Below are positions 1-32,000 of a DNA stretch of 32,000 bases, piece by piece. The stretch spans positions 2,760,001-2,792,000 of the forward strand of contig NC_017459.1 in the NCBI RefSeq assembly GCF_000237865.1. The letters run 5' to 3'. Within the stretch, counting starts at the first letter, position 1; each line of letters starts with the position of its first letter. The notes below the pieces were generated by a model. That model had not been told where the DNA came from and made no database searches. It saw nothing but the letters and a program-made list of their open reading frames with translations. The stretch comes from Haloquadratum walsbyi C23 (GTDB taxonomy: Archaea; Halobacteriota; Halobacteria; Halobacteriales; Haloferacaceae). The translations under genes and the position numbers were made by a program.

Positions 1-129
1 ACGAATCTATACATATATTATTTTGTATGAATACTGTAAGTAGAGATACTATATTCCAATCACGCTTTGAAGAAAAATCTTTTTCAGTATAGCACCATGA
101 AGTGCAATTACGTCTAAATAATAAATACG

Positions 130-1281
130 ATGGCAGAATTAGAAACCGCAGGATTTGAATCAGACCTCAGCTTGTTCAAATACGATAATCTTGAGCAGCT
201 ACCAGAGTCGTATCGCACTCTCACAGAGTCAGAACGCACTGATCGGATCACAGCAGCGCTTGGAGAGCTCGGTGATGATGTTATTATTCTTGGACATAAT
301 TATCAGCGCCGAGAAATTGTCGAGCATGCAGATTTTATTGGGGACTCATATGAGTTATCAAAGCGAGCAGCCGAGTCTGACGCTTCATATGTTGTATTTG
401 CAGGTGTCACATTTATGGCTGAAAGTGCAGATATTATTACAGACCCTGATCAAACCGTTCTACTTCCTTCAATGGAGGCTTCCTGTCCAATGGCAGGGAT
501 GGCTGAAGCACTTCAAGTCGATGCCGCCTGGGAGCAAATTGAGAATGCGACTGATAATCGCAATATCATTCCAGTGACGTATATGAACTCATACGCCGAT
601 CTAAAGGCATTTTGCGCTGAACAAGGCGGACTTGTTTGTACCTCTTCAAATGCGAGTGATGCATTCAATTGGGCGTTTGAGCGCGGAGATGCTGTTTTAT
701 TCCTTCCAGATAAATTCCTTGGACGAAACACAGCCGCAGAATTAGGATATGATGTTGATTCACCAACTGGGACAGATGCAGTCGCTGAGTGGGATCCGTG
801 GGATCCTGCAGGCCCGGATGCGAGTGATGTTTCCGATGCTGAGATTATTCTCTGGGATGGCTATTGTCAGGTTCATGAACGCTTCCGTGTTAAACATATC
901 AAATCAATTCGGGAAAGTCACGATGCGAACGTCGTTGTTCATCCTGAATGTCGACGCGACGTTGTCCGTGCTGCTGACGTTGTTGGTTCAACAAGTCAAA
1001 TATGCGATACGATTGCAAACGCTGAGCCCGGAGAAACGTGGGCAATTGGAACGGAGGTTCACCTCGCGAATCACCTCCAACGATGGCATCCCGATGTTGA
1101 GGTAGTCCCACTTTGTGGAGATGCATGTATGGACTGCAATGCCATGCGACAGATCGACCCAAATTACTTGACATGGTTACTTGAGTCACTCGCAGACGGC
1201 GAGGTTCACAATGCCGTTGAGGTGGCGCCACAAGAGCGGGATCGGGCAGCAACAGCACTTGATCGAATGCTTGAATTATAA
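130..1281 (+). CDS. nadA: quinolinate synthase
   Basis: 383-aa ATG ORF. It reads as NadA family from end to end (VIILGHNYQ, FIGDSYELS, FAGVTFMAESA, SCPMA, GYCQVHERF, VVHPEC). nadB and nadC follow in the same orientation. Confidence 0.93.
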   Translation: MAELETAGFESDLSLFKYDNLEQLPESYRTLTESERTDRITAALGELGDDVIILGHNYQRREIVEHADFIGDSYELSKRAAESDASYVVFAGVTFMAESADIITDPDQTVLLPSMEASCPMAGMAEALQVDAAWEQIENATDNRNIIPVTYMNSYADLKAFCAEQGGLVCTSSNASDAFNWAFERGDAVLFLPDKFLGRNTAAELGYDVDSPTGTDAVAEWDPWDPAGPDASDVSDAEIILWDGYCQVHERFRVKHIKSIRESHDANVVVHPECRRDVVRAADVVGSTSQICDTIANAEPGETWAIGTEVHLANHLQRWHPDVEVVPLCGDACMDCNAMRQIDPNYLTWLLESLADGEVHNAVEVAPQERDRAATALDRMLEL

Positions 1282-1294
1282 TATATTTCGAAAC

Positions 1295-2836
1295 ATGAGT
1301 TTTTCAAACCAAACAGATGTTCTGGTGATTGGCTCCGGTATTGCAGGATGTGCAGCAGCACTCACAGCCGCTCGAAATGGTGCATCAGTCACAGTTGTCA
1401 CAAAAGCAACCGAGCCGAGCGATGCCTCAACTGATTGGGCACAAGGAGGTATTGCTGTCACTGGGAATGACCCAGAATCATTCCGAAAGGATATCATCGA
1501 GGCAAGTGCCGGTGAAGCTCAGCCGGAAGCTGTTGATGCTCTTGTGAATAACGCACGTGATGTTGTTGATGATATCCTCATCAACACGCTTGAAATACCA
1601 TTTGATGGGGCTACTCCGACAGCGCCACTCGATGCATATGACCGTGGTCGTGAGGCTGCACACTCAGAACGGCGAATCCTCCATGTCGATACCACCACCG
1701 GCGAGCATATTCTTCGTCCATTTCTCGCTCAGCTGAAATCAGACAATCGCATCGAATTCGTTGATGATGCGATGGCGCTTGAACTCCTGACACATGAAGG
1801 GCGTGTGCATGGGGTCTCAGTTCTACGTGATGATTCTGTCACGTCCGTCTTTGGTGGTGCAACTATCATCGCAACAGGCGGCATTGGTGCATGTTATGAA
1901 ACGAGCACGAATCCTGGGGGTGCAACCGGCGACGGAATTGCGATGGCTGCCCTCGCTGGTGCACGAATTGCTGATATGCAGTACGTTCAATTCCATCCGA
2001 CTGCATACCCTGGTCCCGAGCCATTTCTTGTAAGTGAGGCTGTCCGTGGGGAGGGAGCCGTTCTTCGAAATGCCACCGGTGATCGATTTATGCCGGATAT
2101 TCATCCAGACGCTGAACTCGCCCCTCGAGATATTGTTGCCCGAGGCGTTGCTGCCGAGCGCGAGCGCACAGGTGAGGTTCGAGTTGACGTGACGCCCGTT
2201 GATCCAGATTTCAATCGTGCCTTCCCTGGGCTTACAAGTCGATGTAATGATCGTAAGATCGATCTTGAGCTGGGCATTCCAGTTGCCCCTGCGGAGCATT
2301 ATCTTTGTGGCGGAATTGCTGTCAATACCAATGGAGAAACGACGCTCGATAGACTGTATGCTGCCGGTGAATGTGCACGAACAGGCGTCCACGGTGCGAA
2401 TCGTCTCGCATCAACAAGCCTTCTCGAAGGACTTGTGTGGGGACGCGCTGCCGGTCAGCAAGCAGCACAGGTCGGGATTGATGATATAACATCAATTGAA
2501 ACGTCGTCACCGCTTGACCGTGACCCAGCACTACCGTCCTCATTTGTTGATGGAAAATATCGTCGGCTTCGAAATACGATGGAAACAGCTGTCGGTATTG
2601 AACGGACGGACGCAGGTCTATCGGAAGCCCGATCAACGCTCCGACGACTGAAAGGTGAGGTTGATGCATATACGCGGACACGTGTCTCACAGTCGCTATA
2701 TGAACTTCGTAATGCGACTATCTGTGGACTATTGATTACACGGGCTGCAAGCGAAGCTCCCTCTGCTGGATGTCACCAGATTGTCGATACGAAGACAGCA
2801 GAATCAACAGTGGGTGAGACAATTGCTGACGACTGA
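1295..2836 (+). CDS. nadB: L-aspartate oxidase
   Basis: Frame of track ORF 1181..2836. I place the start at ATG 1295, 14 nt after the nadA stop, giving MSFSNQTDVLVIGSGIAGCAAAL (FAD-binding GxGxxG). Family hallmarks present: FHPT, VRGEGA, GANRLASTSLLEGLV. Confidence 0.92.
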   Translation: MSFSNQTDVLVIGSGIAGCAAALTAARNGASVTVVTKATEPSDASTDWAQGGIAVTGNDPESFRKDIIEASAGEAQPEAVDALVNNARDVVDDILINTLEIPFDGATPTAPLDAYDRGREAAHSERRILHVDTTTGEHILRPFLAQLKSDNRIEFVDDAMALELLTHEGRVHGVSVLRDDSVTSVFGGATIIATGGIGACYETSTNPGGATGDGIAMAALAGARIADMQYVQFHPTAYPGPEPFLVSEAVRGEGAVLRNATGDRFMPDIHPDAELAPRDIVARGVAAERERTGEVRVDVTPVDPDFNRAFPGLTSRCNDRKIDLELGIPVAPAEHYLCGGIAVNTNGETTLDRLYAAGECARTGVHGANRLASTSLLEGLVWGRAAGQQAAQVGIDDITSIETSSPLDRDPALPSSFVDGKYRRLRNTMETAVGIERTDAGLSEARSTLRRLKGEVDAYTRTRVSQSLYELRNATICGLLITRAASEAPSAGCHQIVDTKTAESTVGETIADD

Positions 2837-3638
2837 GACCATTGAGCGGTGGCTCGGTGAAGACATTGGTCATCGTGATGTGACGAACGATGTCCCTGGA
2901 GAGACAACAGGTAAGCTCATTGCAACCGAATCTGGTGTCATTGCCGGGCTTGATGCTGCTACTTCCGTATTTGAATATCTTGGTGTTGCTGTCACACCAG
3001 TCGTTGGCACCGGCGATTGCGTTGATCCCGGGACAACTATACTTGAGGCGTCTGGGGACGCACAGGCTGTTCTTCGGAGCGAACGTCTTGCGGTCAATCT
3101 TGTTGGTCATGCATCAGGCGTCGCGACGCGAACACGCCGGGCAGTGCACGCGGTTGAGAACGTGACTCAAACCGGACAAACGCGTATTGCTGCGACTCGA
3201 AAAACAACACCAGGGCTTCGTGGTATCGAGAAGCGTGCAGTCGTCGCTGGCGGTGGTGATACACATCGACTTACCCTCTCTGGATTAGTGATGATCAAAG
3301 ACAATCATATTGCCGAGTTAGGACTTACTGAGGCGATTACTCGATTTCGTGAACGTAAATCATTTGTGACAAAATTGGAGGTTGAAGTTGAAACCCCAGA
3401 GATGGCAGTGCAAGCAGCAGAGGCTGGTGCTGATATTGTGTTATTTGATAATCTTAACCCGGCGACCGTTCGAGAGGGCGTGATATGTGTTCCAGATGAC
3501 ATATTAACCGAGGCAAGCGGTGGAATAACAGTTGATGCAGTCGATGCATACGCTGAGACTGGCGTTGATATCATCTCAATGGGCTCACTCACTCATAGCG
3601 CCCCCAGTCTTGATCTCTCATTTCGGATGGACGAGTGA
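2814..3638 (+). CDS. nadC: nicotinate-nucleotide pyrophosphorylase (quinolinate phosphoribosyltransferase)
   Basis: Frame of track ORF 2781..3638. Start is uncertain: TTG 2781, GTG 2814 and TTG 2823 all overlap the nadB stop at 2836. Motifs: ATRKTTPGLR, EKRAVVAGGGDTHR, MIKDNH. Confidence 0.88.
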   Translation: MRQLLTTETIERWLGEDIGHRDVTNDVPGETTGKLIATESGVIAGLDAATSVFEYLGVAVTPVVGTGDCVDPGTTILEASGDAQAVLRSERLAVNLVGHASGVATRTRRAVHAVENVTQTGQTRIAATRKTTPGLRGIEKRAVVAGGGDTHRLTLSGLVMIKDNHIAELGLTEAITRFRERKSFVTKLEVEVETPEMAVQAAEAGADIVLFDNLNPATVREGVICVPDDILTEASGGITVDAVDAYAETGVDIISMGSLTHSAPSLDLSFRMDE

Positions 3639-3801
3639 GAAAGACGTCATAATGGTTCAACACCGTGGAAGACATCAAAACTAAACTTGAATCCGACTCT
3701 TAGTCTCATTATTCAGCAGTATATCATATCTCGTTTCTATACATTCTTCGAGTGTTAGCCGATGATAAGCTTCTATTCAGTTGGAACATTCATTTATATA
3801 C

Positions 3802-4629
3802 ATGAACTCCACCGACACTAACCGTCCATTCTTTGACCGCGTGGCAACGCGAATCAGTCGCATCAATAGTGTTATTTCGGTTGGGCTTGACTCAGACCCC
3901 AATCGTATTCCTGCGCATCTTCAGACGGCTGACCTTCCACGGTGGGCATTTAATCGTCGTATCATCGATGCAACACACGAGCATACGGTCTGTTATAAGC
4001 CTAATACCGCCTTTTATGAGGATCCTTCAGGATGGCGCGCACTGCGTGAGACTATCGCATATGCACATGGCAAAGATGTCCCTGTGTTGCTCGACGCAAA
4101 ACGAGCCGATATCGGCAATACGACACGACAGTACGCAGAGCTTCTTAACAAAGCGGACGCGATTACGGTAAATCCCTATATGGGTCGAGACTCACTTCAG
4201 CCATTCCTTGATCGTGAGAACAAGGGGGTGTTTATTCTTTGTCGAACGTCAAATCCGGGAGGTGCAGATCTTCAGGATCTTGAACTTGTCACTGGAGAAA
4301 CCGTCTATGAACGAATCGCTGCGCTTGCAGAAGGATGGAATACTCATGGGAATGTTGGACTTGTCGTGGGTGCGACTGCTCCTGAAGAACTTGAATCACT
4401 TCGTGAATACGTTCCAGATCTTCCTTTCCTCGTTCCTGGGATTGGTGCTCAGGATGGAGACCCGGAGGCAGCCGTGACATACGGGCTTGTTGATGATGTT
4501 GGACTCATAAACTCCTCGCGTGGTATTATTTTTGCTGGTGATGATAATGGAGAACAGTTCGCAGATACTGCAGGCGTTGCCGCCAAGCGACTGAAACAAC
4601 AACTCAATCAATTTCGGGATACCGCTTGA
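3802..4629 (+). CDS. pyrF: orotidine 5'-phosphate decarboxylase (long type)
   Basis: The frame opens at TTG 3781; ATG 3802 is preferred. Motifs: VGLDSD, LLDAKRADIGNT, ITVNPYMG. Confidence 0.88.
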   Translation: MNSTDTNRPFFDRVATRISRINSVISVGLDSDPNRIPAHLQTADLPRWAFNRRIIDATHEHTVCYKPNTAFYEDPSGWRALRETIAYAHGKDVPVLLDAKRADIGNTTRQYAELLNKADAITVNPYMGRDSLQPFLDRENKGVFILCRTSNPGGADLQDLELVTGETVYERIAALAEGWNTHGNVGLVVGATAPEELESLREYVPDLPFLVPGIGAQDGDPEAAVTYGLVDDVGLINSSRGIIFAGDDNGEQFADTAGVAAKRLKQQLNQFRDTA

Positions 4630-4792
4630 GATGAATGACCTGCTTCAAGCTTCTTGAATCGACATATAACGGCTAGGACACCTGATGTTTCGTCTATCGG
4701 TTAATACTCAATAGGCACATGAGCTGATAGATAATAAAAAGTCTATCGTGAGAGTATGCAAGTCACACTCGGCGAACTGATACGAGGGTTAT

Positions 4793-5002
4793 TTATCGGA
4801 ACTGTGGGACGTCATCTTGATTTTTGTGAGTGTGACCTGGTTCGCCCCCACCGATATCTCCCTGCCCGGATTGATCTGCGCAATTAACACAAACCCCGAG
4901 TTCATCAGCATAATGATTATCGCATACAGTTCCACCACAACGCTGACACACGTGTGCCGCTTCTCGGTTTTCACCAATCTCACATAACCCTGAAATGCTC
5001 AT
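4793..5002 (-). CDS. small cysteine-rich zinc-finger protein
   Basis: Track ORF 4793..5095 trimmed to the internal ATG at 5002 (MSISGLCEIGENRE...). It has two CxxC pairs (CQRCG, CVNC) plus extra Cys and an acidic/Gly tail. The upstream extension looks non-coding. Confidence 0.5.
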   Translation of the reverse strand: MSISGLCEIGENREAAHVCQRCGGTVCDNHYADELGVCVNCADQSGQGDIGGGEPGHTHKNQDDVPQFR

Positions 5003-5171
5003 ATATAAATATACGCGTGAGAGTATTTCAGTCCCCGGCACGCCTCCGCTGTGAGCCGAAAGATATCGGATGCGGCGCACGCCAACAATGAGCAAACGAT
5101 ATCATACGGTAATCTCATACGAGTTTCAGATTGATATCAATCTTCTTCAGGATATAATCACTAATCCAAAC

Positions 5172-5417
5172 ATGACCATTACGCTCTATGCACTTGATGG
5201 GTGTCCATACTGTGAAACCGTGCATGATGCACTCACAGACGCTGGTGTGGAGTACACCACTATTTGGGTCGATGCGCTTCATTCTGAGCGAGATGAGGTT
5301 CGTCGCGTCAGCGGACAGCGTGGTGTTCCTGTATTAGTTGATGAAGCGCGAGGGGTAACAATGTGTGAGAGTACAAATATTGAGACATACGCACAACAAA
5401 CGCTCGCTGGTGAGTAA
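5172..5417 (+). CDS. glutaredoxin-like protein
   Basis: Track ORF 5070..5417 trimmed to ATG 5172 (MTITLYALDGCPYCETV...). CPYC active site and GVPVL motif on a thioredoxin fold of ~81 aa. Confidence 0.8.
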   Translation: MTITLYALDGCPYCETVHDALTDAGVEYTTIWVDALHSERDEVRRVSGQRGVPVLVDEARGVTMCESTNIETYAQQTLAGE

Positions 5418-5433
5418 CGATTTCGCTCTTTGA

Positions 5434-5452
5434 ATTCAGTTTTTTGCTGAAT
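5434..5452 (+). terminator. hairpin with oligo-T loop downstream of the glutaredoxin gene
   Basis: ATTCAG-TTTTTTG-CTGAAT lies 17 nt after the stop codon. Archaeal termination typically uses T-tracts. Confidence 0.3.
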
Positions 5453-5579
5453 ACTCTGTTCGGTGGTCAGTGATCACGTCTGGCATTTACCAATCCGATT
5501 AATGCAGTGATAGTAGATTTTTGATCACACGGAGTCAAAACGAACGTTTAAGTCTCAAGATTCAATATTTTGCTTAAGT

Positions 5580-5654
5580 GGGTTGGTGGTCTAGCCCGGT
5601 TATGACGGCTCCTTCACACGGAGCAGGTCGGCGGTTCGAATCCGCCCCAACCCA
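5580..5654 (+). tRNA. tRNA-Val (anticodon CAC)
   Basis: Hand-folded cloverleaf. Acceptor stem GGGTTGG/CCAACCC (5580-5586/5647-5653). Anticodon stem GCTCC/GGAGC with loop TTCACAC (CAC at 5615-5617). T arm GGCGG-TTCGAAT-CCGCC. Discriminator A5654. No encoded CCA and no intron. Confidence 0.9.
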
Positions 5655-5892
5655 TACGCGGCACGTACGGATTGTATTCGGCCGTATTCTCTGCCTTCAG
5701 ATCTTATAACCGATGAATAGCCAATACCGGATGAGATTTCGAGGTCATGAACACATTCGCTTGTTGCACGCGGGTTTCCTCCGTATAAAAGTCCGATTAT
5801 TGAACATGGTTGCCCAGATAGAAAAGTAGAGGCTGATAGGTGCTTCCAGCGCGCGCGATAGTTGACTTACTCGCGTGGCATTTCCTTCAAAT

Positions 5893-6069
5893 TCATTGTT
5901 CCATCTGTTCGAAAAATCCGTGCCATCGTTCGGGCATATCGTTAGTGTCGTACACTCCCTCGTTTGCCAGTTCTAAGAGTCGAACAGCTCCAGCGTCAGT
6001 AAGGTTCTGGAGAGTAAGTTCCTCGACTGTCTCCCTCCGTATCGACTGACTCAACCACCCAAATAACAC
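5893..6069 (-). CDS. hypothetical small protein (58 aa from GTG, 53 aa from TTG 6054)
   Basis: Below the 60-aa cutoff of the ORF track; I translated it by hand: (V)LFGWLSQSIRRETVEELTLQNLTDAGAVRLLELANEGVYDTNDMPERWHGFFEQMEQ*. It is acidic, lies in the GC-rich island, and is divergent from the PLD-NTPase gene. No family recognised. Confidence 0.2.
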   Translation of the reverse strand: MLFGWLSQSIRRETVEELTLQNLTDAGAVRLLELANEGVYDTNDMPERWHGFFEQMEQ

Positions 6070-6199
6070 AAAAAGGACTGGTCATCGTCAAGCGCCGTGT
6101 TGTGTGCGCCGCTGGCGAAGTGTCTCCAAGCGCCGATGATGTAGTCTCCACTACCGCTCTACGGCACGGTTTTATTCATGTTAGACCGCTGCTGTGTAT

Positions 6200-8473
6200 A
6201 TGGACGAATTGACTGCGAATATCTCGTTTGACAGGTTCGCGGATATGCCGGAGTTCTATGGATCTGGTGCTGCGGAATACCGCCTGGTAATGGTGAAAGC
6301 GCGGGCTGACTTTCTCGATTTGTTCGCAGGCGCTCGTCACGTGGACGCCGTGACGTACGCGGAGACACCCGACCTGATGGTGAAGATGCTGACCGAATAC
6401 GACATCGGCTCACTTGACGTGCTCATCGGGAATGCAGAAGACTACGCCGACCAGGTGAATGAAGTCTCGACGGCGAGGTCGCTTGTCCGACTGCGACAGG
6501 ATGATAGACTCACGATTCGACTAAAGAACCGGAAGACAGTCCACTCGAAGATTTACCGAATCGTGATGCCGGATGACACAGTGAAACTCGTCCAAGGGTC
6601 AGCCAACCTCTCGCGGAACTCCTGGGAGTACCACACGAACCAGATATCCATCATCACAACCGATGTCGGAACCGAACTGGACGAGGAGTTCGAGCGGTTC
6701 ATCGACGAGTACCGTGAGGGGTACAGCGACCAGACGCTCCTCGAAGGGCTTGTCGAGGCACTGGAAGATGCCGATTCACCGGAAGAGAAGGAGAACCGCA
6801 TCGAGTACTGGGTTGGTGCCGGCGATCTCGACGTGAGCGATACTGCTGCCCTGAATCAGGATGCCGTCGAGGACCTGAAAGATGTCGCCGATCAGGTCAC
6901 TGCCGTCGTCGACGACCCAGAGGAGGCTGAGGAGACGGTTGCGTTCGTCGAAGAACCCGAGAACGCCGACCGTAATGTTGTCGAGCCGGACGAGCCAACA
7001 GATGAAGACGATTCGACCGACGCTGCGGACGACGACGAGTCACCAGACGTTGGGCTCGTCGAATCGGATCACGAAACAGGGCTGACGGACGGGCTCGACC
7101 GCCCGCGAGTCCGTGCGCCCGACGAGAAGATACGCATGGGAACCAGCAAGGTGGACAAAGACACTGCTGACGAGTTCGGGGTCGGGCTCCGTGACCGCGG
7201 CGCGACCGTCGAGGATCACAGCATCACCGCGCCGCTGAGCGCGTACAACAATCAGGTGAAGGAATCGACCGCTATCCCGACGATGTCCGTCCTTCCGGAG
7301 GCCGAGCAAGTCGTGATCGGTGAGGACGACGAAATGATTCTCGTCGCTACCGACGAGCCGACCCCTGAAGTCCTGGATCACTGCCTCGAAACCATCGAAG
7401 ACTACATCGAAACCGTCCAAAACCACGGTCACACGCAATCCGAAACCGCAGTGATGGCGCAGATGTATGAGGCATTCCTCTACGGGTTCTGGGCCCCGTT
7501 CGCCAACCAGTACGCCGAGGCGTTGTCGTCACCGTCTCGGACGCTTGACAACGTTCTGCAGCACCTCTACATCGAAGGCAAAAGTGACGCGGGGAAGGAC
7601 AAACTCACCGAGTACATCCTGCGGCTCGTCTCCGACAACACAGTCATTTCTGGCGTGGACGCGGACGATGTTGGCGTCAAGGAAGTTCGCGGTGTCCGCG
7701 AGTGGGACACGTGCTTCCCGTACGCCATCATTGACGCCGAAAAGGAGAAAATCCAGCGGTGGAGCCCGATCCGAAACTACTGGGGTGACTGGACACCCAC
7801 CAGCGTCGATCAGCCGTGCCTCATTTTCACGACCAACGACGCACTCCCGAAATCGGAGTTCCGGAACCGAATGAAAATACTGAGTATGGACGTTTCCTTC
7901 CCTTCGAACCCGGAGGATCCGGGTTTCCGCGAAGCGCAACAAGACCTCTCGGAGGTGCTGGAACGACAGAACCCGATCTTCAGTTACGTTGCCCGCCAAA
8001 TGCTCACCGAGCAGCCGTGGACTGACGGGAACGGCACGATCGAAGACGTTCGCCGTATTATCCGCGAATTCTACGATGAGGCCGGTCGAGAGCAACCCGA
8101 GTACTTCCCCGCTGACGAACCGGCCGAGAAAACGTACGACACGGGGCGGTTGAAGTGGCAGCGGGATATCCAAGGCGGTCGTGTCACGTTCGAGTCGGAG
8201 CCGAATGCCATCACAGCTGACTTCGACCGTGAGGAGTACGAGGTGTACGACTATGAGAAGCGCCTCCCCAAACGATTCATGTCCGAGAAATCGTCCACAA
8301 GCGTCTATATCGGTGCACCCGAGGAATTCGCTGAGTGGATCGGGTACTCTGTCAGCGAACTTCTAAACGGCGCGGCCGAAACCGGCACGGATACTAAGCA
8401 GTCAGCCACCACAGAAGACGCATCGGATACGGACGACTCGGACGGGTTCTTCTCTCGGCTGTTCGGGGACTAA
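6200..8473 (+). CDS. PLD/HKD nuclease-like domain + polyacidic linker + SF3/D5-like P-loop NTPase fusion protein
   Basis: 759-aa ORF starting at GTG 6194 (ATG at 6200). ORF-track numbering is used below. An HKD-type motif H117-S-K-IYRIV...VQ-G135-S-A-N-LS spans nt 6542-6625. A D/E-rich linker covers about aa 185-310. Then come a Walker-A-like G462-KSDAGKDK, a Walker-B-like AIIDAE (511-516), an SF3 motif-C-like LIFTTN (543-548) and RNRMKIL. GC is clearly above the backbone. Confidence 0.85.
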   Translation: MDELTANISFDRFADMPEFYGSGAAEYRLVMVKARADFLDLFAGARHVDAVTYAETPDLMVKMLTEYDIGSLDVLIGNAEDYADQVNEVSTARSLVRLRQDDRLTIRLKNRKTVHSKIYRIVMPDDTVKLVQGSANLSRNSWEYHTNQISIITTDVGTELDEEFERFIDEYREGYSDQTLLEGLVEALEDADSPEEKENRIEYWVGAGDLDVSDTAALNQDAVEDLKDVADQVTAVVDDPEEAEETVAFVEEPENADRNVVEPDEPTDEDDSTDAADDDESPDVGLVESDHETGLTDGLDRPRVRAPDEKIRMGTSKVDKDTADEFGVGLRDRGATVEDHSITAPLSAYNNQVKESTAIPTMSVLPEAEQVVIGEDDEMILVATDEPTPEVLDHCLETIEDYIETVQNHGHTQSETAVMAQMYEAFLYGFWAPFANQYAEALSSPSRTLDNVLQHLYIEGKSDAGKDKLTEYILRLVSDNTVISGVDADDVGVKEVRGVREWDTCFPYAIIDAEKEKIQRWSPIRNYWGDWTPTSVDQPCLIFTTNDALPKSEFRNRMKILSMDVSFPSNPEDPGFREAQQDLSEVLERQNPIFSYVARQMLTEQPWTDGNGTIEDVRRIIREFYDEAGREQPEYFPADEPAEKTYDTGRLKWQRDIQGGRVTFESEPNAITADFDREEYEVYDYEKRLPKRFMSEKSSTSVYIGAPEEFAEWIGYSVSELLNGAAETGTDTKQSATTEDASDTDDSDGFFSRLFGD

Positions 8474-8706
8474 TCTTCCTGATTCCCTGTCAGATTCTTG
8501 CGGAGGGCTATATGATCTCCACCGCTTGCTCGGTCAGTCGATAGCAATACGCTGGTCAGACAACTTCAACAGTTAGAGCCTCTTTAGTTTCACCTTGCTT
8601 GCCATACGTTATTGTACCCTCCGCTGTCAGTTTACAGTAATTCAGTACTAATGATTCGGCTCTGCACGTTTAACTAGTATCGAAATATGGTAACCAACGA
8701 CGGCTG

Positions 8707-9060
8707 ATGTTTCCGATTACGGATTTTCTGTCATGCACCGATCCACTTGATGAGTTCGAGTCACTCTCATATCACCGGACTCGCCACGCCAAAACGTACG
8801 TGACAGGTCTTGCTGCTGGTCGCAGCAAGATCGTTACCGGGATCGCACGAGAAGTCCTTCCAGCCGGAAGTGACCGAGCACTCAACAAGTTTCTCACTGA
8901 GTACGACTGGGACGAAGACCAGCTCAACCACGAGCGGTTAGAGGGACTGCAAAAACATGGTGGAAACCGGTGGTCACAAGATGGTTACATCGTTATTGAC
9001 GATTCGGTGTTCCAGCGAACCGGGAAGGATAGTGATTCAACAAACTTCTGGGTGAACTAA
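8707..9060 (+). pseudogene. truncated DDE transposase, N-terminal ~109 codons only (IS701/DDE_5-like pattern)
   Basis: The 117-aa ORF contains YVTGL...LNKFLTEYDWDEDQLNHERLEGLQ...GYIVIDDSVFQRTGK. That is the region leading to the first catalytic D of this transposase type, whose intact members are several hundred aa. Transposase-like sequence ends at ~9032, and the last 9 codons read into an unrelated repeat. Confidence 0.55.
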
Positions 9061-9140
9061 TTCACTCAGTCGATGCGAGAGAACTATTCTGACTGATGCA
9101 TGTCTACTCAAGCACCCACTTCTTCTGTGAGCTACTATAG
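9033..9140 (+). repeat. repeat copy A (decayed IS1341/TnpB-type 3' coding-end-like sequence)
   Basis: 9033-9106 aligns without gaps to the reverse complement of 18082-18155 (63 of 74 identical by my count). Gapped similarity continues to ~9140. Downstream, 9121-9200 resembles 20918-21015. Confidence 0.7.
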
Positions 9141-9735
9141 TCGTGGGTAGCTGACTCAGGAGTCCAATCACTCATTCTCATGCGATTCGAACTAATTCAC
9201 CAAACTAATCTCATCCGATTACCGGCTGTCCCTGTCCAAATATAGACACACTAGTGCGCATAATTCATTAATCATATACACGTATAATGTATTTACACCG
9301 GGTTTGCACATGTAGTAGCAGTACGAACACTATTCTCCTGACTGTCACCTATGTCGGATGAACACCGGTTTATTGATGACTGAAGCGGATTGATCGATGC
9401 ATACCGAGTCACGTCGTCGAGTGCATTGACAATCTGGCATGTTGCACGTTCTCCACGGTTACTACCCGCGCGGTTGAGCAGAATAATACGACGCTCGCAA
9501 TGTCCGCGACAATATTTAAACGTGACACCAAGCGCACACCGTTGATTGTGGAATAGTAGGGGTGGGACACTCCGAGCAACTCATAAAAACAGAAAGCTCT
9601 AGTCTCAACAAGCGAGGGGCAGAGAACCCCGATCGTAGGAGGGTGGAATAATTCACTCTGTAATCAGTCGTTTTGTGTGTCTGAAATCCACACAGCAATG
9701 TGTCTGGAAGGTCATAATTCAACCATGGCGGTAGT

Positions 9736-10230
9736 ATGACTCCGCTTGGACATCTCGCGCTTGGATTGATTAGTGGTCGAACATTAGAGTATGAGACGAC
9801 TGCTCTTCGATTATGTCTTCTTGCCACGTTTCTTCCGGATATTATCGATAAACCAATGTTTGCAATCGGTGTGTCAATCACCGGTCACACGGTCGGTCAC
9901 TCAGTGCTCACATTCTGTGGCATTAGTATATTACTCATCTCAGTCTCACGACTTCGATTTTTAATCCCGATACTTCCTGGATATGGAAGTCATATCATTG
10001 CTGATTTGATTGTCGCATACCCAAAATTCCTCACGAACTATTTTTGGCCAGTTCTTCCACAGCGCCCAACACCCGATGACCCTGTGATTCAATATTGGAT
10101 TGATTATGCAACGAGTATCACTGGTGTGATTGAACTCATCCCTATCGTTGTTGCTCTATGGATTATTTTCATCGATGGATACATTCCAGTTATCAACACG
10201 ACAACCGAATCCAGTGATATCGAGTCATGA
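9736..10230 (+). CDS. membrane-bound metal-dependent hydrolase-like protein (YdjM/DUF457-like)
   Basis: 164-aa ATG ORF with several hydrophobic helices. N-terminal H6, LPDIIDKP and GHTVGHS motifs fit the DUF457 pattern. Confidence 0.6.
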   Translation: MTPLGHLALGLISGRTLEYETTALRLCLLATFLPDIIDKPMFAIGVSITGHTVGHSVLTFCGISILLISVSRLRFLIPILPGYGSHIIADLIVAYPKFLTNYFWPVLPQRPTPDDPVIQYWIDYATSITGVIELIPIVVALWIIFIDGYIPVINTTTESSDIES

Positions 10231-10305
10231 CAAATAATATCAGATCAACTTACCCCACCCCTGGGTCGGGCTCAGTCACCCATCTTTCATCGAAAGCACT
10301 CGCCT

Positions 10306-11709
10306 CTATATTCCCATATTATTCCAAAGATCTCGGAATGTAGCGAGGAGCCTCTGTCGGGCAGTAATAACTTCACCAATCAGCCACATCATCACAATGA
10401 TCAACGAACCCAGCGCAAATAGAAGATCCCATCCGGTCATCCAGACAGGACGGATCCATGGCGTGACATGCGCCCATTGTGTTGCGATTGCACTCGCTGG
10501 CTCTGCAAGTGGTGTTCCCGCGGATGTTGTTCGTACCCAATCGGCGACACCAACACCGTTATTACTTACAGTCGTTAGATTCGCACTTCCTGTGATTGGA
10601 TAGTTCCCAGATGCGTTTATATCGCGCATTGTTGGTCCGTTCGATTCATCGCCATGTACTACTCGTTCGGCATCGTAGGGTCCCCATGTCGCATAATACT
10701 CCCAAACAACCTCACCCATCGGTGTGACCTCAATCACTCGGTGATTTAATGTATCAACAATGAGCGTATTTCCGTTTGGGAGTCTATCGGCATCTCGCGG
10801 CCATGTGAGCGTATTTGTCCCAACAGTCCAGGTTCGTGTCCACTCGTTATCCAGTTTTGCGTACTCGACAACACGGTCGTTTTCACTATCTGCAACGAGA
10901 ATCGTAGGGGTTCCAGTATCACTCATCAACCAATCAGGATTGTGTTGCTCCTGTAGAATCTCGTGTGCGCCATCACGACCAAGCCGTTCGACGATTTGTT
11001 TTGTTTCAATATCAACGACAATTACTTGATCGAAGTTTCGTGGTGAGAGTAATAATCGATCCTCGCCGATTGGATCGACATCGTTGACATGTGTCCAATC
11101 TTTACTGTATCCACCGTCTGTCTCTGCTGAGAAATGATTCCGAAATTTCCACTGCCATGTGATTGCATCCGTGGACCGATTATAAATGACAACCCGATCA
11201 TCACTCGCATCTGCTGACTCATTCCACTCACGCATATTTGCAATCACGAAGCGGTTCTCACCGAGATAATCAATATCGTGGGTATCTTCCATTGCAAATC
11301 GCTTCTGCCAAACACGTGTTTTTGTTGTTCGATTGAATTCGAATACAACTGTTTCACCTGCACGTGGCGATGACACCAGAAGATTGCCATTTGGGAGTGG
11401 GTCAACATCATAGAACCATGCACTCCCACCGATATTGTCAGTATGTGTCCATTTGAGATCACCGCGTTCATCGACAGCAACTAATCGGGCTGGTTTCTTC
11501 TCATTTGTATTCCCACGGAATGTGTATCCCTGGGCGCTGATAACGGTCGAGCCATTCGCAGGCTTTGTGATTGTTCCCTTCTCAAGCGCCGGTTGTGCGG
11601 ATGCATCATATGTAATTGCTGATGTAATTGATGGGGTAACTAAAATGATAATGAGAAGCACAGTTATCAATCGGATCAAATAAGCCCGTGAGCGAAACGC
11701 GGTGAGCAC
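10306..11709 (-). CDS. arylsulfotransferase (ASST)-like beta-propeller protein, membrane anchored
   Basis: 467-aa ORF with a GTG start. It has an N-terminal hydrophobic anchor (LIRLITVLLIIILV), repeated LPNGN(L/T)L(V/I) and W-rich blades typical of the Arylsulfotran_2 family, and a C-terminal TM helix (LLFALGSLIIVMMWLIGEV). Confidence 0.75.
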   Translation of the reverse strand: MLTAFRSRAYLIRLITVLLIIILVTPSITSAITYDASAQPALEKGTITKPANGSTVISAQGYTFRGNTNEKKPARLVAVDERGDLKWTHTDNIGGSAWFYDVDPLPNGNLLVSSPRAGETVVFEFNRTTKTRVWQKRFAMEDTHDIDYLGENRFVIANMREWNESADASDDRVVIYNRSTDAITWQWKFRNHFSAETDGGYSKDWTHVNDVDPIGEDRLLLSPRNFDQVIVVDIETKQIVERLGRDGAHEILQEQHNPDWLMSDTGTPTILVADSENDRVVEYAKLDNEWTRTWTVGTNTLTWPRDADRLPNGNTLIVDTLNHRVIEVTPMGEVVWEYYATWGPYDAERVVHGDESNGPTMRDINASGNYPITGSANLTTVSNNGVGVADWVRTTSAGTPLAEPASAIATQWAHVTPWIRPVWMTGWDLLFALGSLIIVMMWLIGEVITARQRLLATFRDLWNNMGI

Positions 11710-11803
11710 ATCACGTGGTGAATGTACTCCCTACTGAATCTTTTGCGATACGCTCACTAATATTGACTAAATGAATACTCTCAGCTACGGTTTTATTGCG
11801 CTT

Positions 11804-11833
11804 ATGATATGATATGATATGATATAATATGAT
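11804..11833. repeat. pentanucleotide microsatellite (ATGAT)4-ATAAT-ATGAT
   Basis: Read directly from the sequence. It lies between the permease stop (11855) and the ASST-like gene start (11709). Confidence 0.9.
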
Positions 11834-11854
11834 ACCACGCAATCGCTTGGTTAT

Positions 11855-13267
11855 CTATATTTGCCCAGTGAGTATGCCACTTGTCCGAACAAAGAAATAC
11901 ACGACAAATGCAGCGGCTAATGCCCAATGACCGATACGCACATCAGAGACCTCTCCGGCAGCGAGTTTAACAATCGGATATGACACAATACCAGCAGCGA
12001 TTCCATACGCAATTGAGTAGGTAAATGGCATCACCAAGATTGTCATTCCTGCAGGAATTGTATGTGTAATATCATCCCATTCAATATCAATGACATTCTG
12101 TAACATGACGATTCCAATCACCACTAACGCAATATGTGATGCATAAATCGGAATTGCGGCTGCGAGCGGGATCAAAAGCAATGATCCAACAAACAACGTT
12201 GCAATCGTTAATGCAGTAAGCCCAGTTGAACCACCCTCTTTCACTCCTGAAGCGGATTCAATATATGTTGTCACTGTCGATGTTCCAAGCATCCCACCGA
12301 CGGTCGTTCCAATTGCATCTGCCATGAGCGGACGGTCAATGTCTGGAAAATTCCCTGTATCATCAAGAAAATCACCTGCCTGCCCCACCCCAACGAGTGT
12401 TCCAGCAGTGTCGAAGAAATCCACAAAAAAGAATGTAAATATAATAAGCGCAAATGAAAATGCTTCGACGTCACCAAGTCCAGATATGAATGCCCCTGCA
12501 AGTGGAGTAATATCATATGAGACGGCTGTTGATCCAGCAACAAGACCAGCATCAGGGGTGAACGGTCCGAAGGTGGTGAGTGCCCATCCACCCAGTGTTG
12601 TCAGGACAATCCCGATAATAATCGATCCGGGAATCCCGCGTGCATAAAGCGCAAGCGTAATAAATAGTCCAAGGACTGAAAGAAAGGCTACTGGATCTGA
12701 CGCAACTGAGCCAAGTGTAATGAGTGTTGCACTATCATCAACGACAATCCCCATTGCTTGCAGTCCAATAATTGTTAAAAATAGCCCAATTCCCGTTCCA
12801 ACAGCGAACTTCACCGGTTCTGGAAACGCTCGGATAATATATTCACGAGCACCGACCGCAGTAAGTATAATAAAGATAATCCCCTCAACAACAACGGCTG
12901 CCAGCGCTGTCTGCCATGGGATACCAAGCGCTCCGACGACAGTAAACGCAAAAAATGCGTTTAATCCAAGCCCTGGCGCCTGTGCAAATGGTCGATTTGC
13001 ATATATCGCCATGATGAATGTTGCTGTTGCTGCAGCGATGATTGTCACCACCGCTAACATTGATTGAACCTCGCCGGGTGCCATCCCGGAAATTGCAATA
13101 CCATCTGCTCCTGGAATCCCTGGTTGATCGGTTAACACAGATGGATTCACAATAACGATATATGACATCGTCAGAAATGTTGTCACCCCTGCAAGAATCT
13201 CGGTTCGGATAGATGACCCATGTTCTTGTATATCGAAATAGTCATTGACCGTCTCAGAAAGTCCCAT
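11855..13267 (-). CDS. NCS2-family purine permease (AzgA/PbuG-like, adenine/guanine/hypoxanthine)
   Basis: 470-aa polytopic membrane ORF. The N-terminus FDIQEHGSSIRTEILAGVTTFLTMSYIVIVNPSVL is characteristic of the AzgA subfamily. Confidence 0.88.
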   Translation of the reverse strand: MGLSETVNDYFDIQEHGSSIRTEILAGVTTFLTMSYIVIVNPSVLTDQPGIPGADGIAISGMAPGEVQSMLAVVTIIAAATATFIMAIYANRPFAQAPGLGLNAFFAFTVVGALGIPWQTALAAVVVEGIIFIILTAVGAREYIIRAFPEPVKFAVGTGIGLFLTIIGLQAMGIVVDDSATLITLGSVASDPVAFLSVLGLFITLALYARGIPGSIIIGIVLTTLGGWALTTFGPFTPDAGLVAGSTAVSYDITPLAGAFISGLGDVEAFSFALIIFTFFFVDFFDTAGTLVGVGQAGDFLDDTGNFPDIDRPLMADAIGTTVGGMLGTSTVTTYIESASGVKEGGSTGLTALTIATLFVGSLLLIPLAAAIPIYASHIALVVIGIVMLQNVIDIEWDDITHTIPAGMTILVMPFTYSIAYGIAAGIVSYPIVKLAAGEVSDVRIGHWALAAAFVVYFFVRTSGILTGQI

Positions 13268-13346
13268 AATACACGTTTGAGCATGAACTTAACAAACGAT
13301 ATAAATATTTCTATTGCTCATCACATCTCGTGATCTGATGTTTGAA

Positions 13347-14066
13347 TCAACGAGTATCAAACTCTGATAATGCCCCAACAGGGACATCCGTCTGTGTGCG
13401 TGCTTTCTTGATTCCTTTTGTCCCGACAGCGATGAGTGCGAACACGCCTGTGACTTCTGCATCCGCTTGTCCGACAATGTCAAGTAATACCTCCTGTGTT
13501 TCCCCTGAGCGGATTAAATCATCAACGACAAGAACTGACTCACCGGTATTAACTGCGCATGTGGGAAGATAATATGTTAACTCGATACCCGATGCAAGAC
13601 GCTGACGAGATTCGATAAACTCCTCAACGGCAGTCTCTTTTGATTTTTTGGCGTATGCAATGCGAGAGTCGAAATAACTCGCCATCGCCGCACCAAGTGT
13701 AATCCCATCTGTCGCAGCTGTCAATACAACGTCTGGGCGCTCAAATGCAAACGTATCTGCAGCGACAGGAGCAACAAGATTGAGAAACGACTGATCAAAT
13801 ACAACACCCGAGTTATCGACATAGCCCTCATCATCAAATTCAACTCGTGCATGCAATTCAGCAGCGAGTGCTTCCTGTCCAACATCATCGACGAGCTGAC
13901 TTGCACGGTTCGTGCCCGGAAGAACATGCCCATTTACATATCGACTTAGATCGCCAGATGGTAACCCCGTTAATTCAGCGAGCTCATCATATGTTCGTGT
14001 TTCTTTCAGCATCCGGAGGACAGCTACAGCCTGTAATTGTAATGTTGCTTTCTCCGCTCGATTCAT
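13347..14066 (-). CDS. HTH-domain + phosphoribosyltransferase-domain protein (PyrE-like regulator, GfcR-type architecture)
   Basis: Track ORF 13347..14102 trimmed to ATG 14066. N-terminal winged-helix/HTH-like segment (TYDELAELTGLPSGDLSRYVNG). C-terminal type-I PRT domain with PRPP loop VLVVDDLIRSGET. Confidence 0.82.
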   Translation of the reverse strand: MNRAEKATLQLQAVAVLRMLKETRTYDELAELTGLPSGDLSRYVNGHVLPGTNRASQLVDDVGQEALAAELHARVEFDDEGYVDNSGVVFDQSFLNLVAPVAADTFAFERPDVVLTAATDGITLGAAMASYFDSRIAYAKKSKETAVEEFIESRQRLASGIELTYYLPTCAVNTGESVLVVDDLIRSGETQEVLLDIVGQADAEVTGVFALIAVGTKGIKKARTQTDVPVGALSEFDTR

Positions 14067-14193
14067 GTTTTTGTTTCCATAGGCACATCTGTATGAATAC
14101 AACGATACATCTAGGACTCAAAATACACACAAACGTGTCTACTTCTCGTTATGATTATCTCAGGTTTTGCATCTCAGCAGTGTCTGATCGGCA

Positions 14194-14742
14194 TCATACA
14201 TTTTTGTCATCTACAAGAAGATCAGTAGCTGTAACAAGCGCCTCCATTTCAACATTATTTGATTCGAGTTGCTCACGTGCACCCTCTTGTCTATCAACAA
14301 CGACGAATACACGTTCAACAGTCGCTCCTACATCTCGAAGTGCATTCACGGCTTCAACTGCACTTGTTCCGGTTGTTGCGATATCTTCAAGCACAACAAC
14401 CTCTTCATCTTCGTTCAATCTCCCTTCAATTCGATTACCCGTTCCGTACTTTTTTGTTTTCTTTCGAACAACAACATACGGCTGTCCTGCAACAGTACTT
14501 GTTACCGCAACAAGCGGGACAGCACCCAATGCAACACCTGCAAGAGTCGTTTCATTAATTCGGTCGGCGAATGCAGATGCGATTATCTGGAGACATTTTG
14601 GGTCAGTCTCAAACAGGTACTTGTCGATATAATACGCTGAAGTTCCTCCGTGTGAGAGTTCAAATTCACCATACTGGACAGCATCAGCATTTCGAAGTGC
14701 AGCGACAATATCCTCCGTTGTTGGTGATTGTGGTATTGTCAT
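14194..14742 (-). CDS. pyrE: orotate phosphoribosyltransferase
   Basis: 182-aa ORF. Motifs: [18 protein letters not shown], the RKKTKKYGT flexible loop, and PRPP motif [13 protein letters not shown]. Confidence 0.92.
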
Positions 14743-15005
14743 AATCTGAGTCGTTGGTACAACCCTACTGCCCAGTAAATTAAATCAGGCGGTTCACATT
14801 GATCGAATGTAGCACGTGCAATGAACGGAGTTTGTCAACGATATTGAAACATACTGTGTTCATGGCTGTGATATTAAGATATTGTGATATTTATAGGCGC
14901 TAATGGTCGAGACCCGGAGGTTGGATGTGGCGTGACCTCGAGTGCTTCACGCTGTGCAAGACAAGTCACATGACATTCGTCGAAATATGGGATTGGGATA
15001 TCTGA

Positions 15006-15551
15006 CTAGTACGGCTCCTTCTTGAATCCAAGCACATACGCTCCAGCATTTGTTCCAAGATGTAATATCGGCGTCAGAATGAACACAGCAATCACGACAG
15101 GAGGTGTAAATGTCGCAATGACCCAGCGTGGTGCCAAAATAACCGCGCATAAAATTCCTCCGACAACGAAATCAAGTTGATCAATTACTGGAAATGGTAC
15201 CCCTCGCCGTCGACCACTCCGACGCTTAAAAAATGAGGCAACGATATCACCGAACATCGCTCCGAATGCAAGCCCTACAGCCGCCTCAAGTGAAAATGGT
15301 GTGAGATCAGCACCCACACGTGTAAGAATCGGAAGTATTGTATTTAATCCGAGCGCGACTGCCACTCCAGCGAGCGTTCCGAAACCTGTTCCGCGCCATG
15401 TTTTTCCATCACCAAGTATCCGCCGACCACCGAGTGTTCGTCCGCCATCAATTGGCGTCCCACCGCCAGCCAGGACTGCTACGTTATTCGGAACGTATGC
15501 TGGGAGCATGGTCCATACTGCAGTGGCGACTACTTCGATGATCATATCCAT
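15006..15551 (-). CDS. carS: CDP-archaeol synthase (CDP-2,3-bis-O-geranylgeranyl-sn-glycerol synthase)
   Basis: 181-aa membrane ORF. Motifs: [27 protein letters not shown] and DQLDF, as in the DUF46/CarS family. Confidence 0.85.
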
Positions 15552-15681
15552 GGATTATATAGAGTTGATAATAGCAGCAACGATATGTGAGCATATATGA
15601 TGTATCGATTTGACTCCATATCGGTGATTAATACACGAGTATATAGACCTGAATAAGATCATCTTAATGAGCGACCCCGGC

Positions 15682-15981
15682 TTATTCAACTGTCAGAGAC
15701 AGCTTTGTCAAGCACGGGGGTTCCAGCGAAGTTTCCTTCAGAGTCTGACGAAATTCACCAGCAGAGAGACTTATTCGTTGTGGGGTGTCCACAGTCCTCA
15801 CTAGACTCTCTTTCTCAAACGGTTTGTTTGGGAGTTTGAGCGTGCCTGTCTGAACAGTAGCGAAACGACAAGAACGGATGGTGTTACCGTCTGTGTTAGT
15901 GGTTTGAATTAGTTCCACGTTAGACAATAACTTATGTGTTAGCTTAGATATTAACTGTCGTAGTCTATCGGGCGTATCCAC
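15682..15981 (-). CDS. hypothetical protein (doubtful)
   Basis: 99-aa ORF with a GTG start. Its composition is not acidic, unlike its neighbours, and no family is recognised. It could be a gene fragment or non-coding. Confidence 0.2.
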   Translation of the reverse strand: MDTPDRLRQLISKLTHKLLSNVELIQTTNTDGNTIRSCRFATVQTGTLKLPNKPFEKESLVRTVDTPQRISLSAGEFRQTLKETSLEPPCLTKLSLTVE

Positions 15982-16213
15982 TCAAAATTAGATATAATGG
16001 ATATTCCTCGTCATCATGTCTTAATATAAGTGTTTCAAAGATTCAAATTCTCAGCGAATAATTTTGACGATTCATGGGTCTCATATTGAATAAAATAAAC
16101 AGAATGACTGAGTTGGATATGATAGTTTGTAACTGACTTTGATAGATTAATCCATTCCAGTAGAATAAATAAGAGTCATTTTATATCTTTGCGAGTGAAA
16201 TTTATAATAATCA

Positions 16214-16834
16214 ATGTCTTCTTGGAGACGTGATTTCGCGAGTGGGCTTGTCGTTGTTGTCCCTCTATTGGTTATCTTATCAGTGGTCAACTATCTCTAC
16301 TCGCGAATTGTGAGCCTGCCATTTGTCCGTCGACTGCAGGAGCCGTTTGGATTTTTTGCTGCTATCATTGTCTTTGTGCTGTTGATTTTCTCTGTTGGGT
16401 ATTTAATGCGAACAACAGCCGGACGACTGATTGAAAACTATCTTGATGCGGCAATGAACCGTGTCCCACTCATCCGGGTGCTCTACAATGCGTCAAAACT
16501 TGCTGTTGAAACAGCACTGAGTGGGACCGAAGAGCTCCAAACGCCTGTCAAGGTTGAGACATGGCCTGGAATGCGGATGACAGCATTCAAGACAGGAAAA
16601 ACAACAGTAGATGGTCGAGAGGTCCTATTTATGCCAACCGCACCGAATATTACCACTGGATTTATTATTGAAGTTGAAACCTCGGATATCACTGAGACCG
16701 ATGAGACCGTTGAGGAAGCATTAACACGGACATTATCGGCTGGATTCGCAGATGAGGATCGCAATGCAAGCACTGGATCCGCTACAGGAGCCAATTTTAG
16801 CACTACAGAAAATATTGATTCATCAGACAATTAA
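16214..16834 (+). CDS. DUF502-family membrane protein
   Basis: 206-aa ATG ORF with two N-terminal TM helices, then PTAPNITTGFIIEV and SVEEA-like (ETVEEALTRTLSAGF) motifs typical of DUF502. Confidence 0.78.
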   Translation: MSSWRRDFASGLVVVVPLLVILSVVNYLYSRIVSLPFVRRLQEPFGFFAAIIVFVLLIFSVGYLMRTTAGRLIENYLDAAMNRVPLIRVLYNASKLAVETALSGTEELQTPVKVETWPGMRMTAFKTGKTTVDGREVLFMPTAPNITTGFIIEVETSDITETDETVEEALTRTLSAGFADEDRNASTGSATGANFSTTENIDSSDN

Positions 16835-17025
16835 TGATATCATAAAGCTAAGACTGATTCCTCGGTTCAGAACTAAAGACGTCCGTTATTTTACTAGACT
16901 ATACCCCATTTGTAACGCACTGCGTGCTCGTGTTCATTTTCCTAGACATAACTACGAGTCCCCGAGCGTTTGATACATGACTCCGATGGAGTCTTAAGAC
17001 AATCTAAATATCCGATGAGTGCGAT

Positions 17026-17955
17026 TCAGAGATATGTAAACCACTCTTCATGCGCGCTTGTTTCTCGATCAATAAGATCGAAGAATGCCTGTTGAAGTTC
17101 CTCTGTCACTGGACCTCTGCTTCCATCCCCAATTTCAACATTATCGACCTTTCGAATTGGTGTCACTTCAGCAGCAGTCCCGGTGAAAAACAATTCATCA
17201 GCAGTGTTGAGTTCACCGCGTGATATTGTTGCACGGTCATGGACAGTGTATCCTCGGTCTCGAGCAAGTTCGATAACAGTATTACGAGTGATTCCATCAA
17301 GAATACTTTCTGAAAGTCCAGGTGTGTATATTTCACCATCGCGAATCATGAAGATATTTTCTCCAGGACCCTCAGCAACATTGCCTTCCTTATTAAGTAC
17401 AATTGCCTCAGTGTATCCGTTTCGCCGTGCTTCCTCACCAGCAAGTAATGAATTGACATATAAGCCGGTTGTCTTTGCATTTGTCGGAATCTGACTTGAT
17501 GCATGCTTTCGCCATGACGAAATCATAACCTCGACACCCTTTGTGAGCGCTTCCTCACCAAGATATGCCCCCCACGGCCATGCAGCGATCGCTACATCAA
17601 CTGGATTATCTCCCGGACTTACGCCGAGTGATCCATACCCATAAAATGCGACCGGGCGAATATAACATGATTCTAGTTTCTCACGACGTAGTAATTCTAA
17701 TGTTGCTGTCGTTAGTTCTTCTCGTGTGTATGGGATTTCCATATCATATGGCTGTGCTGACTGATACAATCGTTCAAGATGCTCATCCCATCGGAAGATT
17801 GCAGGTCCATTTTGTGTATCATAACACCGCACACCCTCAAAAACACCCGTTCCATAGTGAAGTCCGTGCGTGAGAACATGCACCGTTGCATCGTCCCAAT
17901 CGACAAACGAACCGTCCTGCCAAATCGTCTCGACGTCCATCTCGTCAAATTCCAT
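17026..17955 (-). CDS. ilvE: branched-chain amino acid aminotransferase
   Basis: Track ORF 17026..18024 trimmed to ATG 17955 (MEFDEMDVETIWQDG...). PLP fold-type IV motifs: HGLHYGTGVFEGVRCY, NAKTTGLYVNS, EGPGENIF, FFTGTAAEVTPI. Confidence 0.92.
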   Translation of the reverse strand: MEFDEMDVETIWQDGSFVDWDDATVHVLTHGLHYGTGVFEGVRCYDTQNGPAIFRWDEHLERLYQSAQPYDMEIPYTREELTTATLELLRREKLESCYIRPVAFYGYGSLGVSPGDNPVDVAIAAWPWGAYLGEEALTKGVEVMISSWRKHASSQIPTNAKTTGLYVNSLLAGEEARRNGYTEAIVLNKEGNVAEGPGENIFMIRDGEIYTPGLSESILDGITRNTVIELARDRGYTVHDRATISRGELNTADELFFTGTAAEVTPIRKVDNVEIGDGSRGPVTEELQQAFFDLIDRETSAHEEWFTYL

Positions 17956-18050
17956 ATGGCGTCGTTTACGGCCTGACGTATAAAGAGTACGCGACAACAA
18001 ATTTTGAACTACTATATCATCCAATCTATCTTATTGACATCCTCCTCCGC

Positions 18051-18155
18051 CTATAGTTCACAGAAAAACTGGGTATTTAATTAGACGTGCATCAGTCAGG
18101 ATAGTTCTCTTGCATTGAATTAGTGAATCGGTTCGTCCAGAAGTTCGTTGAATCA
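18051..18155 (-). repeat. repeat copy B (inverted copy of 9033-9140)
   Basis: See copy A. It lies 96-200 nt upstream of the ilvE start codon. Confidence 0.7.
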
Positions 18156-18222
18156 ATAAAGGCGGAAGGAATCCTACGGCACCGCACCGCTTCGCTGGGT
18201 TGGGAGTGTCAGCTTTGGCTCT

Positions 18223-18246
18223 GGGTTTGGGTTTGGGTTTGGGTTT
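18223..18246. repeat. hexanucleotide tandem repeat (GGGTTT)4
   Basis: Read directly from the sequence. A second short repeat, GTCACT-GTCACT-GTCACC, is at 18397-18414. Confidence 0.9.
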
Positions 18247-18802
18247 GCAGACTCTCAATACTAATACCAAGCCAGTCCACCGTTGGAATCGATGTGTGAC
18301 CGGTCACTGGGCAATCTCCAGAAAGTGCCAAGCCCCCGGTACTCCTCTCCTCACCCGAGGCGAAGTCCCTGTGTTGGTTGTGCCACAGGAGCTTCGGTCA
18401 CTGTCACTGTCACCGGACTCGGAGTTACTTGCATTATTGACGAGAGCCCGATGCTTATTGTTTGATTCCCCACATGGGGAACACCCTGTTTCCAGCGTGG
18501 GGCGGACACTCACACTCGAATCGCCACCTGTCGGGCACTCGGCTACATCGGGACCACAACCGATGTGCTGACACTAGTATATACATCGCTGTCAAAAAAC
18601 CCGTTCGGAATCTCTCACTGTGGCGGCGTGGAATTGCGCCTGTTCAGCGTATACCTATAGATCAGCACTCACTTCCTTTCTGAGTCGATTATCGATCTCA
18701 TCCTGAGATTGTATCTTAATCAATGAGTACTGATACTGCTGGGTTAACAACAGAGAGTGTGACAATGACAGACGTTAGCGGCTATATTCTATCATAAAGA
18801 TA

Positions 18803-19534
18803 TTAGCCTAGTTCTGTAACCACTGCAGCCCCATCGATAAATACGATATCATTTTTTTCAGCGTATGTCTGTGCATCTGTGGGCGCTGTTGCATTCCCAG
18901 TCGCATCATCCAACATTTCACAAACAACAACCGCTGGTGCACAGTCGGCCGCATCGGCAAGTGCAAGTCCTAATTCCGTATGACCTCTTCGATCTGTCAA
19001 TAATTTTGGCGCCCCCCGAAGAACGTTGACGTGTCCAGGCGTTCGAAATTCAGCTGCAAAATCCTCAGCAGTATATTCACCGGCATCTGCTGCTTCGGCA
19101 ACGGTTCCAAGACGATGAATCGTTTGCGCCCGATCATCGTCGGTGATACCGGTGAATGTTTCGCGATGATTTACCGGCAGTGAAAATGAGGATCGGCTAT
19201 CATATCCAAGATCATGATCCGCCGTCGTAGGGTGTTCAATTACATCCTCCAAAAATGGTAACTCAAGCGTTGTTGCAACAGTATCAGACACTGCAGTGCA
19301 AATAAGTCCTCCAGCATCATTACGAAGTCGAGCAATGGCATCTGAATCAATAGCACGGGCAGGATAAATAATATCAGTCTCGCCCTCCCGATCTGTAAAA
19401 TCATGTACAAGTACCGGGTCGCCATCACGAAATGCTGTTACCGCAGCGGTGACAGTTTCGCTCGATTCAATATATCTATCAGTTGTTGTATCCATATTAG
19501 CGGTACTTGGGTTAATATCGGCGTTCGTATCCAT
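18803..19534 (-). CDS. ribB: 3,4-dihydroxy-2-butanone 4-phosphate synthase
   Basis: 243-aa ORF. An alternative start at M14 (19495) is possible. Motifs: GDPVLVHDFTDREGETDIIYPA, GHTELG, VVCEMLDD. Confidence 0.9.
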   Translation of the reverse strand: MDTNADINPSTANMDTTTDRYIESSETVTAAVTAFRDGDPVLVHDFTDREGETDIIYPARAIDSDAIARLRNDAGGLICTAVSDTVATTLELPFLEDVIEHPTTADHDLGYDSRSSFSLPVNHRETFTGITDDDRAQTIHRLGTVAEAADAGEYTAEDFAAEFRTPGHVNVLRGAPKLLTDRRGHTELGLALADAADCAPAVVVCEMLDDATGNATAPTDAQTYAEKNDIVFIDGAAVVTELG

Positions 19535-19623
19535 ATACGTGAAATCGTCGGCTAGGTATCGTTTCTGTATGAGTATTCATTTATTATCTATCATAGTCTG
19601 TGCGTTGTTAAAGTGTAACAATC

Positions 19624-20331
19624 TCATTCTTTCGGCTTCAGTTGCACCGTGATACGCTGCCCATCGGTAAGTTCGAGGCTGTCTCGAAGCCGCTCCGGCG
19701 CAATAACTTCAAGTTGCGTTTCATCGTGATGCGTCCGTTCTGGGACGATGATATGTGCAGCTTCTGCGGTTTGTTCAGCAAGTATAATTTCAGCCGGATA
19801 GCACGTTGCTGGACCAAACGTCCGCTCGTCGTCCTCCCATCCATCGATCTGAATTCCTGTAAGGGATGACACAGCCACTCGTGTTCGTGTACTATCATCA
19901 TCAAGATCAATATTGAGTGTTCCAGGGAATGGCTCATAGCCAAGTCGTTCGCGGAATTGTTTCATATACCCGGACAATGAAATATAGTGACGCCCTTCGC
20001 CCATTCCGCTTGTGACCGTTCCGGTGAGTTCAACAACTGAGGAGTTGTCCCCAAATATTTCCTGATATTGTGTATACTCCTTATGTAGCGCTGTCTCGCC
20101 CGCCTTTGTCAACGAAACCCACTGTCCATCTGTGACGACGTCACGATCAAGATATCCTGCTGCTTCAAGCCGCTGAAGTCGACGTGATGCGGTTTGACTC
20201 GATGCATCGAGTCGGTCGCTGAGCTCTGAACAAGAGATTTTAATCGGCTCTGAGTGTGCCCCCTCTAGGGCAACGAATTTCAGTGCCGCGAGTTCATCAT
20301 GACCAACGGCTGTCGTCGATTCTGCCATCAT
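19624..20331 (-). CDS. ribK: HTH-fused CTP-dependent riboflavin kinase (RbkR-type bifunctional kinase/regulator architecture)
   Basis: Track ORF 19624..20370 trimmed to ATG 20331 (MMAESTT...). N-terminal winged-helix segment (SQTASRRLQRLEAAGYLDR). C-terminal archaeal riboflavin kinase motifs: SGMGEGRHYISL and YEPFPGTLN. Confidence 0.87.
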   Translation of the reverse strand: MMAESTTAVGHDELAALKFVALEGAHSEPIKISCSELSDRLDASSQTASRRLQRLEAAGYLDRDVVTDGQWVSLTKAGETALHKEYTQYQEIFGDNSSVVELTGTVTSGMGEGRHYISLSGYMKQFRERLGYEPFPGTLNIDLDDDSTRTRVAVSSLTGIQIDGWEDDERTFGPATCYPAEIILAEQTAEAAHIIVPERTHHDETQLEVIAPERLRDSLELTDGQRITVQLKPKE

Positions 20332-20623
20332 CGTAATTAGTCTTTGATGCATGTTAAGAATAACGGACATGGAATGCTTTCCAGAATCGATATGTATTAA
20401 TATATTTGTATGTGCAGTCTACATCAGTACTTATCAATACAATCATTGGTCATATCCGAAGCCACGTGCACTTAATCTGGAATATTCCCTTCGGTGTTCT
20501 GTTTCGAATAAAGAGAATCACATTATCAACAACTGGTGTGGAATGAACGAATCATCTCACTCTCCTCAGCGATTCACGCTGCGTTCTTGAACTTGAGGGG
20601 CTTCGATATGCTCTCGCATCATG

Positions 20624-21272
20624 TCGGATTACCTGCTTCTCTGACAGTATTTACAGACGTACAAGGAGAATGCCTCGAGGGTCGACCTCGGGGGTGAATC
20701 CGACAACCCACAGTGCAAATCATTAGATAGACACACTACTCCCTATTAAAGAGCGATGGAGTATACTCACCGCTACCACACTTACCCGACACAAGAGGTA
20801 GCGGAGAGACTGCAATACCACATTGATGTCCATCGCCAAGCGTACAGCTACGCCCTGTCCGTCGTGTAGGTCCGAGTATGACCGTGATGCGAACGCGTCG
20901 TTGAACGCCCTAGAGCGCGGTTTTTCTGAACTATGGGAGTGACCCGAAGACACGTCCGTGGAGGCTGCGCTGCCTATGGATACTCATTCATAGTGATTAG
21001 TTCGAATAATTTCACTGGCGGTGTCGAATGACGCGGGTTCAGCGGCTCCTATCACCGACACGGATAATCACGGCGGTAAAGACTTGCACTAATCACTATC
21101 AGTATCTGCAAAGCGCGTCGCAGAAACGGGAAGCCTCAGGGCTTTGATCTTGATGTTGATATGATCCCGAGGCGATTCATAAGCGGTGTGTCGTGATGAC
21201 GCCTGCCCACGGGAGTTTATTTTACTACACTTCGCTCATCAGATAGTCGGTTCGCTCGCTGAGGGAGGGTGA
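20624..21272 (+). mobile_element. internally deleted IS1341/IS605-type (TnpB) mini-element remnant
   Basis: The left side has a nested inverted repeat TCGGATT/AATCCGA (20624-20630/20697-20703). Inside it is the hairpin CCTCGAGG-GTCGA-CCTCGGGG (20673-20693). The body holds tnpB 5' and 3' coding fragments. A 3' non-coding tail ends in the CACTTCGCTCA...CGGTTCGCTCGCTGAGGG motif. Confidence 0.6.
20756..21134 (+). pseudogene. tnpB remnant: first ~34 codons fused to the C-terminal zinc-finger/tail codons, with frameshifts
   Basis: Hand translation gives MEYTHRYHTYPTQEVAERLQYHIDVHRQAYSYAL. A frame shift then gives CPSCRSEYDRDANASLNALERGFSELWE*, a further shift gives EDTSVEAALPMDTHS*, and later comes SAKRVAETGS. 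These match the conserved N-terminal and C-terminal ends of haloarchaeal IS1341-type TnpB. The RuvC core between them is absent. Confidence 0.6.
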
Positions 21273-21443
21273 ATGGATAGCGCGTTAGTGAACCAGGAAG
21301 TTCTAGAATCGGGTAGAAGACAAAGTGCGTTGAATTATCTGATCACAGGGTACATTCACTGTCAGACAGTATCACAATTATGTAGTAGGTATACGTCTGG
21401 CTTGTTCGGAAAGGCATTTAGTTACCCTTCATAAATGTGAGAT

Positions 21444-23234
21444 ATGTTCAGACCCTTTCGGTCGGAGGTGGAACACGCCGTTGAGTCTGCATTGCAGACA
21501 CTTGCACTCCCGACCGATGACTTGGGGGTGGAGACACCACCTGAGGATGTCCCAGCGACGCTTGCCTCAAGCGTTGCATTTCGTCTTGCAAGATCTGCCA
21601 AGGACTCACCGCCACGCGTGGCAGATGATATTGCTGCTGCTATTGATCTTGAGCCTGATTCTCAGACATATGAGTATATTGACCATGTAGATACGCGTGG
21701 TCCGTACATCAATTTTCACGTCAACGATGCATACTATATGGATACCCTTACCGCTGCTCAGGATCCTGAATACGGACACCTCCCCAATACGGGTCAGTCT
21801 GTTGTTGTCGAGCATACGAGTGCGAACCCAACAGGACCAGTTCATGTTGGACGTGGACGGAATACAATCTTTGGGGACGCCGTTGCTCGATTACTCGAAT
21901 ACAATGGTGACACTGTTGACCGACATTACTATCTCAATGACGCTGGTCGTCAGGTCGGTGTATTTACCTGGGCATATGAGAAATTTGATGCTGATTCACT
22001 TCCCGACCCAGAGCGTGATCGTCCTGATTATGATCTTGTTCGGTATTATCGTCGAGGGAATGAATTCCTTGAGAATGCTGATGCTGATGCCGTCGAATCT
22101 GCTGAGGACGAGATTGCATCAATTATCAATGGTCTTGAGGCAGGCAATACTGAAACGTATGAGCGTGTTCAAACTGTCGTAGACCAGGTCATTGACGGAA
22201 TGCAACAATCATTTGACCGTCTTTCAGCAATATTTGATGAATTTATCAAAGAAACACGGTTTATTCAGAATGGAGATGCTGATGCTGTGGTTGAGCGTCT
22301 TAAATCCGCTGATTGTGCGGTTTATGAGGACGATGCATGGCAGATCGACCTCAGTGCATACGATATTGAAAAAAATCTCGTCTTTCTTCGTTCCGATGGA
22401 ACGACATTGTATACAACACGTGATCTTGCCCATCATGAGTGGAAATTTGACAATTATGACGCTTCAGTGACCATTCTTGGTGAGGATCACAAACTCCAAG
22501 CTGAGCAACTTGATGCAACGCTTCAGATCCTTGGAAATGACACCGATCAGCTCAGACAGCCGTTTTATTCATGGGTTAACCTTCCAGAAGGTGGTATGTC
22601 AACTCGCAAGGGAACTGGTGTTGATCTTGATGACTTACTCGATGAGGCAATCGCTCGTGCCCGCGAGGAAGTACATGATAGACTAGGATCACGTGTTCGC
22701 GATGACTCTCTCTCTAGCGATGATATTGACCGTATTGCCCGGCAGGTCGGCGTTGGTGCCGTCCGATACGATATTGTCTCAAAGCAACCAACCAAAGGAA
22801 TCACATTCGAGTGGGATCGCGCACTTGATTTTGAGGCACAATCTGCACCATATATCCAGTATGTCCATGCACGCTGTTGTGGCATTGAGACAGAGGTTAA
22901 CTCAAACACAGATCTCGATATTGATGCTCTCACGTCCGATTCAATACCTGATATCACAATGCTTCGGACGGATGCCGAACGTGCGCTCCTTCAAGAGATC
23001 GCTCGATTCCCCGCAGTTGTCGAATCAGCAGCAGCGGATCTTGAGCCACATGTCATTGCAACGTTTGCTCGTTCATTTGCTGAACAATTTAATACATTCT
23101 ACCGTGAGTGCTCGGTGTTGAACGCGGAAAGTGAAATCATGACTGCGGCTAGGGTGAGCCTTGTTCGTGCTGCTCGACACACTGTTGCGAATGCGCTTGA
23201 TATCGTCGGGGTTGAGGCACCTCAGTCAATGTAA
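21444..23234 (+). CDS. argS: arginine--tRNA ligase
   Basis: 596-aa ATG ORF with a class-I HIGH region ([17 protein letters not shown]). N-terminal Arg-tRNA-binding and C-terminal DALR-type domain layout. Confidence 0.95.
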
Positions 23235-23401
23235 CATAGCATATCATACATGGTATTACTATTATTGACTGAGAATCGTAACCGTAGTATTCTAGAAAGT
23301 ATCAGACATTTTATATTCTCACATACCCACTATCGTTGTCGTCTTATTGAACCGAGTATCGTTATTGACGCGACTAATAACTGTTGAGACGATATATCAA
23401 C

Positions 23402-23521
23402 TCAGGTAATTAGCGACCCGCCAACAAAAAAGATAGTCGCTGCACCCGCACCGAGCGCAATAACTAAGAACATGAGCAGCCACCAGAGCGGCACCCCAGA
23501 ATCGGTATCATCAGTTGCCAT
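23402..23521 (-). CDS. possible small membrane protein (39 aa)
   Basis: Not in the ORF track because it is under 60 aa. Hand translation: MATDDTDSGVPLWWLLMFLVIALGAGAATIFFVGGSLIT*. It has an acidic N-terminus followed by one clean TM helix, and sits between argS and the aRF1 gene. Confidence 0.3.
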   Translation of the reverse strand: MATDDTDSGVPLWWLLMFLVIALGAGAATIFFVGGSLIT

Positions 23522-23648
23522 ACTCTCGATTCATAAGAGCCACTAAAAGAAGTTCCCGTTTTGTTTCTCGAAACCGCTTTATTGCTGTATACCCCTCTTA
23601 TCTCCTGTAGTCGCAGCATACTTACCGTCGAATATAGAAATATAAACA

Positions 23649-24899
23649 ATGAGTACCGACGCCGAAGACGTGAGCAACGACCGCCGTAAATACGAGTTCC
23701 GAAAAGTTATTGAGGAACTTAGAGAGTACGAGGGGTCTGGTACGCAACTCGTTACTATCTATATCCCACCTGATAGACAGGTCTCTGATGTTGTTGCTCA
23801 CATCACACAAGAACACTCGGAGGCGTCAAATATTAAGTCAAAACAAACACGGACAAACGTCCAAGACGCACTCACTTCAATTAAAGATCGACTCCGATAT
23901 TACGATACATATCCGCCAGACAATGGTATTGTCCTCTTTTCTGGCGCTGTTAGCACAGGTGGCGGACAAACGACGATGGTAACGCGATCGCTTGAAAGTC
24001 CACCTGAGCCAGTCCAATCGTTCAGATATCATTGTGACTCCGACTTTCTCACAGACCCACTTGAAGACATGCTCGCAGATAAGGGTCTGTTCGGGCTGAT
24101 TGTCCTTGACCGTCGAGAGGCAAATGTAGGATGGTTAAAAGGAAAACGTGTTGAGCCAGTTAAATCAGCATCTTCGCTTGTTCCAGGGAAGCAACGAAAA
24201 GGTGGTCAGTCTGCACAACGGTTTGCCCGACTTCGACTTGAGGCAATCGATAATTTCTATCAAGAAGTCGCCGGGATGGCAAATGACCTGTTTGTGCCCA
24301 AGCGACACGAGATAGATGGTGTGCTGGTTGGTGGTCCCTCACCAACGAAGGATGAATTCCTTGATGGGGATTATCTGCATCATGAACTTGGAGATGTTGT
24401 TGTCGGAAAATTCGATGTTTCATATACAGATGAATCGGGTTTACACGATCTTGTTGACTCTGCCCAAGATGTCCTTGCTGATCAGGAGGTAATGAAAGAT
24501 AAAGCCGAAATGGAAGAGTTCTTTGAGAAGCTCCATGGCGGTGAGGAAGCAACATATGGGTTTGAACCGACGCGAAAGAATCTAATGATGGGTGCCGTTG
24601 ACCGACTCTTACTCTCTGAGGATCTTCGGTCTGATGTTGTTGTGTATGAGTGCCCCGATGGTCATGAGGAGTACGAAGTTATTGATCGTCGACATGATGA
24701 TCCTGAGCATACTTGTAGTGACTGTGGAAGTGCATCTGAGAAGACCGAACGCGAGGATGTCATCGAATATCTAATGAGTATTGCTGAACAACGCGGAACC
24801 GAGACAAAGTTCATCTCGACTGACTTTGAGAAGGGTGAGCAATTACACAATGCGTTTGGTGGTATTGCTGGGATTCTCCGATATGCGACCGGAATATAA
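23649..24899 (+). CDS. prf1: peptide chain release factor aRF1
   Basis: 416-aa ATG ORF with a NIKS codon-recognition motif (SNIKSKQTR) and a GGQ motif (RKGGQSAQRF). Confidence 0.95.
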   Translation: MSTDAEDVSNDRRKYEFRKVIEELREYEGSGTQLVTIYIPPDRQVSDVVAHITQEHSEASNIKSKQTRTNVQDALTSIKDRLRYYDTYPPDNGIVLFSGAVSTGGGQTTMVTRSLESPPEPVQSFRYHCDSDFLTDPLEDMLADKGLFGLIVLDRREANVGWLKGKRVEPVKSASSLVPGKQRKGGQSAQRFARLRLEAIDNFYQEVAGMANDLFVPKRHEIDGVLVGGPSPTKDEFLDGDYLHHELGDVVVGKFDVSYTDESGLHDLVDSAQDVLADQEVMKDKAEMEEFFEKLHGGEEATYGFEPTRKNLMMGAVDRLLLSEDLRSDVVVYECPDGHEEYEVIDRRHDDPEHTCSDCGSASEKTEREDVIEYLMSIAEQRGTETKFISTDFEKGEQLHNAFGGIAGILRYATGI

Positions 24900-24916
24900 C
24901 ACTATCATCTGTTCTA

Positions 24917-24981
24917 CACGGGTCAACGACCTCACCTCACTTCGCTCACCGCGTCACGCGGTTCCCTCGGTGAGGGTGAGG
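24917..24981 (+). repeat. solo copy of the IS1341-type 3'-end motif, forming an extended hairpin
   Basis: CACGGG-N15-CACTTCGCTCA-N10-CGGTTCCCTCGGTGAGGG parallels 21208-21265 (CACGGG-N14-CACTTCGCTCA-N9-CGGTTCGCTCGCTGAGGG). An 11-bp stem with one bulge pairs 24930-24940 with 24970-24981. It encloses an inner CCGCG-TCA-CGCGG hairpin. Confidence 0.6.
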
Positions 24982-25347
24982 CTTGCCAGTGACCTCTTTC
25001 TCTAACCCACAACAGTATAATGGGTGAGGGCTGTATACACTGACTCGGTGTCCTTGACCCTGACTTCAGACCATATTGAGTTCGACCGACTGCCACCTTT
25101 TGTTAGTCGCTTTTGTGAAGCAGATTGTTGGTGATGACTCTCCGAACTGAGTAAATTCGGTAGATCGGTTCTTTCACCCTGTCTCACTCTCGTTCTGGGA
25201 AGCTCAGGCGACGTAGGGAAATACAAAAAATCGCCCGACTGCTCGCCACCAACAACGTACTTCATAAGAGCGTTGTTAGTACAAGATTTTGTTTATGTGG
25301 CGTCAGATTGACCCTTCCATATGGAACATCCTCTCACGACTGAAGAC

Positions 25348-25602
25348 CTGTCTCTTACCCATAAGTTCGTGGAATCGTAACCGGACGTGTCAGACGCTGT
25401 CAGAGGTATTTTGAACGCAGAAAATCGAAGAGAGAGGCGATTCAAACAGTGATATCGGCTGTGGAGGGGTATAGAACGCCGGTAATCAATGCCAGTATAA
25501 TTGTTCCAAAGAGGTGTTGAACCTGTAGATACCGAGGATTTCAGTCGTGCTCGCCGATCCCGTTCCGCTAAAATCCTGACTCGAGTTGTGAGTAAGAGAC
25601 AG
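25348..25602. mobile_element. MITE-like non-autonomous element (255 bp) with TIRs and target-site duplication
   Basis: Left end CTGTCTCTTAC (25348-25358) is the exact reverse complement of the right end GTAAGAGACAG (25592-25602). Imperfect complementarity continues inward to ~18 bp. The element is flanked by the direct repeat GACTGAAGAC (25338-25347 and 25603-25612). No ORF inside. Confidence 0.65.
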
Positions 25603-25708
25603 GACTGAAGACCGGGTATTCGCCTTGTATTCTATGACGTACCAGTATGACAAGTGTCGGTCTATGAGATGCTTGATATAATATTATAAGATAGTATTCA
25701 GGTTGTCA

Positions 25709-26413
25709 TCAGTCATCTGCAGGCGTTTGGACAACAGTTTCATCAGTCATTTCAGACTCATCTTCCTCTTCATCTTCTTCTTCCTCTTCAGCTTCCTTTT
25801 TATTCTTGATTTTCTTCAGTCTGAAAATCTCTTCACGCTCTTGTTCTTCGAGTTTTTGCTCGATATACTCCTTATTCTCATAGAGGTCTGGTAGGAGTTT
25901 GAACTCTAACGCATTGACCCGACGTTTTGTAGTCTCAATTTCTTTAAGCATCTTCTTCATCGCCGTTTCGACCTCTGCGGCGAGAATGATCGTTTCTATT
26001 AACTCCTCATATGCATCTGCGGCTTCATCAATCCGTGCAGATGATCCGAGAAGCCCATATCCACGCTGATCTAGCGACTTTTTGACACGCGATGATTCAA
26101 TTTGCGGGACGACAACTCCCATGATATTTTTCGATCGAGTCGTAATCTCAGGATGTTCTTTCAATGCAGCAGCAGCACCTCGAACGGCAACATCACCCTC
26201 CATTGCCCGTGCCATATTCAGTTTTTGCTGCGCAGTTTCATAATTGGCATTCAGATCTGAGCGGACATCCTGCGCTTGATCAAGAATATCCATGAATTCC
26301 ATGATCAGTCCATCACGCTTCTGCTCAAGCGTATCGTGACCGCGCTCGGAAAGCTGAATCCGATCATCGATCGCCATCAGATTCTTTCGAGTTGGTTTGA
26401 CGTCCTCAGCCAT
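25709..26413 (-). CDS. atpD: A-type ATP synthase subunit D
   Basis: 234-aa ORF. N-terminus [32 protein letters not shown] is typical of subunit D. It carries a polyacidic C-terminal extension. Confidence 0.93.
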
Positions 26414-26673
26414 TTATACAATATAATTGTGCACAGAGATGCTAAAGGTTTTGAATTTATATATTAAACAACGAGCGTCCTCTTACAGTTGATTTGGTGA
26501 TGGATATATTATTACCTGATCGAGTGATACTCACCGTCTGGCACCTAGGGTATACCATATAGTGTTTTTCGCTTTTCACAACGTTTGGTGCATTCACTAC
26601 GTTGATGATCAGAAAAATTATATTAACCCGAATCTCGTAGACAGAACAAAAGAGTACAAAGAACGTATTATAG

Positions 26674-28101
26674 TTATTCTGCGGCGATCTCTGCTGTTTC
26701 CCCAGCGCTTTCTTCGCGATAATATTTCTCAATGAGATCTTCATCAACCCGATTGAGTTCGTCTTTCGGAAGCATCGATAGCAGATCCCATCCAATCTCA
26801 AGTGTTTCATTAATTGATCGATTGACTTCAAATCCTTGATCAATAAATTCGGTCTCAAACCGATCAGCAAAGTCGAGATACTTATTATCTCGGTCCGAGA
26901 GTGCCTCACGCCCAACAATATTCACCAGATCACGAAGGTCTTCACCCTCAGCGTATGCAGCATACATCTGATCAGAGACATCCGCGTGATCCTCACGGGT
27001 TAACCCCTCACCAATTCCATCGTCCATTAACCGTGACAGACTTGGAAGGACATTAACAGGTGGTTGAACTCCTTGACTGTTCAGATCACGGTCAACATAG
27101 ATCTGTCCCTCTGTAATGTATCCAGTCAGATCCGGGATCGGATGGGTATCATCATCTCCTGGCATCGTGAGAATTGGGATCTGTGTTACAGACCCTTCGC
27201 GTCCTTCAATACGTCCAGCGCGCTCATATAGTGTTGCCAGATCAGTATACATATATCCGGGATATCCACGTCGTCCAGGAACTTCCTCGCGCGCAGCACC
27301 GATTTCACGAAGAGCCTCACAGTAATTCGTCATATCAGTCAGAATAACAAGCACATGATAGTCTTTCTCAAATGCAAGATACTCTGCAGTTGTCAAGACC
27401 ATCCGGGGAGTGACAGTCCGTTCAACAGCTGGGTCATCTGCAAGATTCATAAACACAACTGAGCGTTCAAGCGCACCGGTGCGCTCGAAGTCCTCCATGA
27501 ACTCGTTTGCTTCTTCTGCAGTAATTCCCATTGCCCCAAAGATCACAGCAAATTCTGAACCATCATCTTCGTTATCGTCTGCATTCTCTTCCTCAGGCAC
27601 TGTTGCCTGTCGGGCAATCTGTAGTGCCAATTCATTATGTGGTAATCCCGACCCAGAGAAGATCGGTAATTTTTGCCCACGAACGAGTGTGTTCATACCA
27701 TCAACGGCAGCAACACCCGTTTGAATAAACTCTTCGGGATACTCTCGAGCATATGGATTGATTGCAGCACCGACAATCTCTCGACGTTCATCAGCAAGGA
27801 TCTCCGGACCACCATCAATTGGTTGTCCTGACCCATCGAGCACTCGACCCAACAGGTCCTCGGTGACTTTCATCTTGAGCGTCTCACCAGAGAAACGCAC
27901 CGACGCATTCGTATCAATCCCTGATGTCCCCTCAAAAACCTGAATAGCAACAAGCCCATCCTCAGACTCAAGTACCTGTCCTCGCTTGATATCACCATTT
28001 GGCGTCTCAATCTCAACAATCTCGTCATAGCCAATTGGCTCATCGACTTCAGCGTATATTAGCGGACCACTAATCTCAGTGACGGTTTGATATTCTTTCA
28101 T
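26674..28101 (-). CDS. atpB: A-type ATP synthase subunit B
   Basis: Track ORF 26674..28182 trimmed to ATG 28101 ([19 protein letters not shown]), 1 nt after the atpA stop. Full-length subunit B similarity. Confidence 0.95.
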
Positions 28102-28102
28102 C

Positions 28103-29860
28103 TCAGTAAAGCTCCTGTAATTGTGTGGCGATGTCTTCTTTGAGTGTCGCGATGTATTCCTCGTAATCATCTTGGACACCAATCCGATTTAATCGCGGTG
28201 CTGCGTCGATGCTAATGATCTCATCAACCGGCACCCCAGCATCAAGTGCCTCGAATGCCTCATCGTTGAATTGATGGATTGCTGTCACGGTAAGATATGT
28301 CTTCTCTGGAGAGCAGTATGTATCAACTGGATGGAAGGCATTCTGTTGAAGATATGATTCGCGCAGATACCGTGCGACCTCAAGTGTCAGTTGCTGGTCG
28401 TCTGGTAATGCATCTTTCCCGACAAGTTGAACAATTTCCTGTAGTTCACTTTCCTCATCAAGTACGTCTACAGCCCACTGTCGCTCCTCCGGCCAGTCAT
28501 CCTCAACGTTCTCTTGGAACCACGGGTCAAGTTGTTCCTTATACAATGAGTATGATTCATCCCAATTAATTGATGGGAAATGCCGACGTTCAGCAAGGTC
28601 AGCATCCAGTGCCCAGAATGTCTTGACAATTCGAAGTGTATTCTGTGTGACTGGCTCTGAGAAGTCCCCTCCGGGTGGAGACACAGCACCGATTGCTGAA
28701 ACCGATCCCTCGGTCCCATTGACGTTCTTGAAATAGCCCGCTCGCTCATAAAACTGCGCTAATCGTGCAGCAAGATATGCAGGATATCCCTCTTCACCAG
28801 GCATTTCCTCAAGTCGCGAGGAGATCTCACGCATTGCTTCAGCCCACCGTGATGTGGAATCAGCCATCAACGCAACATCGTACCCCATGTCACGGTAGAA
28901 CTCTGCGATTGTTATTCCTGTGTATACACAAGATTCACGCGCAGCGACCGGCATATTCGAGGTGTTTGCAATGAGCGATGTTCGTGCCATAAGCGGATTC
29001 CCAGTCGATGGATCCTCAAGCTCGGGGAAATCATCGATGACTTCTGTCATCTCATTTCCGCGCTCGCCACATCCAACATAAATGATGATATCCGCATCGG
29101 CATACTTCGCCAGTTGATGTTGTGTGACTGTTTTTCCAGATCCAAACGGTCCTGGGATTGCTGCTGTTCCACCCTTTGCGATTGGGAATAATCCATCAAG
29201 AATCCGCTGTCCAGAGACGAGCGGCTCGCGCGGTGTTTTCTTCTCAACGGTCGGTCGAGGCTCTCGGACTGGCCACTCTTGTCGCATCTGGACCGATTCA
29301 CCACTCGAAAGCTCAACAACGGTCTCCTCAACGGTGAATTCACCAGACTTGACAGTAGTTACCTCACCACCCTCATAATCTGGCGGGAGGAGTACTTTGT
29401 GGTCAATCGTTACTGTCTCTTCGACAATACCAACTTCATCGCCGGATTCGACAGTATCTCCTTCGCTAACAGTTGGTTCAAATTCCCATTCGGTATCAAG
29501 TTCGATTCCTGGAGCATCGACACCTCGGTCAAGATAAGGACTTCCCATCTTATCCTCAAGAATGTCAAGTGGGCGTTGAACGCCATCATAAATCGTGTCA
29601 AGTAATCCCGGACCGAGGTCAACACTGAGTGGCTCACCCGTGTTTCTGACTGGCTCGTCGGGACCGATTCCAGACGTCTCTTCATATACTTGTACTGTTG
29701 TGACATTATCTTCAATCTCGATGACCTCGCCCATGAGTCCCTCATCACCTACATAGACAACATCGTTCATTCGGGCATCGAGTCCACGTGCGGTCACGAC
29801 AGGACCGCTGACACTTCTGATAACGCCATCCTCACGAACTGCTTGTTCTGTCTGGCTCAT
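28103..29860 (-). CDS. atpA: A-type ATP synthase subunit A (catalytic)
   Basis: 585-aa ORF with Walker A GPFGSGKT. No intein insertion; the length is normal. Confidence 0.96.
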
Positions 29861-29883
29861 AAGATAAATTATGTTGAATTACG

Positions 29884-30213
29884 TTATGATTCGTCTTCTT
29901 CCATCAGGTCAATTCCAATGGCTCGTTTGATTTGATCACGAAGGCCGCCAGCACCTGCTCCACCGCCAAGAGTCACAAGCGTCGGTTCGATGCTTGTTTC
30001 GACATCTTCGCGGACGGTGCGAGACAGATGTTCAAGATCATCATTATGCATCACAATGATTCCAACATCATCATCACCGAGTGCCGACCTCACGGCCTGA
30101 TCAAGCTGTTCATCTTTGTTTTCGTCTGGGACAGTTTCGAACTTTCGGACCCCGGCAAGTCGAAACCCTGTTGTGAACTCTGGACTGCCGACGACTGCAA
30201 TCTCCTGGCTCAT
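29884..30213 (-). CDS. atpF: A-type ATP synthase subunit F
   Basis: 109-aa ORF (IAVVGSPEFTTGFRLAGV...), positioned between atpC and atpA. Confidence 0.9.
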   Translation of the reverse strand: MSQEIAVVGSPEFTTGFRLAGVRKFETVPDENKDEQLDQAVRSALGDDDVGIIVMHNDDLEHLSRTVREDVETSIEPTLVTLGGGAGAGGLRDQIKRAIGIDLMEEDES

Positions 30214-30215
30214 CG

Positions 30216-31259
30216 CTACATGAACTCCTTCTTAATCTCATCGTCACTTAACCCTGCTTCACGTCCGCGGGCAATTGCACGAATGTTATCGACCTCTCGC
30301 TCTTTGGCAAGAATATATGATATAACAGGGGTAACCGATAATGGATGTACTGTTCCGAGCGTATCGGAGTATTCTAACAAGGCATTATCAAGTGCGCGTT
30401 CGAACTGAATAAGGCTGTCTGCGGTCTCAATTTGATTGAGTGCCTCAGAAAGGTCATCACCGTAGCGAGACTCACGAATTGCTTCGATAAGCTCATTTCG
30501 ATTCTGTGCGAATGTCGCAAGCTCAGTCGCAGTGAACAGTGATCCGCCATCGATGTAGTACGCTCCAGGGTCTATATCTGCACCGCTTTGTGCGAGCCTG
30601 AACGCATTTTGGGCGTTTCGAAAGTCAATTTCAGCTTCAAGGAATTCTCGGTATTGCGCTGTTGCCTCATCAACTGTGAGGTCAGCAAGTAACTGTTCGT
30701 AGTATGTTCGATCGACAGCATTCTCAAGCGGTATGAGCACTCCACTCTCATCATAATCGTCATACGCCGACTCAAGTTCCGATCCATAGATTGTTCCTGC
30801 TGCTGATAACCGCTCGACGGCTTCCTCAATACTTCCAGCGTCAAGGAGAGTATCAAGAAGTTCATCACTAAACTCACCAGCTCGGATTAAATCATCATTG
30901 ACAGTATCTGACTCCGTTCCTGAGTAGATCCCACGGATAACCGTCTTGACATTCCACGCGTCAAACTTCCTCAAATACCGTGCAATAAGATCATACAGGC
31001 GACCATTTGCCCACCGGAGTAAATCATCAAACTGTCTTGCGAGGTTTTGATTTAGCGCGTACTCGATAAGATCGACACCGGAATATCGAGACCCAAGCGC
31101 ATTGATTTCCCGTTCATAATCGGACTCTTCCATCAGACGTGCAATTTCTGCTGGCGTCATCCGAACCAATTTCCGGTACTCCTCATCGTCATATAATGCG
31201 CTTTCTCGTGCTTTGACCCGTGCTGTCACGTACTCCGGATTAGAACCTGATACACTCAT
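30216..31259 (-). CDS. atpC: A-type ATP synthase subunit C
   Basis: 347-aa ORF (NPEYVTARVKARESALYDDEEY...). Its start overlaps the atpE stop by 4 nt. Confidence 0.9.
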   Translation of the reverse strand: MSVSGSNPEYVTARVKARESALYDDEEYRKLVRMTPAEIARLMEESDYEREINALGSRYSGVDLIEYALNQNLARQFDDLLRWANGRLYDLIARYLRKFDAWNVKTVIRGIYSGTESDTVNDDLIRAGEFSDELLDTLLDAGSIEEAVERLSAAGTIYGSELESAYDDYDESGVLIPLENAVDRTYYEQLLADLTVDEATAQYREFLEAEIDFRNAQNAFRLAQSGADIDPGAYYIDGGSLFTATELATFAQNRNELIEAIRESRYGDDLSEALNQIETADSLIQFERALDNALLEYSDTLGTVHPLSVTPVISYILAKEREVDNIRAIARGREAGLSDDEIKKEFM

Positions 31260-31837
31260 TGATCAAATAGTTGTTCGCTGACATCTCCGAGTGTTTCCTC
31301 CCAGACAGCATCGAGAATTGAATCGAATGTGTTATTCACTCGAACGCGAGATTGCTGTCCCTCAGCAACAACCCCCCCAAGACAGTCGTACTCACCGGCA
31401 TACTCCGCTTTTTCGTGCTCCTCCAGCAGTGAATTAAGCAGATCAGCATCATCAGCGCGAGCGTAAAGCTTGACTGTCTCATCATCATCGAATTCGGTGA
31501 TTGCTGCGGTTACTAATGGTTTGGTTAATTCCTCTCGTTTTGCGTTCGATAGCGATGCGAGTTCATCCTCAACACGATTAAGAACATCATCAAGAACATC
31601 ACGCCGTGCTTCTAAGCGGTTTTGTTTTGCCTCAAGATTTGCACTTGAGAGTGCTTGCTCACGCTCGCGCTCAATTTGCTCTTCGACCTCATCTTTTCGC
31701 TCTTCAAGGATATCCTCTGCATCAGCTTCTGCTTCTTCAATGATTTTCTCTGCGCGTTCATCTGCGTCTGCTTGAATTTCGCTGGCGCGCGCTTGCGCTT
31801 CGTCTCGAATGTCTTCGACGACAGTGTCCAAACTCAT
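31256..31837 (-). CDS. atpE: A-type ATP synthase subunit E
   Basis: Track ORF 31256..31849 (TTG) trimmed to ATG 31837. It is a coiled-coil, E/R/A-rich protein typical of the peripheral-stalk subunit E. Confidence 0.88.
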   Translation of the reverse strand: MSLDTVVEDIRDEAQARASEIQADADERAEKIIEEAEADAEDILEERKDEVEEQIEREREQALSSANLEAKQNRLEARRDVLDDVLNRVEDELASLSNAKREELTKPLVTAAITEFDDDETVKLYARADDADLLNSLLEEHEKAEYAGEYDCLGGVVAEGQQSRVRVNNTFDSILDAVWEETLGDVSEQLFDQ

Positions 31838-31858
31838 TGATAAAACCAACGAGAGGTA

Positions 31859-32000
31859 TTATATCAGGAAGAACCCGACAAGTGCGAGAATGAGAATCGT
31901 CTCTGGAAGGACGGTGAGAATAAGTCCGTTAACAAAGAGACTGTCATCCTCTGCGATAGCGCCCATCGCAGCGGCGCCAATCCCACGCTCTGCATAACCT
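31859..32000 (-). CDS. atpK: A-type ATP synthase subunit K (proteolipid c), C-terminal part only; the 5' end lies beyond the window
   Basis: Hand translation of the reverse strand gives ...GYAERGIGAAAMGAIAEDDSLFVNGLILTVLPETILILALVGFFLI* with the stop at 31859-31861. Conserved PET motif present. Confidence 0.8.
   Translation of the reverse strand, partial: GYAERGIGAAAMGAIAEDDSLFVNGLILTVLPETILILALVGFFLI

Follow-up and report, generated by a model that had tools for sequence, protein, structure and literature searches.

A PLD nuclease-SF3-type NTPase fusion gene on a tRNA-Val island of Haloquadratum walsbyi C23: a candidate stand-alone defence endonuclease

In Haloquadratum walsbyi C23, a foreign island of ~3.5 kb lies beside a tRNA gene within the 32 kb window, by which we mean the whole stretch of DNA analysed here. 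The left edge of the island is formed by tRNA-Val(CAC) (5579..5655, + strand), identified with ARAGORN; its GC content is 0.56-0.59 versus ~0.46 around it, and GC3 is 72% in its main gene versus 36-40% in host genes, bearing out the description of the locus as a GC-rich island next to a tRNA. No second copy of the tRNA-Val 3' end, as expected for an att-type repeat, occurs anywhere in the window. The gene studied here is, as had been claimed, the sole intact large ORF on the island, flanked by gene fragments and a transposase remnant. To its left, a 52-aa fragment on the minus strand (5896..6051; 67% identity, E=4e-20 in blastx/tblastn) belongs to a small ORF of ~110 aa, which elsewhere adjoins a methyltransferase gene (compared with the ORFs of homologous loci L035, L036, L044 and L007); the window nowhere encodes the methyltransferase itself. 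To its right, blastn and blastx identify the 3' end of 'c371', a gene neighbouring homologues elsewhere (8474-8563), and a piece found 0.8-2.8 kb further downstream in L012 and L040 (8580-8654). These are followed by a truncated DDE_5 (IS) transposase fragment of 117 aa (8707..9060, +; Pfam DDE_5 positions 10-94 of 272), a relative of which is present in L010. The approximate right edge of the variable region (9156) was placed by comparison with haplotype L059, whose cargo left of this point is unrelated and whose sequence right of it is collinear, with 83% identity over 9156-9584 and 98.6% thereafter. The proposed strain comparison reveals a hotspot that is polymorphic between Haloquadratum haplotypes, with an SF1 helicase and an integrase as alternative cargo in a haplotype other than that of C23. 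In Halorubrum californiense (L027), the homologue likewise has a tRNA-Val at a distance of ~2 kb.

The gene itself is currently annotated as encoding a 'PLD-like domain-containing protein'. An ORF had been proposed at 6194..8473 (+); it exists, but its start was set two codons too early. GTG 6194 is not conserved, whereas ATG 6200 is invariant across 15 related loci, is preceded by a TATA-like box (TTTTATT, 6170..6176, +) ~27 nt upstream and is the start of the deposited protein (CCC41521.1 / WP_014556880.1); the gene therefore spans 6200..8473 (+) and encodes 757 aa. Residue numbers are nevertheless counted from 6194, the earlier ORF start. The TATA-like box is kept as GG[T/A]TTTATTC in 13 of 15 aligned loci and is absent in L003 and L033, in which the gene is part of an operon and comes after HerA. 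Judged by sequence, it is a probable archaeal promoter of a leaderless mRNA.

The N terminus (aa 3-184; 6200..6745, +) is a PLD/HKD nuclease domain with intact catalytic residues, as seen by Pfam, AlphaFold and Foldseek. Its single HKD-type motif, HSK(x16)GSANLS (6542..6625, +), provides the catalytic signature H117, K119, S136 and N138, of which H117, K119 and N138 occur without exception in the 346 aligned sequences (the family has 348 members). The Pfam models PLDc_2 (24.8 bits) and RE_NgoFVII (20.1 bits) match the window protein slightly below their cut-offs, which relatives pass; RE_NgoFVII is found in 34 of 60 family members. The best PDB match of the AlphaFold model (pLDDT 85.9) in Foldseek is R.NgoAVII (4rct, E=6e-9; hmmsearch E=0.02), then SauUSI (7clg, E=4e-8), with further matches to Nuc, Zucchini and BfiI, which bears out the PLD nuclease call of the original prediction. 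The motifs on which that prediction was built are all in place (6542-6625, 7577-7603, 7724-7741, 7820-7837, RNRMKIL and the tail DSDGFFSRLFGD), and, going by the residues invariant across the 348 members, they are far beyond chance.

The domain is followed by an acidic linker (aa 185-310; 6746..7123, +). Its description as almost entirely D/E/P/T was overstated, since D+E account for 36% of the residues and D+E+P+T for 48%. Residues 185-210, including the conserved W206, are modelled as helices packed on the PLD domain, and aa ~233-308 form an insertion missing from most non-haloarchaeal members. A small alpha/beta domain and a helical bundle, defined by modelled secondary structure and containing the invariant E426, precede the NTPase core (aa 311-456; 7124..7561, +). 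Beyond this core lies a C-terminal alpha/beta domain (aa 664-716; 8183..8341, +) with modelled elements of pLDDT >90 (E354-367, H371-379, E387-396 and H399-406 in model numbering) and conserved F712 and W715; as far as its function can be read from the model, it possibly binds DNA. The protein ends, after a disordered spacer, in the low-pLDDT peptide DGFFSRLFGD (8441..8470, +). Peptides of a similar hydrophobic-x-[R/K]-hydrophobic pattern close most of the 80 members that were compared, with the strict motif in 3/80.

The core itself (7562..7963, +) is assigned, from invariant residues, the model and Foldseek, to the P-loop NTPases of SF3 (D5/P4/VirE) type. Walker A GKSDAGKDK (7577-7603, +; G462, G467, K468), Walker B AIIDAE (7724-7741, +), motif C/sensor-1 LIFTTN (7820-7837, +; N548) and a candidate Arg finger, R559 (7868-7870, +), follow each other in compact spacing, with strand order and motif positions read from the model; K468, N548 and R559 are invariant in 348/348 relatives, and G462 and G467 are invariant residues too. 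Against the PDB, the C-terminal model (pLDDT 83.8) finds SV40/JCV large T, MPXV E5/D5, PriRep1, E1, NS1 and SCCmec Cch, all weakly (E 4e-3 to 6e-2, TM 0.2-0.33). The BFVD search gives 24 matches at E<=1e-3 (best 2.5e-6), and nearly all named ones are D5/P4/VirE-type primase-helicases. No SF3-family sequence profile matches the protein, and Pfam finds no SF3 model consistently over 60 family members (DUF927 and RNA_helicase in one member each). The predicted structure thus supports the SF3-type call made originally for the C-terminal half.

What about the unusual Walker A, which had been considered degenerate? In the family, Walker A GKD pairs with Walker B [I/S]D in 154/154 sequences, while GK[T/S/G] pairs with DD, DE or DN in 193/194, and strong purifying selection acts on the domain. 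Because GKD co-varies with the altered Walker B, the ATP site looks, on sequence comparison, reconfigured rather than decayed. In the haloarchaeal clade, Walker A has no canonical Ser/Thr and Walker B no first Asp; therefore, the domain may hydrolyse NTP slowly, or nucleotide binding alone may take the place of hydrolysis.

The architecture, initially thought to lie outside described families, already has an entry in Pfam, PF27394 (Aq_aa27), which comprises 184 clusters at 50% identity from archaea and bacteria, so that novelty is limited to the function and the SF3 assignment. As a whole, the protein is recognised by no PADLOC, NCBIfam or PHROG model. Protein identity is 75-97% across >20 genera, and the gene has spread horizontally among haloarchaeal genera. 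Its homologues are patchily distributed and lie in variable regions and defence islands, both of which had been expected. The five distant members examined, archaeal and bacterial, are all solo genes. Their neighbours include HicAB, VapBC, HigB, AbiEii, MNT/HepT, type III R-M and ThsB-TIR, and one is inserted between the housekeeping genes argJ and argB. On megaplasmids, the gene is found with NERD/DEAD helicases, IS elements and AddAB-like genes around it. Such a neighbourhood of defence genes is circumstantial evidence of a defence function.

Horizontal spread would also suit a replication or mobilisation protein of a mobile element, in which the PLD domain nicks an origin through a covalent phospho-histidine and the SF3 helicase unwinds it, modelled on the HUH-SF3 Rep and primase-SF3 proteins of plasmids, phages and integrative elements. 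SF3 domains of the D5/P4/VirE type are a hallmark of mobile-element replication, and phage primase-helicases match the protein best in structure. The position next to a tRNA, at an integration hotspot, points the same way, as do integrases near the homologues in L003, L008, L010, L020 and L021 and the megaplasmid copies. However, a search of 50,697 phage records returned no homologue, and the plasmid matches are all non-mobilizable replicons of 99-706 kb with replication systems of their own. The family shows no consistent linkage to replication, partition or integrase genes, and its distant members stand singly among housekeeping genes. Neither terminal nor origin-like repeats mark the conserved DNA, whose ends vary between loci, and a genome usually has one copy. 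This alternative, raised in the original prediction, thus finds little support, and we regard it as unlikely.

Very improbable is a self-mobilising, single-gene selfish element, with the PLD domain as transposase or homing nuclease and the SF3 motor assisting. PLD enzymes can catalyse transesterification, as established for BfiI. The DNA shared between genera is limited to the gene and about 100 bp on either side (~50-120 bp upstream, ~100 bp downstream), which, like the very high protein identity across genera, is in keeping with such an element. However, the probable promoter would account for the conserved upstream DNA, and the conserved DNA carries neither terminal inverted or direct repeats nor a target-site duplication. 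Its ends differ from locus to locus (left 6073, 6088, 6110 or 6146; right 8473, 8563 or 8571), copies are essentially single, and in many loci neighbours were transferred together with the gene.

Of 43 haloarchaeal loci, 23 have the gene solo and 16 have it together with an operon of such neighbours, which comprises a Mre11-like phosphoesterase, an SMC/Rad50-like ATPase, NurA, DUF8166 and HerA; in L003, L032-36 and L044, the gene immediately follows HerA. HerA, NurA and DUF8166 are 81-100% identical and fall into the same two sub-clades as the gene, with which, by this sequence comparison, these operon partners co-evolve. An Eco57I-type N6-adenine methyltransferase, present in 13 loci overall and in 9/16 operon loci, is variable (median identity 52%) and probably marks self DNA. 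Scored against defence models, the methyltransferase reaches 59 bits (mad2), the SMC-like protein 98 (mad3) and HerA 87 (mad8); the SMC-like and HerA-like genes score on LmuB, mad3, PbeC and mad8.

Slightly less probable than the replication role is, in our view, a DNA-repair enzyme, that is, a Tdp1-like phosphodiesterase/NTPase which cleans blocked ends together with a transferred end-resection module. HerA, NurA and the Mre11-like and SMC/Rad50-like proteins make up the archaeal end-resection set (thermophilic archaea), Pfam finds Tyr-DNA_phospho in 19 of 60 distant members, and RefSeq lists some copies as 'tyrosyl-DNA phosphodiesterase'. Against this stand a patchy distribution driven by horizontal transfer rather than that of a conserved core gene, the location in variable islands near toxin-antitoxin and restriction genes, the defence-model scores, and a fast-diverging methyltransferase typical of self/non-self marking. 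Moreover, the PLD domain comes closest in structure to the restriction enzymes R.NgoAVII and SauUSI rather than to Tdp1.

A search of the 32 kb window for 13 partner or neighbour proteins found none of them encoded there, except for the 52-aa fragment; the rest of the genome could still harbour partners. As the window holds mere fragments of neighbour genes, its copy is the surviving solo gene of a larger, decayed multi-gene island. Could it then be a functionless leftover that needs its deleted HerA, NurA, SMC and methyltransferase partners and has yet to decay? Fragmented partner genes and an IS remnant flank it, and decayed copies are known in Halorubrum amylolyticum (L048/L049), Halolamina (H3) and DL31 (H21). 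Nevertheless, the ORF is intact, with all catalytic residues and its own conserved promoter-like element, and at least six environmental Haloquadratum contigs from different samples encode the same intact, solo 757-aa product. Towards close relatives, dN/dS is 0.03-0.05 in all three regions, with the linker, also under purifying selection, at 0.05-0.11; comparisons with other solo copies (L009, L015, L018) likewise give ~0.03-0.05, although pairwise values cannot isolate the most recent branch. We hold a leftover to be as unlikely as a replication protein. Given the solo state in 23 loci and in all five distant members, a cell must be able to tolerate the gene, and presumably benefits from it, even when it has no cognate methylase.

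We therefore lean, with some caution, towards a candidate self-contained, NTP-dependent DNA endonuclease guarding against viruses and plasmids. The SF3-type domain would oligomerise, typically into a hexameric ring, and be loaded onto or move along DNA upon NTP binding or hydrolysis. The single-HKD PLD domain would pair with a second copy to form one active site, as in Nuc and BfiI, with the long, flexible acidic linker tethering the PLD domains so that they can dimerise on captured DNA; cleavage would be independent of metal ions and proceed via a covalent phospho-histidine intermediate at H117. In this scheme, the hexamer, the paired PLD domains and the kind of DNA attacked are inferences. 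It would follow the logic of the ATP-dependent PLD restriction enzymes SauUSI and NgoAVII/CglI, with an SF3 motor replacing SF2. In the window, the partners have been lost, leaving the nuclease alone with its own probable promoter.

Finally, we would like to compare the protein with known systems. SauUSI, an ATP-dependent type IV restriction endonuclease of Staphylococcus aureus, likewise combines an N-terminal single-HKD PLD domain, an NTPase motor and C-terminal domains in one polypeptide. As a defence enzyme, it works without a cognate methylase of its own, and this would account for solo copies being tolerated here. However, its motor is an SF2 helicase, it has an SRA-like modified-cytosine reader whereas no modification-reading domain was identified in the window protein, and sequence homology is detectable in the PLD domain only. 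NgoAVII/CglI is a PLD nuclease dependent on nucleotide hydrolysis and paired with a methyltransferase, like some haloarchaeal loci; most loci of the family, including the window, lack the latter. Its R nuclease, which carries a B3-like DNA-binding domain beside PLD, and its N ATPase are separate proteins, in contrast to the fusion with an SF3-type ATPase described here.

The coupling of a PLD nuclease to a P-loop NTPase is also common to Azaca (ZacABC), Mokosh and DISARM (DrmC), and for Azaca and Mokosh this combination is a validated defence module (bioRxiv 10.1101/2025.07.10.664194). There, the partners are SF1 or SF2 helicases from separate genes, and ZacA/ZacC, MkoA and DrmA/B are absent here. 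PADLOC ZacB is weakly matched by 26/60 family members and DrmC, PbeA or PLD_Helicase by few, always within the PLD region (aa ~84-250); the window protein itself matches none of these four models. For the C-terminal half, the D5, P4-alpha and VirE primase-helicases of phages, plasmids and poxviruses are closest in fold and share the motif order and compact spacing. They replicate mobile elements and carry primase, PrimPol or Toprim N termini, in place of which the window protein has a PLD nuclease, and its family lacks their replicon context and phage homologues. A further comparison is with multi-gene defence related to Dnd and BREX, namely MADS and the HerA/FtsK 'capture' systems. MADS, whose mad2, mad3 and mad8 models are matched by island genes of close homologues, includes a specificity subunit, the kinase Mad6 and the DndG-like Mad7, and is without a PLD, NurA or Mre11-like component. 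Partner genes of neither MADS nor the 'capture' systems occur in the window. In the latter systems, HerA is proposed to pump invader DNA to a nuclease with the participation of D5-type SF3 modules, proposed to have been domesticated into counter-invader systems; the inactive D5 modules are fused there to HerA, not to a PLD nuclease (PMC10853773).

The open reading frame at 6194..8473 on the forward strand exists as the original prediction described it, but its true start is the ATG at 6200, since this ATG is invariant across 15 aligned loci in which the GTG at 6194 is not conserved, Met occupies the corresponding column in 93% of family members, and the deposited protein (CCC41521.1/WP_014556880.1, 757 aa) begins there; residue numbers below are counted from the GTG. 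In the databases, CCC41521.1 is annotated as 'phospholipase D-like domain-containing protein / uncharacterized'. A TATA-like element (GG[T/A]TTTATTC, window 6170-6176) lies ~27 nt 5' of the ATG. It is conserved among the aligned loci, and the only ones without it are those in which the gene stands directly behind another, HerA, in an operon. With such a box at this distance from an invariant ATG, the solo gene looks like a self-contained expression unit, and its transcript is probably leaderless. The window is from the H. walsbyi C23 chromosome: five proteins flanking the gene match exactly, one to CCC41515 (NadA), one to the cluster of glutaredoxin that includes CCC41520, and the others to CCC41523, CCC41525 and CCC41528. 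The region opens with nadA-nadB-nadC, pyrF and the glutaredoxin gene, followed by tRNA-Val(CAC) at 5579-5655 and a GC-rich stretch (GC 0.56-0.59 vs ~0.46), past which housekeeping genes resume with YdjM/DUF457, an arylsulfotransferase and a permease.

The N-terminal domain is a PLD nuclease domain with one HKD motif per chain. The predicted HxK...GSxN signature without the classic Asp is present as H117-S-K119 and G135-S-A-N138, with V124 replacing the Asp of HxK(x)4D; H117, K119 and N138 never vary among the aligned relatives (346/346), and S136 hardly does. The PLD alpha/beta fold was confirmed by a confident AlphaFold model of aa 1-215 (pLDDT 85.9, pTM 0.85), for which Foldseek returned 88 PDB matches at E<=1e-3. 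At their head stand two ATP-dependent PLD restriction endonucleases, the NgoAVII R-protein (6e-9) and SauUSI (4e-8); F13, Nuc, Zucchini, PLD3/4 and BfiI are also among them. CCC41521.1 narrowly misses the gathering cut-offs of two Pfam models, PLDc_2 with 24.8 bits (27 needed) and RE_NgoFVII with 20.1 bits (23.8 needed), while relatives pass in precomputed annotation and 33-34 of 60 distant members reach E<=0.01; the low scores are a shortfall in sensitivity and do not contradict the signature or the fold. Judged by its conserved residues, the domain appears catalytically complete.

For the C-terminal half, no match was found in Pfam, NCBIfam, PHROGs or PADLOC, nor a significant one in the PDB, which was searched both with phmmer and with a profile. 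None of the curated SF3 models in Pfam, NCBIfam and PHROGs (e.g. Pox_D5, D5_N, VirE, DUF927, RNA_helicase) was matched by CCC41521.1, and among 60 distant members DUF927 and RNA_helicase were matched once each (E~4e-3). A sensitive search with aa 311-759 gathered 184 representative clusters at 50% identity, most of them proteins of 640-700 aa with the NTPase domain at ~270-660 after an N-terminal PLD domain. E426, G462, G467, K468, P509, N548, R559 and P635 are invariant across 80 representatives, and K468, N548 and R559 show no variation in 348/348 family sequences. The family motifs are a Walker A of the form G-x4-GK[T/S/G], a Walker B of the form hhhhDD, a motif C ([S/T][S/T]N) that ends a strand and an Arg 11 residues on. 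They are set closely together, with ~45 aa from A to B and ~35 aa from B to C.

For aa 311-759, AlphaFold gave a good model (pLDDT 83.8), like that of the PLD part a monomer domain model. In it, the NTPase has an alpha/beta-plus-helical region on its N-terminal side and an alpha/beta domain on its C-terminal side; motif C (LIFTTN548) closes model strand E233-237, and R559, which we infer to be the Arg finger, precedes strand E250-254. Matches of this model in the PDB are weak but thematically consistent (E 4e-3 to 6e-2, prob 0.5-0.99, TM 0.2-0.33): SV40 and JCV large T, SCCmec Cch, PriRep1, MPXV E5/D5, papillomavirus E1 and B19V NS1. RFC (AAA+ clamp loaders) and Cdc6 follow after these SF3 helicases, so the distinction between SF3 and other AAA+ proteins is not absolute. 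In BFVD, 24 matches reach E<=1e-3 (best 2.5e-6), and those with names are nearly all phage or plasmid primase-helicases (D5-ATPase-helicase, P4-type primase, VirE, DUF927, COG5545). Motif C, the Arg and the fold likeness in both databases agree with the SF3/D5-like half first proposed; none of the sequence-only routes led to an assignment, whereas the predicted structure did, and we take it as moderate-to-good support for an SF3 (D5/P4/VirE-like) NTPase.

But is this NTPase still intact? The original prediction held that the NTPase may be atypical or degenerate, as in Walker A an Asp stands where Ser or Thr is expected. The SF3 reference motifs are GxxxxGK[S/T] for Walker A and hhhhDD/DE, ~40-50 residues further on, for Walker B. 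In the family, Walker A G462-x4-G467-K468 is invariant, and the next residue is Asp (GKD) in the clade of the window protein and T/S in 167/348 relatives; Walker B reads FPLVFDD in the wider family and AIID514-A-E in the window clade, where the first Asp has become Ile. Among 348 family members, every GK-D (154/154) has [I/S]-D as its Walker B, and GK-[T/S/G] is paired with DD, DE or DN in 193/194. The covarying positions in the window are K468-D469 (7595-7600) and I513-D514 (7730-7735). Against close relatives with unsaturated dS, dN/dS in the NTPase domain is 0.02-0.04. A decaying site would not behave like this: strict covariation and low dN/dS speak for a coupled reconfiguration, and the GKD/[I/S]D pairing suggests a relocated Mg2+ ligand rather than a dead ATPase. 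The GKD change is found in only a few clades, related to one another, and so stands for a small number of independent events. It offers a small natural experiment in moving the Mg2+ ligand of a P-loop NTPase.

The two domains are joined by a flexible tether. The description of this linker (residues 185-310) as polyacidic holds, with 36% D+E and 6% K+R, whereas 'almost entirely' D/E/P/T overstates a share of 48%. Residues ~233-308 are an insertion missing from most non-haloarchaeal members, and with a dN/dS of 0.05-0.11 the linker is itself constrained. At the other end of the NTPase, which is likewise under constraint, a disordered acidic spacer leads to the C-terminal peptide DGFFSRLFGD (window 8441-8470). 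Most of 80 members compared have a similar hydrophobic-hydrophobic-x-[R/K]-hydrophobic-hydrophobic end (the strict motif in 3/80), with basic flanks in bacteria and acidic ones in haloarchaea. The peptide could be a docking or auto-regulatory element.

The family to which the protein belongs is already catalogued, and the gene already annotated: Pfam PF27394 (Aq_aa27) appears in precomputed annotation on nearly all relatives at 68-94% identity and on the 757-aa products at the same locus in environmental contigs. Members, in 184 clusters at 50% identity, occur in archaea, Chloroflexota, Elusimicrobia and Chlamydiae. The close clade (43 loci in the species-representative genome set, 163 clusters in a large protein collection) spans more than 20 haloarchaeal genera at 75-97% protein identity. 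Other haloarchaeal sub-families stand at ~42%, ~36% and ~31% identity, and many of their copies lie on non-mobilizable megaplasmids of 99-706 kb, amid NERD/DEAD helicases, IS elements, AddAB-like genes and ThiF. The gene has a GC3 of 72%, vs 36-40% for host genes, which indicates recent import from a high-GC haloarchaeon; relative to its closest relatives, dN/dS is 0.03-0.05 at dS 0.35-0.8.

Mobility of this kind, together with a motor resembling primase-helicases, could be read as the mark of a Rep-like protein serving a mobile element. We regard this as unlikely: no Aq_aa27 homologue was found in 50,697 phage records, and family members have no phage or replicon context. DNA likeness to the window is limited to the gene with a 5' flank of ~50-120 bp and a 3' flank of at most ~100 bp, as a one-gene element moving itself by a PLD-based transposase or Rep might leave it. 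That reading is highly improbable, since the shared DNA has variable ends and no terminal repeats; a search for the ends of a one-gene transposon gave only short repeats at chance level.

Within the 32 kb window, neither HerA-operon nor methyltransferase partners, which accompany the gene elsewhere, are encoded. What is retained is a 52-aa fragment of the small ORF that elsewhere accompanies the methyltransferase (5896-6051, minus strand), the last ~90 bp of the neighbour gene c371 (8474-8563) and a displaced piece of neighbouring DNA (8580-8654). With the partners absent and their fragments left, the window copy is the intact survivor of a larger, decayed island. Further on lies a truncated DDE_5 (IS) transposase fragment of 117 aa (8707-9060, plus strand), which has a 68% identical relative near the gene copy of Halomicrobium katesii (locus L010). 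A 21-nt imperfect direct repeat, GGGTGAACTAATTCACTCAGT at 9050-9070 and GGGTGGAATAATTCACTCTGT at 9641-9661, 591 nt apart, may mark old IS ends. Amid such debris the gene might be a non-functional leftover in the genome of H. walsbyi C23, but the chance of this is small, as strong purifying selection is seen, also among solo copies.

Strain comparison showed the tRNA-Val site to be polymorphic. Six environmental Haloquadratum contigs carry the window arrangement with an intact 757-aa product, whereas an alternative Haloquadratum haplotype (environmental contig L059:1-6800, equivalent to window ~5656-9156) holds wholly different cargo: a 759-aa DUF8266 plus AAA_11/AAA_12 SF1 helicase, several small ORFs and a 248-aa phage-integrase fragment. 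The haplotype is collinear with the window again from ~9156. The polymorphic site is a hotspot that matches the 'deletion-coupled insertions' reported for H. walsbyi (PMC3119063). An intact tRNA-integrating element was rejected, as the window contains no repeat of the tRNA-Val 3' end (no att-type repeat) and no integrase.

The partners themselves are seen in the close haloarchaeal clade. In 16/43 loci, a conserved operon lies within 10 kb of the gene, encoding a Metallophos (Mre11-like) protein, a 903-aa SMC/Rad50-like ATPase that scores on PADLOC LmuB, mad3, PbeC and DndD, NurA, DUF8166 and HerA (mad8-like), often with a divergent Csa3-like wHTH protein; the divergent genes at the island start encode a 239-aa protein and a 373-aa Csa3/MarR-like wHTH protein. 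An Eco57I-type N6-adenine methyltransferase lies within 10 kb in 13 loci, 9 with the operon and 4 without, in variable position and orientation, and in 23 of the 43 the gene is solo. The PLD gene follows HerA on the same strand in L003, L032-36 and L044, with a gap of 9 bp in L003. HerA, NurA and DUF8166 are 81-100% identical across genera and fall into the same two sub-clades as the PLD gene, whereas the methyltransferase is only ~52% identical, the pattern of a co-transferred system with a diversifying specificity subunit. The HerA-NurA-SMC-Mre11-like island was not recognised by PADLOC as a known system. It has the look of a multi-gene system linked to methylation, so far undescribed, that is spreading among haloarchaea. 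Given these DNA-processing neighbours, one could also think of a Tdp1-like repair enzyme with an imported end-resection module. The location in variable regions and the methylase link make this improbable.

But what about members outside the close clade? The five examined for context, from Chloroflexota, Elusimicrobia, Chlamydiae and a haloarchaeal clade at 40% identity, are all solo genes without a recurring partner. One sits between argJ and argB beside HicAB; the others adjoin VapBC, HigB, AbiEii or MNT/HepT, or sit within a type III R-M/ThsB-TIR island. The family combines horizontal spread and defence-type neighbourhoods with a tolerance of solo copies.

PLD nucleases driven by SF1 or SF2 ATPases are established anti-phage effectors. 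For the window protein, the closest analogues in function are SauUSI, NgoAVII/CglI and, among nuclease-NTPase systems with a PLD protein, Azaca, Mokosh and DISARM DrmC. Their motors are all of SF1 or SF2 type and, except in SauUSI, have a gene of their own, whereas the closest fold of the window protein's motor is the D5/P4/VirE SF3 helicase of primase-helicases. The PLD domain of SauUSI matches the N-terminal domain, and SauUSI joins it in one chain to an SF2 helicase and an SRA-like modified-base reader. With an SF3-like motor and no SRA-like or other reader domain detected by Pfam search or in the C-terminal model, the window protein is not a SauUSI-type type IV enzyme. Azaca (ZacABC) consists of a ZacB-like PLD protein, ZacA (DUF6361) and ZacC (an SF2 helicase); membership was rejected because the ZacB match is confined to the PLD region of some relatives and leaves the window protein unmatched, and the gene tables of the homologue loci examined held no ZacA- or ZacC-like neighbours. 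MADS (mad1-8) always includes Mad6 (kinase), Mad7 (DndG-like) and Mad8 (HerA-like), encoded in the same operon as a methylase, and is devoid of PLD, NurA and Mre11 (preprint and supplement). The relatives' islands do carry mad2-, mad3- and mad8-like genes by partial PADLOC matches, but no kinase or DndG-like gene was seen in them, nor any mad-like gene in the window; MADS membership was rejected on these grounds. A classical type II/III R-M pair is likewise rejected, the methyltransferase being present in only 13/43 loci and absent from the window, and the five distant members being solo.

In our literature search, outside which most subscription journals lie, no paper was found that describes the PLD-SF3 combination or tests any Aq_aa27 member, and nothing was found on a combination of HerA, NurA, PLD and methyltransferase. 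The protein is a predicted nuclease-NTPase defence protein with an SF3 motor, and what is new is the type of motor, not the concept.

We consider it somewhat more likely than not that the Aq_aa27 protein is an NTP-dependent defence nuclease. The NTPase would oligomerise, typically for SF3 proteins as a hexamer, and engage DNA. An active site takes two single-HKD domains, which is established for Nuc and BfiI, so the tethered PLD domains would dimerise to build theirs; the dimer would then cut via a phospho-histidine intermediate, with NTP binding or hydrolysis gating or driving the cut, as it does in SauUSI and NgoAVII/CglI. Where the island is complete, self DNA would presumably be marked by the methylase, and DNA processed or delivered by HerA-NurA together with SMC-Mre11, a model in the spirit of the proposed 'HerA capture systems' and domesticated D5 modules (PMC10853773). 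Solo copies would spare host DNA perhaps by recognising foreign DNA forms or modifications, the obvious possibility. More tentatively, and with some doubt, Aq_aa27 may be an unrecognised single-chain defence class: a ring motor of the D5-type SF3 kind, taken over from the replication protein of a mobile element, would carry six tethered half-site PLD nucleases and cut the DNA it encircles (e.g. replication intermediates or incoming linear DNA), workable without host-DNA modification. In haloarchaea it would also be the effector of an undescribed island of 7-9 genes (HerA-NurA-DUF8166-SMC-Mre11-like plus Eco57I-type methylase) spreading between genera.

A PLD nuclease joined to a motor of the SF3 replicative-helicase type is undescribed in the literature searched, although the family is large. 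Should it prove to be a defence enzyme, it would add a compact system of one gene and a clear case of a mobile-element replication motor turned against mobile elements. Few tests of defence systems are known from hypersaline archaea, and Haloquadratum viruses were elusive for a long time. The gene and its co-travelling HerA-NurA-SMC-Mre11-methylase island provide concrete, testable candidates there.

Some smaller features of the homologous loci complete the picture. The island is found at L003 (213-15115), L007, L008, L011, L013, L023, L032-L036, L041, L043, L044 and L048, often also with the Eco57I-type N6-methyltransferase and a ~110-aa ORF. Decayed gene copies occur in Halorubrum amylolyticum (L048:2189-2861, L049:9888-11757): of one, a 3' fragment is left next to a HerA operon that is intact; in another, ~1.5 kb of unrelated sequence stands between the ~170 nt that survive at either end. 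Plasmids of Halolamina, DL31 and Halorubrum ezzemoulense (plasmid matches H3, H21 and H22) carry partial copies as well. Between the PLD gene and the HerA operon, several loci share a pair of genes, c371 (~380 aa, weak Csa3-like wHTH match) and c252 (~250 aa, no family match), at L008:12315-14310, L013:5338-7333, L040:12314-14309 and L033:12642-14636. A second recurrent pair, 5' of the methyltransferase or the PLD gene (L011:3985-5817, L012, L014, L041-L043), encodes a 318-aa HTH protein with an HVO_2833_C domain and a 291-aa protein with a weak nucleotidyltransferase (NTP_transf_5) match, possibly a regulator/toxin-like module of the island.

Follow-up and report, generated by a model that had tools for sequence, protein, structure and literature searches.

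An internally deleted IS1341-type element, split by a small mobile repeat, upstream of argS in Haloquadratum walsbyi C23

Transposons of the IS605 type in Haloquadratum walsbyi have been surveyed in detail. About 90 tnpB copies were reported, most of them disrupted, and 15 of 15 tnpA genes were disrupted (Dyall-Smith et al., 2011; PMC3119063). Core deletions were found to turn these transposons into short palindrome-associated elements, internal deletions to leave terminal coding remnants only, and SMR-A repeats to insert preferentially into such core-deleted elements. The SMR-A small mobile repeats, among them HqIRS55 with 54 copies in strain C23, were described as making no target duplication and as being mobilised in an enigmatic way (PMC3119063). 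On the RNA side, functional non-coding RNAs of Halobacterium overlap tnpB genes in sense at their 3′ ends (PMC4615843), and PATEs often encode guide RNAs whose TnpB partner would have to come from another locus (PMC10055086, 2023).

The stretch analyzed here (the window) comprised 32,000 nucleotides of the C23 genome (C1:2760001-2792000; all positions without a contig name are window positions). The locus of interest occupied an intergenic region flanked on one side by argS (21444-23234) and on the other by a minus-strand gene (19624-20370) for a CTP-dependent riboflavin kinase fused to an HTH domain; Pfam confirmed both genes. The original prediction had proposed a tnpB deletion derivative at 20624-21272 that kept both ends and the whole 3′ RNA-coding portion, and a derivative of this kind was found. 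Window 20655-21180 is an internally deleted IS1341-type (TnpB-only, IS200/IS605) element, 415 bp long when a repeat inserted in it is left out. The reading that this copy is dead and drifting, and was later split by HqIRS55, was judged highly probable. It is a known kind of relic at an annotated locus: its class has been on record since 2011, PATEs that carry guide RNAs were treated in a 2023 paper, and the orthologous locus of strain HBSQ001 already bears the locus tag HQ3238B. All parts of the element described below lie on the plus strand, the two copies of a duplicated trinucleotide being listed without strand.

When 60 further genomes from the family were searched at the DNA level, numerous elements matched both the left and the right part of the mini-element, with about 0.95 kb between the two matches. 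Full-length relatives sharing both ends occur in many genera of the family; the failure to find any would have spoken against the original prediction. As had been proposed there, alignment to full-length copies, the 1348-bp relatives in other genera, defined both ends and the internal deletion. One such relative (L032, genome G031) is an intact 1348-bp element encoding a 408-aa protein with PF01385 and PF07282. Window 20645-20851 matched it at 81% over 210 nt, and the window from 20856 onward at 79% over 182 nt.

Family boundaries were set by two pairs of copies with unrelated flanks, one pair in G031 and one in G011, the members of each pair being 99.9% identical. In these four full-length copies, from two other genera, the flanks differed up to one common TTTAC, after which the left-end sequence was common to all. 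The same conserved target, or TAM-like, pentanucleotide abuts the left end in the window (20650-20654). The left end and 5′ leader of the mini-element (20655-20755) lie within the 81% match and include the 8-bp hairpin that had been predicted at 20673-20693. This hairpin is present and is the homologue of the subterminal hairpin in the full-length relatives, with the architecture of their left ends; the same architecture was also found in other left ends of the C23 genome.

The right end required correction. It had been placed at 21272, about 170 nt upstream of argS, but the true end is 21180, and the argS start lies 263 nt downstream of it. At 21180 similarity stopped to a second copy of the element, to a 3′ fragment at C1:2598850-2599060 and to the full-length relatives, and the covariance model of the RNA scaffold described below ended at the same base. 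The terminus reads ...GATTCAT, the last base being changed to T from the ...GATTCAC of the relatives. A subterminal hairpin at the right end pairs 21133-21141 with 21167-21174; its loop is expanded, and its stem contains one mismatch. The flanks, 20624-20654 and 21181-21272, had no similarity to any relative and are ordinary flank. The stretch 21208-21265 was considered as part of the mini-element and rejected: homology to all relatives ends at 21180, and the motif there had only three loose matches in the genome. This loose motif (ACTTCGCTCA..GGTTC.CTCG.TGAGG) was found at three places only: window 21225-21272, window 24925-24975 and C1:2886817. At 21225-21272 the ACTTCGCTCA motif lies outside the mini-element, where conservation between strains is 99.6%.

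By its ends the mini-element belongs to the IS1341 group: a subterminal hairpin lies directly 3′ of a conserved short target (TTTAC) on the left, and a hairpin and GATTCA(C/T) terminus are found on the right, with a stem mismatch, the expanded loop and the last base as defects. The intact tnpB of that group (PF01385 and PF07282) is lacking, codons 33-348 being absent. Neither terminal inverted repeats nor a direct repeat in the flanks, and hence no target duplication, were found for the mini-element, so that it is not a classical MITE; the inserted HqIRS55 has both. The structure is that of the PATEs and remnants of PMC3119063: near-terminal palindromes, no terminal inverted repeats, no target duplication, a length too short for a transposase, a core deletion and targeting by SMR-A. 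Unlike the 52-bp terminal-only PATEs of that study, it keeps longer coding remnants (32 and 60 codons), and its family differs from the published PATEs in comprising two loci only.

The start of tnpB was retained at 20756-20851 in the ORF listing. About 34 codons had been predicted to remain; the N-terminus is present, and the conserved match covers codons 1-32, the peptide read from 20756 being 84% identical by tblastn to residues 1-32 of an intact 408-aa TnpB of another genus. The BLAST alignment breaks at 20852-20855, where a 4-nt filler (GCCC) links codons 32 and 349. The full-length element has 948 bp more at this point, equal to codons 33-348 (316 codons), in line with the catalytic middle having been called missing. 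Lost in this way were the RuvC region covered by PF01385 and the greater part of the zinc ribbon; the last CxxC and the DRD motif remain. No match to PF01385 was found at the mini-element locus in a Pfam profile search. PF07282 matched weakly and over positions 42-59 only, at 20.8 bits and under the 26.3-bit cut-off.

The C-terminal pieces (CPSC, DRDANA, ERGFSEL, VEAALPMDT and SAKRVAETGS) correspond to residues 349-408 of the 408-aa TnpB. By translation, the first part (20856-20990, residues 349 onward) contains the last CxxC, DRDANA and ...PMDTHS as well as one in-frame TGA; the second (21102-21180) contains VSAKRVAETGS..., together with the 3′ half of the scaffold and the right end. All of these motifs were present as predicted, but rather than being spread over different frames they share a single one, which is resumed across the inserted repeat. 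They look scattered because of the one in-frame TGA and a 111-bp insertion; this length is divisible by three, so that the C-terminal fragments to the left and right of HqIRS55 stay in one frame. The in-frame TGA is specific to C23 and is TGG in environmental alleles. A frameshift is also carried at the deletion junction. A conserved micro-ORF in the N-terminal 37 codons was considered and rejected, because the paralogue already terminates at codon 20 and strains differ in the stop codon.

The intact 1348-bp IS1341-type elements of G031 and G011 thus resemble the remnant in left end, TTTAC, N- and C-terminus, scaffold and right end, at 76-81% DNA identity. In contrast to them, the remnant has lost codons 33-348, which cover RuvC-I/II and the bulk of the zinc ribbon, and has an extra in-frame stop, a junction frameshift, an inserted repeat and an expanded right-end loop.

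A second locus, C1:1482833-1483142, matched window 20747-20990 and 21102-21160 at 84-91%. It has the identical junction, including the 4-nt filler, and no HqIRS55, and contains an in-frame stop within the N-terminal codons. No left end was recognizable there in a global alignment, similarity upstream of position -9 from the ATG being unconvincing. A junction-spanning pattern was found in six public metagenome contigs, three for each of the two loci, and no further same-junction loci were found in the C23 genome and the public metagenome contigs. The same junction at the second locus indicates that the derivative was copied once, and the event was old, because the two copies are only 84-91% identical. 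The shortened element appears from these comparisons to have been copied once, long ago, in a family that stopped at two loci. Of the MITE family that had been anticipated from copies with the same deletion, there was one second locus, and that copy was without a left end.

No intact parent element was found in the C23 genome. The fragment at C1:2598850-2599060 is the closest 3′ fragment (87-94%) but a solo 3′ end, and C1:2952510-2953430 is the closest long copy but N-terminally truncated; both were rejected as parents.

It is improbable that the mini-element is a non-autonomous element (PATE or MITE) that can still be mobilized in trans today. Hairpin and target motif at the left are undamaged, most of the right-end hairpin survives, the same-junction copy means that the shortened form propagated once, and strain-specific IS605-type insertions occur despite disrupted tnpA genes (PMC3119063). 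Yet the family has two loci only in the genome and metagenomes, the divergence of the copies points to old copying, the second copy is without a left end, and the right end has a substituted terminal base. No intact TnpA was found in C23, where all matches to Y1 transposases are short fragments or contain internal stops.

The retained 3′ portion was predicted to overlap an RNA-coding region. Across seven full-length relatives, roughly the final 125 nt hardly varied, even at third codon positions, whereas third positions vary further upstream. RNAalifold predicted six helices in the 3′ 132 nt of the full-length relatives. A covariance model was built from these relatives and 24 matches from several genera and the C23 genome were aligned; in this alignment, which is fitted to the model, 93.7% of cells were paired and 28 of 41 pairs had compensatory changes, a result reached by none of 500 shuffles, with slid controls at 30-45% paired. 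The retained 3′ stretch of about 130 nt is, according to these structural predictions, the homologue of an omega-RNA-type scaffold ending at the right end. Homology thus extends to the TnpB omega RNA (reRNA) and the sotRNAs of Halobacterium salinarum (PMC4615843; PMC10055086), and in the intact relatives the omega RNA scaffold runs over the end of tnpB as far as the right end of the element. The scaffold starts about 75 nt downstream of the deletion junction, and therefore the deletion spares the RNA-coding part. The earlier statement that an omega RNA or reRNA overlaps the retained portion was consequently upheld by a covariation-supported six-helix scaffold at that place.

In the window, the 5′ half of this scaffold (20918-20990) comprises helices 1-4 and the 5′ arm of helix 5, as placed by the consensus structure of the full-length relatives. 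The window scaffold scored 26 bits with the covariance model, vs. 90-141 bits for uninterrupted paralogues. With HqIRS55 ignored, 36 of the 41 consensus pairs were kept. Helix 2 had lost three pairs, helix 6 had a mismatch, and the helix 6 loop had gained about 20 nt. Compared with omega RNA systems, the remnant differs in a scaffold that is interrupted by 111 nt and partly eroded, in having no cognate protein in its genome and in having given no sign of expression. An Rfam scan of 19500-22500 with E up to 1 gave no match.

The loop of the right-end hairpin was expanded by 18-40 nt of TTGAT-like repeats in all three Haloquadratum scaffold copies (window 21142-21166, C1:2598850-2599060 and C1:1482833-1483142); it measures 5 nt in relatives from other genera. 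One of the other genera (L042) likewise has a large insert within a loop of the scaffold.

The 108-bp repeat that splits the remnant (20991-21098) has perfect 12-bp inverted termini and is bounded by TCA on both sides (20988-20990 and 21099-21101). It was identified as HqIRS55 from BLAST, which returned 56 copies in the C23 genome; two of these, 248609-248718 and 314812-314916 of the genome, coincide with entries in Table S5 of PMC3119063. The insert is a typical SMR-A copy in its 12-bp perfect termini and in its position within an IS605-type element, outside an intact ORF. The target is present as a single copy in the paralogues and all full-length relatives, and therefore HqIRS55 inserted into the remnant.

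Flank comparison of the repeat copies showed identical trinucleotides in 46 of 48 scorable copies: TGA/TGA in 33 and TCA/TCA in 13, never mixed. HqIRS55 makes a 3-bp TSA (TGA or TCA) target duplication, contrary to the absence of duplication stated in PMC3119063, and the strain-specific net insert lengths of 111 (108 + 3) in Table S5 of that paper agree with a 3-bp duplication. The target resembled YTSAG, and a further example of a copy is C1:1481249-1481361. Duplications of 3 bp with the pattern TNA are typical of the IS1031 group of the IS5 family and of PIF/Harbinger-type transposases.

With respect to the scaffold, the HqIRS55 insertion point is the junction between the loop and the 3′ arm of helix 5, and the duplicated TCA restores the closing pair of that helix. 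The helix 5 and helix 6 loops carry natural insertions in other copies. HqIRS55 itself has a predicted fold as a long hairpin. The insertion is predicted to alter the RNA fold grossly; physical destruction of the fold goes beyond what the data support, because the insertion is in a loop and the repeat is self-folding.

Another insertion has affected the same locus in other strains. A 1486-bp ISHwa19 is inserted in HBSQ001 at C23 2780659-2780663 (Table S5, PMC3119063). The same insertion was found in two metagenome contigs, and a third contig breaks at that point. In the two contigs the ISHwa19-type element is about 1.48 kb long (L046 517-1997; L050 652-2130) and lies on the opposite strand at window 20658/20659, directly 3′ of GTAC, so that its insertion point is inside the left end of the remnant. 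C23 has the empty site, with one base differing next to the insertion point. The ISHwa19-type element encodes an intact 412-aa TnpB, 51% identical to that of the parent family, and its scaffold scored 111 bits with the covariance model. Elements like ISHwa19 have the same architecture as the remnant; ISHwa19 was nevertheless rejected as its parent on account of the opposite strand, the position 3′ of GTAC and a TnpB that is only 51% identical. Its insertion into the remnant is an instance of the pattern of mobile elements targeting mobile elements described in PMC3119063.

Partner proteins were sought in the C23 genome, and no intact cognate TnpB was found. The best same-family TnpB covers residues 102-408 and is without residues 1-101; the other fragments are shorter or at most 51% identical, and intact TnpBs of distant families are about 24% identical. 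With neither an intact TnpA nor an intact cognate TnpB, the remnant in C23 can neither move nor guide a nuclease. The original prediction had further suggested that the sequence beyond the right end might match targets elsewhere. The 16 nt after the right end, the would-be guide, had no TTTAC-adjacent match elsewhere in the genome, and that suggestion was not borne out.

These results bear on the idea of a guide-RNA-only locus, at which an omega-type RNA would still be made, the repeat would be tolerated as an extended hairpin arm and TnpB would act in trans. The full scaffold-coding region is kept, with 36 of 41 pairs surviving when the repeat is ignored, HqIRS55 sits in a loop and folds on itself, PATEs encoding guide RNAs used in trans have been discussed (PMC10055086), and in other strains an intact, 51%-identical TnpB with a related scaffold (111 bits) adjoins the remnant. 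C23, however, has neither an intact same-family TnpB nor the adjoining ISHwa19-type element; mutations affect the last base of the right end, a helix 6 pair and helix 2; no other segment diverges as fast as the tail; the guide has no TTTAC-adjacent match anywhere in the genome; and expression in HBSQ001 is near zero. Taken together, the idea has very little probability. Just as doubtful is a chimeric omega-type small RNA in which HqIRS55 would form an extra arm on helix 5, working in trans with a related TnpB (e.g., of the ISHwa19 type) or as a regulatory sRNA. Were it true, the locus would be a natural guide-only locus, and SMR-A insertions would remodel guide RNAs instead of simply killing them.

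Three environmental contigs covered the locus, and their identity to the window sequence was compared by segment. The mini-element (left end, N- and C-terminal parts) was 96.9-97.7% identical and the scaffold tail with the right end 91-92%. Identity was 96.8% in unconstrained intergenic DNA on the other side, 98.2-99.6% in the riboflavin-kinase-like gene, 99.4-99.6% in argS and 99.6% in the 263-nt argS leader. The second copy was the most divergent segment of its own locus (98.4% and an indel, vs. 99.3-100% for its flanks). No sign of purifying selection was seen on either copy in the environmental-allele comparison, and the divergence of the remnant is neutral or faster. The tail in the window and the remnant at the second locus both diverge more than nearby non-coding DNA, which may point to a locally higher mutation rate or to gene conversion between paralogous transposon ends.

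Expression data were available from HBSQ001. Table S5 of PMC3119063 equates C23 2780664 with HBSQ001 2572758, and therefore HQ3238B (HBSQ001 2572850-2573234) corresponds to window 20756-21140. In the published HBSQ001 transcriptome, a strain other than C23 and a library that excluded fragments below about 150-200 nt and would miss a small RNA, HQ3238B was at 0.26 TPM vs. 17.5 TPM for argS and a mean of 22.4.

A domesticated regulatory sRNA or cis-element, in which a transposon-derived transcript or structure affects argS or other genes, has precedent in the functional sense-overlapping ncRNAs at the 3′ end of tnpB in Halobacterium (PMC4615843). The remnant is also fixed upstream of argS in all sampled populations (the two strains of PMC3119063 and the three metagenome contigs), although neutral hitch-hiking next to an essential gene explains fixation equally well. 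Against domestication, divergence is at least that of unconstrained intergenic DNA while the adjoining argS leader is 99.6% conserved, no Rfam match was obtained, HQ3238B is almost silent in the long-insert RNA-seq of HBSQ001, and the paralogous copy decays at the same accelerated pace. Such a role is hard to credit on this evidence. The original prediction of a guide-RNA-only or domesticated sRNA locus was accordingly left unsupported, given the missing cognate TnpB and TnpA, the interrupted and eroded scaffold, neutral-or-faster divergence, the lack of a TAM-adjacent target and the near-zero signal of HQ3238B.

The history of the dead, deleted copy can be reconstructed as follows. An element of about 1.35 kb would have inserted 3′ of TTTAC, between the riboflavin-kinase-like gene and argS. 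A single 948-bp deletion would then have fused codon 32 to codon 349, removing the RuvC-I/II core and most of the zinc ribbon and leaving both ends, the last CxxC and DRD motif and the guide-RNA scaffold region of about 130 nt. The shortened form would have been copied once to the second locus, presumably mobilized in trans by a then-active TnpA. HqIRS55, presumably at a later time, inserted into the helix 5 loop of the scaffold, duplicating TCA, and since then the remnant has drifted like non-coding DNA. Anatomy, homology, the shared junction, the insertion and population drift were observed directly; the order of these steps and the past mobilization are a reconstruction. The mini-element is one fossil among about 80-100 mostly broken tnpB copies in C23 and has little significance alone. 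Its modest value is that of a cleanly dissected example, in which the deletion spares exactly the scaffold and both ends and the repeat lands in a scaffold hairpin loop.

The repeat may be of wider use, as its 3-bp TSA duplication and its presence in other genera may help to trace the transposase responsible. No longer, autonomous, transposase-bearing element with HqIRS55 termini was found in C23, and the other genera had only copies of about 110 bp. In the genus of the window, no relatives of HqIRS55 were found in six other genomes searched. Close relatives were found in other genera, in genomes G011 (C1:1416010-1416122; L051), G072 and G013 (L054). Genome G072 contained about 38 HqIRS55-like copies, among them L052 987-1096 and L053.
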